64,000 nucleotides of DNA from an uncultured virus (IMG/VR IMGVR_UViG_3300031772_000015) (taxonomy: Duplodnaviria > Heunggongvirae > Uroviricota > Caudoviricetes): IMG/VR virus record IMGVR_UViG_3300031772_000015; one strand, written 5' to 3'. Under the pieces are notes generated by a model that worked only from the letters and a program-made list of their open reading frames with translations, ran no database searches and had not been told where the DNA came from. Positions 1 to 64,000 of this stretch are shown one piece after another (the stretch's first letter is position 1; the number at the start of each line of letters is the position of its first letter). The position numbers and the translations under genes are program-made.

Positions 1-392
1 TCATAGTTCTTCTGAAAGAACTCCTCTAGGACCGTTGTGTATGCCGTTGGACAATTCATCGCGCGATGTATCACGACCGCCCGTTCAGTCGCGTTAGTGC
101 GAACCTTCTCGACCCATTGCTGGTTGTAATCCACGGCAATAACTGCCCGGACCAACTTGCTCCACCATACCGTAGACGATCCACAACCAAACTCAAAAAC
201 CTTGAAGTCCGGCCGTATGATCCTCAACAACATCGACACCGCAGGATACGTGATCCAAGGTATTGGACCATTTGCATCCTGGGGTTCGCCTGATAACGAA
301 AGAAACCACCCCTTGCGCGCAAGGTAGTTCTTTGCCAGCCAAAATAGGCGGGTATCACAGAGACGTTGTTGAGCGTATTCATCAATGTTCAT
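1..392 (-). CDS. Class I SAM-dependent methyltransferase (sugar/small-molecule type), runs off the left edge
   Basis: Not in the ORF track. Manual translation from ATG at 392 gives MNIDEYAQQRL...PIPWITYPA...KVFEFGCGSSTVWW...VIAVDY, containing SAM-binding motif I (EFGCG). Confidence 0.75.
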   Translation of the reverse strand, partial: MNIDEYAQQRLCDTRLFWLAKNYLARKGWFLSLSGEPQDANGPIPWITYPAVSMLLRIIRPDFKVFEFGCGSSTVWWSKLVRAVIAVDYNQQWVEKVRTNATERAVVIHRAMNCPTAYTTVLEEFFQKNY

Positions 393-394
393 AG

Positions 395-465
395 TGGCGG
401 GTAGTGGACTCGAACCACTGTGAACGGCGTATGAGACCGTTGAGATGCCACTTCTCGAACCCGCT
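395..465 (-). tRNA. tRNA with CAT anticodon (Met; initiator-like 1:72 mismatch)
   Basis: Reverse complement folds as a cloverleaf: acceptor AGCGGGT/ACCCGCC, anticodon loop CTCATAC, T-arm GGTTCGAGTCC. CCA is not encoded. Confidence 0.85.
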
Positions 466-468
466 ATA

Positions 469-550
469 TGGGGCAGTAGGGAATCGAACCCTATTGGTCG
501 TGTGACCGGCGGGTTTACAGCCCGCTGCCCGTCCATCGAGCATCTACCCC
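469..550 (-). tRNA. tRNA-Tyr (GTA)
   Basis: Acceptor GGGGTAG/CTGCCCC, anticodon arm GCGGG-CTGTAAA-CCCGC, long variable arm, T-loop GTTCGATTC. Confidence 0.92.
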
Positions 551-613
551 ACGTCTCTCACCGTCGCCTACGCCACGGTGAGGGTACTGTGCCCACGCAT
601 GGTGGGTCAGCTA

Positions 614-1036
614 TTACTCTTCCTCGTCGTCGTCTTCGTCATAGTCGTCATCTTCATCTTCATCTTCATCTTCATCTTCGTCGTCCCAGTCGTCTTCGTC
701 TTCGTCTTCGTCCCAGTCGTCGTCGTCGTCGTCTTCGTCGTCGTCGTCGAAGTCTTCATCTTCATCGAGATCAAAGTCGTCGTGCTCTTCGGGCAGTTCG
801 GGATACTCAGGCATGGCGATTCTCCACGGGTTAATGGGTTGGATAACAGGTTTCAGTTTCAGAGTTTGTCGCTTCAAGCGTGTCTGCCACACGTTCAGAT
901 GATGTAACTCGTCATCGTCACGAGTCAAGTGTGTAGCCCGTTCCAATGCGGCAACGGCACAGACCATATCACCTGCCAATTCAGCAGCCTTGGCGGCTTG
1001 AAGAGCGTTAAGGTAGCGGGGGTTTTCATCCATCAT
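614..1036 (-). CDS. Hypothetical protein with a very long Asp/Glu tail
   Basis: Helical N-terminal domain followed by about 55 nearly pure D/E residues. Start overlaps the upstream stop (ATGA). Confidence 0.75.
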   Translation of the reverse strand: MMDENPRYLNALQAAKAAELAGDMVCAVAALERATHLTRDDDELHHLNVWQTRLKRQTLKLKPVIQPINPWRIAMPEYPELPEEHDDFDLDEDEDFDDDDEDDDDDDWDEDEDEDDWDDEDEDEDEDEDDDYDEDDDEEE

Positions 1037-1446
1037 GGCCTCGGTTTGCAATAAGGATTCACGATCACAAGTGGTCCTGGCCCCGTGTAATACGAATTAA
1101 GCCAGCGACGTGTGTAGGTTGCAGTCCGTTGGTTGCCATTACCGTAGTAATCACCGCTGTTGAACCTACCGTAACCATAGACACGACCATTGTAGCCGTT
1201 CCAGTTACGTTCTGTGATTGTCTCTGTGCCGAAAATATGCTGAGGTTCGGGCAACTTTTCTCGGCGCTTTTCCAGATCGACTTCCTGTTTCTTGTTGAAC
1301 TCGGTTGCCCATTGAAAGAATTGGGCGTCCGTCATACCGTGGACTTCGACCGGATATGTCACTGGCGGTGGCAATTGGTCACTGATCGTGACCTGCCCGA
1401 AACAAGGTGCCGTGACCAATAGAAGCAACACTAGCAATGTCTTCAT
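1033..1446 (-). CDS. Hypothetical secreted protein
   Basis: Signal peptide MKTLLVLLLLVTAPCFG; GGAG RBS upstream. Confidence 0.7.
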   Translation of the reverse strand: MKTLLVLLLLVTAPCFGQVTISDQLPPPVTYPVEVHGMTDAQFFQWATEFNKKQEVDLEKRREKLPEPQHIFGTETITERNWNGYNGRVYGYGRFNSGDYYGNGNQRTATYTRRWLNSYYTGPGPLVIVNPYCKPRP

Positions 1447-1485
1447 GGTGTCTCCTCGAAAACAAGTCTCCGCATGTCAGGCAAA

Positions 1486-1716
1486 CTACGCATACCGGCC
1501 TCCGGTGTATTGGTGCCATAGTCGATCCAGAGTTTCAGCAACATCACCAGTCGAATACATGACTGTTGCCTCAACGGACATGACCAAGGCATAGCACCAA
1601 ATACGTCCGCGCGCAATACAGGATGGTTGCAGAACATCAATGCGTGGTGGGCACGCATCCAAGACCTTTTCCTGTCCATCCAACACACCACCGATGAAAA
1701 GCGCACGATACTTCAT
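1486..1716 (-). CDS. Small hypothetical phage protein
   Basis: GGAG RBS and overlap with the neighbouring gene; begins with FIGGVLDG. Confidence 0.6.
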   Translation of the reverse strand: MKYRALFIGGVLDGQEKVLDACPPRIDVLQPSCIARGRIWCYALVMSVEATVMYSTGDVAETLDRLWHQYTGGRYA

Positions 1717-1910
1717 GTTTTCTCCGCAATCGTCAATGCCTCAATGAGACCACTAATGTTGAAACGTAACTCGTCAAAACTAGCCAATGAGATGCCACCG
1801 GGCGGCATCACAATACGAACCGAACCATCGGGGCTAGTAGCAAAATGAGTGATCTCAAATTGGCCTATCTTTTCACCGTCCCGCCAATGTTCAATTGTAT
1901 GTGACTTCAT
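1713..1910 (-). CDS. Small hypothetical protein
   Basis: AAGGTG RBS; tightly packed with neighbours. Confidence 0.55.
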   Translation of the reverse strand: MKSHTIEHWRDGEKIGQFEITHFATSPDGSVRIVMPPGGISLASFDELRFNISGLIEALTIAEKT

Positions 1911-1919
1911 GGTGACACC

Positions 1920-2093
1920 TTATAATTCTGGTTTTACCCCCATCGCACGCGCGGCGGCCAAACCTTGTCGAATGGCTTTCTTCTTCGCAGCCTCCCGACT
2001 TGCTTTGTTGCCGGGTACGTAAACATACTTGGCACCGTGGTTGCCCCACTGGTATGCCGGTTTGTTTCCCTTAGTCGTCGTGTGAACTGGCAT
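1920..2093 (-). CDS. Small basic hypothetical protein (57 aa)
   Basis: Below the ORF-track cutoff. Manual translation MPVHTTTKGNKPAYQWGNHGAKYVY...AAKKKAIRQGLAAARAMGVKPEL fills the gap between neighbouring genes. Confidence 0.6.
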   Translation of the reverse strand: MPVHTTTKGNKPAYQWGNHGAKYVYVPGNKASREAAKKKAIRQGLAAARAMGVKPEL

Positions 2094-2100
2094 TGGAATC

Positions 2101-2391
2101 TCACATGAACAAGTGAAGGATGCAACCCACCACCAGTACCCCTAGTGTCTCTTGAAAGATGGTTCCAAGCGACCGGGCTTCGCGTGTGTGGGCGGCAAAC
2201 AAATAGTTGAGCAGTACCGTCAGGCCAAGTGCCGGAGCAAGACCCAACGCCGGTAAACCGAACACAGGAACAATGAACCATCCCCACAAAACCGTGAGTA
2301 CGAAACCACGCATGAGGATGGCGGCCAGGAATATGGCCATGATGCCAATGACTGCTACACAATAAGCAGTCACACATTCTTTCGCCTTCAT
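2101..2391 (-). CDS. Small membrane protein
   Basis: Several hydrophobic segments; GGAG RBS. Confidence 0.65.
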   Translation of the reverse strand: MKAKECVTAYCVAVIGIMAIFLAAILMRGFVLTVLWGWFIVPVFGLPALGLAPALGLTVLLNYLFAAHTREARSLGTIFQETLGVLVVGCILHLFM

Positions 2392-2406
2392 AGGATTTCT
2401 CCAAGA

Positions 2407-3720
2407 TTAGGATTTCAACGGCCCAATGTCACGTCCGCCGTCAATCTTATAGCGGCGAGGACCGTTCTTCTCATTTTCGTGTCGCAGTTTGCAGTTCATC
2501 CGCCAAGTGATCCCGTGCTTCCCGTTGACGCCATGAATCCACTGTGATGGTTCCCGATACCCGGACAATGAATTGTAGGCGAAGGCATCGGTGCCTACCC
2601 ATGATCCATTAACCAGCAATTCGCCATCCACATCCGCCAACGTACTTGACGCATGGTGGTGTCCCATGACAAAGTAACGACAACGTTGAGCACCGGCTGC
2701 TGCACCCAATGCAATCAAACCCTTTTGCCGTCGAACCATTCCGTACCAGGGAATGGAATTATTCGAGCGAACATCGTCCCCATGTGAAATGTTGAAACCG
2801 ACGCCATTGATGTTGACATTGGCGCTCCACGCATCAGGAATACTGAAATTGATATTCGCAATCTCCCGGCAATGCAACTTGGCGACCTCAGCCACAAGAT
2901 AGTCCCAGTTGTCTTGTGCCCCGCCGTAATCTTTCTTCGGCGTCCGTCGCCCGTGATTGCCTGCCAGATACAGGATGTTGACCTGCTCGAAGTGAGGAGC
3001 CAAGTCACGTAACATCAAAGCATGGAGTTGGCCGATGGCCAGGCAGTTCTTGAATTGGTTGCGATAGTAAGACCGCTCGCACGCCTTGTGGATTTCACCG
3101 CTGGTGTAGTCGCCGTAGGCTAGCACCCAGAGTACCGGGAAGTAGAACTTGGGCACGAGGGTATCCTGTGTCCACTCGACCACAGTATCCACGTACCGTT
3201 CGGCACGCGCGCAACTGATCGGAAAGTTGTACTCTTCCAAGCCGCCTACTTCCTCGGGCCGCACGACTTGATCGTGGTGGCCGTCGCTCAGGTGCATGAC
3301 GACATGTTCGGTAATCTGCGCTTTGCGACGAAAATCCAATGCAGTCGGCAAGGCTGCAAATGGTTTAATCCGTTGTCCCATCTCAGTGGTGATGGCCTTG
3401 AACAACCCGGCAATCTTCGCCCCCGCCTTAACCTTCTGCCGTTCGCGGTTGCGCTCGTCAGTCAAGTGAACGATCTCGGCTTCCAATTCCATGACCTTGG
3501 CATCAGTTGGGTCAAAGTCAGGAATTGGTTTATGTTGCCCGCCTGCGGACTTCGGTGTCGGCTGCCCATCCGGCCATGCGATGTCTTTGTGAACACGCCC
3601 TGTCGCAATATCTGAAATGATGGACCGGCTGACACCAAATTGTTTGGCGATTTCCGGTTGGGGTATCTTGCCTATCTGCACCTTGATCTGTGTAACCTGC
3701 TCGTTGCTAAGTTTCTTCAT
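2407..3720 (-). CDS. N-terminal HTH fused to a calcineurin-like metallophosphoesterase
   Basis: HTH (EIAKQFGVSRSIISDI) plus phosphoesterase motifs SDGH, GD, GNHG, SHG and GHHH. Confidence 0.85.
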   Translation of the reverse strand: MKKLSNEQVTQIKVQIGKIPQPEIAKQFGVSRSIISDIATGRVHKDIAWPDGQPTPKSAGGQHKPIPDFDPTDAKVMELEAEIVHLTDERNRERQKVKAGAKIAGLFKAITTEMGQRIKPFAALPTALDFRRKAQITEHVVMHLSDGHHDQVVRPEEVGGLEEYNFPISCARAERYVDTVVEWTQDTLVPKFYFPVLWVLAYGDYTSGEIHKACERSYYRNQFKNCLAIGQLHALMLRDLAPHFEQVNILYLAGNHGRRTPKKDYGGAQDNWDYLVAEVAKLHCREIANINFSIPDAWSANVNINGVGFNISHGDDVRSNNSIPWYGMVRRQKGLIALGAAAGAQRCRYFVMGHHHASSTLADVDGELLVNGSWVGTDAFAYNSLSGYREPSQWIHGVNGKHGITWRMNCKLRHENEKNGPRRYKIDGGRDIGPLKS

Positions 3721-3759
3721 CCGTTCATCTCCTAGTCTATGGCCCAGGGATCAAGGGGC

Positions 3760-4602
3760 TTATCCTTGGCATCCGGGTTTTGTTTGGCTTTCCGTCGATT
3801 CTGACGGCGCACCAATTTCTTGTACCAACGTTTCAGCGTTGGTGCATCGAGCATCTGCGCCGTTCGTTTCCAACTGTTGGACTTGCTGAGTCGCCCCATT
3901 GCACCGTCCCTCCGCAAGTATTGCAGTTGCCACTTCGATCTCACAACCCTGAAACCGTCGCCCCAGTCGCAAGGCAGCCACTCCCGTTGTCCCCATTCCT
4001 GCAAACGGGTCCACTACTAGGTCGCCCGGATTCGAGTGGGTCGCCACCAGCCGGGTCATAAGTGGGTCCGGCTTCTGACACGATCTCTCAGGCCGGAACA
4101 ATTCAGTAATATCCGTCCAAACATTAGAGACTCGCTTGTACTCAGACTTGGCCGGGTACTTCGGATTGAAACCCGCATAGCCACGCTTCTCGGCTAGGTA
4201 GGGAATGTTGAAGGTCCATTGATCCGAGCAAGTGTACCACAGAATTTCCTCACGGCAAAAGAGGTAATCACGTTGTTTACCGTATGCCCGACGTTTGCCC
4301 CAAGTAATCCAGTTGCGATACGTGTAGAGACTTTCAAGCCGCTGCATCAGATTCAACAGCGGATGTGCGCCGTGTTTCCCGATGCCCCCAAAGAACACCA
4401 GGCTCCCCGTGTCTTTGAGACAAGAGTGAGCCGCTTGAAAGACGCCAAAGAGCCAGTCCACAAACTCGTCCGCCGTGCGCCATTGATTATCCCATTCATC
4501 TTTGACGATGCCAAAGAAGGGCGGGTCTGTCAAGAACAAGTCTACAGACTTCTCCGGCAGACCCCGTAAAAACGTCAAAGCATCAGTTGGGACAATGTGC
4601 AT
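3760..4602 (-). CDS. DNA N6-adenine/N4-cytosine methyltransferase (beta class)
   Basis: Catalytic DPPF precedes the SAM motif DPFAGMGTT; QKP motif present. Confidence 0.9.
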   Translation of the reverse strand: MHIVPTDALTFLRGLPEKSVDLFLTDPPFFGIVKDEWDNQWRTADEFVDWLFGVFQAAHSCLKDTGSLVFFGGIGKHGAHPLLNLMQRLESLYTYRNWITWGKRRAYGKQRDYLFCREEILWYTCSDQWTFNIPYLAEKRGYAGFNPKYPAKSEYKRVSNVWTDITELFRPERSCQKPDPLMTRLVATHSNPGDLVVDPFAGMGTTGVAALRLGRRFQGCEIEVATAILAEGRCNGATQQVQQLETNGADARCTNAETLVQEIGAPSESTESQTKPGCQG

Positions 4603-4616
4603 GACAATCTCCGCGT

Positions 4617-4651
4617 GCCGGGCGGGGAGTGGCGTAAACTCCCCGCCCGGC
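4617..4651. terminator. GC-rich stem-loop downstream of the protease gene
   Basis: gccgggcggggagt / actccccgcccggc perfect inverted repeat. Confidence 0.5.
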
Positions 4652-4662
4652 CCAACAGGGGT

Positions 4663-5610
4663 TTAGCGAATGAATTGCTTGACCCAGTTGATGGCATTGT
4701 CGAAGTTGAACGGCGGCTTGAAAGCCGGAGCACCCGGTTCCTCCCCGCCACCCGAGGCGCGTTGTGGATAGCCACCCGGCGATGAACCTTCATCCTCGAC
4801 CGGAATCGCGTCAATCTCTTTCATCGTTGGCATCTCAACGGTCGGATTGATGGCCCACTCCATCTTCGCGTCCCTGGCAAACGTATGGATGCGCCGCACA
4901 GGGACGATGAAGTTGAAACCTTGCAACTGCATCACACCTTGCGTCAACATGCCGACATAGGCACCGTCTGCCTTCAAGAACATGCCGCCGCCAGACGACC
5001 CAGGGAAAGCAACCGCCGTCACTTGATCGAAAACCTTGACATTGGCACCCTTCATCGGGAGCATACGACCCGTCTGGCTCAAGACGCCGGTGGTATAGCT
5101 ATTGGCCCCGAATTGACCGAGGAGACTACCGCAATGGCTCAACTCGATACCGATAGGCGGGATGTAGTTGATGTCTTGCTGGAACTTGGCACAGATGGAA
5201 AGGGGATAGGCGCTCTTGCAACGAACCATCAATACGGCCAAGTCTTCGCCGTAATCAGCACCGCTGACTTTAACCACCTTGCAAGCATACTTGACCTCGC
5301 CAACCGCGCGGCCGTTCTGTTGTCGCTCTTGAACGATTTCAGCGTCTTTGTATTCAATGAGAATCTTCGGAGTACCTGTAGACGAAATCACCGTCCGCGT
5401 AGTGCGGAGACCGTCAACGACGTGGCCCGCCGTCCAGACGAAGGTAATGGTTTCATCGCCAACCTTCCGAGTGACAAGTGTACCCGAACCTTGGGCACGA
5501 TCAGCCTTAATCGTGACACTGACGGCTTGCAAGTCATCAGGGACACCAGCCAGCGCCGCCGTGGGAACGGCAAGAGCGATCAGAATAAGAACCAACAACA
5601 CGTACTTCAT
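4663..5610 (-). CDS. Secreted trypsin-like serine protease
   Basis: Signal peptide; catalytic triad motifs TAGHV, DLAVL and GSSGGG. Confidence 0.88.
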   Translation of the reverse strand: MKYVLLVLILIALAVPTAALAGVPDDLQAVSVTIKADRAQGSGTLVTRKVGDETITFVWTAGHVVDGLRTTRTVISSTGTPKILIEYKDAEIVQERQQNGRAVGEVKYACKVVKVSGADYGEDLAVLMVRCKSAYPLSICAKFQQDINYIPPIGIELSHCGSLLGQFGANSYTTGVLSQTGRMLPMKGANVKVFDQVTAVAFPGSSGGGMFLKADGAYVGMLTQGVMQLQGFNFIVPVRRIHTFARDAKMEWAINPTVEMPTMKEIDAIPVEDEGSSPGGYPQRASGGGEEPGAPAFKPPFNFDNAINWVKQFIR

Positions 5611-5638
5611 TGTTTGGACTCCACATGAAAAGAGTAAG

Positions 5639-5941
5639 TTACCGAAGCAACAAATTAAGGGGTGAGGTACAATCCTCCTCCACCGACACGTCTACCATAC
5701 TTTCATACTCAGGTTGAAAGCGACAAACCAAAGCCCAACACACGTCCCCAGCAGGATCATCGTTATCGTCTTCTTCTCGTAGATACGAGAGAATGAAATC
5801 GTATAACGTATCCGCATCGGGCGTTTGGACTTCCACGTCGGTCACTGTCCCATCATCCAAAAGCATCTTGAGGTAGGCACCTGTAAGGCGGCGTCCCCAG
5901 TGGCCTCTGGCTAGAACAATGTGTAACCGAATAACTCTCAC
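5639..5941 (-). CDS. Hypothetical protein
   Basis: GGAGG RBS; overlaps the helicase stop. Confidence 0.55.
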   Translation of the reverse strand: MRVIRLHIVLARGHWGRRLTGAYLKMLLDDGTVTDVEVQTPDADTLYDFILSYLREEDDNDDPAGDVCWALVCRFQPEYESMVDVSVEEDCTSPLNLLLR

Positions 5942-7896
5942 GTTGCCTCCATGACTACTAATTCGCCATCTTCACTGGAATCCATCCAATTAACATCCGC
6001 CATGATTTCGCCCATCGTCATCAACTCCAACTTTCGATTCTCCCGGATCACCTGCAAGACGCGCTCATCGCTAGGCAAGTGAATCAAGTCAACGATGGTA
6101 CAACCCTTGTTCAAGTCCATTCCGATTCGGTGAATCCGATCCTCAGATTGAACCCGGTATTCGGGTTTCCAACTATTGGACCAGTACACCGACATCCTAG
6201 CCTCGACCAACGTGAGACTCATGCCGCCGGATTCCGGGTTTGCTGCGAACACCACGCGAGGATGGTCCATATTCGCCCAATAATCCAATGGTTCCTCAAC
6301 GGTATTCACACCTTCATCCGTGAGCACTTGGAAGTTGCCCTGGTCACACCGCACAACATTCCATTTATCCTTGAGGCAAAGTCGCACGATGCGGTCAACG
6401 GACCCTGTAAAGCCAGCAAAAACTACAAGCCGCCCAACTTCCTCATTCTCGTCAAGCAACATCCTGAGAGCGGCATCCTTCGGGCATGGAACTTCACGGG
6501 TGACCCGAATCATCTTCACTACTTCCTTCGTGCCACCACACGTCGGGCAAGTGATCGACTGCTTTTGCAGTCGAGCAATGGTATCCGGGTCAAGAAGGTC
6601 GATGGCCTGATAAGTACGTTCGGGTGAGTCAGGATCACTCCACTCCGCAATCGTGCCATCAGTACATTGCCGACACGCCACCATACCGTCTTGCTCTTCA
6701 CGATATTGAAACCCATCGCTCAATTCTCGCAGAAGCGTCATGCCGGTGATAGCGTTCGGAGCCGATTGCACGATGGCTTCGGCAACACGCAATGCACTGG
6801 CAGTCGGTTTGCAAACAATCTTGCGGTAGCGCTTATCAGGCAAGCTGAGGCAATCTTTCTTATGTTTAACGATGACCAAGCCTTTGAGGCGGTCATTCAA
6901 GTACGCCACTTCGTTCTTGCTTGGCTTGTAGGCGTGGTAATCTTCGGGGTCTGCGCACTCGTCGAGTTGGTGTGGACCTTCGGCTTCCAATTCGCCGCAC
7001 TCCGCGCACTTCTTTTCGTCATCCTTCCAGCCAGTACGTTTCTTGAAGGTGCCAGAATCATAGGATTGCTGGACCATGAAAGCCATGCGCTCTTCCATCG
7101 CCCGTTGGCTGCCTTCTCGAAGAAAACCAGGCCAGGCAATTTCACATTGGCTCCACCAGTCCACGGGTGTCTTCGGTGACGGCGTTCCCGACATCTCAAT
7201 CACGTAACCCTTGAAGCCATGATGCTGCCGAATCAAGTCTGCAAGACGTTGGCACGCACGCGAACGTTGCGATGTGCTATTCTTGGTTCGGCTTGATTCA
7301 TCCTCGATAAAACCCAATGGCGGAATGGCGTCGGGTGCCCACTCGTCCATAACGCGAACAAGACCTTCATAGGTGAAGAACTCCACCTGAATCCGGTCGA
7401 AGGGAAACTGCCATTTCTTCAATTCACGTTTGATATTCGGGATACTGGTCTTCGGCCCGGCCCACCACCACACTGGAATCCCCGACCGTTCCATGACCTC
7501 TTGGGCCGAAAGTGTCTTGCCGGTGCCCATCTCGGCCGCAAAGATTTGATAGTGATAGGTGAGACCGCTGTCCGACATATCGCACTGGTGCGGCATCAAC
7601 GGACGTTCGTACTCATGCTGGATCAACGGCCGGTCGAACCAAGCATAGACATCCTCACCACATAGGAACGCGAGTTGGAAGTTGTTGCGCTGGCAGTCAT
7701 CAACCGACCACATCTTGCGCGGGTCTTCCTCGTCATAGCCGTGCCATTTCGAGCCGCGCATGGCCTTGATCTCGTCCTTCAAGGCGAAAGGAGACTTGAC
7801 GAAGAAAATACGACCGTCCTTTCGCTCAATCAAAGCAGGCACCCGAACTAGGGTGCCGCTCGACGTGCGGACGGTCATTTTGATATTCTCAATCAT
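5938..7896 (-). CDS. SNF2-like superfamily 2 helicase with Zn-ribbon inserts
   Basis: Motifs EMGTGKT, DES, SGTP, GGMSLTL and QSEDRIHRIG; CxxC inserts. Likely start MIENIK at 7896 (GGAG RBS). Confidence 0.88.
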   Translation of the reverse strand: MIENIKMTVRTSSGTLVRVPALIERKDGRIFFVKSPFALKDEIKAMRGSKWHGYDEEDPRKMWSVDDCQRNNFQLAFLCGEDVYAWFDRPLIQHEYERPLMPHQCDMSDSGLTYHYQIFAAEMGTGKTLSAQEVMERSGIPVWWWAGPKTSIPNIKRELKKWQFPFDRIQVEFFTYEGLVRVMDEWAPDAIPPLGFIEDESSRTKNSTSQRSRACQRLADLIRQHHGFKGYVIEMSGTPSPKTPVDWWSQCEIAWPGFLREGSQRAMEERMAFMVQQSYDSGTFKKRTGWKDDEKKCAECGELEAEGPHQLDECADPEDYHAYKPSKNEVAYLNDRLKGLVIVKHKKDCLSLPDKRYRKIVCKPTASALRVAEAIVQSAPNAITGMTLLRELSDGFQYREEQDGMVACRQCTDGTIAEWSDPDSPERTYQAIDLLDPDTIARLQKQSITCPTCGGTKEVVKMIRVTREVPCPKDAALRMLLDENEEVGRLVVFAGFTGSVDRIVRLCLKDKWNVVRCDQGNFQVLTDEGVNTVEEPLDYWANMDHPRVVFAANPESGGMSLTLVEARMSVYWSNSWKPEYRVQSEDRIHRIGMDLNKGCTIVDLIHLPSDERVLQVIRENRKLELMTMGEIMADVNWMDSSEDGELVVMEAT

Positions 7897-7952
7897 CCGG
7901 TATCTCCCACACACCTAAGCGATATTCAAGCACCTTTGGACCATGAATTTCC

Positions 7953-8129
7953 CTAAATCTCGTCCTTTTCGATCCAATCCGCCACCATCATCAAGACGTA
8001 TGCCTCGGGCGGCGTTCGGGTCATCGCTCGTTGCCGCAGTGCCGTTGCAAGCCGGATACGTTCGTTTACACGCTCGCTCTCAATTACCACCAACGGGGGT
8101 TCAATCAACAATGACATCGGAAACTGCAT
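7953..8129 (-). CDS. Small hypothetical protein
   Basis: MQFPMSLLIEP...VADWIEKDEI. The RS-rich N-terminal extension in the ORF track looks like an off-frame read of a repeat. Confidence 0.45.
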   Translation of the reverse strand: MQFPMSLLIEPPLVVIESERVNERIRLATALRQRAMTRTPPEAYVLMMVADWIEKDEI

Positions 8130-8142
8130 GACTGTATTCCAA

Positions 8143-8307
8143 TTATCTGTGTAGAGGCTCAGGTCGAGGTTCGGGCCGTGGCGACCGTGGCGGCCGTGGC
8201 GACCGTGGTTGCGGCTGCGGCTGCGGCTGCGGCTACGGCTGCGGCATGGACACGGGCGGTCGGCAACCAATAAGCAACAGTAAACTGGCGAGAATCAACT
8301 TTCGCAT
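8143..8307 (-). pseudogene. Pro/Gln/Arg-rich lipoprotein interrupted by an in-frame TAG
   Basis: AAGGA RBS; MRKLILASLLLLIGC lipobox; CCG-CAG repeats with one CCG-TAG (stop at 8233-8235). Confidence 0.55.
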
Positions 8308-9878
8308 TGAATCCTTCGGGTGGCAATCTCGTAGTTATGGGGGTCCAGTTCAATCCCGATGCACCTGCGACCTAGTCGCCGGGCGGCCACGAGTGTCGAA
8401 CCACTGCCAGCAAATGGGTCCAGGATAAGTCCCCCATCCGGGGTTGAAAGCAAACCCAACAAATACTCCATCAGAGTCAGGGGCTTAACAGTGCTGTGCG
8501 TGTTGCCGCGCCTTCCTTTTGCGCTTATCCGCGACAACACGCGCGATGCTGCACTGACGGCACTCAGCAGTGACGCCATCGTGCCGCTTGTAGAAGTCCG
8601 CAATCGGTCGATGTCGTCCGCAACGGCGACAAGGTTTAATCCAGCCGCCAGCAACATCTCTGTAGCACCCAGAATGGATGCGTTTGTGTTCGAGGAAGGT
8701 GAGAAGTTGCAGGTTCTCAATTCGATTGTCAATCTTATTAAAATTGACATGATGGATGCAATAGCCATCCGGGATTGGTCCGTAATGTTGCTCCCAGACA
8801 ACATCGTGTTCCATGCGGCGTCGGCCAGACGGTGTGTGCCAATAACGGATATATCCCTGATCTGTTTCAGCAACTCGTCCGTCTCTTGGCTTAGGTCCAC
8901 ATCTTCCCATGTCACCACCTTTTCACAACCTTTATTTCGCTCGTTGGTTGTTGCTTTAGCACAATAAAAAAATCGACTTGCCCCGCCAGAATCATTGGGA
9001 TATTCACGGCTGAGATGATTGTTGATACCCCAAGTCGTACCCTCCACGACTGCGTTCTTACTCCGCTCGGATCGTTTCCCAGTGACACTAAGCCGCCCAG
9101 TCTGCTCGTCCAACTGCGCGGCAGCCTCTTCATCCAACAACACGTTCGCAGGCCACCGGCCGCACTCGGACCCGCCTACGGGTGAGCGCTTCGTACTCGC
9201 CCAACCAGCCACGGTCAAACTGTCCCCGCGCGTGCGCACGGTACTCTCGGTGCCAACCCGACTGGCTTCAATGTTCATCCCCGCCACGTCCCAAGTCAAA
9301 GCATTGTGAGCAATCGTCCCGTCCATCGGTTTCATCGCCAGGACGATTGGTTCCCAAGCCGGTTTCAGGGCCATAGCCCAACCAGTCCACTTTGCTGCCT
9401 CGGGTGTGGCCGGGGCCGTGATAGCGCACTCAGCCTCGGGATTATGTAGGTCGCCATAGACTTCGTTCGTGCGGCCATTATTGGCGAGCGAATAACCAGG
9501 TTGACCTAACTTGGTGCCTATAATCTCGCGTTTGGCTCCCTTTGACTTGTCGATCATCTTTCCGATGTCACCACACTTTGGCATCCCCTGCCCATAAAGC
9601 CACATTAAGGTGTCTCGAATCTCCCACCCCGCATCTTCAATCGCACAAGTCAGCCGATGATAGGTTCGTGTGCCACCGAACGCCAAGAGTAACGCACCAG
9701 GTTTGCAGACACGCAAGATTGCCCGCCAATACTCCGGTCCTGGAACCACATGATCCCAACCTTCTCCCATGAAATTTATCCCGTAGGGCGGGTCCGTAAC
9801 TACATAATCCACGCATGACTCAGGCAACGTAGCAAGAACATCCCGGCAATCACCTTGATACAACGTGATGTCTTTCAT
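8295..9878 (-). CDS. DNA N6-adenine/N4-cytosine methyltransferase with a roughly 140 aa insertion
   Basis: Motifs DPPY, ALKPAWEP, GRWPAN, RFFYCAKA, HSTVKP and DPFAGSGST. The insertion lies between ERNKG and NTHSTVKP. Confidence 0.9.
   Translation of the reverse strand: MKDITLYQGDCRDVLATLPESCVDYVVTDPPYGINFMGEGWDHVVPGPEYWRAILRVCKPGALLLAFGGTRTYHRLTCAIEDAGWEIRDTLMWLYGQGMPKCGDIGKMIDKSKGAKREIIGTKLGQPGYSLANNGRTNEVYGDLHNPEAECAITAPATPEAAKWTGWAMALKPAWEPIVLAMKPMDGTIAHNALTWDVAGMNIEASRVGTESTVRTRGDSLTVAGWASTKRSPVGGSECGRWPANVLLDEEAAAQLDEQTGRLSVTGKRSERSKNAVVEGTTWGINNHLSREYPNDSGGASRFFYCAKATTNERNKGCEKVVTWEDVDLSQETDELLKQIRDISVIGTHRLADAAWNTMLSGSNITDQSRMAIASIMSILIRLTIELRTCNFSPSSNTNASILGATEMLLAAGLNLVAVADDIDRLRTSTSGTMASLLSAVSAASRVLSRISAKGRRGNTHSTVKPLTLMEYLLGLLSTPDGGLILDPFAGSGSTLVAARRLGRRCIGIELDPHNYEIATRRIQCES
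8485..8910 (-). CDS. HNH endonuclease with C-terminal Zn finger, nested out of frame inside the methyltransferase
   Basis: EHDVVWEQHYGPIPDGYCIHHVNFNKIDNRIENL is an HNH motif; CRRC...CRQC follows; own RBS (AAGGTGGTG) upstream of the ATG. Confidence 0.85.
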   Translation of the reverse strand: MGRCGPKPRDGRVAETDQGYIRYWHTPSGRRRMEHDVVWEQHYGPIPDGYCIHHVNFNKIDNRIENLQLLTFLEHKRIHSGCYRDVAGGWIKPCRRCGRHRPIADFYKRHDGVTAECRQCSIARVVADKRKRKARQHAQHC

Positions 9879-10393
9879 CTCTTATCTTCTAGGTAAAATG
9901 TTTGTTCCGGTCCAGGACGTTGCTTAAACTCGCTCCATACGTTCAATCCTTCGTTGTAAAACAGACCGTAAATCTGATTGAAGCAATGGCGAATCGTATG
10001 TTCAGCATCGGGATTTGATCCTGCCTTGACGGCATCCCGCCACTGATTCAATGTCCCCGTGAATACGGCGGCCATGACGCCTCGCCCCAGTGTCTCTGTG
10101 AAAACGACTGGCATCCCGGCGGCGCACTCAATGATGTCGAGTAGGTCGCGCTCATCCGCAACCATAAACAAACTGAATGTTGTATGCGCTAACAAGTTCG
10201 GTTGCAACCCCGCCCGAGCCTCGGGATCGCGCAAAGCCGCAAGGCAGCTTAGGAAACGTTCCGCTTCCGACATCTTGCGCGGGCACGCATCAATGGCGGC
10301 AGCCGGACTGCGACCAAGAACCTTGTGGCTGATGCCGATGAAGGCTGCCATATCCACGGTCGGACGTTGAATAATGATGACGGCTGGAAGCAT
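9875..10393 (-). CDS. Hypothetical protein, possibly a degenerate ThyX-like fold
   Basis: VFTGTLNQWR...AEHTIR loosely resembles the ThyX C-terminal region, but the RHR motif is absent. Confidence 0.4.
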   Translation of the reverse strand: MLPAVIIIQRPTVDMAAFIGISHKVLGRSPAAAIDACPRKMSEAERFLSCLAALRDPEARAGLQPNLLAHTTFSLFMVADERDLLDIIECAAGMPVVFTETLGRGVMAAVFTGTLNQWRDAVKAGSNPDAEHTIRHCFNQIYGLFYNEGLNVWSEFKQRPGPEQTFYLEDKR

Positions 10394-10394
10394 G

Positions 10395-12065
10395 TTATAC
10401 TTGAATGAACCAAGTCCAATCTGCGCCTCGTTGTACAGTCTGACCAATCTTGGCGGCATATTCGTCCACAGCCCGTGTCACACCCCACTGCGGATAAAAC
10501 ACTTCCATGCCGTAGTCGTGGCCGCACAACAGACCGCCGCTTCGCACTTTTGGTGCCCACAATTGTATGTCGGCAGCAATGCCTGCGTATGAATGGTCTG
10601 CATCGAGAAAAACGAAATCAAGTGAACCTTCTTCAACGGCAGATTCCCAAGGTGCGAACATCCGTGTTGCTTCTTCCGAAGTCATTCGCAGAATTTGGCG
10701 ACGATCCCGTGCGTGGTCTGTCACGCGCAACGCTTCCGCCAAGTCTTCTTCACGTTGTTCCTGTGTACGGGCAACGATGCCGTCCCCTGATTTAGCATAC
10801 GAGGAATCTTCCGCAAAGACACCCCAGGTATCAACCATGCCAAGTTGTAAGGTCGGCAATTCAGTCAGTAAGTAACCTGAAAGTGCCCCACGGTCAACAC
10901 CGATTTCTACACCCTTCAACATGCCGTCATGTTGTAAGGACTTCACACGCTCAACGACATCCGGCCCACGCCACAACCCGCGAGTTTCATACCATCCGCC
11001 ACCAAGCAACTTTTCGAGTCGCCTAAAGTAACGCATGTATTGCTGATATGCGACAGGTAGACTGTGACGTTCTTCCACAGCACGGCGACAGTCAAGAGGG
11101 TCAATCCATTTTATACTATTCACAGCACTCACGAACTCTTCCATGTCACGACAACAAAATCCTGTCACTCCCTGTTGAATGATCTCAGGTAACGCACCCC
11201 AGTCGCTTGCAATGATCGGCGTCCCACACGCCAAGGCTTCAATGAGAACCATGCCAAAGGGTTCCAACCAACGGCATGGATGCAAAAGTGCTTTCGCCCC
11301 CCGCAACAATTCGAGACGCTGTTCCAAGTTCACGTACCCTGTAAACTCAACGTTACCGGGCAGTTGTTTGAGCCAATCAGGAACGTCGTGAGTTACCATA
11401 TCAACGCCTGCCACGATGATTTTTGATCCACTCCGATTGGCAATGTCAATCGCAATATCGGTGCCCTTGTCTCGATCCAACCTCCCGAGACAAAGTAGAT
11501 AGTCACCCTTCTTTTCCTGCACTTGGAAGTCATCCAAATCCAGGTAGTGTGGAATGACAGCATCAATCCAATTCGGGTTTCGCTCCATTTTCAACTCACC
11601 ATAAAGGTAGTGCATCCACGCATAGGATGGGAACACCTTATGATAACTGAAAATGCCGGAATATCCGACGATAAACTCACAAGCCAGCGTTGACACGTCA
11701 GCGACGAACTTTTGATACCGTCCGAAACTGATAAGCGAGATGTCGCCCGTCCGATAACGTCGGCGCAGTGCCATGCGTCCTAACGCTATAAACGTTTGCC
11801 AAGTGGCACTTGCCCCATCGTTCTTCCATGCTGCCGCCGGAACTCCATGACTTCCCATCACCAAACCATCAGGCAAAAGATGTTTAGGAACAATGACGAC
11901 CATCTCGTCGCACGGAGCATCGCTTCCTTCGGCTCCGTAAAACGTCACATGATGCCCATTATCCTTGAGCATCTTCGCCATGTTCCAAATCAATGGTGTC
12001 ATTGGTTCATACGTATTCGCCTTGCATGTCGGGATATTCGCCAATCCGAAGAGATGAAAACGCAT
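10395..12065 (-). CDS. GT-B (GT4-like) glycosyltransferase fused to a class I SAM methyltransferase
   Basis: GT motifs GRLDRDKG and EPFGMVLIEALACGTP; C-terminal VEIGVDRG, DFVFLDADHSY and GHDY. Confidence 0.88.
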   Translation of the reverse strand: MRFHLFGLANIPTCKANTYEPMTPLIWNMAKMLKDNGHHVTFYGAEGSDAPCDEMVVIVPKHLLPDGLVMGSHGVPAAAWKNDGASATWQTFIALGRMALRRRYRTGDISLISFGRYQKFVADVSTLACEFIVGYSGIFSYHKVFPSYAWMHYLYGELKMERNPNWIDAVIPHYLDLDDFQVQEKKGDYLLCLGRLDRDKGTDIAIDIANRSGSKIIVAGVDMVTHDVPDWLKQLPGNVEFTGYVNLEQRLELLRGAKALLHPCRWLEPFGMVLIEALACGTPIIASDWGALPEIIQQGVTGFCCRDMEEFVSAVNSIKWIDPLDCRRAVEERHSLPVAYQQYMRYFRRLEKLLGGGWYETRGLWRGPDVVERVKSLQHDGMLKGVEIGVDRGALSGYLLTELPTLQLGMVDTWGVFAEDSSYAKSGDGIVARTQEQREEDLAEALRVTDHARDRRQILRMTSEEATRMFAPWESAVEEGSLDFVFLDADHSYAGIAADIQLWAPKVRSGGLLCGHDYGMEVFYPQWGVTRAVDEYAAKIGQTVQRGADWTWFIQV

Positions 12066-12096
12066 GGTAGTTTCCTTTTGGTTTCCTTGTGATTAG

Positions 12097-12332
12097 TGGA
12101 GACGGAGGGAATCGAACCCTCGTGTCAGGACGTTTCTATGCCGGTGTCTACGTGTGTAATCGAAACTCGAACTCAACACAAACTCGAAACAAACAAGCAG
12201 TCAGTCGCTAGGCTGCCATAGCAAATTGCGGTTTGGCAATTAAGGTTTTAATCGGCTTTTAACGTGGCCCACCGATCAACCACGACACGCAACCAAACAC
12301 ATCATCCGTCTGATCGAATCCAATTCGTCCCC
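12097..12332 (-). ncRNA. ssrA: tmRNA (compact, about 236 nt)
   Basis: 5' GGGGACGAATTGGATTCGA and 3' GGTTCGATTCCCTCCGTCTCCA form a tRNA-Ala-like domain with G3-U70. A pk1-like pseudoknot is followed by the tag ORF AKPQFAMAA-stop (12208-12237). Confidence 0.92.
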
Positions 12333-12337
12333 AAAGT

Positions 12338-12427
12338 CCGCTCACTGAACTCCCCTTCACCAACAGTCTGGTTGAGGCCGTGGCACACCTAGTTCAGTTC
12401 CCCACGGTCAGGCCGATAGCCGAGCGG
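12338..12427 (-). ncRNA. Unidentified pseudoknotted structured RNA directly 5' of the tmRNA
   Basis: Five complementary pairings within 90 nt, two of them crossing. Strand assumed from neighbouring genes. Confidence 0.5.
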
Positions 12428-12438
12428 CAAGATCGTTT

Positions 12439-12771
12439 CTACTGCTGAATCCCGATGCCGGGATTGAGCACTTCAACCGTGACCCGAAGCCGGACACCTT
12501 CGCGTGTGGCGTCCCGTTCCTCACAGTTATATGTACCCGACGCCTGTTGCGCTCGTATCTTTTGCAACATCTCGTCGAACTCAGCATTGCTTGGAAAACC
12601 CAATTGCCGCGCAATGTAGTTAGCCAAGGCTTCCGGTTGGTAGCCGCCTGTCACCACATCCGCAGTCATGGTTTCAGGAGTGGGTGGTTCCGTGATGATG
12701 ATTTCCCGGTCGGTATCACCCGCCGAGTATTCCAACTTCACGTCGCCCTCGAACACGATTTGTTGAGTCAT
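12439..12771 (-). CDS. Hypothetical protein
   Basis: Likely start MTQQ at 12771, after an AAGGT RBS. Confidence 0.55.
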   Translation of the reverse strand: MTQQIVFEGDVKLEYSAGDTDREIIITEPPTPETMTADVVTGGYQPEALANYIARQLGFPSNAEFDEMLQKIRAQQASGTYNCEERDATREGVRLRVTVEVLNPGIGIQQ

Positions 12772-12792
12772 AGTCAATACCTTTCTGAAAGA

Positions 12793-12827
12793 TAGCCGAG
12801 GGCGGTCGCCGTCGCCGCCCTCGGCTA
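12793..12827 (-). terminator. Stem-loop after the SSB-like gene
   Basis: tagccgagggcgg / ccgccctcggcta, followed by TCTTTC on the minus strand. Confidence 0.55.
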
Positions 12828-12835
12828 ATTGATGT

Positions 12836-13570
12836 TTACCGGGCGCGAGTGGTCTTCTCTTCGACCTTCTCGACACCGTTATCACGAATCGTCAAGAACC
12901 GCATGATTTCCTTGACGAAGACTTCCTCAGACGGCAGTGCCACAAAGGGCGTGCTGCACATCACGACAACCGGAGCGTGCCACGAACCTTTGCGGTTCTC
13001 AGCCAACTTCACCTTGAGCGTCAAGGGAATCGGGCCGTGCGGTTCCAGGCCAGTCACATCCGTCCCGGCTTCGGCCAGACGCCGAATGTCGCCTTCGGAT
13101 AGCGGAAGGAAGGGGTAAATCTTCTTGGCTTCAATGCGGTTGGTCTTCGTGCCGCAGAAGAACTCCAAGAAGCGACGAGTGGATTGCTCGTAGACCAAGA
13201 AGGACGGACCAAACTGGCAGTGTGATTCCGCCTCAACCGATTTGGCCGCAATCCGCTTGAACTCCGGCGTCTCCATGTCGTACACGATGACGAGTGCTTC
13301 CAGGTCCGTCATGTCGATGGCCTTGGGTCGGCGGGCCAATGGAAGAATGTTCACCGTCACTCCCAGGTCGTAGACTTCCTCGTCGGATTCCGGGATGCCA
13401 TAGTGGCCGGGCCGGATCAATTCCTTGTTGATGGCCTTACCCTTGGTGAACAGTTGCATCCGGCCAATATAGTCGCCACCCTTCGCCAGTTCCGCGAACT
13501 GGTCGTCGGTGCCGATCTGGGTGGACGGAAGTTGATTCAGGTTGACAGGAACCAAAGCGTTGTCGGACAT
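12836..13570 (-). CDS. Putative ssDNA-binding/replication accessory protein
   Basis: Strong GAGG RBS; beta-rich with a KGSWHAP C-terminal motif reminiscent of phage SSB-like proteins. Function inferred. Confidence 0.5.
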   Translation of the reverse strand: MSDNALVPVNLNQLPSTQIGTDDQFAELAKGGDYIGRMQLFTKGKAINKELIRPGHYGIPESDEEVYDLGVTVNILPLARRPKAIDMTDLEALVIVYDMETPEFKRIAAKSVEAESHCQFGPSFLVYEQSTRRFLEFFCGTKTNRIEAKKIYPFLPLSEGDIRRLAEAGTDVTGLEPHGPIPLTLKVKLAENRKGSWHAPVVVMCSTPFVALPSEEVFVKEIMRFLTIRDNGVEKVEEKTTRAR

Positions 13571-13600
13571 TGTTGTACCTCGTTGTTGTTGTTGTTGGGA

Positions 13601-14557
13601 TCAGGAAAGTGGATTCTGGATGGTGGATTCAGGAGTTAGGGGATCGAGATGTGGAGGTAGGAATGGGCAGTCTAGGGCATCATCAGGTTCCTTTCGTGTT
13701 ATTAAAGCCGTGTACGCACGTTCGCGGAATTTCTCTTTCTGAACGGCAATACTTTCTGAATCAAGATGTAGCATCCATTGCAGACAACGTTTCCAAGCAT
13801 CAAGTGGCGTGCAATCCATTGTAACCACGGCTCCGGCATCGCACATCGTTGCTTCCCGTTGCAACTCTTTCACGGATCGGCAATGTGGGACTGGCTCAAA
13901 TTCATTCAATTCAGCAACATCAAGTGTACCTTGAATTGCTGCTTCACGGTAACGTTTCAAGTACGCCGAAACAAGAACTCGAAACTCATTGCGCGGCATT
14001 GTCATCGCCAGCGGTGCAAATCGAGGTTGGTGTCGAAATGGAATCAATGCCAACTTGATAGCATTATCTACCGGCATTTCGCCCCGTTCCAACCGTTTCT
14101 GATTCCGTGGCGACAAATCAAGCAGACCAAGAATCTGATTGATCCAAGCGGGGCTTTTGTGGACAATCGCTTGCAACTGTGCCAATGTAATTTGTGGCCG
14201 GGCGTCAATTATCTTTTTGATTTGTCGCGCAAACTCCACCGGCGTCGTCTCAGGTCGAATCGCATTGGCTTGAATCTGAAGCGCGATTACGTCATCCTCA
14301 GTCAAGTTGTATTTGACGATGCACGGCACAACTCGCAATTCAAGTTCCTTCGCGGCTGACCAACGATAAAGTCCATCTACTACTTCATAGAAGCCAGACT
14401 TCTGCGCTGGGCGCACACAGATAGAATTGAGGAAACCCTTGTCAGCAATCGAGTCCCGCAGTTCCAAGTACGCAACCGATTCTCGGTTGACCAACCGCAG
14501 AATGACCCACGGTTCGATCAATTGGCGTAATGGGATTGGGCGAGTTTCATCTTGCAC
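13601..14557 (-). CDS. ParB/Srx-like protein with HTH
   Basis: ELRDSI..KGFLNSICVR, YEVVDGLYRW and ANAIR, then an HTH. Likely GTG start at 14557, downstream of the promoter motif and GGAG. Confidence 0.85.
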   Translation of the reverse strand: MQDETRPIPLRQLIEPWVILRLVNRESVAYLELRDSIADKGFLNSICVRPAQKSGFYEVVDGLYRWSAAKELELRVVPCIVKYNLTEDDVIALQIQANAIRPETTPVEFARQIKKIIDARPQITLAQLQAIVHKSPAWINQILGLLDLSPRNQKRLERGEMPVDNAIKLALIPFRHQPRFAPLAMTMPRNEFRVLVSAYLKRYREAAIQGTLDVAELNEFEPVPHCRSVKELQREATMCDAGAVVTMDCTPLDAWKRCLQWMLHLDSESIAVQKEKFRERAYTALITRKEPDDALDCPFLPPHLDPLTPESTIQNPLS

Positions 14558-14578
14558 AACAACGTCTCCGCGTCTAAC

Positions 14579-14611
14579 TACAATATCGGCCAAAACAGCA
14601 AAATCCTGCAT
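14579..14611 (-). promoter_or_regulatory. Conserved phage promoter motif, copy 1 (leftward)
   Basis: ATGCAGGATTTTGCTGTTTTGGCCGATATTGTA on the minus strand. Confidence 0.75.
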
Positions 14612-14626
14612 CAAAAGTAAGAATCC

Positions 14627-14659
14627 ATGCAGGTTTTTGTTCGATTGGCCGATATTGTA
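14627..14659 (+). promoter_or_regulatory. Conserved phage promoter motif, copy 2 (rightward)
   Basis: ATGCAGGTTTTTGTTCGATTGGCCGATATTGTA, followed by AGAGG and ATG at 14677. Confidence 0.75.
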
Positions 14660-14676
14660 TTGTAGAGGGAAAATCT

Positions 14677-14991
14677 ATGCAGTTGACCCGATGCCAACGC
14701 CGCCGGTTCTATCCGGTTCTCACTGCCGCACAAGAAAACGACTTCTGGCGACACGTCACCCGTGGCGACGACGACGCTTGCTGGCCGTGGCCGACATGGC
14801 AACCGATTATTGAACCATTGCCTACATTCTATCTATGCCATCATGGTGATGTAAACGCCGCTCGAATTGCATACTGGCTCTGGTACGGCGTTCAACCGGG
14901 ACTCTCGAACGTCTTGCACTCTTGCAAGAATCCCTGTTGTTGCAATCCACTTCACCTGTATCTGAGGATGACCCATGATAAAGGTCAGTGA
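14677..14991 (+). CDS. HNH endonuclease (His-Cys-box-like)
   Basis: DACWPW...AARIAY...VLHSCKNPCCCNPLHL. Confidence 0.8.
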   Translation: MQLTRCQRRRFYPVLTAAQENDFWRHVTRGDDDACWPWPTWQPIIEPLPTFYLCHHGDVNAARIAYWLWYGVQPGLSNVLHSCKNPCCCNPLHLYLRMTHDKGQ

Positions 14992-17611
14992 AGCTCTTCG
15001 CAGCTTCCTACAAGCCCGAAAGACGCCTCAGAACACTGATCTAGTGGACCGTTGGGGAACCCACCTGGAAACACAGGTGAACGTTGCCGCCGGGAATGGA
15101 GAGCCGGTCGCTGGTAAACGGACAACCTGGTCGGACGGTGTAAACGAGTGGTTCAATATCCGCATCCCCAAAAACGCGGCAACCGATCCCACCTGGAATG
15201 ACTACACCCTTCCTTTCCCCTTGGACCTCCATGCGGAGGGGATTGGTTGCACCGGTTGGGACTGGGGAGAACTCTGTTCCCGTTGGGTGGGGTACGACTT
15301 TGACGCCCTCACCAGTCACGCCAAGGGCGTCGGCATTGCTGACGCTGAATTGGCGCGTGTCAAGACAGCCGCCGAAGCCCTACCCTACGTCGAAGTCCGC
15401 AAGAGCACTGGCGGCGGCGGCATCCATCTCTACGTCTATCTTGACCGAATCCCCACTGCCAACCACACCGAGCACGCCGCTCTGGCCCGTTGTATCCTGG
15501 GAATGATGTCGAACGATACGGGATTCGACTTCGCCAACCAAATCGACTGTTGCGGTGGCATCATGTGGATTTGGCACCGGAAAATGAACCTGGGCAACCT
15601 GGGACTTCAAGTAACCAAACCGGCCACCAAGATTCTTGGCGTCACTGATCTTCCGGCCAACTGGCGTGACCATATCGAAGTTGTCACACGTCGCCGAACC
15701 AAAGTTCGCATCAATGAAGTCGCCGAAGACGACCTGGACCCCTTCGAGGCGTTGGCATCCAGTCGAAAGATGATTCCTCTGGATGACAGTCACAAAGCAC
15801 AGATTGAAGCCCTCATGCGGTCAGGTTACACGTCATTGTGGATCACGGACCACCACCTGCTACAGACACATACCTGCGCGCTGCAAGGTCTCATGGAGCC
15901 AGCATCAAAGAAGGAACTGGGACTGACTGGTCTCTTCAAGACAAACTCTGAGGGACGCGATCCCGGCTCACCAAATTGCTTCTTGTTTCCCTTGCCGAAA
16001 GGCGGCTGGCGAGTCTATCGCTTTTCGCCAGGTGTAGCCGAAGCCGAGAGTTGGACACAAGATGGTGAAGGTTGGACCACCTGCCTCTTCAACAAGGCAC
16101 CCGATCTTCCATCGTTGTGCAAAGCCCTGGGCGGTATCGAAGACCCGGATCAGAATGGTTACGTGTTTAAGAGCGTCTTGCAGGTTCGGGAAGTTGCCAA
16201 GATTCTCGGTCAAGAAATCAAATTGGACGAACAGTTTGATGGACGTGAAATCCTACTCAAAGCACACAAAGATGGCCGGTTGATCGTTCAAATCAAACGC
16301 GAGAAGGGCGACGTTCCACTTGACGACTGGCTTGAGAAGAAGAACAAATGGGTTCGCATCTTCGATGTCAAGACGGCACCCGAAGAGGAACTTGACCAAT
16401 CTGTCTATGACAACTTGATCCGTGCGCTCAAGACACCCGCCAAAGAAGGTGCCGGATTTGTTCTGCATGAAGGCGGCGAATGGGTCCGGCAAACCGACAG
16501 CCGCATTAAACTAACCCTCCAAGGCATGGGCAACGACAAGACAGCGTGCGAAGAGACGATGGGCGTTGCCATCGCCAAGACGTGGAAACTGGTCAACCTT
16601 CCCTTCCAACCGGAGTATCCAGGCGGGCGACAATGGAACCTAGACGCCCCGCAGTTTCGTTTCAAGCCTGCCGAGTTGGGGGACGAAGTGCCAATTCATC
16701 CGCATTGGGATATGATCTTCGAGCATGTCGGCGCTGACTTGACACCCGCCATCCGTGAATCAACAATCGCTGCTATGTGCAACATCAAGACAGGTGCCGA
16801 TTACTTGCGCGCCTGGGTTGCCTGTGCGTTCCGTGACCCCTTCGAGCCATTGCCCTACCTGTTTCTCTTTGGCCCCGAGAATAGTGGTAAGAGCATCTTC
16901 CACGAATCCCTGGCGGCCCTGGTCACAAAGGGCGTCGTATCAGCCGACCGGGCACTCTCCAACAACAGTGACTTCAATGGTGAGTTGGCGGGAGCCGTTG
17001 TCTGTTACGTTGAAGAGAAAGATTTGTCGCAATCGAAACACGCCAACGCTCGAATGAAAGAGTGGGTGACGGCCCGCATGTTGTCGATCCGCAAAATGCG
17101 GACGGATGCCTACTCGCAACCGAATACGACGCATTGGGTTCAGTGCGCCAACAAACAACACAACTGTCCTGTGTTCCCCGGTGACACTCGTATCACCGTC
17201 ATCTACGTTGATGACCTGTTGCCGGACCAGGAAATCCCGAAGAAAGAAATGATGGTGCATCTGGAAAACGAAGCACCGCATTTCATGCACACGTTATTGA
17301 CGATGCAAATGCCACCAGTAAAAGGACGTTTGCGGCTACCTGTGATTACCACAGCCAACAAGATTCATTCGGAAGAAATATCCAAAGATGATCTTGAACG
17401 GTTCATCGACGAGTTTTGTATCCGAGAGATTGGAGCCAAGTTGCCATTCAAGGATTTCTACGAGCGGTTCTTTGCCTGGGTGCCTGCCGAAGAGAAACAC
17501 CAATGGCCCCGCAGTATGATCCAACGGCGTCTTCCAATGGGACATCTTCTCGTCACCGGTCACGCCGGATTACGGTACGTATCAAATCTCGTATTCAAGG
17601 ACAAAGCATGA
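14975..17611 (+). CDS. Primase-polymerase / SF3 (D5-like) helicase fusion
   Basis: N-terminal YDFD and STGGGGIHLY prim-pol motifs; C-terminal GPENSGKS Walker A, FNGEL and DTR. Confidence 0.85.
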   Translation: MIKVSEALRSFLQARKTPQNTDLVDRWGTHLETQVNVAAGNGEPVAGKRTTWSDGVNEWFNIRIPKNAATDPTWNDYTLPFPLDLHAEGIGCTGWDWGELCSRWVGYDFDALTSHAKGVGIADAELARVKTAAEALPYVEVRKSTGGGGIHLYVYLDRIPTANHTEHAALARCILGMMSNDTGFDFANQIDCCGGIMWIWHRKMNLGNLGLQVTKPATKILGVTDLPANWRDHIEVVTRRRTKVRINEVAEDDLDPFEALASSRKMIPLDDSHKAQIEALMRSGYTSLWITDHHLLQTHTCALQGLMEPASKKELGLTGLFKTNSEGRDPGSPNCFLFPLPKGGWRVYRFSPGVAEAESWTQDGEGWTTCLFNKAPDLPSLCKALGGIEDPDQNGYVFKSVLQVREVAKILGQEIKLDEQFDGREILLKAHKDGRLIVQIKREKGDVPLDDWLEKKNKWVRIFDVKTAPEEELDQSVYDNLIRALKTPAKEGAGFVLHEGGEWVRQTDSRIKLTLQGMGNDKTACEETMGVAIAKTWKLVNLPFQPEYPGGRQWNLDAPQFRFKPAELGDEVPIHPHWDMIFEHVGADLTPAIRESTIAAMCNIKTGADYLRAWVACAFRDPFEPLPYLFLFGPENSGKSIFHESLAALVTKGVVSADRALSNNSDFNGELAGAVVCYVEEKDLSQSKHANARMKEWVTARMLSIRKMRTDAYSQPNTTHWVQCANKQHNCPVFPGDTRITVIYVDDLLPDQEIPKKEMMVHLENEAPHFMHTLLTMQMPPVKGRLRLPVITTANKIHSEEISKDDLERFIDEFCIREIGAKLPFKDFYERFFAWVPAEEKHQWPRSMIQRRLPMGHLLVTGHAGLRYVSNLVFKDKA

Positions 17612-18069
17612 AGATCAAAGATTCCGGGAAGCGAACCAACTTCAAGACAGGTGCAGTCCGCGATGGGCAAGAAGGCAAAGGACGTATGGACCTGTTGCCG
17701 GTTTCGGCCCTAATCGAAGTCGCCAAAATCTTCGAGGCGGGAGCCATCAAGTATGCGGCGCGTAATTGGGAAAAGGGCATCCCCCTCAGCCGTTTCATGG
17801 ATAGCGGCCTACGCCACGCCATGAAACATCTGCGTGGCGACCGAGATGAACCGCACCTGGCAATGGCCGCTTGGAACTTCCTTTGCCTCCTGGACACCCA
17901 GGAACGCATCGCAAACGGTTTGTTGCCAACAGGATTGAATGATCTGCCCCGCAATCCAATCAAGCTGACCGCCGAGGGCGAAGCCGCCCTTGCAGCCATG
18001 AAGAAAGAGGCGCGCCGCCTTCGGCGTGCAAAGACGATCACGAGTCGAAAGACACGAGAACGTAAGTGA
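17608..18069 (+). CDS. dATP/dGTP diphosphohydrolase-like protein (DUF5664)
   Basis: DSGKR..F.TGAVRD...GKGRMDLLP, GAIKYAARNWEKG and EPHLAMAAWN. True start at 17608 overlaps the primase stop. Confidence 0.85.
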   Translation: MKIKDSGKRTNFKTGAVRDGQEGKGRMDLLPVSALIEVAKIFEAGAIKYAARNWEKGIPLSRFMDSGLRHAMKHLRGDRDEPHLAMAAWNFLCLLDTQERIANGLLPTGLNDLPRNPIKLTAEGEAALAAMKKEARRLRRAKTITSRKTRERK

Positions 18070-18557
18070 AAGAAATCCCCTTGACTCAAGGCAAGGTCGC
18101 CTACGTAGACGATAAATTCTATGTAGCATTGCAGCGTCGTGGCGCGTGGCACGCTGAACGACAACATCAAATTTGGTACGCATCCCGAACAGAAGTTGAT
18201 TCAACAAACAAGAAACACACTATCTACATGCACAGTCTTGTATGGAAACTTGCTAATCGTAAACCCACGCGGGAACTTGACCATCAAAATCACAATGGTT
18301 GTGACAATCAACTAAGTAATCTACGTTCAGCCACCCGTTCGCAACAACTCCAAAATTGTCGTAAACGACAACACACTACAAGTCGTTTTAAGGGAGTAAG
18401 TTGGTCACAAAAGACAGAAAAGTGGCAAGTATTTATCAGAAGGCGTTATCTTGGTTTGCGAATTGATGAAAAAGTCGCTGCGCAACTTTACGACGACGCA
18501 GCAAAGAAACTCTACGGCGCATTTGCTTGCCTCAACTTCCCGGAGTCCACCGAATGA
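18066..18557 (+). CDS. HNH-AP2 homing endonuclease
   Basis: IPLTQGKVAYVDD, DHQNHNGCDNQLSNLR, SRFKGVSW and YG.FACLNF. Confidence 0.9.
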   Translation: MKEIPLTQGKVAYVDDKFYVALQRRGAWHAERQHQIWYASRTEVDSTNKKHTIYMHSLVWKLANRKPTRELDHQNHNGCDNQLSNLRSATRSQQLQNCRKRQHTTSRFKGVSWSQKTEKWQVFIRRRYLGLRIDEKVAAQLYDDAAKKLYGAFACLNFPESTE

Positions 18558-19171
18558 CCACAATTCCCTTACCACCCTACTTGGATGGAAATCTCATGGC
18601 TGCCGTAGACCTGGAAACTACCGGTACACAACCAGGATTTCACGAAATTGTGCAAATCGCCGTCCTGCCGTTGGATTCCAACCTCCGGCCGCTGGATGGC
18701 GTGTTACCATTCTATACCCACATCCGGCCGCTTCATCCTGAACGAGAGACACCAGCCGCCACCGCCAAGCACAAGATTCCAATGGTAGAACTGATGCTTC
18801 ACGCCCCGGAACAAGATCGGGTGGCCGACTGGCTCGTGGAATGGTTTGAGAACCTAAAATTGCCTTTCAAGCGTTGTCTGATTCCTTTGGCCCACAACTG
18901 GGCCTTTGAGTCGTCATTCCTCAAGGCGTGGCTCGGTGTTCCAATGGTCGATCAAATGTTCCATTCGCACGCCCGCGACTCCATGTTGTATGCAGTCTCA
19001 CTCAATGATCGCGCAGTTTTCAGCGGACTCAAGAAGCCCTTTGCATACATGAATCTTGGCGCACTCTGCAACAAACTAGGCATTGTCAACACGAATCCTC
19101 ACGATGCCCTGTCAGATTGCATCGCGGAAGCTGAGGTTTACCGCGCACTCCTTACTCTGAATCTGGTATAG
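18554..19171 (+). CDS. DEDDh 3'-5' exonuclease (DnaQ-like)
   Basis: Motifs DLETTG, AHNWAFE and HDALSD. Confidence 0.88.
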   Translation: MTTIPLPPYLDGNLMAAVDLETTGTQPGFHEIVQIAVLPLDSNLRPLDGVLPFYTHIRPLHPERETPAATAKHKIPMVELMLHAPEQDRVADWLVEWFENLKLPFKRCLIPLAHNWAFESSFLKAWLGVPMVDQMFHSHARDSMLYAVSLNDRAVFSGLKKPFAYMNLGALCNKLGIVNTNPHDALSDCIAEAEVYRALLTLNLV

Positions 19172-19173
19172 TC

Positions 19174-20337
19174 ATGGGTGATGTCTACAAACGCACAGAT
19201 TGGAATAGTCTCATTGGAGACGTGAACGATGTATTACAGAATCCTCCCGAGGATACTGACTGCAATCCTATTGATTCAATCGACGAAGTTGATCCAGACC
19301 ACATCTGGACCAAGAGTGACGTGCAATCAATCCAAGACGCCCTCCAACAAACTTGCGACGGCATTACCTTCGACAACATCCCAGACCTATGGAAACAATC
19401 CATCATTGATGAAATCAATGCCGCAATAGTGCAAGCCTGGTGTGACTGTGAACCCACAGAAGAATGTCTGGAAGAGTGCTCAAATTGTGGCGATATGGAT
19501 ATACTTGAGTGGAATTTTACTACACACGGTTGTACAGAAGCAGCCACTCCTTGCACCGCACAAAATGATGCTGCTAATCTTGGCGACCAAGCCGATGCAG
19601 CCGCGTATACGTATAGTGTGAAGTGGGAACTCTACTGTACTGATCTGTGGCATATTGACTGTCTCAATAAAAAAATTGAGCACCTGACGCAACAATTAAC
19701 TGTGTTGGAAACCCATCGAGACCAGGCGTGTGCTGACGGTCCTCCGAGTGCTTGTGAGGCAGCGCAAGATGCTGTAGATGCGAAACAGAGTGAACTTGAT
19801 GCCGCCAATGAAGCACTAGATCAAGCAGAAGAAGACCGTGACCAACACGAAGAAGAAGCTACGGAACAACGAGACATCTGTAACGCAAAGGCCGCAGCTT
19901 GTTGGGCGATCATTCACAATCTGCCGGGCATCTCTCTGGTAAATAACATCGGTGCCCACCCTTGGGTTGATTTTGAGTGTGAACATTTCCCTTCATGGGC
20001 TATTGCCGATCCGCGTGAATGTCGTGACGGGTGGCTCGTGGCACAAATACGCCAAGTCACCCACTATCCCTGGGGTGACGTACAAGTATTAAACTACACC
20101 ACAGTTGGCGGCGGTGCATATAGTCCTGATGGAACACCGTATACACGCACGCGCCTTTATCATGGATACGAATGTTTAAGTCGCAGTCCGTATTCTTGCT
20201 TTGGCGGTTGCGAATGGGCCGACAGATGTGACACAGATCATCCCTATTGCTGTGATACAACCTACTACATGCGAACCTATCTCACCAAACCTGCCTGTGA
20301 CCGAGAGTGCAAAGATGCCGTACCGTGTCCGCCATAG
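19174..20337 (+). CDS. Acidic, Cys-rich coiled-coil protein of unknown function
   Basis: 387 aa ORF with many Cys and a central coiled coil. Confidence 0.7.
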   Translation: MGDVYKRTDWNSLIGDVNDVLQNPPEDTDCNPIDSIDEVDPDHIWTKSDVQSIQDALQQTCDGITFDNIPDLWKQSIIDEINAAIVQAWCDCEPTEECLEECSNCGDMDILEWNFTTHGCTEAATPCTAQNDAANLGDQADAAAYTYSVKWELYCTDLWHIDCLNKKIEHLTQQLTVLETHRDQACADGPPSACEAAQDAVDAKQSELDAANEALDQAEEDRDQHEEEATEQRDICNAKAAACWAIIHNLPGISLVNNIGAHPWVDFECEHFPSWAIADPRECRDGWLVAQIRQVTHYPWGDVQVLNYTTVGGGAYSPDGTPYTRTRLYHGYECLSRSPYSCFGGCEWADRCDTDHPYCCDTTYYMRTYLTKPACDRECKDAVPCPP

Positions 20338-20345
20338 GAGATGTC

Positions 20346-21056
20346 ATGTCGGTCAAATTTGAACCAGATGGAGCCTTTACAATCACACGAGGATCACCCA
20401 CGATTCCCGTGGGTTGGATACCCGACCCTAACACACCAGGACGGTACGTGCCGCCTTGGAAACCTTGTCGTTTTCGGATGGTGTCCAAACACACAAACCA
20501 CGTCGAAATCATAATCACACCCCATTGTGACCGCACACGCCAGAATACAACCGCTGATTGTTGCACATCTTGCCCGCACGCACAGAGTAGTGGAACAACA
20601 CAAACTCTACCCCTCGAAGATGAACACGGTAATTCACAGGGGACTCAAACTGTCACTGTATATCCAGTTAGCGACACACAAGTTGCAAGACATGGAGTAT
20701 GGCAACCGGAATCAATTAAACGGTCGCCGTTAGCCGACATCGAACACACGTTGCCAGTTTACGTTGAAAAACGTGACCGAAAAGTTCGCTTCGAGACAGA
20801 CGGTAGTATCACCTATGAACAAGAAGAAGGTTGGGAATCACCGCGCGACATCAACGGTTATGAACGCGACCCCAACAATCCGTGGCACTTTATTCCACTG
20901 TGGCCTGAGTGCAGTTTACGGCATGGTGTTGGCGTGCGGTATGCAAACTGTGGGTGCATCGGCATCATCATGCGTTGCAACAACCCTGATGCCATCCAAT
21001 TCGGAGACCGCATCGGCCACGAGCAATGTCGTGCTTGTCAACGGAGAAAAATATGA
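20346..21056 (+). CDS. Hypothetical protein with two copies of a 4-Cys domain
   Basis: AGGAG RBS; repeated DG...G[WY]..DPN.P....P.W..C..R...C...CxxC. Confidence 0.7.
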   Translation: MSVKFEPDGAFTITRGSPTIPVGWIPDPNTPGRYVPPWKPCRFRMVSKHTNHVEIIITPHCDRTRQNTTADCCTSCPHAQSSGTTQTLPLEDEHGNSQGTQTVTVYPVSDTQVARHGVWQPESIKRSPLADIEHTLPVYVEKRDRKVRFETDGSITYEQEEGWESPRDINGYERDPNNPWHFIPLWPECSLRHGVGVRYANCGCIGIIMRCNNPDAIQFGDRIGHEQCRACQRRKI

Positions 21057-21451
21057 GTTGCGAAGGTTGCCCTGAATTACACAGTGACGGTATACATTAC
21101 ATCGTCTATACTGGCGGCCCAGCACATGCACCCTTTGCCGCAATGCGAGCACTTCCGAAGCCAGACAAAGATGTCATCCGCCGCTTTACCTACCCGACGA
21201 TTCATGCAGATGGTCGCATTGAATACCCCGAGGGGCCAGTTCCCCCAGTTCCCGAAGGCTACCAAGCCTTGACTCAATGGGTCTTAAAACCTACTTGGGT
21301 CTTTTGTTCCTTCCGCCTCTACTGTGTTCGACTCCATGAGGAAGGCTACCTCGAAATCACGGGTAAGTGTGCCAATTCCGCCTCGGGCGTGCGTAGCGAT
21401 ATATGTGTGACTAACACTTTCTGCCAAACCTGCTCCAAACGCACTGATTAG
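21053..21451 (+). CDS. Hypothetical protein with a third copy of the 4-Cys domain
   Basis: ADGRIEY...PEGY...PTWVFCSFR...C...CQTC; ATGA overlap with the previous gene. Confidence 0.7.
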   Translation: MSCEGCPELHSDGIHYIVYTGGPAHAPFAAMRALPKPDKDVIRRFTYPTIHADGRIEYPEGPVPPVPEGYQALTQWVLKPTWVFCSFRLYCVRLHEEGYLEITGKCANSASGVRSDICVTNTFCQTCSKRTD

Positions 21452-21515
21452 CACACTGCGCATGAAAGCGGGCACCCAGATCGGGTGCCCGCCGCAGCAT
21501 CGCCGCCGCCAATTT

Positions 21516-21701
21516 CTACTTGCTACGTCCCTTGTGGAAGGAAGCAAGTGTCTTTGCCAGATTGATCTGGCGTGTCGTCTGCGTTGTAACGTTCTTTGGC
21601 GGATGGGCCATGAAGGAACTCACCGACATGCCCGCTGCCTTTGCTTTTCGCGTCAACGCGCCGGGGTGTTTAATCGCCCCGGCAATCCACTTCTTTGCCA
21701 T
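21516..21701 (-). CDS. Small basic phage protein
   Basis: MAKKWIAGAIKHPGAL...; strong GGAGG RBS; last gene of the late block. Confidence 0.7.
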   Translation of the reverse strand: MAKKWIAGAIKHPGALTRKAKAAGMSVSSFMAHPPKNVTTQTTRQINLAKTLASFHKGRSK

Positions 21702-21721
21702 TGGAACACTCCTCTCAAAAG

Positions 21722-24628
21722 TTAGTCTTGCAAGAAAGCCGTCCCTGCACCATAAACTTCGCCGTCAGAATCATACTTGAAGTCGAAGTTAGTTTCCTCC
21801 CCGTCACCTTCTGTGATCCACACGTCAGCCATTAAACAAAGATACCCGCTCTCACCGATCTTCAACGCATCCGTCAGTGGCGTGCCATCCGGGTTATCGT
21901 CGTTGCCAATTAACATGCCTTCTTTCACGACAAGATCACCGTCTTCACTGATGCCATGAAGCAGTGTCGATAGATGTGAGTGTTTCGATGGATCATCCCC
22001 CTTGGAATCAAATACCTTCGTCTCACTAATGTCAATGCTGATCGCACCTTTGAGTTGTTTAAGTGGATCAAGTTGCAATAAGCGTCCCACGTACATCCGT
22101 AGATTCAAGTGTGGTCGGGGTGTCGTGTCCAACTCACCATAGACGCTCAAATTGATAATAGTCTGGGCTGTAAAACCAACATCCGTTGGATGCCGGTCTC
22201 CTCGGTCACTTTGTCCCCGGAAGACCACATTTGGCCCACCCACAAATACAGTATCCCCAGTTTCAATGCCGGTCGTGTCCCCAATTGGCAAATTTCCAGT
22301 CGCACCCGCGCCAAGTCCACCGCCTCCGGCATCACCACTGACAATATCCTCGGAAGGCGGCCATGTCCGCGATACAGGCAGGGCAGCAGGCCAGTAAAAG
22401 TCAAACGTTGTCATGGTCCCCGCTCGCACTGGCACTGTACACTCAAAGTCTACTGTGTTGTCAGTTGAATTGTATGATGCCTTATTTACAACCGCCTTAA
22501 CCGCCCCAGTTGCCACATAACCACCGGCAAAATCAAGGTTCACACAATCAAATGTCTCCAAGTTCAATTTGTTCAAGAACGTCTTGAACTTGAGTCGCTT
22601 CCAAGTGTGTGACTTACGAATCAACCAAAACGTCGCACACTTGAGCACGATGTCAGGTTGATTGTAGATGTAGAAGTCATACTCTTCTTCCTGTGTCCCG
22701 TACCGTTTGATATTGTGCCGAAGGATAATGGTCTTCTCAGACTTGTCCTTCTCACGGTCAGTCTGCCCAGGTGCCCAACTTACCCGCCACTTGACAATCA
22801 TTTTCGTCACAAGGTCTTCGGTCGGCGTTAAGTCTACTTCGACACCTTTCTCTGCGTCCACGTCACTCACACTGACGGTATCATTGATCGTTGGAACTTC
22901 CGGCAGATACTTGATGTAAAACTTACCGTTGCTGATCCACAAGGCGCACCGCGCTTGGAAGGCGATCTCTTGTAACACAGTGAGTGTATTCTTGCGATCC
23001 AAAATCGGAAAGTTAGCCGGGAACTTAACCAACTTCGTCCGTGTAGCATTAAACGTTGTTGCATCCCAATCCAAATCCGTGTACGTGTCAACCAAATGCT
23101 TGAGGATGTCCACAATGTTTGGACCAATCGTAGAATGAAATGTGACATAGATGTCATCACTCCATCCTTGGTCAGCGATTGTACTCAATGGTTTATTGAA
23201 TACAATTTGCACTGCCGTCACTGTACCATACACCACTGATCTCACCGTGTAAAGACTCGTTGGCACATCAACCAGACGCCGCTCGCCCGTAAACTGCTTG
23301 TACGCCTTCACAGCCAAGACCGTGCCAGGAATAATCGACACAATGTATGTCACAGGTTCGGCACTATTCAATTTGACAGTCGCCCCAGCTTCGGCCCAAA
23401 ACTGCTGTAGGATAGGGTCGGTTGTTTGTTGATTATGCTTATTGCTGGCCGTTGTTATGATGAATCCATACCGACGACACTCACACGTTCCAAAATTGGC
23501 CCATATACAACTGCACGGAACTTCAACTCGATAGTCGTATTCTGTTGCTTCCGCAGACGACGGTTCCTCATACGGACACGCATCATTCCGGTCGGCTGCC
23601 TCATTCGCAGCCGTCTGTTCAAGATCAGGATTGGTGCGGGATTCAATGTAGAAATACGCCCCCATAAAATGTCCAGTAAACAAACCACCATTGATGTCAA
23701 GAACAACAGTTTGATTCTGAGGGAAGTCTTCACCCCCTAAGATGTTAATTGGATTTGTACCGAGACCATGCGCACTCGCAGTTGCCAGTTGTTGACCACG
23801 ACTCCACTGCGCACAAGCAGCTTGTCTTGCCATTTGCTCGCTTGTCTTGAAACGTTGTTCTTCCAACTTATTGATCTGGTCAAGATAGTCCGCAGCCTTA
23901 ACACCATCTCCCGCTGCATCCCAGCAAGCCTTAGCACACCAAAGAACGTTAGACTGGGCCGCAATCTGCGCCAATTGCTTATAGGCACCCGAATCGGAAT
24001 TGCCACCGTTCCCCAATAACGGTTGTGAATTGTAGTGAGACTGTCCTGCAACGATCCCTACGGGCGTCAAAGTAGTTCCTGTTACCGCGTGGTTCACTTG
24101 CAAAGCTGGACTATCTTGCACGGTCCCAAAGATCATCGGCCACGCCTTGCCAACCATCTCAGCAGGCAAATACGGAAACTGACCTTCCTCAGCCGAGAAA
24201 CCAATCTCCTTATCCTCAAGTTGCGAGATGATCGTGAACTTCACTGTACGGTCGCGTTCATTCCAAGTAATTGGAGAACTAACCTTACCCGAGAAAAGCA
24301 GAAACTTATCCGTGAGGGCAAGACCCTCGAACCATTGGTAAACACGAACATCGCGCTTATGTACGTCGTGTCCATCAAAGATGGTTTTAATGGTGCCATC
24401 CGTATCGTCTAGGGTTACGTCAAGGGACTGGGAAGAACTGTTGTTGGACACTCCAACAACATTGTCAAGGTCGCCAAGATCAACGATCCTCCCAGGGATT
24501 CCGCTCACATCGCGGTCAGCATACGAACGCGCACGCCCCGTCACCCAATCGACTTCGATGATGGTAATGGGTTCATTGCCGTACCGAGTCGCCAATTTTG
24601 CCAGCCCGGCTACTGATATGCTACGCAT
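21722..24628 (-). CDS. Tail tip / central hub protein
   Basis: About 970 aa, downstream of the tape measure and Dit-like genes. Assignment by position and architecture. Confidence 0.65.
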   Translation of the reverse strand: MRSISVAGLAKLATRYGNEPITIIEVDWVTGRARSYADRDVSGIPGRIVDLGDLDNVVGVSNNSSSQSLDVTLDDTDGTIKTIFDGHDVHKRDVRVYQWFEGLALTDKFLLFSGKVSSPITWNERDRTVKFTIISQLEDKEIGFSAEEGQFPYLPAEMVGKAWPMIFGTVQDSPALQVNHAVTGTTLTPVGIVAGQSHYNSQPLLGNGGNSDSGAYKQLAQIAAQSNVLWCAKACWDAAGDGVKAADYLDQINKLEEQRFKTSEQMARQAACAQWSRGQQLATASAHGLGTNPINILGGEDFPQNQTVVLDINGGLFTGHFMGAYFYIESRTNPDLEQTAANEAADRNDACPYEEPSSAEATEYDYRVEVPCSCIWANFGTCECRRYGFIITTASNKHNQQTTDPILQQFWAEAGATVKLNSAEPVTYIVSIIPGTVLAVKAYKQFTGERRLVDVPTSLYTVRSVVYGTVTAVQIVFNKPLSTIADQGWSDDIYVTFHSTIGPNIVDILKHLVDTYTDLDWDATTFNATRTKLVKFPANFPILDRKNTLTVLQEIAFQARCALWISNGKFYIKYLPEVPTINDTVSVSDVDAEKGVEVDLTPTEDLVTKMIVKWRVSWAPGQTDREKDKSEKTIILRHNIKRYGTQEEEYDFYIYNQPDIVLKCATFWLIRKSHTWKRLKFKTFLNKLNLETFDCVNLDFAGGYVATGAVKAVVNKASYNSTDNTVDFECTVPVRAGTMTTFDFYWPAALPVSRTWPPSEDIVSGDAGGGGLGAGATGNLPIGDTTGIETGDTVFVGGPNVVFRGQSDRGDRHPTDVGFTAQTIINLSVYGELDTTPRPHLNLRMYVGRLLQLDPLKQLKGAISIDISETKVFDSKGDDPSKHSHLSTLLHGISEDGDLVVKEGMLIGNDDNPDGTPLTDALKIGESGYLCLMADVWITEGDGEETNFDFKYDSDGEVYGAGTAFLQD

Positions 24629-25019
24629 TTTCAACTCCCTCAAATTCCAGTTCAATCATCTGCGTTTCACCACGAGGCATCGGAGAAATTGCCGGTCCCG
24701 CCCGAGTCGTGGTATCAAACTCGAATGGATTGTTGACAAGGTTGCCAATCCAGACCCGATCAAGATGATCGGTAATCACAATCTTGGACGCAAAGTAAGC
24801 GTAGACAAATGCCCGCAACTCCAACCCCTTGTTGCGTGAGAGGCGAAAGGACCACTTCAATTTACGCCGTTCCTTACGTTTGACATAAGTATAGCGTGTC
24901 CCATCCATCGCCGTCTTGCGCATCACCGCCACTTGCAAATTCTCACCGTCACTAAACTGCGGATTAGGCAGTAGTGTTGTCGTTTGCAGTCGAGGGTATG
25001 GTGCTTGGAGTGTGAACAC
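24621..25019 (-). CDS. Distal-tail (Dit-like) protein
   Basis: MDGTRYTY...LKWSF...DHLDRVWIG...ELEFEG; similar to an internal domain of the 31977-34595 protein. Confidence 0.55.
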   Translation of the reverse strand: MFTLQAPYPRLQTTTLLPNPQFSDGENLQVAVMRKTAMDGTRYTYVKRKERRKLKWSFRLSRNKGLELRAFVYAYFASKIVITDHLDRVWIGNLVNNPFEFDTTTRAGPAISPMPRGETQMIELEFEGVENA

Positions 25020-25020
25020 A

Positions 25021-25311
25021 TTACACCTTCGGATACTGTGCCTTGATTGCAGCAACGGCATCACGCCAAGTGGTAGTACCGTTGACCTGATCCCAGTAGA
25101 TCATGTCGAGTTGATCGGTCAAAGACGGATACGTGACTTGCCTTTGGTCCCGATACTCGCTATTCTTTTCGGCATCCGTGCGTGGGTCTGGGTCGCCTGG
25201 CTGACAACGTATTGCTGTAAACCGAATCTCGCAACCAGAATACAAGTTGGCAACATTCTGATGATCTTCATGTGTCGCCAGTACGGTGCCATTTTTCAGT
25301 ACAATTTGCAT
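25021..25311 (-). CDS. Small tail-fibre-associated protein
   Basis: YRDQR..TYPSL.DQLDMIY...W...V.AIKA.YPK motif, typical of small proteins next to phage fibre genes. Confidence 0.7.
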   Translation of the reverse strand: MQIVLKNGTVLATHEDHQNVANLYSGCEIRFTAIRCQPGDPDPRTDAEKNSEYRDQRQVTYPSLTDQLDMIYWDQVNGTTTWRDAVAAIKAQYPKV

Positions 25312-25321
25312 GTTAGACTCC

Positions 25322-27295
25322 CTATACCGACGTGTTCACAGCAAAACCATTCCCCTGAGTATCCAGCGCCGGGGTACAATTCGTTCCGTTGCTTTGGAAA
25401 GAAGCACCTATGAAACAATTGATACCTTTCTGGGCTGCCCAAGCACCTATATTGTTGCCGGTAATTACACCACCGTCAAGGTACACCGCGCCAAAGTAAC
25501 AATTGGTCCCAGATGAACTGCAACCACTTAATACTTGATAGCGCAGGTATAAGTTGGCACCACTGCCAAAACAATAGATGCCCGTTACCGAACCACTTAT
25601 ACATACGATGTCATTAGCAGCGTCCACAACAGAAAAACTTCCACGTCCCCAATAAAGACCGATGCTGCCACCTGAAATCCCCAAATTACGGCACCGACAA
25701 TATGGAATGTTGCCACCAACTTGGTCATTACCCACACTCGAATAGAAGGCAGGATTGGCAGTTGGGACAACGGCAACAAAATCTCCAATTGCAATTGAAG
25801 ACAAAATTGTAAAAGCCGCCCCCGTAAAACTCAGTATGCTCTTGATAACCCGAACTGTGCAAGTTACAGCGCCACTGGGAGCCGCCGTATGCCGATTCAG
25901 ACTGGTTATAGTGATGCGGTTGTTACCTGTATCAACATTCGTCACTTGATGACACCCCGCCATCAACAATGGCAATGTTCCACCCGAGGCTGTCTTAATC
26001 AGCACATAATCACCAACCGCAATGTTGGTAACTGTATTAAGATTGATAATGATGGCCCATGCAGCACTACCCCCACTTGAACTTTGCACCGACGACATTG
26101 TTTTGTCATACGTATGAACACCCGTAATCTTGACCTGTGTACTACACGCATGGTTAATAGTAATCGCAGCCAAGTTGGTGTAGTGACCATCGTTGACGTA
26201 AAGTGTAACAGTGATACCACGAGGAATGTAAAAGCCGTCAAGGTACGTCAGAAATTTACCAATCGTCGCCCACGGAGTACCGCTACTACCATTCCCCGTC
26301 ACATCACTTCCCGCAGGATCAATGTAGAAATTGGTGTCAACATTGATGCGGGGTAGGACAGGACAAGTTCCCACATTGATACCGACAGCCGTGATCGTTG
26401 AATCACAGTTGATGGCACCGGCTACATCCAGATCAAATGCGCCACATGCCTTGTTGATCCCAACACCACCCCATACTGTACCGCCACCTGTATGCAGATG
26501 CCACGGGTCAAAGGTTGAATCATGCGAGTACAGACACAACCGCACAATAGAAAAGGCATCTGGCAATGGATTGGGAATCGTAAACGTAACTTTAACTTTT
26601 CCGAGCAACGGTAGATTACCTTGACCGGCAAAACTCGGACTGATCCACGACTCCCCCGGTGTTACATCCGCATCATAGACAGTATGATAGTGACTGCCAC
26701 TATTATCCCAGTTCTCAATCTTGATGTGAGTGGGTCTTGTGGTCGCCGTATTGCTAAAAGTCACACCCAAATTGAAGACAAGACTGTTCTCAATCGCAAA
26801 CCCAGGATCAATCTCAACAACAACAGACGTTCCAGGTGACGTACCAGTACCCCAATATGGTCCCAGGTCATCATCCCGAAACATACTCAATGCGTAACCC
26901 GAATCCTGAACAGGTGTTAATGTTACAGTCGTACCGCTCTTATCAATGAACGCAAACGCATCCTGATAATCCAAGATACAAGTATCCGTGACATACTGAT
27001 TGCGTGGCATACAGATGTGGGTAAAGGCCGTTGCAGTTCCACCTGTTACATTTGTGAATCCGCCTGAAAAACCAGCCGTTACAGTGATCGCTGATACAGT
27101 TAAAGTGGTCCCATTAAATGTTAGATTTGCACTGTCCGCCAATGTTGTTGAACTGGACGCATAGGGCACCCGCCCGGCAGTTAGACCACTAATGACACCG
27201 CCGCCAGTGACGAATACACCGGGATCAAGCGTATCCGAAGATTGCAATTCTTCGATCTTACCGCTCGTCAAGACTAAAGGGCGTTTTGCAGCCAT
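25322..27295 (-). CDS. Tail fibre / receptor-binding protein with C-terminal beta-helix-like domain
   Basis: G/T/S-rich. GSDVTGNGSSGTPWATI begins a domain paralogous to the C-terminus of the adjacent gene. Confidence 0.75.
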   Translation of the reverse strand: MAAKRPLVLTSGKIEELQSSDTLDPGVFVTGGGVISGLTAGRVPYASSSTTLADSANLTFNGTTLTVSAITVTAGFSGGFTNVTGGTATAFTHICMPRNQYVTDTCILDYQDAFAFIDKSGTTVTLTPVQDSGYALSMFRDDDLGPYWGTGTSPGTSVVVEIDPGFAIENSLVFNLGVTFSNTATTRPTHIKIENWDNSGSHYHTVYDADVTPGESWISPSFAGQGNLPLLGKVKVTFTIPNPLPDAFSIVRLCLYSHDSTFDPWHLHTGGGTVWGGVGINKACGAFDLDVAGAINCDSTITAVGINVGTCPVLPRINVDTNFYIDPAGSDVTGNGSSGTPWATIGKFLTYLDGFYIPRGITVTLYVNDGHYTNLAAITINHACSTQVKITGVHTYDKTMSSVQSSSGGSAAWAIIINLNTVTNIAVGDYVLIKTASGGTLPLLMAGCHQVTNVDTGNNRITITSLNRHTAAPSGAVTCTVRVIKSILSFTGAAFTILSSIAIGDFVAVVPTANPAFYSSVGNDQVGGNIPYCRCRNLGISGGSIGLYWGRGSFSVVDAANDIVCISGSVTGIYCFGSGANLYLRYQVLSGCSSSGTNCYFGAVYLDGGVITGNNIGAWAAQKGINCFIGASFQSNGTNCTPALDTQGNGFAVNTSV

Positions 27296-27301
27296 TATGA
27301 T

Positions 27302-30300
27302 TTACCCTGTGATGGTCGAGTTAGAATTGCCAATTGTGTTAAGCGCCGGAGAATACTGACTGATATAGTGTGACACGGTAGTTGTTACTGAATCAATAGT
27401 GCTGCCAACTGACGACAAGATGCCTGTCGCCACCCAAGCAACTAAACTACTGCCATTTGCAGCAATCATCGAATCCTCATAGGCATAGACGCCAATATTT
27501 ACACATGCAATAACGTATGAGGCATAACACGTAACATACGACTTATTGTATACATAAATTCCGACTGAATATGTCTGCTGGTGTCCACTTGAAACTCCAT
27601 AGTTGAAGTTTATAAAACTTCCATCATGACACACAACGCCATGATAACAGTTGCTAACTGCAATAGAAGGCGCATTATTTACAATGCCAGACTGATTTGT
27701 TGCACTGAAACCAGTGTTGAAACCCGATACACCGACATTAGCCGCTAGGATAATGTAACCTTGGTTGGCAGCTACGAGACCGGAACCGCTCGCACGGGTA
27801 TTTCCCACAAGTGCCACATTCCCAATAGCACGTATTGTAGCGTAGTTAGCAGTTATCCCATTAACACCGCCGGAAAAATAGCAAATTGCTTTTAGAACCA
27901 CCAATGAAGTTGTAGTTACATTCCCACTGGCAAGTTGCCCGGCACTTGGAGACGTAGTCACTGGATCAATTGTGATGCGACTATTTACTGCATCCACGTT
28001 TGTCACCGGCCAGCATCCGAGTAAAAGTTCAGGATATGTCCCCCCGGTCGTACCCGTAATAATCACATAATCGCCGACTGCAATGTTAGTGACGTTGTTC
28101 AAATTGAGGACATAATTTTGATACGGTGGACCACCCGTGGATTGGATTGATGTCAAAGTCTTTGTATACGTTACTGCACCTATGATTTGGATTTGCTCAC
28201 CACACGGATGCCCGCAAACTTGAGTTGCAGTAAATGTATAAGTACCCGCGTACAAAGAGATATTGACCACCACATTACTCGGAATCCATTTATCCCGTAG
28301 ATAGTCAAATGCGTGTTGAATGGTCGCCCACGGATTTCCACTTGTTCCGTCACCGGTTACATCATTACCAGTCGTTGCAAGATGCAAAGTGACATCAGCC
28401 GCAATCATAAGACCAATGCTTGGCGCAGGCCCACTGGCACCACTTATTGCCTCTAACTTGATCGCGGGGCCAAGAATAATATCCAACTCAGTAGTGCTGA
28501 TAGCAATGCCAATTTGAGCGACAAATTGACCATCGGTACTCGGAGCCGTTTTTGTTAGCCGTCCTGCGGTCGCTGCGCTCAGATAATACATACTACCCGC
28601 AGTCAAGCCGCCTGTATCCCCAGTAACCGCATCCCATTGTCCAGTAGTCGCTGTTAAGACTCCATTGGTTTGGATTTTCCCTGGTGCGCCATTTGCAATG
28701 CTTGTATCCTGAACCAGCCCGTCAACATACGTTGTTGTTGCGCTATCCGCCTTTGCAAGAGAAAACTGACTTGCAGCACTGGTATAAACTGGGGTGCCAA
28801 TGGCCGCCGCCCCGCCACTATTGTTTGTAATGGTGACACTACTACCTAATGGTCCACTGGGACCACTGGGGCCTGTCGGCCCGCTGGGACCACTGGGGCC
28901 TGTCGGGCCTGTTGGGCCACTCGGCCCGCTAGGGCCGCTCGGCCCACTCGGCCCACTGGGGCCTGTTGGACCTGTCGGCCCACTGGGGCCACTGGGGCCT
29001 GTTGGACCTGTCGGCCCACTGGGGCCACTGGGGCCTGTTGGACCTGTCGGCCCACTGGGACCACTGGGACCGCTCGGCCCACTCGGCCCGCTAGGGCCTG
29101 TCGGGCCTGTTGGGCCGCTGGGGCCGCTGGGGCCGCTGGGACCGGTTGGACCTGTCGGCCCACTCGGCCCGCTAGGGCCGGTCGGACCTGTCGGCCCGCT
29201 GGGACCACTGGGACCGCTCGGCCCACTCGGCCCGCTAGGGCCGGTCGGACCTGTCGGCCCGCTGGGACCACTGGGACCGCTCGGCCCACTCGGCCCGCTA
29301 GGGCCTGTCGGGCCTGTTGGGCCGCTGGGGCCGCTGGGGCCGCTGGGACCGGTTGGACCTGTCGGCCCGCTAGGACCGGTTGGACCTGTCGGCCCACTGG
29401 GGCCACTGGGGCCAGTCGGGCCTGTTGGGCCACTCGGCCCGCTAGGGCCGCTCGGCCCACTCGGCCCACTGGGGCCTGTTGGACCTGTCGGCCCACTGGG
29501 GCCACTGGGGCCTGTTGGACCTGTCGGCCCACTGGGACCACTGGGGCCACTGGGGCCTGTTGGACCTGTCGGCCCACTGGGGCCACTGGGGCCACTGGGG
29601 CCTGTCGGCCCAATGACACTTATATCAACAACGCAAGAGTGCAGAATCTTGCCACCATTACAAGTTCCAGCCAAAATAACTCCGTTGCCAAGATAACAGA
29701 GACTCCAAACCACAATTTCACTGAATTGTTGTCCAAGATCAGTCCAGGTCAAACCAATATCCATAGACCGTAAAATATGGGCATCATCACCTGTTCCGGC
29801 CAAAACAACCCCGTCACCAAGGTAACAGAGACCATTTATACTAAACTGGTCAAATGATCCTCCAAGATCGACAACAACCCATGTTGCGCCGAAATCCGTG
29901 GACCGCAAGAGTCTACTTGCCGAATCATAAGTCGAGTCATAAGTTCCAGCTAAAGCAACCCCATTACCAAGATAACAGAGACTTTTGACGCTGTCTTGAT
30001 TATTCTGACGCCCGAGATCGGTCCATGTCAAACCATAGTTGACAGACCGTAGAATATGACCTTCTAAACCACCATTCCCGGCAAGAACAATCCCGTTACC
30101 AAGATAACAGAGAGTAAGAATCGCTACCTGATCGCCTTGCTGCCCGAGATCAGACCAAGTCACACCATAATTAGTGGACCGCAAAATCTTACCACCCGTC
30201 CCCGTACCCGCCAACACGACGCCTCCACCGAGATAACAAAGACTCCAAATATCCGACTGACCAAATTGTTGCCCAAGATCAGACCAGGTCGCACCATAAT

Positions 30301-30769
30301 CAGTGGACCGAAGAATCTTACCACCATTGGACGTTCCAGCCAAAACAATTCCGTCACCAAGATAACAGAGACTCCAAATTTCTATTTGACTAAATTGTGA
30401 CCCAAGATCAATCCACGTTAAACCAGAATCCGTGGAACGTAAAATCTTACCGACAATTCCAGTCCCAGCAAGAACAATTCCGTCGCCAAGATAACATAAA
30501 GCATTGACGGATGTTGCACCTGATTGTTGCCCGAAATCAACCCACCGTTTCCCGATTTCTTCAACAAATGCTTGATTATACCGGCAGTATTCACCTGCCA
30601 TTGAATCAACTTGTGTGACCCATGATAATTGCCCTTCACCATCCGTTGTTAAAACTTGATTGGTGTCACCATCGGCCGCCGGAAATGTCCACGGCGCAAC
30701 CTCTAACTGATCCCCAGCCGCAAACTGGCGGATGATACCGTTGTCGATAATCAATGGTGCAGCCATCAT
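27302..30769 (-). CDS. Fibre protein: 7-bladed Asp-box (BNR) propeller + collagen + docking domain + beta-helix-like domain
   Basis: Seven LCYLG-G repeats with RSTD.G.TW Asp boxes; long (GPS/GPT)n tract; [17 protein letters not shown]. Confidence 0.85.
28850..29611 (-). repeat. Collagen-coding 9-bp repeats (GPS/GPT)
   Basis: Uninterrupted Gly-Pro-Ser/Thr triplets. Confidence 0.95.
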
Positions 30770-30789
30770 TGTCTCCCAAGCAAAGAACC

Positions 30790-30815
30790 GTCTGGCCGCC
30801 CGAAGGCGGCCAGAC
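30790..30815 (-). terminator. UUCG-loop hairpin between fibre genes
   Basis: gtctggccgcc-cgaa-ggcggccagac. Confidence 0.55.
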
Positions 30816-30828
30816 AATTCAGTTTCGA

Positions 30829-31965
30829 TTACAGTCCAATCGGCAACTCAGTGTCGATGTCGAACTGTGTCGCACTCAAAGCAATCCCCAGACGTGTCAC
30901 AAACTGTGTGGCTGCGATTGGGGCAGTCCCCGTCATTTTGCCGGGGGTCGTTGGGTCCAGGTAATACACTTTACCCGGTGTCAAACCGCCACTGGTGCCT
31001 GCTACTGCGTCCCATTCTCCTGTAGTAGCTGTCAAGATACCATCCATCTTGATCGTACCAGGTGTAGTGGTCAAAATGGTCTCTGTCGCAAGACCAAGAA
31101 CCTCCACGGTTGCAATGGCGTTCGCTTGCGCTTTATCTACGTTGCCATTCGACTTGACGTAAACCGGCATCCCAATCACGAGACTTCCGGCGTTGTCATT
31201 AGTCAGGATGATGTCATCTACACCACTTTCACCCTGCGGACCACTCGGGCCGCTCGGACCTGTTGGACCACTGGGGCCACTGGGACCAGTTGCCCCTTCC
31301 GGGCCACTAGGACCACTAGGACCAGTTGGGCCACTTGGACCACTAGGACCACTAGGACCGGTCGGACCTTCCGGGCCACTTGGACCACTTGGACCAGTCG
31401 GGCCACTTGGGCCACTGGGGCCAGTCGGACCTTCCGGGCCGCTCGGACCACTTGGGCCAGTCGGACCACTTGGACCACTCGGGCCAGTCGGACCCTCGGG
31501 ACCACTGGGACCACTGGGACCACTGGGACCACTAGGACCAGTTGGGCCTTCCGGGCCGCTCGGACCACTAGGACCACTAGGACCAGTTGGGCCTTCTGGG
31601 CCGCTCGGACCACTTGGGCCAGTCGGACCACTTGGACCGCTCGGGCCAGTTGGACCCTCGGGACCACTGGGGCCACTGGGACCAGTCGGACCACTTGGGC
31701 CACTCGGACCTGTTGGACCACTGGGACCATCCGGGCCACTCGGACCTGTTGGACCACTAGGACCAGTCGGACCACTCGGACCTGTTGGACCACTCGGGCC
31801 GACCTCCAAAGTCCACCCCAGATTACCCTCACCATCCGTAGTCAGAACACTGCCGGTAGGACCATCCGATGCCGGAAACGTGAATGGAGGAAATTTGAGT
31901 TGATCGCCTGTTGCAAATTGGCGAATCAAACCTTCATCAATTACGAGAGGAAGACGCTCAGCCAT
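30829..31965 (-). CDS. Collagen-like fibre protein (GPS/GPT/GPE) with C-terminal docking domain
   Basis: AGGAG RBS; about 190 aa collagen tract; N-terminus paralogous to the adjacent fibre gene. Confidence 0.88.
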
Positions 31966-31976
31966 GTTGATTTCTC

Positions 31977-34595
31977 CTAGAGTCTAATCGGCAAACCGAT
32001 TTCGATGTCCAAAGTCGTGCCCGATGTAGCGCGCCCAATGCGAACTACATAATCTCCCTGCGCCGTGGGTGCCACTGCCATAATCCTTCCAGCAACACTC
32101 GTTGATAAAAAGTAGTTGCTGCCCGGAGTCAAAGAAACTACTCCTGCTACAGCCGACCAATCTGCCAATGTGATGTGACCTTCCGTGATGTAACAGGCAG
32201 TCTCACCTGTATCCACGTCTGCAAACACCAAACCAACGGCTCCCATTGTCGCTGCTGCATTGGCTCGTGCCAGAGCGATATGTCCATTGGATTTGATGTA
32301 AAGTACCTGCCCAGCCGACATATCCACGTCTGCCAAAGCATAATACGAGTCTTCGGGAATCTCAGGCGGTGCCGGTTGTTCAGGATTTTCAAGTCCTGAA
32401 CGAAAACGATCACGTCGCGTCCGTCGTAACGGTGTCCCAGGGATATATGGAATCACTTGTGGCATCCATGTTGGGTCCAATTCACCCTCAAACTCAAACT
32501 TGACCGAGTAACTATTGAAACTATCTTCAACAATTTGTTCCTCGGGTGTCGTAACAATGCCGACCCAATACCGTTGTTCCCAGTCGATCATCCCGATTTC
32601 CAATCCGAGATAATCGTCAAAGAAGTCAAGCAAGTCTTGTGCTTCACTCCGGCGTAAACCAATGAAACTCAGCGCGAGTGTCTGAATCTTCGGCCACATC
32701 GGATCAGCAAACACAACAAGCGTTCCGCCTCGCGTTTCCCGTATAACACGGTTGAAACCCAAACGATCCTTGTTTCCCAATTCAGGTGCCCGTAACGTCA
32801 CTGAATCAGTAACAGTGCCCTCAGCCGGATAGACCAACTGGAATGGGGCTTCGATTCCAGACATCGGACCTGATAACATAGCCGAAGGCGGTGTTGGATT
32901 CCCAACTGCCCCCACACCTACGAATGGATGGTACTGGTACAAAGTAGATGAAGATATGCCACCAATCACAGCTACCGATTGATCCAATACCAGTGTGTCG
33001 ATCACAACCAATGTGGCTCGAAACACATTAAAAGTTGCTGCATCCGTCAGCGTCAAAGTATCATTCACCACTTTTGATGCCACCACAACAGCCGAATCCG
33101 TTATGGCAAGTGTATGAATGGCTGTCGGAGCCTTGTTTGCGTATGCCGCGTGCGCAAGGCTCAGTGCGTCCGTGGCATCCACCGCAATTGCATCCGCATG
33201 AACCACAATTCCAACTGCATGTTCTGCAAACGAAATAATGTGGCTTACTGCATACGGCGTGTTCCGAATCACCGCTACGGTTGCTGTATCCTGTAAGCCA
33301 ACATAGTATGGTGTTTCCTCCCCAGTTTCCGGGTCTATTGTGTATTGCTCCTGCAAAACACTGATTGCCGCACCAACCTTAACACCCGACCCAGCCAATT
33401 GCGTCAGATGCAGGGTACTGGCCGCTGACACCTGTTTTACAAAGCCAACTGTCGCTACGTGCGAAAGACTCAATAAGTCATCGTGAACACTCAACCTCGT
33501 GTTGGTGACTATCGCTGTATGCGTCAAAGTCAAAGTTGATGATACCCGGCGGATGTTATCCGCAGTCGCCACCTGCGACAGTGTTAATGTATCAACGACA
33601 CTTTTACTCTTAGTCACCGTTGCAGTATGTGTCAATGCCAGCGATGACACACCACTACGCGACCACGATACCACCTTGGCAGCAACATGCGTCAGCGTCA
33701 AATTATCTGTTCGGCGTCGTGTAAAAACCCAATTTGATTCTACAAGATGCGTTACCGTCAAGTCATCGTGCGCTTGCCGAATCAGTTCAACAACCGCTTC
33801 ATCCGACAAAACAATCGTTGTGGATACAACACGACAATAATCACCAACCGCACTCTGCCCCAACGTTAAAGTCTGTTCAACCCCGCGCCCAATATCAATC
33901 TGACGAGTTGCTTGTTGCCCAATCGAAAGTGTATCGGAAGTTAAACGTGCATAAACAACTAGGACGCCCGCCTCATGGGTTGGCGTCCAAGTATCACTAC
34001 TACGCCGAATCACTTCCAATGTTGCCAGATGCGTCAACGATAACGTGTGCTGAACCGGCTTAATGACGGCACCCGTCGCAGTGTCCCCAATCTCCAAAAG
34101 ATTGATGCCGTTGACATACTTGGTGTATGCTACAATTGCTTCTTCACTCAAGTCTAAATTATGCACGGCCAGTCGGTCGTATACCACTGCAACAATTGCG
34201 GTCTGAGTCAAAACAATTGTATGCAAGACTGACGCAGACTTAATGCACTCGGCCAATGCCTCTTGTGAAAGACTGAGTGTATCTGTGACAATTTTGAGGC
34301 ATGTAACCAGTGCCTCATGGTTCAAGGTTAATGTATGTTCGACAGATGCTTCAATAACAAACGCCCCAACCGCCCCATCCGACAGCGCCAAACTATGTCC
34401 GGCTGAAACATCACGCACCAGATTACGGGTTGCCTGATGCGAGACTACTAACGTATGCGTCGAAGTGACTTCATACTCTGTAGCCGTATAGGCACACGTC
34501 AGAACTTCGACCATCTGACGTGTAACGCGCAACCTTTGAGCGGAACACGTAAGCACTTCGACCATCTGACGGGTCACGCGAAGACTACTCGCCAT
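31977..34595 (-). CDS. Tail-associated protein: long L.L.H.A repeats + Dit-like domain + docking domain
   Basis: Tandem [13 protein letters not shown] duplication at the N-terminus; many TLxLxHxA repeats; internal domain resembling 24621-25019. Confidence 0.7.
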
Positions 34596-34608
34596 GTGTC
34601 ACGCCCCT

Positions 34609-35631
34609 TTAACCAATTTCCACGCCAAATTGCGCGGCATTGATGGATGTCATGGTCCAGGCTGAACCATTGGGGTCGGTCTCCATCTGCCGTGGAAATA
34701 CCCCGTAAAGCAATTTTGAAACCGTTTGTCCGGCATCGGCATTAACAGAACCACCTGAAAGTTTTACCAGAGTCTTTAATGTGAAGGGTGTTACATCCAA
34801 GACTACAGCCTCAGTAAAAATCGTGATCCCAAGAATCTCGCCGATGTCCGCCAGATTATCATACCCATACAATTCCTGATGGCCGGTCACGTCATCCTGT
34901 ACATAATCGGATGTATTATACGGGTTTTCATCCACGTAGGTATAGTGAGCCGATGCACCACTACCTGCCCACTCAGCCACGTCCCCGGCTTCATTTGGTA
35001 AGATTGCCAAAATTCGATGATCGCCTACAAAGTCATTATTGGTACTACCTGTACCGTCAAAAATGAAAAGATCATCAACACGAGGATTCAGGTAGGAACC
35101 TCCCCAAAACTTTACACGGTCATGGTATGCTTCGGTTCCACCGGGGCGCGTATCATAGTCATCATCTTGAAGAACAATAACACCATTGACCTTCAACACA
35201 TAACTACCGTGTTCCCCAGTCACAACCTTGAACTCAATGAAGTACCATGTATCATACGTGAGACCCAAAGCACTCGTGACATCAACTTGTGAACCTCCTT
35301 TATAAACGGCAATGTCATCTGAAAGCCAATGAAGAGACATGCCCTCCGTTCCAGTGCCGTTGTATAGTGAACAAATACCGGCATTGGACGGCACAAAACG
35401 ATCCGCCCTAAATCCGAAGTTGACAATTAACGTGGGGTCCGTTGTCAATGCGGGTGTCCGCATCCAATAACTACCGTCAACACTCTTCATCGCGTAACCG
35501 CCTGTCCGGCCCGTTTGAGTGCTGAAATAAGTCAAGGCGTATACGACGTATCGTTGAGCAAGCAGTGCGCTAATATCTGCACCGTCGCCAACGCCGTATG
35601 ACTCAAACCCATCCATCCAGACCAGACTCAT
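34609..35631 (-). CDS. Virion protein with a concanavalin/LamG-like beta-sandwich
   Basis: MDGFESY start, TWYFIEFKV, LKVNG and VDDLFI. Confidence 0.6.
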   Translation of the reverse strand: MSLVWMDGFESYGVGDGADISALLAQRYVVYALTYFSTQTGRTGGYAMKSVDGSYWMRTPALTTDPTLIVNFGFRADRFVPSNAGICSLYNGTGTEGMSLHWLSDDIAVYKGGSQVDVTSALGLTYDTWYFIEFKVVTGEHGSYVLKVNGVIVLQDDDYDTRPGGTEAYHDRVKFWGGSYLNPRVDDLFIFDGTGSTNNDFVGDHRILAILPNEAGDVAEWAGSGASAHYTYVDENPYNTSDYVQDDVTGHQELYGYDNLADIGEILGITIFTEAVVLDVTPFTLKTLVKLSGGSVNADAGQTVSKLLYGVFPRQMETDPNGSAWTMTSINAAQFGVEIG

Positions 35632-35656
35632 GTGAAATCTCCTTCGGAATAAAATC

Positions 35657-35688
35657 GGTCAGGTCGGGACCGAAGTCCCGACCCAACC
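35657..35688 (-). terminator. Probable intrinsic terminator
   Basis: cUUCGg hairpin followed by ATTTTATT on the minus strand. Confidence 0.6.
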
Positions 35689-35706
35689 GTGGCGAGGGAG
35701 TACCGG

Positions 35707-36288
35707 TTAGGCGTTGACCGTGTACGTAACCTTCAATTGGTCGCCATTCAACACGGAGACCGTGCCGCTGCTAAACTGAGCAGCCGCCCAAAGCGAACCG
35801 CCACCGGCGGCATCATTCTTCGTCGAGGGAGTCGAGCCGCCACCAACTACGCCCAGACCGTAAACACTGCCTGAACCATTGATGTTGAAGACCACCGGAG
35901 ACGAATTGGTAATCGACTGACTCGCCGCCGCACCCTCAGTCCACTCTCCACGAACAGACTCAGTATAGGCGATGAACTCGTCCCAACCATTCGTTCCATT
36001 GATCTGGGCATAGGTATCGGCTGCGGCCAGTGTCGGACTACCGGCACCATCCACAAGCAGAATGTACCATGTCCCAATAGCAGTGACGCCATGAAACATC
36101 ACGTTGAGCAATTTGTCCTTGCCCTCGTTCGTGATTGCGTTCCGAATGTCATACTTGCCAATCAACTTGCCACCCCGCCAGTGCTCCACTTGGAAGCGCC
36201 CGCGAGCATGAAGTTGGTCAGCGACCTTGGCGGCAGGACGAACCAACTCGCAACCCGCCTGTTGCTGCATTTTCAACGTGTCGATCAT
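35707..36288 (-). CDS. Virion structural protein
   Basis: NAITNEGKDKLL...GDQLKVTYTV pattern typical of phage tail-associated proteins. Confidence 0.65.
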   Translation of the reverse strand: MIDTLKMQQQAGCELVRPAAKVADQLHARGRFQVEHWRGGKLIGKYDIRNAITNEGKDKLLNVMFHGVTAIGTWYILLVDGAGSPTLAAADTYAQINGTNGWDEFIAYTESVRGEWTEGAAASQSITNSSPVVFNINGSGSVYGLGVVGGGSTPSTKNDAAGGGSLWAAAQFSSGTVSVLNGDQLKVTYTVNA

Positions 36289-36299
36289 GTGTTTCTCCC

Positions 36300-39200
36300 T
36301 TAGAGAGTTGATGTGCCTCGCCGCAGTTCACGACGTATTTCTGTGGCGATGGACCTTGCCGTCTGGCGGCTTGATCCGCCGCCGGTAACTGAAACATTGA
36401 TGTCACCGATGTTCGTGACACTTCCGCCGTCGCTGCGGAAAACAGGTTGTACCCCGGCGTTCATCGCAGTCAACTGCGCGGAGAAGCGCCGAGCCGACTC
36501 CGCGTTAATCACAACTTCTCCCGGCGAAAGCATCGCTGGGACAACATCCGTGCCCTGGGGTGGGCCACCAAAAGCCAAGAAATTCCATGCTTTACCTCCA
36601 TGCGCAGCCGCCATTCCTGTCGATGGAAATTCAACTGATGCAGAAGCCCAAGCCAATTCCCACATCGCATTGGCTGCCGCTTGAATCTGTCCAGCCAACC
36701 CCGATATGTCCGGCATTGTACCTAAAGCGGCTTGTGCCTCCACAGCACCCGCACCTAACTTGCTGGCTTGCGGTTGTAACTGGTCAATGATTGCCTTCAA
36801 TCGTGCGGCTTCTGCCTCAGCAGCTTTCATTTCTGCCGATATATCCCGCGTTCCTGTCGGCCCTTGAATTTTCTTCATCCGTTCAGCTTCATCTGCGATA
36901 GATTTCAACCATCCCATTTGGCCTTCAATAAACGCTTTATCAAAAGCTGTCAAAGACGGACTCTTCAATGCCTCCGTAGAAATCTTTTGTAGTTTGAGAA
37001 ATTCGTCCATACCGAAGCCCTTAGCCCCGGTCTTTGACAACTTATCAAACACCACGTACAAGTCTGCAAGTGAACGTGTTGCCGCTTGAATATCACCGCC
37101 ACCCAGAATCGTGCCAATTCCCCTCTTTGCCATTTGTGACATATAAAGAAGTCCCTGACGCATTACATCATTATAGACTTCCAAATTGGCACCCAAGGCT
37201 CCTGTTGCAGCTTTCTGAACAATGGTAGATTGAGTCAGGACATTCTGTTCTCGTTGCAACGTACCGAGTAAATCTACTTGTTTCTGATATTCCTTCGTAA
37301 CCATCTCTGCTTGTTGCGAAGGAGTCTTCCCGGCCAGCATCTCCTGCGTGATCTTACCCCCAACAAAAGGTTTCAAGGAAATCTCAACAGCACCAATGCC
37401 GGTCTGAATCTGTTTCCGCAAAGTGTCGATAGTCTCGGGGGCTGCAAAGAGTTTCTGAACCTCCACGTTCGAGATGCCACCCTCCACGGCACCCTGGACG
37501 CGCCGTTGAAGTTGGTCAAACTTCAACATCTCACCAACATCAATCTGTTTACCAGCACCCCACAGTTCCTTCAACTCAGACATCTTCTTCTTTAAGTCAT
37601 CCGCCTTTTGTGCCTGTTTAGAGGCATCAATTGGGCCTTTCTTATCGAAGAGTGTCAAGTCTTCCAAGATTCCTTTCATCAAGACTTTCATTCGATCAAT
37701 GCGTTGTTGTTCAGTCGCCGCAGCCCGCAACGCTTCGGACGCTTGTTCACGTTTATTCCCTGCGTAAGTCTTTTCAGCCCCAATCTGCTGTTGAAGCACA
37801 GCAAGAACCATCCGCTCGGCTTGTTCATGCAGATAGGTGTCTTTAGTCGAAGCCGCAATAGACTCCGCTTCTTGTGCGAAGGATTGCGCACGCTGAAACA
37901 TGACTTGAGCCTCAGCCGCCTCCGCAGGCGACTTGGCTCCGGCCAATGCACCCGCAGCCGCCATCGCCAGACTCATGGCTCGCCGCTGGTACTGTTCAGA
38001 TCGTTCAGCAAGATCGGATTCTTGACGCATCCTCTGCTTGAAACGTGTATCGTCATAACGACCTTGCAAATCGACTTGACGTTTCGCCGAATCTATGGCA
38101 GCTTGATTTGAAGCATTGGCAGCGGCTCGAAATTGTTGTGCAACTTTCTCTCGCACAGCAATCATTTGTTGCAAAGTCACCCGACTACTTGCAAGTAAAT
38201 CTTCATCTGTTTTGCGGGCTTCATCAACCTGTTGATTATAGGCGCGCCGCACCAATGCCATGTATTCCTCAAGACGCCGCCCTGTTTCTGTGTAGACTTT
38301 TGCATCCGCCGTAATACGCGCTTCACCCGCCTTCTCTTCTTCCGCTAACCGCTCCTGTAAACTCTTTCTAAAATTCGCATTGGCGTCCACGAGTAGACTT
38401 GCCAACTTTTGGTCCACAAATGTTGCACCTGCTACAATGAAAGCAAGTGGTGCAACAGCATTATTCAATGCGGCTCCTAAAAGAGACGCATTGGCTGCCG
38501 CCAATCTTGCGTGCAAAGCAAGCGCCGCTAAACCTGTTCCAATTGCCACCAACGGTGGACCAAACGCCGTGGCCGCACTGACAATTGCTTTCAAGGCCGC
38601 CGCAAGACTTTCAGCCCCGCCAGCCGCCTTGAGCATCTGACTGATAAACTTAATCAATTCTGGGCCAACATCAGTTGCCAAAGCAATCTTGAGTTTGTTC
38701 AACTCTTTCGTGAATTGCTCAGCATCCGTCGAAGTGAACTGCTCAAATGCCTTATTCAAATCTTCGCGTGATGTCGTTGACAACGCCTTCAACGCATCTT
38801 CTGCTTGTTGTGCCCCGGTGCCGGTCAAACGCAATTCCGCGTTCAAGGCCCGGATGTTACGGAATAATGTAGCCGTTGCTGCCACATCCCCGTCCACACT
38901 GTCGCGCAATAACTCAAAGGCTCCCTGCAACCCTTTTGCACGAATCAATTGCTGACCGGTATCGTACCCCAATGCCTTCAATTCACGTTGCAAATCTGAT
39001 GAAGGTTTCACCAACGCTGCCATTGCCGAACGCAATTGTGTGGCCGCCTCGGGAACCTTGGCTGCACCGATAGTCAATGAAACCATCGACGCATCAACTT
39101 CGTCCAGACTCACACCCAATTGACTCGCCATCGGGATGATACGACCAAGTACCGGCGTCAAATCAGCACCACGCAACCGGCCTAATTCAATCGTCTTGAA

Positions 39201-40064
39201 GAATTTGGCGGCGACATCTTCGGCCTGACTGGTTGACATACCATAAGCATTAAGTGCCCCAGTCAACAATAACACAGCATCATTCAACTCCATACAACCA
39301 ACTTTCGCCAACTTGGCGGAAGCCGTCATAATGTCTGAACGTTGTTTGACAGTGGTGAACTGATTAGACAACGTTTGATACGTTGCCTCAGCCACTTGCG
39401 GAAGGGGGAAATTAAACTGGCGGGAGAAATCTGCGACCTCTTTACCCAGAGATGCAAAATTCTTGTCAATCTTTGGTGCGATTGTCTGAATTTCAGCAAT
39501 ACTGCGCTGAAACTTGAGCGATTCCGACACTGCTTCGTGAAGGGCATCCCGAATCTGTGACAAGACGCGAACAACCATTTGTGTCATTACGACACGACCG
39601 AGTGTTCCCCACGATGCCGTCATGGTATTGGTTGCGGCTGCCGCCTGTTGAGCGCTCTTGGCTGCGTTCTGACTGGCTGTTGTAGCGGCTGCACCCGTTG
39701 CCGTAGCCGCTGCACCGGCTGCCTTGGACGCCTGCGCGTATGCGTTGACAGAACTGGTTGCCGTACTATAATCCGGCGGCACCCATAATTTTGAGACAGG
39801 AGCAGCAGCGGCGGCAACCGGAGTCGCCGCCCCCATCGCCGAAGTATTGACTCGCGCCATTGCTGACGCCGCCCGACCAGCCTGTGTTGCCATGTCGCGC
39901 AGAATGTTGACAGTCTGCTCGGCCTTACTGTTCCAAGCAGACATCGCGGCCCCAGAACTCGACAATGCACTCGTAATACCTTGAAGCGCACCATCTAACT
40001 TCGCCAGCGCATCGAGCGCTTGGGACACATCAAAGCCAAGTTTATTGAGAATTTCGTCGGCCAT
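36300..40064 (-). CDS. Tape measure protein
   Basis: About 1250 aa, Ala-rich and helical; TP901-like core and C-terminal GTDVVPAMLSPGEVVIN. Likely start MADEIL at 40064. Confidence 0.92.
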   Translation of the reverse strand: MADEILNKLGFDVSQALDALAKLDGALQGITSALSSSGAAMSAWNSKAEQTVNILRDMATQAGRAASAMARVNTSAMGAATPVAAAAAPVSKLWVPPDYSTATSSVNAYAQASKAAGAAATATGAAATTASQNAAKSAQQAAAATNTMTASWGTLGRVVMTQMVVRVLSQIRDALHEAVSESLKFQRSIAEIQTIAPKIDKNFASLGKEVADFSRQFNFPLPQVAEATYQTLSNQFTTVKQRSDIMTASAKLAKVGCMELNDAVLLLTGALNAYGMSTSQAEDVAAKFFKTIELGRLRGADLTPVLGRIIPMASQLGVSLDEVDASMVSLTIGAAKVPEAATQLRSAMAALVKPSSDLQRELKALGYDTGQQLIRAKGLQGAFELLRDSVDGDVAATATLFRNIRALNAELRLTGTGAQQAEDALKALSTTSREDLNKAFEQFTSTDAEQFTKELNKLKIALATDVGPELIKFISQMLKAAGGAESLAAALKAIVSAATAFGPPLVAIGTGLAALALHARLAAANASLLGAALNNAVAPLAFIVAGATFVDQKLASLLVDANANFRKSLQERLAEEEKAGEARITADAKVYTETGRRLEEYMALVRRAYNQQVDEARKTDEDLLASSRVTLQQMIAVREKVAQQFRAAANASNQAAIDSAKRQVDLQGRYDDTRFKQRMRQESDLAERSEQYQRRAMSLAMAAAGALAGAKSPAEAAEAQVMFQRAQSFAQEAESIAASTKDTYLHEQAERMVLAVLQQQIGAEKTYAGNKREQASEALRAAATEQQRIDRMKVLMKGILEDLTLFDKKGPIDASKQAQKADDLKKKMSELKELWGAGKQIDVGEMLKFDQLQRRVQGAVEGGISNVEVQKLFAAPETIDTLRKQIQTGIGAVEISLKPFVGGKITQEMLAGKTPSQQAEMVTKEYQKQVDLLGTLQREQNVLTQSTIVQKAATGALGANLEVYNDVMRQGLLYMSQMAKRGIGTILGGGDIQAATRSLADLYVVFDKLSKTGAKGFGMDEFLKLQKISTEALKSPSLTAFDKAFIEGQMGWLKSIADEAERMKKIQGPTGTRDISAEMKAAEAEAARLKAIIDQLQPQASKLGAGAVEAQAALGTMPDISGLAGQIQAAANAMWELAWASASVEFPSTGMAAAHGGKAWNFLAFGGPPQGTDVVPAMLSPGEVVINAESARRFSAQLTAMNAGVQPVFRSDGGSVTNIGDINVSVTGGGSSRQTARSIATEIRRELRRGTSTL

Positions 40065-40074
40065 AAAGGCTCCA

Positions 40075-40575
40075 CTACACCTTGACTCGCACGGCCTGAA
40101 TATGCGGTGCGACGGGTGGTAAATCCACTGTGGATGCAAAACTACGGAACGCCTGGAAACCTTTCATCTGAAAGTTGTATGGACCTTCCTTTAACACACG
40201 ATAGAAGAGTGTTGGGTCAGGATCGACATTCGCATTATGATATTCGTTCCAAATCAGCCACGGTAATGATGTACTGTAACTGAAAACATACCGTCCTTTG
40301 CCGTCGTCCGCCTCCAATCCACCGGCCCCTTCACCAATGCCTGTGCCAACTCGACTTTGCGTTGCGGGTGCAATTGGAATGTTGTAATGAATCACTTGTG
40401 CCAGGTGCATAAATGTTGCACGCGATGCACCACTCCATACCGGAATCTCCATCAACACAGCCTCAAGCCACACACTAATTGCTTGAGATACAATATCCAT
40501 CATGTGTCGATGAAGGGCCTTCCGATAAGAAGACAAATTCAAGCGAGGCGCGACGAACTTTGGCACAAACTTCAT
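40075..40575 (-). CDS. HK97 gp10-like tail completion protein
   Basis: PVWSGASR resembles the PVDTG.LR motif. Likely start MKFVPK at 40575. Confidence 0.5.
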   Translation of the reverse strand: MKFVPKFVAPRLNLSSYRKALHRHMMDIVSQAISVWLEAVLMEIPVWSGASRATFMHLAQVIHYNIPIAPATQSRVGTGIGEGAGGLEADDGKGRYVFSYSTSLPWLIWNEYHNANVDPDPTLFYRVLKEGPYNFQMKGFQAFRSFASTVDLPPVAPHIQAVRVKV

Positions 40576-40577
40576 GG

Positions 40578-40844
40578 TCAGGAACCTTTCGGCACTGGGG
40601 CAACCCCAAAAGGCGTCCGTGCCCCAGCCAATTGAGCCTCCCACTCTGCCTCGTCATGGCTACAAATCTGATTGTAAGCAATAACGAGTGCTTGCGTCTC
40701 AACACCACAGTCATCCCATGAGTCTTTGACGCCAGGTGGTCGTATGCCTAGCCGTTCACAGGCTCGCCAGACAGCGTACTCGCCGGTTCGTTCTGGGGGC
40801 CAGAGTATTCGGCGGGCATTGGTCCCTGACCAGCAAGAAAAACC
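40578..40844 (-). CDS. Frameshifted extension (gpGT-like) of the tail assembly chaperone
   Basis: The -1 frame is open from slippery G-GTT-TTT (40838-40844) to TGA at 40578: ...YAVWRACERLGIRPPG... Confidence 0.75.
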   Translation of the reverse strand, partial: GFSCWSGTNARRILWPPERTGEYAVWRACERLGIRPPGVKDSWDDCGVETQALVIAYNQICSHDEAEWEAQLAGARTPFGVAPVPKGS

Positions 40845-41281
40845 TCGCGGGCCTTTGCCAGTTTATCGTCGTCAAGTGCATTTGCCTCCAAGACAAGAGC
40901 CAACACACGGTTGGATTCAACCTGTGTTAGCATCGCCGCACTCAAATCCTTTTCCCAATTCGACCAGGTACGGGGATCACCCTCCTTGACTGTATCCCAT
41001 TCAATCTCGGATGGAGTCAGAGACTTGACGACCATGTAGCCAAGTCGCTTCTTTGCCCACTCACCGAGAATCTGTTGATAGGTAGGATCGTTTACATTAG
41101 CAACCCAACCGTCCTTGGTAAGTTTTCCTGGCGGTTTCGGCGTCGGGCACAGTGCCGTAAACTCGTCCATATTCGGCAGACCCTTGGCACGAAACACGAG
41201 GTTCTGTTCACCACGCGGTAGCACCAAGATGATTTCTGTACTCAGAGACTTAGGATCAACACCAGCGATCTTCATGTTCAT
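40748..41281 (-). CDS. Tail assembly chaperone (gpG-like)
   Basis: Lies between the major tail protein and the tape measure; contains the slippery site. Confidence 0.75.
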   Translation of the reverse strand: MNMKIAGVDPKSLSTEIILVLPRGEQNLVFRAKGLPNMDEFTALCPTPKPPGKLTKDGWVANVNDPTYQQILGEWAKKRLGYMVVKSLTPSEIEWDTVKEGDPRTWSNWEKDLSAAMLTQVESNRVLALVLEANALDDDKLAKAREVFLAGQGPMPAEYSGPQNEPASTLSGEPVNG

Positions 41282-41349
41282 TTCCCTCGCGGAGAAAGAA
41301 AGGTAAGGTTGACATCGTGCCAACCTTACCGTATTCAGCGTTCACAGGA

Positions 41350-42405
41350 CTATTCCACGTCCCGCTCCACAATCGGTTCAGTCACGTTGCATTTGCCCGT
41401 AACCGAAATCGACGCTTCCTTGAAATTCACTTCCTTCGTGTCGGCGCGGAAGTCCGGGAATGTGGTTCGCTCATTCTCAGACGTGCCACACGGCGGCGTG
41501 TGAAGAACAATCAGGTCGATGGCATAGGGTTCACACTGATCGGTGGATGCGCTGACCCACTCAGCCGCACCGCCAATACCCTTCAACGCATCCATCGGAC
41601 TGACTGGTTCACTCGTTCCTTGAGTGATGTGTTCGTAAACAGCCTCCATCTTCACGTCCATCGGCACTTGATTCCCTTCCCTGACGGTATCCAAGTCGCC
41701 TCGGTCCAACAGGTATTCGTGAGTCTTGTGCTCGGTGTAAGTGATATTGCCGTCACCCACTTTGATGTCCAACTGTTGTGGCAAGAAAGTCACGACGCCA
41801 TCATCGACATACGTGCCTGCTCCAAGAGCGGGAGTGAAAGCAATGTTGGTTGTCGCCAAAGGCACGACACCAGCCTGCGTAGTCGCCACGGTTACAACCG
41901 TGGTTCCACCAGTAAGAGCCGAACCGTCGCCGACCAAGAGAGGTTGGGGTGTTGCACCCAAGACACCCTTGAACTCGACGACCCACGCTCCGGCTGTGCC
42001 AGTAACAGCCCAGTCGTCAGTCGTGTAACCATCTTCCATTGCCACGAGAGCCGTCTTAACGGCTGCCACATCGGCCTCAAAGGTAATGGCATCAGTCGTC
42101 TTACCACCCCATGTCAAATGGAAATGGCCGCCAGTCGCCGAGATGCCGACTGACTGCTTAGCGTTGACACCACCAGATGGGGCGGCAGTGCGCGCGGTGA
42201 CGACGTGAATCGTGTCGGCTGTCTCGCCGTCCACGGTAAAACGAGCACCCAGGGGCACTTTATCAGTGTCCACGGTGTTCAAGACAACAGAGTCGATGTC
42301 CAAATCCGTATCGGTTGCCACAGGCGGGGAAGCCGTCAATGCTCCCACCCCCGCGAGACCGTCTTGGAAAATGACATCGCAATCGCGTAGTTCAATGCGA
42401 GCCAT
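41350..42405 (-). CDS. Major tail tube protein
   Basis: Position, AGGAG RBS and acidic beta-rich composition. Confidence 0.75.
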   Translation of the reverse strand: MARIELRDCDVIFQDGLAGVGALTASPPVATDTDLDIDSVVLNTVDTDKVPLGARFTVDGETADTIHVVTARTAAPSGGVNAKQSVGISATGGHFHLTWGGKTTDAITFEADVAAVKTALVAMEDGYTTDDWAVTGTAGAWVVEFKGVLGATPQPLLVGDGSALTGGTTVVTVATTQAGVVPLATTNIAFTPALGAGTYVDDGVVTFLPQQLDIKVGDGNITYTEHKTHEYLLDRGDLDTVREGNQVPMDVKMEAVYEHITQGTSEPVSPMDALKGIGGAAEWVSASTDQCEPYAIDLIVLHTPPCGTSENERTTFPDFRADTKEVNFKEASISVTGKCNVTEPIVERDVE

Positions 42406-42420
42406 GTTCAGTTTCTCCTG

Positions 42421-42918
42421 TTATTCGTTGTTGGAAAGTTCCATCACGTAGCGAGCGTCAACCATTGACTGCTTCAACTTGTTGGTCGGATCAACTTGCC
42501 CAAAGTGCATGACGCGAATGGTGTCATTGCGTCCCTGCGCTGGCGACAAACAACCAACCAATTCATGCTCGTCGTCACCAGGTTCATTTCCATACTTGAA
42601 GATTGCGATGGAGCCATCCATTGCTTCGTGAAACACGCCAACCTTCTTGATGATGTCGTACTGATTCTTGCCCTCGTCGTTACGACTTTGGAACAAGACG
42701 TTCACAATTACTTCAACACGGAAATAATTGCGACTCAGTTCCTTCGTAAAAGGCCCTGTAATGCGCACTTCACACCGATCCGTGGCGTGTGTAAATGCAG
42801 TCGTGCGCTCATGCAGACCCTCCACCAAAACTGGAAGAGTCTGACTGTCCGCGATACCTTTCAAGTAGGTGGCTACGGATGCGAAAACCCAGCGTGCCCA
42901 ATTAGGATTGGCAGACAT
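42421..42918 (-). CDS. Tail terminator-like protein
   Basis: Position and size. Confidence 0.55.
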   Translation of the reverse strand: MSANPNWARWVFASVATYLKGIADSQTLPVLVEGLHERTTAFTHATDRCEVRITGPFTKELSRNYFRVEVIVNVLFQSRNDEGKNQYDIIKKVGVFHEAMDGSIAIFKYGNEPGDDEHELVGCLSPAQGRNDTIRVMHFGQVDPTNKLKQSMVDARYVMELSNNE

Positions 42919-43427
42919 TATATCCTCCTTGCAACCGAGTTAAGAGCAAGATCATCGTCAGCATTGATCTCCATAACGGAGCCTTCAATACCAAGTGGTT
43001 CACCGGGCATTTCTTTCCCGGTAACGACGTATGCCGTATCAAACTCGTACTCCTCAAAATTCTCAATGGCATACTTCCTGCTGTTGTAACCAATCCAATC
43101 ACACTCTTGTAACGCGAGATTGGGAGCATCGCGGCGTTCGATGATGAACAACCGTTTTCCAACCTCAAAATATCCACCCGTCACCGTCATCTTATTGGCA
43201 GAAATCACCGAAATGCTCTGCTTCAATTCTCGACTGATCGTAACAGGCAGAACGACCGCTCGATGAATCCGGGTTGCCGTCTTCGTTCGAGTCACTTCAC
43301 CGGTTTTCGTATCCGTAGTCACCGTGCCATTCTGGTATACGGTAATCGCACCCCCGTACTGCCGCTTCAAGGCGTACAATACGTGACGAATCTGTTGATT
43401 CAAGCTGTAGTTAGCGGGATACGTCAT
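42918..43427 (-). CDS. Head closure / stopper-like protein
   Basis: Position; DWIGYNSRKYAIE pattern. Confidence 0.55.
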   Translation of the reverse strand: MTYPANYSLNQQIRHVLYALKRQYGGAITVYQNGTVTTDTKTGEVTRTKTATRIHRAVVLPVTISRELKQSISVISANKMTVTGGYFEVGKRLFIIERRDAPNLALQECDWIGYNSRKYAIENFEEYEFDTAYVVTGKEMPGEPLGIEGSVMEINADDDLALNSVARRI

Positions 43428-43672
43428 TACTTTTCCAGAGCCTTCTCCAATCGTTCCATCATCATCGTGTTTTGAGCAATCACGTCTGCGCATCGTTCGA
43501 CAAGCGGCATCAACACGTTTCGCTGCTCGTCTTCCAATTTCTCGATGCGCTTAGTCATACGGCACTCACGGACCCAGTTTTGCCAAAGAAAGAAGGCAAC
43601 AACCAGAACCAGAGGGCCATATTGCTTGAGCAATGAAATGGCGTCGATAAACACGTCCATTGGTGTCTCCAT
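43427..43672 (-). CDS. Small single-TM protein (holin-like)
   Basis: QYGPLVLVVAFFLW transmembrane helix followed by a coiled coil. Confidence 0.5.
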   Translation of the reverse strand: METPMDVFIDAISLLKQYGPLVLVVAFFLWQNWVRECRMTKRIEKLEDEQRNVLMPLVERCADVIAQNTMMMERLEKALEK

Positions 43673-43692
43673 TCACCGCAGTTGATGGTAAA

Positions 43693-43723
43693 GCCGCCCG
43701 GTCGGTAGGTCCGGCCGGGCGGC
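43693..43723 (-). terminator. Hairpin after the major capsid gene
   Basis: 13-bp GC stem followed by TTT on the minus strand. Confidence 0.6.
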
Positions 43724-43744
43724 CGGAAACTCGCTCAGACAGGA

Positions 43745-45074
43745 TTAGCCGAGCACCGGAACGCAGAGGGCAGCGTTCAGAACCGCCACACCCGCGAGGA
43801 TGTCGCAGTTGACCACGGTGCCACCGGCGTTGATGTCGTACTGCATGAGCACGCGCATCCCGATGCCGTTGTGAGGAACCACGGCGGCCATGACACCCAT
43901 GCGGCTGTCGGGCAGAGCCAACGGCCGGGTGATGAGCGCCAGGGCGTCCCGATGGAACGCCAGGTTCAACGCACCGTATGGGCCGGGGTATGCGGCGTCC
44001 GTGTTGACCACCGCAATCTCCAATGGCCGATCCAGGTACACCGTGCAAGTCGTACCAGCGTCCTCAGACTCGATGACCGTATAGGTATGCCGCCCATTGA
44101 GGGTTACCCCAAAGGAGAGCAACTGGCCAACTTGCGGAGCCTTGGCCGTGGTGTAGGTATCAAGGACGATACCCTTGCTCCAACCCTTGGCGTAATCAGC
44201 CGCTACACCAATCTTCTTGTAGCGCGTGACTACCGCACTGGTCAGCACGGTATTCTTGAGGGGTTCGTTGAGAACAACCGCGCCGGAAGTCTTATCGAGC
44301 ATCCAGGTGGGTTGATCGTTGCCAGCGATATTCAGATACTCGCCAGCGAACCCAGTGACCACGATATTGAAAGCCCCGGCGTAACCGGCATCCTGACCAG
44401 CAACGAGTGTCAGGGGGCCTGCGTCAACATCCGCACCCGTCAGGACGTTGTTCACGTTCTGATCCATGTAGGTGTCGAAACCGAGGATACGGCCGAGGAT
44501 GGCGTTTTCCAACGCTGATCCACCATCACCACGCTGATCGGCCCTGATGAACAGTTCCGTCTTGAGCATGGCAGTCTCGCTACCCGGAGCCAGGACGAGC
44601 CGACGCCCATCCACGGGAGCCTTGTTGACGTTCAACCGCTCACGAGCATCCAGGCAGTAGTCCCTGGCCGTCGCAGCCGCCAAGCCACCCAACCGACCCA
44701 CACGACCAGCGGCAGGAGTGCCGAGGTAAGCGTGAACGCGACCGAGCAAGGCGCGGTCGATGCCACGGCTGATGGACAGCATGGCGGGTCGGAGGTAAAT
44801 GTCGGTCAATTCTTGGAAGGACTTGCTGCCTTCCCCGTCACGGATCACGAAACTCTGATAGAACCACTGGTCCAAAGTCACCGGCACATTGGTCGCGGTG
44901 GCGTCTTGCTGGACGAGGGTGGTCCCATCGGTCTTCCGGCGAATCTTGAACTCACCCGGACGACGGGTGTTCACGACATCGCCGAACTTGGCGATTTCGT
45001 TCTCAAAGTCACGATGGACGAGGTTAGCCATGACCATGTTCTCTTCGAGAATGGCCAAGCCTTCCTGTGCCCAA
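43745..45074 (-). CDS. Major capsid protein (P22-coat-like), exon 2
   Basis: WAQEGLAIL...GDVVNTRRP...G.LG.ILGFD...NLAFHRDALAL...DILAG. Confidence 0.9.
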
Positions 45075-45747
45075 CAATCTGTTACCAACTCTTTCGAGTC
45101 GGGCGGATCATTTCTGTCCGCCTCCTTGCATCGCTGCAAGGTTCAGACTATATCTTCACCCGATCTTTGATAAATCTTACACAACACTCCAACCGTTGAA
45201 GATGTTCTGTTGATTCATCCCGTAAAAGATGATTGCACGTTAAACATATCACGCCGCGAACAACTCCATCAACATGGTGGATATGTTTATGTTGTTGATT
45301 CTTGAATCCTGAACCACAACATTCACACTGACCAATCGCGTACAGTCGCACAACTTCATCTCGCGTCATTGAATACCGAGACATTGCTTTATGCAACCGT
45401 TGACAAACTTTACAGTAATGATACGGACAATCCTTAACACTGCAAAACTCTGTCACCAATTTCCACGTCGAACAATCCGTACACCACGCTCGTCCATCCT
45501 TGATTGTGCGCTTCCAACCTCTTGTCGGAATGTCATAGTGGAAACCTTCGCTAATCTTCGTTGCAACTCTCTTTCGTTTCGGGGCAGGGCGTTCAGTCGT
45601 TGAGGGTTCCCTTTCGGGTCTTCCCTGCTGATTGACCGCAGCACTCAGATTTTCACGCATCGCGTACTGGTGCATACTCGGTGTTTCCAGCATATAGCCC
45701 TGTTGTTTCATTGATTGTCACCAACCAAAGGAGCCTTGGGTTAATCA
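45075..45747 (-). mobile_element. Group I intron (673 nt) in the major capsid gene
   Basis: P1 GAGCU/GGCUC with a U-G pair at the 5' splice site; P10 CCCAA/UUGGG; core elements ATGCTGGAAA, AATCAGCAGG, CAACGACTG and AAGATATAGTC; terminal G. Splicing restores IPELWAQE. Confidence 0.92.
45148..45711 (-). CDS. Intron-encoded endonuclease VII-like homing endonuclease
   Basis: CECC...HIHH.DGVVRGVICLTCN plus an N-terminal CxxC..CxxC. Start position uncertain. Confidence 0.82.
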   Translation of the reverse strand: MKQQGYMLETPSMHQYAMRENLSAAVNQQGRPEREPSTTERPAPKRKRVATKISEGFHYDIPTRGWKRTIKDGRAWCTDCSTWKLVTEFCSVKDCPYHYCKVCQRLHKAMSRYSMTRDEVVRLYAIGQCECCGSGFKNQQHKHIHHVDGVVRGVICLTCNHLLRDESTEHLQRLECCVRFIKDRVKI

Positions 45748-45821
45748 AGCTCAGGAATGTAGGCATCCAGGACGTTCTCGTAGCAAGCCACGAAAGCCCG
45801 GTTTTGGTACAGACGATTCAT
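45748..45821 (-). CDS. Major capsid protein, exon 1
   Basis: AGGAG RBS; MNRLYQNRAFVACYENVLDAYIPE(L). The joined CDS is 1404 nt (467 aa). Confidence 0.88.
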
Positions 45822-45868
45822 GTGAATCTCCTTGTTTTGTTTGACTCAGTTCACCACTCCCCTGGGGA

Positions 45869-46702
45869 CTAGCGGCGCTTGGGAGCGAGTCCGAGCAATT
45901 CAGGGTTCTTGCTTCGGATTTCACGATACTGTTGCGGAGTCAATTTCCGCACGTCGATCTTGCCGCCTTGACCCGGTATGAGGCCACCGGTAGCCGAACT
46001 CGAACCGATCCCCGAAACCACCCCGGACTTGAAGAGGTTGGCCCACTCGGGCAACTCCTTCATACGCTTCACGGCTTCCTCGGGTGAGCGGGTCATAATC
46101 ACTTGCTCGTTCGTGGTGGCATCCACGTCCGGCATGTCAACCACGGGCTTATACTTGCCCGTGCCTTTACCCGTCTTCTCCTCCATGACCTCAATGAGAC
46201 GGGTCCACGGCCGCAATTGTGTAATCATCTGCGCCGTATTGAAAGCCTCATGCTTCACAGCCGCATCCTGCAATGAACGGTCGATAGTGGAATCTCGATA
46301 CAAAGACTCCCACACACGGGCCTTCTCGTCAGCCTCAGTCATCTTGGCTGCGTGCGCCTCTTCCATCTGACGCTTTTCCAACTGAGCCTGTTGTTCCTTG
46401 GTACGCAACTGACCGGCGATGGCGTCCAGATTCTCCTTCAAGGTCGCTCGCTCCTGATCGGTCAAACTCTTGCTCTTCGTCAATTCCGTCAGTTGCAACT
46501 CCATCTTTTGCAACTGCACCTGATGCTTGCGCTTATCCTCGGCAAGAATACGATTCAGGTCATCCTGGGTAAAGGTCGTGCCGCCAGTAACGGCACCAGC
46601 AGTGGCAGCAACAGCAGCGGCAGCAGCAACGGCAGCGGCAGCGGCAGCGGCGGCAGCATCTTCACCCTCAAAACAAGACTCCCACGGACGAGACTGATAC
46701 AT
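45869..46702 (-). CDS. Capsid scaffolding protein
   Basis: TFTQDDLNRIL, a coiled coil and a LFKS...G.GS tail; directly upstream of the capsid gene. Confidence 0.85.
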   Translation of the reverse strand: MYQSRPWESCFEGEDAAAAAAAAAVAAAAAVAATAGAVTGGTTFTQDDLNRILAEDKRKHQVQLQKMELQLTELTKSKSLTDQERATLKENLDAIAGQLRTKEQQAQLEKRQMEEAHAAKMTEADEKARVWESLYRDSTIDRSLQDAAVKHEAFNTAQMITQLRPWTRLIEVMEEKTGKGTGKYKPVVDMPDVDATTNEQVIMTRSPEEAVKRMKELPEWANLFKSGVVSGIGSSSATGGLIPGQGGKIDVRKLTPQQYREIRSKNPELLGLAPKRR

Positions 46703-46798
46703 AGCATTTCTCCAAACCCTCGAATGATTCTAGCAGGTATCCCGCCGATTCGAGTCTCGGTGGCCCTGACCCAGCGAAAGCTGGTAACGAACACTCAG

Positions 46799-47434
46799 TC
46801 ACGATAAGTAAGCCCAACCCGTAGGAAAGGAACCAGACTTTTCGTAACGTCGAAACCTCTTATGCAATGACGAGTAGGATAGTCCATTTTGACTCGCCGC
46901 TATTTTCATGGAGGGATACGCCACATTATCAACAAGCACACAACGACTCATTAACTGCCTTGCCGCATCACGTTGTCGTTGATAACCTGGATGCCCTCGA
47001 TGAATCTCTGATAATCGTTGCCGCACGCCAATTGTTCGTTTACGCCCTTTGTTAATTGCAGCCATCCGCTCCCCGAAACCTGCAACTCGTTTCTTTCCAC
47101 GATTTGACGCCGCCCGTCGAGCCACAATCTCTACCGATGGTTTTACACCTTTTGGTGCGCCGCCTCCACCAGAATTGCGATTGTATCCAAATGGTGCCTC
47201 AGTCTTTAACTCGGCAATCGCCTGTTGTTCCATCCATTTCACACACTCTCCGTCGCAACTCTGATAGATCACAGTAAAGCGGAAATTTTCAATACCATAT
47301 TTGGCAATCGCCGCTTTTACAAGATATGAACCATGTCCATTTCGATGCTTACACCATCGCAATGCTGGATTAGTCGTGATGCCAACGTACATCTTCCAAT
47401 TGACAAGGTTCGTGACAATGTAAAGACAGTGCAT
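46799..47434 (-). CDS. GIY-YIG homing endonuclease with NUMOD3-like repeats
   Basis: CLYIVTNLVNWKMYVG.T, KYGIENF and GYN. Confidence 0.88.
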   Translation of the reverse strand: MHCLYIVTNLVNWKMYVGITTNPALRWCKHRNGHGSYLVKAAIAKYGIENFRFTVIYQSCDGECVKWMEQQAIAELKTEAPFGYNRNSGGGGAPKGVKPSVEIVARRAASNRGKKRVAGFGERMAAINKGRKRTIGVRQRLSEIHRGHPGYQRQRDAARQLMSRCVLVDNVAYPSMKIAASQNGLSYSSLHKRFRRYEKSGSFPTGWAYLS

Positions 47435-47952
47435 TACGACAACCGACTCATCTTGAGCGCGTCACTGTCTCTTAAAAATGGTCTGAGAAGTCGCCAAGCC
47501 GATGACGAGGGGCAAAGATTTATCACATGCTCAATTGGCAGTTGTGACCGCTCGTAGCTGGTCTTCACCGCCCCGTACCCCATCGCACTGACCGCCAGAT
47601 TCTCCAACTCCAACTCAGGGTCTTTACCGTCAAGCAGCGCGTACGCAATCTCATACGCTGCAATGCGGATGGCTTCCGGGACTACTGCGTCAGCGCCCCT
47701 TGGAAACTCCAATGGTTGAGCCGCTTCGGCGGTCTGAATCTCCGTCTGCGTTGCAGACGGATTTGCCTGCAAGAGTGTGTAAACGGTTGCTTTGTATCCC
47801 TTGTAATTCAAGGCGTCAATGACGCATCGGGCCGCGAACAACGCCTTGGTGTGATTGGCAGCAGACGCATCCGTCCAAGCCGTCTCATGGAGACGGTGGG
47901 CGAAGTAATCATCCGCTTCAAGCAGCGTACCGTAGAAGGTCGAGTCGATCAT
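47434..47952 (-). CDS. Head-tail adaptor (DnaT-like)
   Basis: Y.TL.EAD.YF, QPLEFPR and VPEAIR.A.YE.A. Confidence 0.7.
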   Translation of the reverse strand: MIDSTFYGTLLEADDYFAHRLHETAWTDASAANHTKALFAARCVIDALNYKGYKATVYTLLQANPSATQTEIQTAEAAQPLEFPRGADAVVPEAIRIAAYEIAYALLDGKDPELELENLAVSAMGYGAVKTSYERSQLPIEHVINLCPSSSAWRLLRPFLRDSDALKMSRLS

Positions 47953-48980
47953 GCCTTCACCAACCAATCCAATTCAGTTCGTTTGCGTTCCGTGTACCAC
48001 CCTTTGTCCCACAGGTCAAAAAGCATCTTGAAGTATTCGTCGTACATCCAACGAACCCGATCCAGACTGTAATTCGCAATGGCTCGTTGTCGAATGTACT
48101 CTGGGTTCAGTTCTTGTACGTGTTGGGCCGCCCACATGAATTGTTCCAACGTCCGGCAACGGTATCCTGTCTTACCGTGTTCAACTAATTCAGGATAACT
48201 TCCCCAGTCAGTCGAGATAACTGGCGTACCAGTCATCTGTGCTTCCAGCACCGTCATGTTAAAAGGCTCGACATACAAGGTTGGAGCAAAAGTTGCAATT
48301 GCACCTTGATATAAACGAAGCCGTTCTGCTCCCGTCACAAACCCAACGTGTTCAGCATCGTATCGTTCACCCAACCCGGCCAATTTCAGTCCGAGTCCAA
48401 GGCGCTTGCAGGTTTCAACTGCGATGTCAACACCTTTCCGATGTGTCAAACGTCCAATGTAAAGGTAATAATCCCCCTTCTCTCCCATCGGGTATGCGGC
48501 CGGGTCCAGATAATGTGGAATCGACACGTCATAGAATTTACCGTCAGGATCAAAACTACCTTCGGCACCCCAAACCTTGTGCATGTGTGCGTATGACGCG
48601 AATACGCGATACTTGGCAAAAGTGCCATTGTAACCTATGGCGTATTCGACAACCATCACGTCAGCAATCGAAGCCAATACTTGATTCAATCGACCATTGA
48701 TGACGCAAACAAAGTCGCCTCGTTGTTTTCGTTTATTGATCTCAGTTGCCACAGCCTTGTTAAATACTGGCCAGTAAGCAAACTTCCCGGTCCAATCCAT
48801 CGGCACCGCTTGTCCAAGCACAACATCCTCGTCACAGACTTCATCACATCCCATACCATAGTGAATGACTTGATGCCCCAAGGACTTCATCATCCGAATG
48901 AAGTTGCCCGTCAATGCTGTAAACTGACATTCACTTTGTCCTGATGTCCGCGTACTCGGCAACCCGACGACATGAAACAT
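47949..48980 (-). CDS. GT-B (GT4-like) glycosyltransferase
   Basis: GRLTHRKG and [16 protein letters not shown]; paralogue of the N-terminal domain of 10395-12065. Confidence 0.88.
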
Positions 48981-48991
48981 AGGCGTCCTTT

Positions 48992-49023
48992 AGGCGGCCG
49001 GAGTATACATACTCCGGCCGCCT
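48992..49023. terminator. Perfect inverted repeat between the collagen and glycosyltransferase genes
   Basis: aggcggccggagtat / atactccggccgcct. Confidence 0.5.
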
Positions 49024-49033
49024 CTCTGATTGT

Positions 49034-50410
49034 TTACGTATGTGCGACCCAAGTTGCCACACCACTGGTGACATTCAACATCCAATCCCCATCACCCAAA
49101 CCCGAAGAATCAGGAACATTTGCTGGACCACTCGGACCACTGGGGCCAGTCGGGCCATCAGGACCGCTCGGACCACTGGGACCAGTCGGACCATCGGGAC
49201 CACTCGGACCTGTTGGCCCGCCACTTGGACCTTCCGGGCCACTTGGTCCGCTGGGTCCGTCTGGGCCACTTGGACCACTCACAAACGAATCCGCACCACT
49301 CGGGCCACTCGGGCCACTCGGGCCACTCGGGCCATCCGGGCCGCTAGGACCGCTGGGTCCATCGGGACCGCTCGGGCCATCCGGGCCACTCGGGCCATCC
49401 GGGCCGCTCGGGCCATCCGGGCCACTCGGGCCATCCGGGCCGCTCGGGCCATCCGGGCCGCTAGGACCGCTGGGTCCATCGGGACCGCTCGGGCCATCCG
49501 GGCCACTCGGGCCATCCGGGCCGCTAGGACCATCGGGACCGCTGGGTCCATCCGGGCCGCTGGGTCCATCCGGGCCGCTGGGTCCATCAGGACCGCTAGG
49601 ACCGCTCGGGCCATCAGGACCGCTAGGACCATCGGGACCGCTCGGGCCATCAGGACCGCTGGGTCCATCCGGGCCGTCCGGGCCGCTAGGACCGCTAGGG
49701 CCACTCGGACCATCGGGACCACTCGGGCCATCCGGGCCACTCGGGCCATCCGGGCCACTCGGGCCATCCGGGCCGTCCGGGCCGTCCGGGCCGCTAGGAC
49801 CGCTAGGACCACTCGGGCCATCCGGGCCACTCGGGCCATCCGGGCCACTCGGGCCATCCGGGCCGCTAGGACCACTGGGTCCATCGGGACCACTGGGGCC
49901 GCTAGGACCACTCGGGCCATCCGGGCCACTCGGGCCGTCCGGGCCGCTGGGGCCATCGGGACCGCTCGGGCCATCCGGGCCGCTCGGGCCATCCGGGCCG
50001 CTCGGGCCATCCGGGCCGCTCGGGCCATCCGGGCCGCTAGGACCGCTCACAGATGAATCTGCACCACTCGGGCCGCTCGGACCTGTTGGACCACTAGGAC
50101 CGCTCACAGATGAATCCGCACCACTCGGACCACTGGGGCCATCGGGACCGCTGGGACCATTGGGACCACTGGGACCATTGGGACCACTAGGGCCAGTCGG
50201 GCCACTCGGGCCACTTGGACCCGTCGCAAATTCCCCAACCTCTCCGGCTGCAAGTTCCAATACCTTCGTCTGCGTGGCACGTACTTCTGCCACAATCTGA
50301 TCCCAGTCTTGTGAATTGGGATCACGGTCACTTATTGTGCCCTGACGTTCAGGATTGATGGAATTACCATCCCAAACCTGATCGGGGAATTGTGGTGTCG
50401 TGTATGCCAT
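49034..50410 (-). CDS. Collagen-like (GPS/GPD) head-region fibre protein
   Basis: About 365 aa Gly-Pro-X tract with short GADSSVS interruptions. Confidence 0.88.
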
Positions 50411-50422
50411 TATATTTGTTCC

Positions 50423-51124
50423 TTAACCGATTGCTTCCCAACGAACAATGAACGCAGTATTCACCACTGTAAAATTGAGGGTGAATCCATCTGCATCCAT
50501 CGAAACAAAACCACCTGTCACTTGTGAGTTACCGGACGAATTGATCGTGTAGATGCACAAATCAATTCGACTATCTCCCTTAAAAATGTTGCTGAATACG
50601 CCCGCCCATGTCATGGAGTTTTGATTCCCGGCAGCATCCATCATACCTTGACAACAACAAAAATGTGTCTGGACGCCTGGTCCCTTCGACACCCAAAACT
50701 TCACTGCCTTCGGCCGAAAACCAAGTCCGGTAACTAAGTAGTTTCCTGTGGCAGCCGGACACGTAAAACAACCGATCCGAACTTGATTTGTTGCATTTGA
50801 CCCACTCGGACCACTGGGGCCATCGAGACCACTCGAACCACTCGAACCACTCGAACCACTCGGACCACTCGGACCACTCGGACCACTCGGACCACTCGGA
50901 CCAATTAGACCTATTGGACCACTCGGACCTATTGAACTGGTCTGACCAAATATTTCCTCTTGATCCCGCTGTAACAATACTGCCTGAATTGCACAGACTT
51001 CGGACACCACCTGATCCCTGTCTTGCGAATTGGGATCACGAATATCTGACCGGTGATGTCTTTCCGTATTGGAACTTGTACCATCCCAAACTTGGACAGG
51101 AAATTGTGGTTTTGCGTAGGCCAT
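50423..51124 (-). CDS. Short collagen-containing fibre protein with C-terminal globular domain
   Basis: N-terminus paralogous to 49034-50410; C-terminal TGLGFRPKAV...DGFTLN domain. Confidence 0.8.
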   Translation of the reverse strand: MAYAKPQFPVQVWDGTSSNTERHHRSDIRDPNSQDRDQVVSEVCAIQAVLLQRDQEEIFGQTSSIGPSGPIGLIGPSGPSGPSGPSGPSGSSGSSGSSGLDGPSGPSGSNATNQVRIGCFTCPAATGNYLVTGLGFRPKAVKFWVSKGPGVQTHFCCCQGMMDAAGNQNSMTWAGVFSNIFKGDSRIDLCIYTINSSGNSQVTGGFVSMDADGFTLNFTVVNTAFIVRWEAIG

Positions 51125-51126
51125 AC

Positions 51127-52902
51127 TTACACCAACTTTGGTTTGCCTGCGCCACGCACACGCGGAGCGACGGACCCTTGCAATGTGGTGTCACGGCTGG
51201 CTGCCTTCTCTTCCTCCCCGGCCTTGGGATTGGCTGACAGATCACCGATGCCGCGTGCTCCCATATCCCCTTTCGCGCCTTGTGACTCAGCAATCCGTGC
51301 CAAACGTGCCGCATGGTCGTCCCGTGCTTTCTTGTATTCATCCTCGTCAAAACCAAGTGCAACCGATGCCGTTTGTTCACCAACCAGTCCAGCTTCCACC
51401 GCAGCCGTTATCGTCACTGGGTCACTGGTTGTATAATGTGCTGCATCAATCTCTTTATGGATGGCGTCCAAATCATCAACACTGATCTTCCCACCCAATA
51501 ACGCCTGAACCACACCCTTCGCCAACTCACGTTTCACTCTGCGACCTGGTACGGCCGACATCAGTTTCGTCAGGTCTTGAGCCTCCTTGACCCGATCTGC
51601 GTCTGACTTCAAGCTGTACCGATCCGGGTACTTGATTGTTGCAATTTCGCGTTTACTTGGTTGCCGTTCCTCATAAGCCGACCAGTACCCAGCGACCTGT
51701 CGTTCGGCACTTTCCAATAACAGACCGATATATGACAACCCGGCTTCAAGACCTTGGTTGTCCATCTGTTTTGATTCAGCCGACACCCGCACGGCCAATG
51801 CCGAAACCGCCAAATTAACCAATTCGCGGATGTCCCCTTTGAGTCGTGCTTGTAACTCTAAACTCGCCCTCAACGGTTCAGAGGATGGATTGATGAATGA
51901 CGGCGTATTCATTCCCTTATCATAGGCTCGACCGTGGGTTGCACCAACCTTGATGTCAGTCTCAGCCGCGCCTTGGCCACCTGTGGTGGCCGTACCATCG
52001 GCTGTCGCTACTTGTTTCAAGTGTGAACCAACCGCTCGTAAATCCTTTTGTTCAACGTAGAACGGAAAGTTTGACCGCAACGCATAACTTACATCACTTG
52101 AACCCAAATTCAAGAGTGCAATCTGTTGTTGGCATACGTCCTTAATCAATCCACTGCCAATATCCAACAATACGAATGGGATGCGCGTCAATTCCAACTG
52201 AATTGGGCCGCCCGGCGCGTCAAATTGATTGACAGTTTCACCTTTCGGGTTGTAGAATTGCAAATTGACCTTGCTATTCTCGATCCAAAGATGCCGATAC
52301 CGTTTGACTTCCAATGTCGGAAGCAACGTTGCCTGGTCATATTGCATGACTGTATCACGCAATAGGACCGCTTGAAACTCACTCGGTTCATCCGGTTTGT
52401 TGCACGTCCACGAGAGGATGTCTTCAATGTCATATTTGTAAAGATACGGCAACGCCGCGCCAACATCCGCTAAGGTTGCCACTGCCGGAACTGGCGGGGA
52501 ATCCACGAAAATCCCAACCCGTCCCATGACCAACAGTTCAGTCAAAACCTTAACACCGACAAATGCGTTCATGGTCGCACCCCGGCGGTCTACACCAAGG
52601 TCCAACCCGTTGACTGCGTTCTGGTATGTCTTGCTGCCGCCCTTACGTGTGATGTCTCGCATCCGTTGATAGATCGCGTTCCGAATATCGTTGATGGCAG
52701 CACCAGCAAACTTCGGCACCGGCGTCATGTTCTTGCGCGTGGCATAATCAGTCGGGTCTTCCCGCCCGGAGAACTTTTCCAGGTACGTTTCCCGGAACAT
52801 ATCCCCGCCTTCATAAGTCAACCGCCACTTGGCCCAATCCGTCATCCCACTGATGTAGCCGGGATGTCGGCTGTCTACCAGATTGACTGTTTGATTCGCC
52901 AT
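51127..52902 (-). CDS. Portal protein
   Basis: Follows TerL; HP.Y.....W, GRVGIFVD and IPFV motifs typical of DUF4055/SPP1-like portals. Confidence 0.85.
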   Translation of the reverse strand: MANQTVNLVDSRHPGYISGMTDWAKWRLTYEGGDMFRETYLEKFSGREDPTDYATRKNMTPVPKFAGAAINDIRNAIYQRMRDITRKGGSKTYQNAVNGLDLGVDRRGATMNAFVGVKVLTELLVMGRVGIFVDSPPVPAVATLADVGAALPYLYKYDIEDILSWTCNKPDEPSEFQAVLLRDTVMQYDQATLLPTLEVKRYRHLWIENSKVNLQFYNPKGETVNQFDAPGGPIQLELTRIPFVLLDIGSGLIKDVCQQQIALLNLGSSDVSYALRSNFPFYVEQKDLRAVGSHLKQVATADGTATTGGQGAAETDIKVGATHGRAYDKGMNTPSFINPSSEPLRASLELQARLKGDIRELVNLAVSALAVRVSAESKQMDNQGLEAGLSYIGLLLESAERQVAGYWSAYEERQPSKREIATIKYPDRYSLKSDADRVKEAQDLTKLMSAVPGRRVKRELAKGVVQALLGGKISVDDLDAIHKEIDAAHYTTSDPVTITAAVEAGLVGEQTASVALGFDEDEYKKARDDHAARLARIAESQGAKGDMGARGIGDLSANPKAGEEEKAASRDTTLQGSVAPRVRGAGKPKLV

Positions 52903-52911
52903 CGTTTATTC

Positions 52912-53131
52912 CCTCTTGAACGCGCGAAGATACCGGGCAGCAACTTCAAGTCGTTGAATCTGTCTCACACTCACGTTGTCGGTATTTCTCAGACAATGGT
53001 TGCCGCTGACGTTTGTATGTCAATTGACAACTCTTACAGTATCGTTGAAAACCATCCTGTTGATTTGATGCCCGGTGAAACTCACTCAACAACTTCTCAG
53101 TATCACACTTCGCGCACCACTTAAGACTCAT
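52912..53131 (-). pseudogene. Internally deleted endonuclease VII-like homing endonuclease remnant
   Basis: N-terminal CAKC...EF...DG...YCKSC Zn finger. A shifted frame supplies RLEVAARYLR, which resembles the EndoVII C-terminal helix. The nuclease core is absent. Confidence 0.55.
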
Positions 53132-54804
53132 GTTACCTTGCCGATGTCTTCCCCACCAGGCGTGACAGCCGCTAACACCAAACCAATATCAGCGTACACC
53201 AATGAATGGGCAAAGTGATCCGGGCCAGTATTTACGTACACTGCGGCCGGGTTGCCAGTGTCATCCTTCTCGTAAGTCCGCACCAAGTTCTTAATGTGTT
53301 CTCGGTATTCGAGTGTAATATCACGAGGCAACAAGATTCGAGGGGGATTCGTCTTAAAGCGCCCAAGTGAACACGACAACCAACTGGTTCGATCTACGAT
53401 GGCGAATGGTGCCCCTGATTCTTCCTCCTGAATCGAGATTTCCTTCGCTGTAATTCCACGTCGGTATCGTGTCAACCACGCATAGCCATGAAACTTCCGA
53501 GCAAACCGGCGAGCGTCATTAACATTCGGGTCCGCATCCGCCACAGCCGCCAATACCTGCCACTCCCGCATCAACTCCCCAACATAACCCCAGTCATCCT
53601 CCTGAAATTTGCCAAACCACAACAACTTACCGATGGCTGCCGCACTAATGTCTGCACCCGGATGTTGGTCAAACAACCATTCCACAACCGAAATGAATCC
53701 TGTCTTTCCTTGATCCACGCCCATCGTTATCAAGCGGTGGCCACCAATCATTGGCCGCTGATCGTTGATTGTATGTCCCCGAACACAGGCATCAATCATT
53801 GCATCCGTAACTTGCGCGCCTTCCCCAACAAATGGAAGTCCCAACTTGCTATTGTTAAACTCCTTACTTGCCGCTTCGTCACCCAACCCACGGTGATAGG
53901 CGATCACCAACTCACCCGGCGACACAGTTGACGAATACATCTGATTGATGTAGAAGCCCCGTGCTTCATCCGCTGATGTCGTGTGTTCAGTTGCTTTCCA
54001 TTCACCTGTTGCCAGAAAGATCGGTTTCTCTTTGTGTTCAAGTCGGACCTTACATTCCCGACATTTCAAGAACGACTCATAACACCGTGGATCATTGACG
54101 GACTCCCCAATGATCTCAATGCAATCCGGCCAAGTGAACTCTGTCCATCGGTTACAGTGCGGACATTGGAAGTAAAAGTGTTCTTGCGTACTTGTCAGAA
54201 AGAGTTTGTGAACACCATACTTCGGAACAGTCGGTGTGGAGATTGCAACAACGTGTTTCTCAATCTGCCCTGAAAGTCGTTCCAGGGCCAACCACACCGC
54301 ATGAGTATCCATCTCGTCCAATTCATCCAAGATCAACTCGGACACCGGGATGGATTTCAGGTTACTATCGCCTCGACTCCCACGGATATACAGGACATTC
54401 GTACCCGTCGATTTCAACCCCACCGTATTCGTGTCCACAAACAGATTTTTTAAGTGGGGACTCAACTTCAATGCAGTCGTGAACCTCGCCTTGGAAAAAT
54501 CACTCGCATTGATCGTTGTCGGCAAGACGTAAAGCACATCCCTCTTTGACTGGTCGAGTGTAAAAAATGCCCGATTGATTCCTACTTCCGTGATTCCCAA
54601 CTGTGCCGCCTTCATCGCAATCGTGTACGCCGCATGGCTGTCATGGATTGCACGGCACCACGGATGCCACTTGAAACTATACGGCCCCTCAAATGGTGAT
54701 CCCATCACGCGACGATTTTCAGCCCACCGACTACAAGACGTAAGAGTCTTGCTTTTCAACCCCTCGGCAATACTCTGTTTCAATTCATCCAGAAGATTGC
54801 TCAT
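53128..54804 (-). CDS. Terminase large subunit (lambda GpA-like)
   Basis: KAAQLGITE, LDELDE, ISTPT, CPHC, GVDQG and DHFAH. Confidence 0.92.
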   Translation of the reverse strand: MSNLLDELKQSIAEGLKSKTLTSCSRWAENRRVMGSPFEGPYSFKWHPWCRAIHDSHAAYTIAMKAAQLGITEVGINRAFFTLDQSKRDVLYVLPTTINASDFSKARFTTALKLSPHLKNLFVDTNTVGLKSTGTNVLYIRGSRGDSNLKSIPVSELILDELDEMDTHAVWLALERLSGQIEKHVVAISTPTVPKYGVHKLFLTSTQEHFYFQCPHCNRWTEFTWPDCIEIIGESVNDPRCYESFLKCRECKVRLEHKEKPIFLATGEWKATEHTTSADEARGFYINQMYSSTVSPGELVIAYHRGLGDEAASKEFNNSKLGLPFVGEGAQVTDAMIDACVRGHTINDQRPMIGGHRLITMGVDQGKTGFISVVEWLFDQHPGADISAAAIGKLLWFGKFQEDDWGYVGELMREWQVLAAVADADPNVNDARRFARKFHGYAWLTRYRRGITAKEISIQEEESGAPFAIVDRTSWLSCSLGRFKTNPPRILLPRDITLEYREHIKNLVRTYEKDDTGNPAAVYVNTGPDHFAHSLVYADIGLVLAAVTPGGEDIGKVT

Positions 54805-55135
54805 GGTTTAAGAGGCCGTTTGGGTTCGCGTTGGTCAGCGGCGGCGATGCGGCTGGTTGCTTGGCGTTCGCCCCATCGGCCTCACTTTGCGACTTGCAAG
54901 TCACAATAGTCTCTTGTAATTTTGTCACCAGCCGTTGCATTTGCGACACCGGTGCGCCCGGTACGCCGACCGTCGCGTAATTTCCGAGCATATCAATTGT
55001 CGCATTGCATCCCATGATGGCTTGTTGCCAAAGTCGTTTACTCTCCGTCTCCAAGAAGCTGGCAGACACCACCGGATCGGGTTTCACTGGTTCTGGTTTC
55101 TCAGGACAATTGCGACAACGACGTTTGCGTCTCAT
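54785..55135 (-). CDS. Hypothetical protein
   Basis: Packed between thioredoxin and TerL. Confidence 0.5.
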   Translation of the reverse strand: MRRKRRCRNCPEKPEPVKPDPVVSASFLETESKRLWQQAIMGCNATIDMLGNYATVGVPGAPVSQMQRLVTKLQETIVTCKSQSEADGANAKQPAASPPLTNANPNGLLNHEQSSG

Positions 55136-55137
55136 AG

Positions 55138-55509
55138 TTACCGCCGCACGATGTTGACCACCACCGATATGTCATTCGTCCGTTGAACATTGCGACCGCC
55201 AACATAGACGAAATAAGTCGGCACACTGGTCACACCATACTTTCGTGCTAAATCAGGGCGTGCGTCGATGTCAACGACTTGAACTTCAACGCCCATCGCC
55301 GCCACTTGAACCAAGACCGCCTTATCACGTTGGCATGGGGCACACCATGACGCTGAAAACACAAGCACTTTGACCTGCGCACACCTATTATCAATCGGTA
55401 TTGGAGCCACAGGAGACGGCCGGATACAACCACCTGCCCACAACACGGCTGCCAACACAAAACACATTGGCAATACAAACAAACAAGTGAATGTTCGGAA
55501 TTGTTTCAT
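55138..55509 (-). CDS. Thioredoxin, probably a lipoprotein
   Basis: FSASWCAPC and GVTSVPT; hydrophobic N-terminus ending in AGGC. Confidence 0.88.
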   Translation of the reverse strand: MKQFRTFTCLFVLPMCFVLAAVLWAGGCIRPSPVAPIPIDNRCAQVKVLVFSASWCAPCQRDKAVLVQVAAMGVEVQVVDIDARPDLARKYGVTSVPTYFVYVGGRNVQRTNDISVVVNIVRR

Positions 55510-55560
55510 TGGAATCTCCTACCGTTTTCTCTGGACTTGCTTTCGGAAGTCAAGAGAGAA

Positions 55561-55590
55561 CGTCCCGGCACAATTTCTTGTGCCGGGACG
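55561..55590. terminator. Inverted repeat
   Basis: cgtcccggcacaa / ttgtgccgggacg. Confidence 0.5.
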
Positions 55591-55607
55591 AAGATGCTTT
55601 GAGTCGC

Positions 55608-56018
55608 TTACGAAACCTTGGCGACCGGCGCGGTTTGGACCGCAGTCGGATCACTCGGTTTCACGGCGTCGGCCAACTTCGCGGCGATCAATGCACGACC
55701 GGCTTCGGTCTGCAACTTCTTGACCAACACGCGCTCGAACACCTGGTCAAATTCCTTGACCACGGCGTCTTCACCAGTCAGAAACATCTTGGCAAGCTGC
55801 TTCATCTTTTCAGCCATGCCAGAGTAGTCGCCGACCGAATAGTCGATCAGAAAGTTCGGAATCTGCACGAGACCGTAATTGGTCAGAGCGGCAGCCAGAT
55901 GGGCTGCACCGCGCCGACGATCCTCGACTTCGGTGTCCTTCTGAAAGAACCACTTGGCAGCCAGAAAGCCCACAGCCACGACGAGAACAAGAATGACAAG
56001 ATGCACGAGAGAGATCAT
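55608..56018 (-). CDS. Membrane-anchored hypothetical protein
   Basis: N-terminal transmembrane helix; GAGG RBS. Confidence 0.7.
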   Translation of the reverse strand: MISLVHLVILVLVVAVGFLAAKWFFQKDTEVEDRRRGAAHLAAALTNYGLVQIPNFLIDYSVGDYSGMAEKMKQLAKMFLTGEDAVVKEFDQVFERVLVKKLQTEAGRALIAAKLADAVKPSDPTAVQTAPVAKVS

Positions 56019-56084
56019 GTTTGTACCTCAGTTTGTTTCGGACAGTTGAAAGGAACGTGGAGACACGGGACCGGCAGCAGTGGA

Positions 56085-56771
56085 CTACTTCTTCGCGTAA
56101 GTTTTCTTCCACTGATACGCCACGCCCGCGCCAACCCCGGCAACGAGCATGAGAACAATCAGCCAAACAGGCGGTAGGTCGGATTCCACTTCGGGAACGT
56201 CCGGCGCATCGGGCGGTCCAATCGGTTGCGGTTCAGGATCAGGATCAGGATTGGGATTGGGATTGGGATTCGGTTGCGGACACGGGCAACGTCGTTCCAT
56301 CTCTCGCCGCCACGGCAGAATAGGGAAGATACCTTCCGACATCTGGACACCGTTAGCAAGCGCACCGTAAAGGCCCTGTGAAGTCATCGGGATATTCTTA
56401 CCACAAGCCTGATAAACCACGGAGCCGTCCGAACGTTGCAAACGCACGCAAGGCAGAGCCGTAATCTTGTACAAGCCAGTGGTCATCGCATACCGTTCGC
56501 GGTAAATGGCCGTATCCGTAGCGACCGGGCAAAAATGAACGGTGTCACGCAATTTCTTCATCTTGGCGTCGGTATTGAACCACCCCAGCACGCGCTGGTA
56601 GTTGGCATCACCGATGGCACCAACCACACTGATATACCATCCACCCTGGTCTTGGGGCAGATTGATGACGCGCTCTTCGCAGATCACACCATTCACACCA
56701 TCCGCAACACACGGATAGACGCTCGCAAACGAAGCGAGCAACACACACACAAGCAGAATCAGTCGATTCAT
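56085..56771 (-). CDS. Exported protein with Pro-rich linker and C-terminal transmembrane anchor (thioredoxin-like fold suspected)
   Basis: Signal peptide, Y.ITALPCV.L...G.V, PNPNPDPDPEP linker, transmembrane helix and basic tail. Confidence 0.7.
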   Translation of the reverse strand: MNRLILLVCVLLASFASVYPCVADGVNGVICEERVINLPQDQGGWYISVVGAIGDANYQRVLGWFNTDAKMKKLRDTVHFCPVATDTAIYRERYAMTTGLYKITALPCVRLQRSDGSVVYQACGKNIPMTSQGLYGALANGVQMSEGIFPILPWRREMERRCPCPQPNPNPNPNPDPDPEPQPIGPPDAPDVPEVESDLPPVWLIVLMLVAGVGAGVAYQWKKTYAKK

Positions 56772-56801
56772 GGGTTTTCCTCTTTGTTAGGAGTTTAACT
56801 G

Positions 56802-57359
56802 TTACTGTGAGAGTGGAGCCGCCGGAGTATAGATCGGCGTCACGGCCCAACCGTGGCTGGCTTTCCACTCAGCTATCAGGGTTTCACGCGGAACCCAGCG
56901 GTACTTGGAGACATTGTTATTATCCAAAATTGCAGCCCACTTTGCGTCCAGGTGGACAAGAGCGATCATGTGGGCACCCCCCATGACCGTGATTCCGCAA
57001 CCTCGGCGTGTTTGACAGGCCCATTCCAGGAACCTCACGTCTCCATTGATCGTGTATGCGTAACGGATTTTTTCGTGGTCAAACTTGGCGGCCAAATCAT
57101 CCGGCCACTCACCATTCCCCTGCGTCTGCCGCCAGCGATCAGCCGTCTTATAGCGACCTTGCCAGCGAAAGAGTGAGATCATTGTGGCATGGACGCATGA
57201 ACCCTCACCTTGACTCCCGAGCCAATTGCTCTGTCGCATACCAAGAGGCACATTGACTGTGGGATACTCCTTCGTGACCGGACGAGATACCCCGGATAAC
57301 ATCCCGTCGCATCCTATTAAGGACACAAACAGGAAAAAAGCTACAATGAATTTAGACAT
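56802..57359 (-). CDS. Papain-fold (C39-like) cysteine peptidase lipoprotein
   Basis: Lipobox SLIGC; Q...GSCV catalytic Cys, AHMI His and LDNN Asp. Confidence 0.72.
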   Translation of the reverse strand: MSKFIVAFFLFVSLIGCDGMLSGVSRPVTKEYPTVNVPLGMRQSNWLGSQGEGSCVHATMISLFRWQGRYKTADRWRQTQGNGEWPDDLAAKFDHEKIRYAYTINGDVRFLEWACQTRRGCGITVMGGAHMIALVHLDAKWAAILDNNNVSKYRWVPRETLIAEWKASHGWAVTPIYTPAAPLSQ

Positions 57360-57829
57360 GCAAATTCTCCGTAATGTTTCAAGGCAGCTTCGTTATAGGC
57401 TCTTGCGGCAGCCTGTGGATCGTCAAAGTAGCCAAAATATTGTCGGTGGCCATCAACACCTATTTGTGCGACCCATTTATTCACGGTACTGTGCGGATAC
57501 ACACCCTTGTAACCTGACGTATTTGTGTCCGGCTTATTTGAATTCACATTATTCTGTGACCGCGTTGCAACACGCAAGTTACAAAATTGATTGTTCAACC
57601 CATTGCCATCCACATGATCCACGTCCACACCCTGAACATTTAAGCCACGCCGTTCAACAATAAGTCGGTGCATGAAAATATGCCGACGTACTTTACCCGT
57701 TTATTGGATTCGCTCAGCGTAACCCGTTCGTCGGCGACGGTGAAATTGCCATTTCCATTGTGACAAATCTGCATAGTCACAATCATCAACTAACACGGTC
57801 TCGCCACCGACCAATTGGACTGTCTTCAC
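57341..57829 (-). pseudogene. HNH-AP2 homing endonuclease with premature TAA
   Basis: Frame from GTG 57829 (VKTVQL...VLVDDCDY..LSQWKW) continues past TAA at 57701-57703 into MHRLI...DHVDGNGLNN...SGYKGV. Confidence 0.8.
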
Positions 57830-58452
57830 TACTTCAGTCTCCGACGTTTTCGCAAAATCTCATGGTGACGTAAATGTCGAACCAGTCGATTAGGCGACCA
57901 ACGCGAAACATTATCCGTCGCACACAAACCCACGACCGAATATGCCGCCATTACCATTTCGGAACAAAAAATCGAAGTCAAATCCTGCTCTCGCAAAAGA
58001 CCCTCGATCCATGACAAACCAACACCGGCCGAACGAAATGCGCCCATTTCATCGTATGGTGTGTGAAGTGTGTCCAACAAAAACTTATTAAGCCGCACAC
58101 GCTCAAAATCATAGAGTGGCCGGTAAAGTGGATAGTGCCAAACCTTCCCTCGGTATTCCTGTAATCGAGGGCCAATATGAAACGCCTGTGACCCGCGAAA
58201 TGGTTTACCGTTGATTGCACATGGCAAGTCGGATGTTGATTCAGTAGACTCAAAGAGCAAAAGTTCAGGATCGGTTTTACCTGGAAATGTGTACTCTCCA
58301 ACAATCCCGATATGACTCAAACCCCACCACGGCACGCCATACGTCGCAATGTTGATTATCCAACTCAACCAATGGTCGCCCGAGTACCCAACAATGTCAC
58401 CCGGAGCGAGTTGGTCGATGCTTGCGAGTTGTGGGCGGTATCGAAAGATCAT
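57829..58452 (-). CDS. Permuted papain-like NlpC/P60 (YiiX/YaeF-like) hydrolase
   Basis: PGDI, SHIGIV, PYD, FCSEMV and SP; His precedes Cys. Confidence 0.8.
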   Translation of the reverse strand: MIFRYRPQLASIDQLAPGDIVGYSGDHWLSWIINIATYGVPWWGLSHIGIVGEYTFPGKTDPELLLFESTESTSDLPCAINGKPFRGSQAFHIGPRLQEYRGKVWHYPLYRPLYDFERVRLNKFLLDTLHTPYDEMGAFRSAGVGLSWIEGLLREQDLTSIFCSEMVMAAYSVVGLCATDNVSRWSPNRLVRHLRHHEILRKRRRLK

Positions 58453-58612
58453 TCGTCACTCGACTCGATTGAACCAGTGTATTGATGTTGGCAACACGCC
58501 TTTTATCACTCACAGCTTGATCGGATGCCCAACAATCCTCACAACGTCGCTCATTGAACATTGCCGGATGGATGGTACAAATCTCACACCAAACCGGATT
58601 CAATGACATTCT

Positions 58613-59182
58613 TTACTCAATTGGTGCGGACAAAGCGCGGGGTGTTGAAGTCTCAGTGTTGCCCGCGTGTTGAATCGTTGCAATGATGTCAAGAATAATC
58701 GTGTCCACCAACTGTTCGTAATTCGGGACGCCTTCCAACCGATCCACGATGATCTGACAAATTTGTTGACCTAATCGAAGCACGGATTGACGAGCCAAAA
58801 GAGCACCAAGACTTTGCTCGATGGCGTGAGCGGACTTGACGAGGCGTTCAACCGTAATGAAAAGTTGGTTAAGTGAGCCACAAGCATTGAGTAAGTCGGC
58901 GTCTGTTTGGATCAAGTTGAAACGTCGTTCAATCAACATCCGAGCAAGTGCGATCTCGTCCCGGAGTGACTTGACATCCTCGTGTTCAGCAAACTGAGCC
59001 AACCGCGTTCGATCATCAGCCTTGGCGAGAAGATACTGTCGCAGACTACGACTAGGTGCCCGGTCTACCCCTGAATGTAGTACACAAAATTCTGACCCAT
59101 CCGGGGCCACGCACACACATTGCCCGGCACGAGTGCCTGCCTTACAACGCCGGGGGTCAGCTAAGTCGGTAACGTGGTCCAC
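58613..59182 (-). CDS. Probable terminase small subunit
   Basis: RRCKA.TR.GQC...C.LH.G Zn motif and SLRDEIALAR; first gene of the late block. Confidence 0.65.
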   Translation of the reverse strand: MDHVTDLADPRRCKAGTRAGQCVCVAPDGSEFCVLHSGVDRAPSRSLRQYLLAKADDRTRLAQFAEHEDVKSLRDEIALARMLIERRFNLIQTDADLLNACGSLNQLFITVERLVKSAHAIEQSLGALLARQSVLRLGQQICQIIVDRLEGVPNYEQLVDTIILDIIATIQHAGNTETSTPRALSAPIE

Positions 59183-59199
59183 ACATAATCCTCTCTACA

Positions 59200-59232
59200 T
59201 ACAATATCGGCCAAAAGCGTCAAAACCTGCAT
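59200..59232 (-). promoter_or_regulatory. Conserved phage promoter motif, copy 3 (heads the morphogenesis block)
   Basis: ATGCAGGTTTTGACGCTTTTGGCCGATATTGTA, followed by AGAGG RBS. Confidence 0.75.
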
Positions 59233-59316
59233 CGAATCTAGCAAAATCGCGCTGGTTTATACGCCATCCAAGAAATACCCATCTAATGGGTTAAGAGATG
59301 GCAAAAGAAGATGCGT

Positions 59317-59553
59317 TTACACGCACTGAGTATCGCGGTCAAAGCCTTGAACCACGATGATCCGGCCGCCCAACTCAAAGTAAGCGTGCTCGAACTCGTC
59401 CCCGCCGTCAAGACGGCCAAGGGTACTGTGCCCATCCACATGGACACGGGTGCCCAGTGGCAAACGCTTCCGAACGTCCCCACGCGGCACGAAACGAAAG
59501 ATAATCTCAGAATGATCGTCTTTGTAGAAAGCCGAATAGACTCTCACCGGCAT
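59317..59553 (-). CDS. Small hypothetical protein
   Basis: GAGGAG RBS. Confidence 0.5.
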   Translation of the reverse strand: MPVRVYSAFYKDDHSEIIFRFVPRGDVRKRLPLGTRVHVDGHSTLGRLDGGDEFEHAYFELGGRIIVVQGFDRDTQCV

Positions 59554-59848
59554 AACTCCTCGTCCAACTCAGCCTGCCAGCGCCGTACCGCCAACCGATA
59601 TGGGTCCACAGCACTATACCCGCTGGCATAAATCAAGACACCAACGAAAAGAGCCGTCGTCGGGTATCCAGCACACCACACCAACAACGCGATGCTCGCG
59701 GCCACAATACGGCAACCTAACCGCCATCGGTCATGGCGTTCCTGTGTCTCCAAATCCATCCGTTGACGCAGGTAACGGCGCAAATCCTGAACCCGTTTCA
59801 CGCCTTGCAGATTATTGTGGCGGGCTACCGCATCTCGTATCGTATCCA

Positions 59849-60169
59849 TTATGGTGCTCTCAGTGAAGGTTGAAGTCTCGTGGTTGTCCCATCCTTGTGC
59901 CGCACAAAGTTGTATACCATGCACGCATAATGCCCATTGACATCACGCGGGCCGTCAAATGGGTCCGGCCGCCGCGCCCGCATAGCATTGTCACGTTGCA
60001 ACCGCTCAATTCGCGTCAGCCACTCGGGCTTGAACCCAAAGGTCGCCACGGTACTGATGTCAATTCCCTGCGCCTGCACCGCCGCCCACAGGTCCAACTC
60101 GGCAAGCAACTTCGCTTGTTCGGCCCGTTTCGCTTTGATTGACTCAAGTAGTTCTTGGGCGGGTGTCAT
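59849..60169 (-). CDS. Hypothetical protein
   Basis: ORF downstream of the tRNA-like element. Confidence 0.5.
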   Translation of the reverse strand: MTPAQELLESIKAKRAEQAKLLAELDLWAAVQAQGIDISTVATFGFKPEWLTRIERLQRDNAMRARRPDPFDGPRDVNGHYACMVYNFVRHKDGTTTRLQPSLRAP

Positions 60170-60185
60170 TGGTTTCTTTCAAGAA

Positions 60186-60257
60186 AGGGGTCAGGTGAGA
60201 CTCGAACTCACACTGGACTGCATTGTCTGCGCGCCTCTACATTGGGCTACTGACCCC
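60186..60257 (-). tRNA. tRNA-like element with aberrant anticodon arm (pseudo-tRNA, Leu-like D arm)
   Basis: Acceptor GGGTCAG/CTGACCC, D arm TAGCCCAATGTAGAGGC and T arm GTGAG-TTCGAGT-CTCAC are intact. The anticodon arm is only GCA-GACAA-TGC. Confidence 0.65.
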
Positions 60258-60753
60258 GTGAACGTTTAGTTCCTAAAAGTCCGTTACTCCGACGATTCTT
60301 ATTTGATTGTGAACGTGTCGCCCACCGACAATTTGATGGTTTGTAATCCCCGTCATTATTGATGTGATCCAACAGGAATTTGCTTTCCACGTATCCATTA
60401 GCCATCGCCCATTGATAAAATGACACGAAATCCCACCACACTTTAGCGACCCTTATTCCACGGCCGCCATAATCCTTAAACTGCTTAAAGTTTGGATTAT
60501 AGCAACGTGTGAACATATCTTGCCAAAGTCGATACAACTTTGTGTGCGACCGACCATGTGTACGAGTTGTCTTACCCAATCGTCGGCACGCCAAACCGCC
60601 ACATGAAACAATCTTCCCACACCGCAAGTCACTTGCCCACACGTCTTTAACCACACCACACGCACACCGAACTTTCACTTTATAGTGAACACCTGGAACC
60701 CAATAGGGTTTAGCAAGCACGGTCAAACGTCCAAACTGGTCGCCTTGCGTCAC
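60247..60753 (-). CDS. HNH homing endonuclease
   Basis: FGRLTV, C.CG, W..M..RC, YGGRGI.V and DHINNDGDYKPSNCRWAT. Confidence 0.88.
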   Translation of the reverse strand: MTQGDQFGRLTVLAKPYWVPGVHYKVKVRCACGVVKDVWASDLRCGKIVSCGGLACRRLGKTTRTHGRSHTKLYRLWQDMFTRCYNPNFKQFKDYGGRGIRVAKVWWDFVSFYQWAMANGYVESKFLLDHINNDGDYKPSNCRWATRSQSNKNRRSNGLLGTKRSRGQ

Positions 60754-62165
60754 AATGCAATCTCCACCACCATCCGCAGTAAAAAGTCTTGAAAATCCCG
60801 ACTACAATCTGTCGCTTTTGTACACCAATGCACACACTCTTCAAGGGCCGTCTTCACCAGCGTCTTGCTCATGCCGCTCGCGTGGTCGTCCGCCAGGTAG
60901 ACTCCTGTGCTGTCACAGAACCCAAACACTCGGCTGCCTGCATCCATAATATCTCGGAAACAACCCACCGGCGGTTTCGTTTTGCCGTTTGTCAGATTCA
61001 AACCTTCCAACCAGCCCCACGCCATGTCAACGGCGTGCTGAGCATAGTCGGTCGCGGGCAGAATCTCGCGGCCCTTCTGTTCGTTCTCAGAGAGAAGGCG
61101 CTTGGCAGTCGGCAACTCGAAGCGTTCAGCGACCTCAGCCCAACCAGGGGCCTTGACCACAGCGGCCGGGCGTCCCTTGCGTTGCACGAAGTCAATCTGC
61201 CCCACATCACGCACCAGTACGGCGTCCCCAGCCGTTACCTGCCAGGCTTGCTGCCAGGCTTTCTTCTGTTCGGGTTTCGGTGTCTGCCACGACGGGCAGA
61301 TGTAGTAAGGGTCCAACTCAGCCTCGAACGTCTCTTCACCATCCGTCAGACTCTTGAAAACGGCCGCCAAGAGACCCGAATCAGCCCCGGCCATGAGTCG
61401 GGAACAAGCCGCCTTGACCTCGTACTCACTACTGTTGCGACTCTCGTCGATGTGCAACTCTGACGCCCGGAAATTGTAGTCGAACAAAGATCGCTTCTTG
61501 CACTCGCCAACCTCGCGCACCAAGACGCCCTCGCGGTAGATCATCGCTGTCTGACCGTCCCCGATATTACGGTTGGTCTTCGGCAGAATCGACTTCTTGA
61601 CTTGCGAAGGATCAGACGAAAAATGCAAGAACCGCCGAGGCAGTTCACCATAATAGCGTTGCACGTCTTCATTGACTTGCACGTAGACTCGCGTGTAGCC
61701 GTCGCGTGCCCGTGGTTCATCAACCAAGGACACTCGCAAATCCTCACTCAATATGGCTGGTCCGATGTCGCCCTTCTCGCGGATCGTTCGGTCGATGGCG
61801 TTGCTGACAAACTCCCGCAAGGCCATCGCCAGGTTCGTCCAGTCGAGTGCCCCAAAGTCCAAGACCCAACCAGTATCAACCGTCCGGGTACTGGTGCCAC
61901 CCAGCTTACAGTACACTCGTTTGATCGGCGTCTTCACCAGGCCATCGTCAATCACTTCATCGCGCGTCTGGAAGTCCAACTTCGTCTTACCGCAGTAAAT
62001 CGTCACCGTCAACCCAGCCCGAAGCAACGTGTTGATGGCGTGCTTCGCCCCGCTGCCGAATTGTCCGATTGTACCGGATACTCCACAGTCACGGGTTGTG
62101 CTAACACCCAGTAATATGAAACCCTCGACACACGCAATCCCAGGATTTTGGACCATCAGATACAT
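60750..62165 (-). CDS. GHKL-family ATPase with rearranged motif order
   Basis: TIGQFGSG (G2 box), LREFVSNAID (N box) and GYTRVYV (G3-like); C-terminal LEECVH. Confidence 0.7.
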   Translation of the reverse strand: MYLMVQNPGIACVEGFILLGVSTTRDCGVSGTIGQFGSGAKHAINTLLRAGLTVTIYCGKTKLDFQTRDEVIDDGLVKTPIKRVYCKLGGTSTRTVDTGWVLDFGALDWTNLAMALREFVSNAIDRTIREKGDIGPAILSEDLRVSLVDEPRARDGYTRVYVQVNEDVQRYYGELPRRFLHFSSDPSQVKKSILPKTNRNIGDGQTAMIYREGVLVREVGECKKRSLFDYNFRASELHIDESRNSSEYEVKAACSRLMAGADSGLLAAVFKSLTDGEETFEAELDPYYICPSWQTPKPEQKKAWQQAWQVTAGDAVLVRDVGQIDFVQRKGRPAAVVKAPGWAEVAERFELPTAKRLLSENEQKGREILPATDYAQHAVDMAWGWLEGLNLTNGKTKPPVGCFRDIMDAGSRVFGFCDSTGVYLADDHASGMSKTLVKTALEECVHWCTKATDCSRDFQDFLLRMVVEIAL

Positions 62166-62223
62166 CGTTTGTTCTCCGGTTTGTTCTTGAACCTACTCAA
62201 TCATACCATGTGTTTCGGAGAAG

Positions 62224-62520
62224 TCAAATCAATTTTGCCCCGCACCCAGGGCAATCCGTAATCAGGCCAGGATTCCGATGCCACGGATGATCGCACTCCA
62301 CCGGCCGCTTTGCCCACTGGGCAAAAGACGAGAGGTAGAGGGTGTACTGTTTCCCCTTCTGCTCGAAAAGGACGCCCGGTTCATCCGGCGGTTTGGTCCC
62401 CCACGCCCCGAGCCAATGCGGCGGCCGATGCTCGTCACCAATCGCCAGAACGGTGCGCTGCGTGCGCCCGGCCCCACGATTCACGTATGTCACGCCAACT
62501 TGAATTTCAACTGGACTCAT
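62224..62520 (-). CDS. Hypothetical protein
   Basis: GGAG RBS; ATGA overlap; C-terminal C.H...CPGC. Confidence 0.55.
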   Translation of the reverse strand: MSPVEIQVGVTYVNRGAGRTQRTVLAIGDEHRPPHWLGAWGTKPPDEPGVLFEQKGKQYTLYLSSFAQWAKRPVECDHPWHRNPGLITDCPGCGAKLI

Positions 62521-62720
62521 TGTTTCTCCCGTGGCGGGTCCACTGTAAAGTAACCCGGTTCGTCATAATGTTCATAAAACCGCTCCATGCCGTGCATGTC
62601 ATCTTCTGCGTCCGCCTTCGTGCCGTAAGGACCACAACCTTCGGGGTCCATCTCAGGCACACCGAGTATCCACCACTCACCGTCTCGCTTCTTGCAGCGC
62701 ATCTTAGGCACGTCAGCCAT
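62517..62720 (-). CDS. Small hypothetical protein
   Basis: GPY.TK.DAE motif; GGAG RBS. Confidence 0.6.
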   Translation of the reverse strand: MADVPKMRCKKRDGEWWILGVPEMDPEGCGPYGTKADAEDDMHGMERFYEHYDEPGYFTVDPPREKQ

Positions 62721-63606
62721 TTAGAAACTCCGTTACATCATCCCATCGTTTTGACACCTTCTCCAATTGATCGCGTCCGAGTTGTTGTCGGGCGACTGCC
62801 GCCTCCCACAGATCAGTGTCGATCAAGTCGTCAATGTTGTCCTGAATCAAGGCAACAATGACGCGCGGTTCCAAAGCATCCAACTCGAACGACTCGTCAC
62901 CATACAACGCCCGGTATCCCTCGTAGCGGGAGTCCGTGACTTTGGCAGGATTCGGTGGCAAATTCTCAATCTGATCGAAGTTCAACGCAATGCGTCTGAC
63001 AGAGACCGTCGAACCAAACAGATTCAAGCGATCCTGGATGTCGCGCGACATGTCGATACCACTTGGGTCGTGGTCGCCAAGATGAATGATGATCGTCCGT
63101 TTGCCCGCCTCTTCGCGCCCAATCAGGCGTTGAGATGCTCCCCACATCTCACTCTGGCTCACATATCCACGACAAGAAAAGTATGGTACATCCATCTGAG
63201 TACAGACGCCTTCAATCACACCGATCAAAGCGTCCTTCTCAATGAAAACTTCCACATAATTTTCTTGACCGGCCCACAAATCCTCGGTGTACTGATTCGC
63301 ACAAGCACGTATGATGTTGCGTGGACTGGACCAATGTGACAAACCACGTAAGTTCCGTGTGCGGTCTTCAATCGCATCCCAGTCAATCAAACCCGCCAAA
63401 CGACCATCGTTGATGATCTCACCAAGACCCTTGTACGATTGCACGGTGTTGGGAATCAAGTCTCTCGAAACAAATTGGTAAAAAAGTTGGCGTAAAGTCA
63501 ACTTGAATCCTTGTGCCTGGTACTCAACAATAATCTTGTTGGCTTGAGCGATGCGTTCCAACGCGACCGCACGAAACGACTTCGGAACATAACAAATCTT
63601 AGTCAT
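62713..63606 (-). CDS. Topo VI-A/Spo11-like winged-helix + TOPRIM protein
   Basis: TLRQLFYQ (catalytic Tyr region), EVFIEKDAL, GDHDPSG and ELDAL. Confidence 0.8.
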   Translation of the reverse strand: MTKICYVPKSFRAVALERIAQANKIIVEYQAQGFKLTLRQLFYQFVSRDLIPNTVQSYKGLGEIINDGRLAGLIDWDAIEDRTRNLRGLSHWSSPRNIIRACANQYTEDLWAGQENYVEVFIEKDALIGVIEGVCTQMDVPYFSCRGYVSQSEMWGASQRLIGREEAGKRTIIIHLGDHDPSGIDMSRDIQDRLNLFGSTVSVRRIALNFDQIENLPPNPAKVTDSRYEGYRALYGDESFELDALEPRVIVALIQDNIDDLIDTDLWEAAVARQQLGRDQLEKVSKRWDDVTEFLNG

Positions 63607-64000
63607 TGATGAACTCCCAAGTAAACCCCTTACATTGTTTCAGGCGGCCATGAAGTACGTGAGTGATATTCTGCGGACAAGCGCCTATGTCTCTTGCTGC
63701 TTCATCAATGCTATCATACTCCTTCCCGTCCGAACGGCGGACGGGTTTATTTATACCCGTCCCATCTCGACGACAATCACGCATATTCTGTGAATGTGTC
63801 CCATAGGAAAGATTCCGCAAATGGTTATCACCCTGCCCTTGCGGCCCGTGGCAAACCTCTTTACCTATTGGTTTCAAGCCTACAAACGCCGAAAGTACCA
63901 AATCGTGAACATACCGTGTGCGCCGTTGTTTGCCTCGCCACAAATTGACCACAGCATAATCCCGACGCGACCCAGCCATTCGTTGACGTAAAATGCGTCC
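63599..64000 (-). CDS. HNH homing endonuclease (NUMOD4-HNH-NUMOD1 type), probably cut by the window edge
   Basis: YVHDLVL.AFVG, VCH...DN.L.NL.YGT.SQN and Y.SI.EAAR. Confidence 0.85.
   Translation of the reverse strand, partial: GRILRQRMAGSRRDYAVVNLWRGKQRRTRYVHDLVLSAFVGLKPIGKEVCHGPQGQGDNHLRNLSYGTHSQNMRDCRRDGTGINKPVRRSDGKEYDSIDEAARDIGACPQNITHVLHGRLKQCKGFTWEFIND

Follow-up and report, generated by a model that had tools for sequence, protein, structure and literature searches.

A homing-type HNH endonuclease gene lying out of frame inside the gene for a phage DNA methylase, with no detectable intron or intein

How can a complete endonuclease gene reside wholly within a DNA methylase gene, on the same strand and in a different frame, where neither an intron nor an intein is detected? 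The question is raised by a 64,000-nucleotide stretch of DNA (referred to here as the window) from an uncultured virus of the Caudoviricetes, IMG/VR record IMGVR_UViG_3300031772_000015. Here, a methylase open reading frame (ORF) of 527 aa encloses an ORF of 141 aa, and Pfam assigns the former to N6_N4_Mtase (PF01555, 1.3e-26), matched in two stretches with an insert between them, and the latter to HNH_3 (PF13392, 5.4e-16). The features of the locus are as follows, with the basis of each in brackets.

8295..9878, minus strand: N6/N4 (beta-class) DNA methylase whose frame reads through the insert (ORF, PF01555, modelled core compared with solved structures)
8937..9878, minus strand: methylase residues 1-314, the 5' host part, which contains DPPY at 9783-9794 and ends in ...SRFFYCAKATTNER (alignment with insert-less alleles)
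8508..8936, minus strand: insert of 143 codons, approximate borders (junctions against 15 insert-less alleles; in-frame reading without a Pfam family)
8485..8910, minus strand: HNH_3 homing-type endonuclease of 141 aa and its stop, carrying a CxxC...CxxC zinc ribbon at the C-terminus; frame +2 as counted from the methylase (ORF, PF13392)
8915..8921, minus strand: Shine-Dalgarno-like AAGGTGG, which also serves as methylase codons K-V-V (sequence)
8485..8487, minus strand: HNH stop TAA within the host codons GTT-AAG, V-K of HSTVKP (junction alignment)
8295..8507, minus strand: 3' host part of the methylase, GNTHSTVKP..., with the SAM-binding DPFAGSG at 8400-8420, then the stop (alignment)
8359..8967, plus strand: antisense ORF of 202 aa, outside the element, in a frame codon-complementary to the HNH (no Pfam match)

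The preliminary description had reported a complete HNH ORF with its own ribosome-binding site inside the methylase gene and a stop codon falling within the host codons for STVK. All coordinates hold in the ORF list, the Pfam matches and the sequence, with AAGGTGG placed 4 nt 5' of the ATG at 8908-8910. The catalytic DPPY and the SAM-binding DPFAGSG lie in the common frame of the methylase ORF, and the predicted methylase core resembles the solved beta-class methylases TTHA0409, CcrM, M.BceJIV, M.RsrI and M.PvuII. The HNH shares the pattern RMEHDVVWE...HH..N...N..L...H..H and four Cys with 10 relatives; a sequence search of solved structures with the HNH family gave no match at E <= 0.01. Similar signals recur elsewhere: GGAG/AGGT-like motifs precede the HNH start by 5-10 nt in many intein-less nested relatives, and of 18 representatives that are nested and intein-less, at least 9 have the HNH stop within the xxT-AAR of [V/I/L]-K. 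The nearest record (G001) contains a single HNH copy, which is this same locus. The antisense ORF was considered as a gene and rejected: it has no Pfam match, and its frame is as often open in intein-less nested loci (14 of 28) as in loci with a free-standing HNH (13 of 27), and is thus a by-product of codon usage.

The insert occupies a length-variable loop directly before the HPTVKP motif. Insert-less alleles read ...ERGPGNDHPTVKP, where the 143 codons replace 'GP'; the borders, drawn from DNA and protein junctions, are accurate to a few codons, and the insert would start near 8918 if ERNKGCEK were native loop. Its length is a multiple of three and the methylase frame is stop-free throughout, while the HNH ORF begins 26 nt after the start of the insert and extends 23 nt past its end. 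In insert-less relatives the same loop is 2 to 45 residues long, in agreement with the earlier statement that the segment from ERN-G to N-HPTVKP is a short variable loop, and in some of them it contains a CxC...CxxC ribbon.

One explanation is that the insert drops out at the level of RNA or of the ribosome, being removed by a cryptic ribozyme or a splice assisted by the host, or passed over in a long translational bypass. That splicing elements circulate in this phage is clear from a genuine group I intron at 45124-45752, which has a nuclease ORF of its own and was detected by the Rfam covariance models (RF00028, 51.8 bits). The same library returned no intron family between 8200 and 9300 even at E <= 10, and the part of the insert outside the HNH ORF is only 26 nt. 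To our knowledge, the longest translational bypass is the 50 nt of T4 gene 60, which also counts against bypassing. An open host frame is needed for neither splicing nor bypassing, yet the frame is stop-free in 54 loci (described below) in which about 2-3 stops would be expected each. For this reason ribosomal bypassing, put forward earlier as an alternative, fares worse than translation through the insert, and removal at the RNA or ribosome level is hardly credible.

A second explanation is that the insert is translated, after which some unrecognised self-processing, either intein-like in a non-canonical way or proteolytic, cuts it or takes it out of the protein, so that the mature methylase lacks it. 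Like translation through the insert, this requires an open host frame and would agree with the open-frame counts, and relatives of the HNH do occupy true inteins about 3 codons from the 3' junction of the window's insert. However, neither the window's methylase nor the in-frame insert alone matches Hint, Hint_2 or Intein_splicing in Pfam, although the same scans detect inteins in 23 HNH-bearing relatives. The HNH ORF fills the insert and so leaves no room for the ~110 residues of splicing blocks, the residue following the insert varies among relatives (T, V, L, I, F), and a Cys or Ser at its start is not universal, the relative P0115 having neither. Protein-level excision is therefore considered improbable. 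The Rfam and Pfam scans bear out the earlier report that the insert lacks group I core elements and HINT motifs. A specific intein reading, 'C'EKVV...GN|T, was rejected, since its Cys is not universal and the residue 3' of GN is variable.

The open methylase frame may be a product of chance or of selection. To address this, 90 loci were collected through relatives of the HNH rather than of the methylase, so that gene calling cannot bias the counts of open frames. Across the HNH, the host frame (+1 as counted from the HNH) contains no stop in 54 of the 90, while frame +2 is open in none; in the 36 loci scored as not nested, frame +1 contains 2.77 stops per 100 codons. Given the HNH protein and synonymous codons, the exact probability of an open host frame is 0.037-0.039 for the window. 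Across 23 representatives below 80% amino acid identity it ranges from 0.004 to 0.30, with a log10 sum of about -26.5, a product that overstates independence as the loci are related. Frame +2 can hardly be opened by synonymous choice (P < 1e-4), and this accounts for the constancy of the relative frame. Thus, an open frame could be due to chance in a single locus, but the comparative data rule luck out.

The open frame could also be a relic, if the methylase were already dead and its frame open owing to a recent insertion or to avoid polar effects downstream. The 4% chance of an open frame in the window alone would allow this, and the methylase may be dispensable, as the ShiLan authors argue for theirs (PMC11855218). 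Yet the frame is open in all 23 HNH lineages below 80% identity, and DPPY and DPFAGSG are intact. In addition, in the 3' host part of 31 intein-less nested loci, p3 (.64) exceeds p1 (.41), which in turn exceeds p2 (.32) (461 pairs), so that the methylase beyond the insert is, by this pattern, under purifying selection in its own frame and at the amino acid level, which polarity alone would not require. Real decay looks different: among the 32 intein-less nested loci, 31 retain the host frame and only L055, a decayed methylase and the single clear case, does not. A dead methylase is accordingly very unlikely. The frequent stops in the methylase frame that would have spoken against a selected layout are likewise not seen beyond L055.

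Within the overlap, substitutions follow the HNH frame, as p2 (.54) is the highest value in the host-frame reading. Purifying selection thus acts on the HNH frame inside the overlap, and on the methylase frame again downstream. In three loci (L018, L035 and L080) the HNH frame is broken while the host frame is intact, an indication that the host frame is the more important of the two. For the same amino acid identity, nested HNHs are about half as diverged at synonymous sites as free-standing HNHs; this could reflect a constraint imposed by the other frame, a relaxation of selection on the HNH or recent spread. As judged from these sequence comparisons, the nested layout is real and kept by selection. 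The original proposal, a selfish nuclease living without splicing in a tolerant loop while selection holds the host frame open, is supported by every test run.

The distribution of the insert points to mobility. Among 90 close methylase homologues, 81 are without the insert, including the closest relative of the window's methylase (P0006, 79%). On a tree of these 90 methylases, made without the insert columns, the nine insert-bearing rows require 8 changes (at least 7 forced), compared with a mean of 8.7 when shuffled, i.e., presence is as scattered as random. The insert is also much more alike than its flanks: between L001, which is identical to the window, and L004, the differences are.08/.14/.14 in the overlap and.24/.15/.58 in the 3' host part. 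By this measure, the insert is younger than its flanks. Nested loci were found in sequences associated with Planctomycetota and Betaproteobacteria, and the hosts of the window's phage are probably Planctomycetota. As side observations, one contig from sediment DNA (four runs, with fragmentary contigs), a relative ~90% alike, joins 8405 to 8962; it may be an insert-less relative from the same habitat, for which it is too weak an indication. A weak tblastn match (H32, MKC-IRE-02, E = 8e-4) runs antisense to an annotated methyltransferase.

The same HNH lineage is found in other layouts. Of the fetched loci, 23 are canonical inteins (C1, TGNHPF, SHN|T) in ParB-methylases, the central part of which codes, in the same shifted frame, for an HNH related to that of the window. 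Their site, HP|C...SHN|TMKP, lies only ~3 codons 3' of the 3' junction of the window's insert. In 31 of the 36 loci scored as not nested, the HNH is preceded by a complete ParB-methylase gene, and 6 of 7 junctions examined for the free-standing HNH have an ATGA stop/start overlap and a Shine-Dalgarno motif. The lineage always accompanies a beta-class methylase, whether in its loop, in its intein or directly behind it.

This steady association, even of the free-standing gene, leaves room for a functional link between nuclease and methylase. It could be speculated that the two form a restriction-modification-like pair, nested for co-inheritance or co-expression rather than for homing, and the coupled junctions behind complete methylase genes would fit such a pair. 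However, the absence of the insert from most close methylase homologues, its random scatter on the host tree, its youth relative to the flanks and the broken HNHs beside intact methylases in L018, L035 and L080 all speak against it. Residence in inteins is a hallmark of homing nucleases. Furthermore, a free-standing homing gene next to its target gene is usual in phages, as for the seg and mob genes of T4. The same pattern is given in PMC11855218 for Tiff81 and Sashimi. The coupled nuclease and methylase unit offered in the preliminary description is thus disfavoured because of the sporadic distribution, and a functional pair is judged quite unlikely.

The explanation that is probably correct is a 'hidden' homing endonuclease cassette of the ShiLan type, translated through by the ribosomes of the host methylase. 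An HNH_3 gene would have been copied into the DNA for a surface loop of the methylase, just 5' of HPTVKP and with a one-base shift. Ribosomes starting at the methylase ATG would translate through the insert and yield a 527-aa methylase with 143 residues bulging from the loop, which in the window's lineage probably form a small helical bundle whose two ends meet. Initiation at the internal Shine-Dalgarno motif and ATG would give the 141-aa HNH, which may cut methylase alleles that lack the insert, close to the site coding for HPTVKP, in relatives that co-infect the cell or reside in it, and recombinational repair would then copy the cassette into the cut allele. Keeping the host frame open would cost the HNH only synonymous codon choices. 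Read-through, HNH expression, methylase activity and HNH cleavage at the locus are inferred from sequence, while the sporadic distribution, the young insert and the decayed copies lend indirect support to homing by the HNH.

If ribosomes translate through the cassette, the peptide encoded by the insert in the host frame would become part of the methylase. In the window, its combined Pro and Gly content (P+G) is 0.057 compared with an expected 0.124, a value as low being reached in 0.1% of 5,000 recodings, and its helix penalty is matched by only 0.04% of recodings. Intein-less nested peptides fall below expectation in 23 of 27 loci, whereas intein-borne peptides show the opposite, with a helix penalty above expectation in 14 of 14. 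AlphaFold predicts the insert as a compact helical bundle with both ends paired, at high confidence (pTM 0.79), although this confidence rests on only 9-11 related sequences and helical sequences may be over-scored. No known fold was assigned to the model by Foldseek (best E 0.34), and the VIA fold search gave at best a Z of 6.4, to a designed protein and globins, i.e., a common helical-bundle arrangement. In other intein-less nested clades, the peptide appears S/T/P-rich, and the alignments are shallow.

It is tentatively proposed, as a possibility that is itself doubtful, that one HNH lineage switches among a methylase-coupled free gene, a passenger of an HP|T intein and a naked insert ~3 codons upstream, and that where no intein removes the peptide, third-position selection has shaped it into a Pro/Gly-poor, charged and compact helical bundle. 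If true, a protein domain would have been born de novo by overprinting in a selfish element and would now reside within the mature methylase. In the literature searched, no earlier description was found of this HNH lineage out of frame inside true inteins at an adjacent site, of the same lineage free-standing behind methylase genes, or of a helix-shifted host-frame peptide predicted as a compact helical bundle.

The locus suggests that the splicing-free occupation of a protein-coding gene by a homing nuclease extends beyond mycobacteriophages and is widespread and selected in environmental phages and prophages. Together, the layouts constitute a natural experiment on dual coding, in which the second frame is free, constrained only to be open, or possibly constrained by a fold. 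The nested HNH is never reported by gene callers, and annotation gives the insert-bearing methylases as ordinary long ones, so that such elements are undercounted in surveys of homing endonucleases and inteins.

Compared with known systems, the element resembles a classical mobile group I intron with a homing ORF in placing a selfish nuclease inside a conserved gene, at a conserved motif and with a sporadic distribution. It differs in having no ribozyme core detected within 8200-9300 and in the conserved open host frame, which is dispensable for introns. Overlapping frames are also known from inteins, namely a cyanobacterial dnaX intein with a homing endonuclease in a separate overlapping frame (bioRxiv 10.64898/2026.09.14.751524) and inteins of actinobacteriophages whose frame 3 carries an endonuclease VII-like gene (bioRxiv 10.1101/2025.01.02.630785). 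As far as the accessible parts of these reports describe, their layout is that of the 23 intein loci fetched here, with the HNH in a shifted frame, whereas the published nucleases are LAGLIDADG and endonuclease VII-like rather than HNH_3. In the window's element, no intein is present and the host-frame peptide would thus not be removed.

The closest counterpart is the ShiLan domain, a hidden out-of-frame HNH in gp65, a DNA methylase of mycobacteriophages, and in proteins related to it (Arsenault, Gosselin & Gogarten 2025, PMC11855218, in which Gosselin et al. 2023 is reference 8 on ShiLan). The intron-free and intein-free nested design was first published there in 2025, and the window is a further example. 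Section 3.6 of the same paper describes an insertion in Pacc40 gp60 and free-standing HNHs beside the methylase in Tiff81 and Sashimi. As here, one HNH lineage is either nested out of frame or separate beside an uninterrupted methylase, but the free gene in Tiff81 and Sashimi is upstream of the methylase rather than downstream, and the methylase subfamilies differ. The lone in-frame LAGLIDADG that the paper describes is found in the methylase family of the window as well.

The methylases of the window and of phage Murica share 47% identity and belong to the same host family, and both HNHs match HNH_3, with 39% identity over 85 residues (E = 2e-7) and the same frame relative to the host (third frame). 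According to PMC11855218, the two systems further share an insert missing in close relatives, a stop-free host frame, an HNH whose start lies a few bases into the insert and whose stop is at the 3' edge, the lack of an intron or intein signature and a sporadic distribution. However, the Murica insertion follows ALKP, while that of the window lies in the loop before HPTVKP, and the hosts are Mycobacterium and probably Planctomycetota, respectively. In the same paper, the ShiLan nuclease has 195 aa with zinc fingers on both sides and a GTG start with no ribosome-binding site, for which leaderless initiation is invoked, compared with 141 aa, a single C-terminal zinc ribbon and an ATG with a clear Shine-Dalgarno motif in the window. 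The host-frame peptide is predicted there with poor confidence or as a hairpin, and here as a helical bundle with high confidence. Because of the different site and the identity of only 39% over the 85-residue HNH core, the window's element is, on sequence grounds, a separate lineage of the same kind and not the ShiLan domain proper.

The methylase gene of the window holds a complete HNH gene wholly within it, also on the minus strand but in a different frame:

8295-9878, minus strand: DNA methylase ORF, 527 aa (Pfam N6_N4, 1.3e-26, match in two stretches)
8485-8910, minus strand: HNH_3 endonuclease ORF, 141 aa (Pfam HNH_3, 5.4e-16)

The HNH ATG is preceded by AAGGTGG at a spacing of 4 nt, its TAA stop forms part of the host codons GTT-AAG in HSTVKP, and the methylase motifs DPPY and DPFAGSG are both intact and in frame. 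Rfam gave no intron-like match in 8200-9300, even at E <= 10, and Pfam no Hint or intein match, either across the methylase or with the in-frame insert by itself. ORF, Pfam and Rfam checks agree in every detail with the preliminary description of a nested HNH with its own ribosome-binding site, an open methylase frame, a stop within the STVK codons and no intron or HINT signs.

Methylase homologues fall into two length classes. The shorter ones (~390-400 aa) read ...ERGPGNDHPTVKP, while the longer ones (~525-545 aa) carry the same insert, in-frame open, down to 45% identity. Alignment of methylases with and without the insert, as the preliminary description had proposed, placed it at ~8508-8936, where the DNA of 15 insert-less alleles shows 143 codons replacing 'GP'. 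The HNH ATG lies 26 nt into the insert, and the final 23 nt of the HNH overlap the conserved host motif. The earlier claim of a variable loop was borne out, as insert-less relatives have 2 to 45 residues at the site and others carry a CxC...CxxC ribbon; the host loop is naturally variable. Directly downstream of the methylase, a small ORF (7953-8270, minus strand) is mostly made up of RS and RHG repeats; these stem from GC-rich short tandem repeats at ~8160-8255, of which 8199-8255 is flagged as repeat.

The open host frame was examined in 90 HNH loci (54 viral, 36 genomic); retrieval by the HNH and not the methylase keeps gene calling from biasing the sample. Across the HNH, the frame at +1 to it is stop-free and part of a methylase ORF of 500-950 aa in 54 of the 90, as the proposed stop-free host frame predicts, while frame +2 never is. 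Frame +1 of the remaining 36 contains 2.77 stops per 100 codons; 31 of these immediately follow a complete ParB-methylase gene, four have no methylase motif nearby, and in the last, L055, the nested copy sits in a methylase that has decayed. In an exact calculation over synonymous codons of the HNH protein, the probability of an open +1 frame is 0.037-0.039 for the window HNH and 0.004-0.30 for 23 representatives below 80% identity. Since the lineages are related, the log10 sum of ~ -26.5 should be taken as the upper limit of the evidence. For frame +2 the probability is < 1e-4, which explains the constant relative frame. Three loci (L018, L035, L080) have internal stops in the HNH frame with the methylase or intein frame open across it, as expected for a late homing cycle. 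The L055 copy (L055:1479-2932, on a 1.07 Mb contig of a Planctomycetaceae MAG) is 88% identical to the window's HNH; its methylase has a frameshift upstream and ends 7 nt past the HNH match, and this copy, on a contig of a bacterial chromosome, is decaying and probably a prophage remnant.

Differences within the overlap track the HNH frame (codon position 3 > 1 > 2), in line with the selection proposed for that frame. Read in the host frame, the same overlap gives.36/.54/.44 for positions 1/2/3, the second changing most. Beyond the insert on the 3' side, codon positions of the host frame give.41/.32/.64 (461 pairs, 31 loci), the classical pattern of purifying selection; insert-bearing lineages therefore translate this segment in frame. 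When amino acid identity is matched, synonymous differences are roughly half as frequent among nested HNHs as among free-standing ones. In the 70-80% identity class they amount to.30 for intein-less nested,.32 for intein-borne and.54 for free-standing copies. The deficit in nested copies may stem from constraint by the second frame, from relaxed selection on the HNH or from a recent spread.

Related HNHs occur in two further layouts. In 23 nested loci, the host frame contains a canonical intein (HP|CLCPG...TGNHPF...SHN|TMKP) with the HNH relative out of frame in its middle; these are ParB-methylases, mostly from Betaproteobacteria-associated sequences, and the 3' junction of the window's insert precedes the intein site HP|T by ~3 codons. 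No Hint was found in the other 32 nested copies, including the window and L055. Free-standing copies directly follow complete ParB-N6_N4 methylase genes at 31 loci of Planctomycetota genomes (L057, L040, L060, L063, L078, L083 and 25 more), and at six of seven junctions read, methylase stop and HNH start overlap as ATGA with GAGGAG upstream. Such an arrangement may represent either a homing gene next to its target or two genes that function together. In the HNH tree, which was read without a root and omits, as short, broken or duplicate, 22 loci out of 90 plus the row of the window (identical to L001), the three layouts cluster, yet five changes are needed: 24 free-standing copies form one clade, whereas intein-less nested and intein-borne copies form two groups each.

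Mobility was assessed in a quick-search tree of 90 methylases with insert columns removed. Here, nine insert-bearing rows need eight changes, at least seven forced by well-supported branches, compared with 8.7 for shuffled labels, and P0006, the sister of the window methylase (79%), lacks the insert. The insert is also much more alike than its flanks: comparing L004 with L001, which is identical to the window, gives differences of.08/.14/.14 in the overlap and.24/.15/.58 in the 3' host part.

AlphaFold2 modelled the whole methylase (90 sequences) with a mean pLDDT of 72.3 and a core matching solved beta-class methylases; the insert region 311-460 is all-helical with block means of 66-94, and confidence is low for residues 201-300. 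Modelled alone (11 sequences; pLDDT 80.2, pTM 0.79), the insert forms seven helices with a beta bridge connecting both ends, and no specific fold match was found for this model. Against 5,000 synonymous recodings with the window's own codon usage, the host-frame peptide is low in Pro+Gly (.057 vs.124; 0.1% of recodings reach so low a value) and in helix penalty (0.04% do) and rich in charged residues (0.28% as high), shifts that persist among 207 stop-free recodings. Pro+Gly is below expectation in 23 of 27 intein-less nested loci, while the intein-borne class shows the opposite, with helix penalty above expectation in 14/14. Because other intein-less nested clades look S/T/P/G-rich, not helical, a helical shift across the class is only suggestive.

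Other elements were observed in the window and its relatives. A group I intron (45124-45752, minus strand; Rfam 51.8 bits) adjoins ORF 43745-45139, a capsid gene according to the preliminary description, and its 187-aa ORF (45148-45711, minus strand) has zinc-finger and H-N-H-like motifs; one phage thus holds a classical intron-borne nuclease and a splicing-free one. Two minus-strand stretches of the otherwise phage-like genome, 12094-12332 and 395-550, encode a tmRNA (Rfam 95 bits) and two tRNAs. In L004, a helicase-like neighbour gene (L004:2194-4548), homologous to window 5938-7914, contains what by eye resembles a canonical intein that carries an HNH in frame (C...HHKNG...VVHNC); the window copy has none. 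L140:1257-1730 (also P0050 and P0116) carries a different ~158-codon insert after SRFF with the host frame open. An ORF in its +2 frame shows CxxCG...HH...CxxCH motifs that resemble an HNH by eye and gave no significant Pfam match; it may represent a third lineage of hidden nucleases among these methylases. Finally, L171 (phage MKC-IRE-02) has a weak HNH-like tblastn match at 1501-1869 (E = 8e-4), antisense to an annotated methyltransferase gene.

Read-through that leaves the insert in the protein has the best support among the mechanisms and is, on the sequence comparisons, quite probably the one used. The phage host is probably Planctomycetota, as the nearest relatives, L055 and L056, lie in Planctomycetaceae MAGs. 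A second in-frame insert just after DPPY in the methylase ORFs of L004:78-2237, L120, L122, L139 and L134, with a LAGLIDADG_1 match (3.2e-6 in L004) and no Hint match, looks like the 'lone LAGLIDADG' described for the ShiLan methylase (PMC11855218); L004 carries it together with the hidden HNH. Out-of-frame nucleases within inteins have been described (bioRxiv 10.64898/2026.09.14.751524; bioRxiv 10.1101/2025.01.02.630785), and a narrow literature search, covering titles and abstracts and the sections consulted in these papers and the ShiLan account, found no paper joining free-standing, intein-borne and intein-less layouts via one HNH lineage. The hidden out-of-frame design itself is already published: mycobacteriophage methylases carry it as the ShiLan domain (PMC11855218), in which the HNH is likewise out of frame, the host frame lacks stops, neither intron nor intein is present and the distribution is disjunct. 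The hidden HNH of phage Murica, also HNH_3, shares 39% identity with the window's over 85 residues and has the identical relative frame, but its insert occupies another site, after ALKP. The window element is a real, selected, ShiLan-type hidden HNH cassette; it represents a new lineage and occupies a new site, within the methylase family that also hosts ShiLan.
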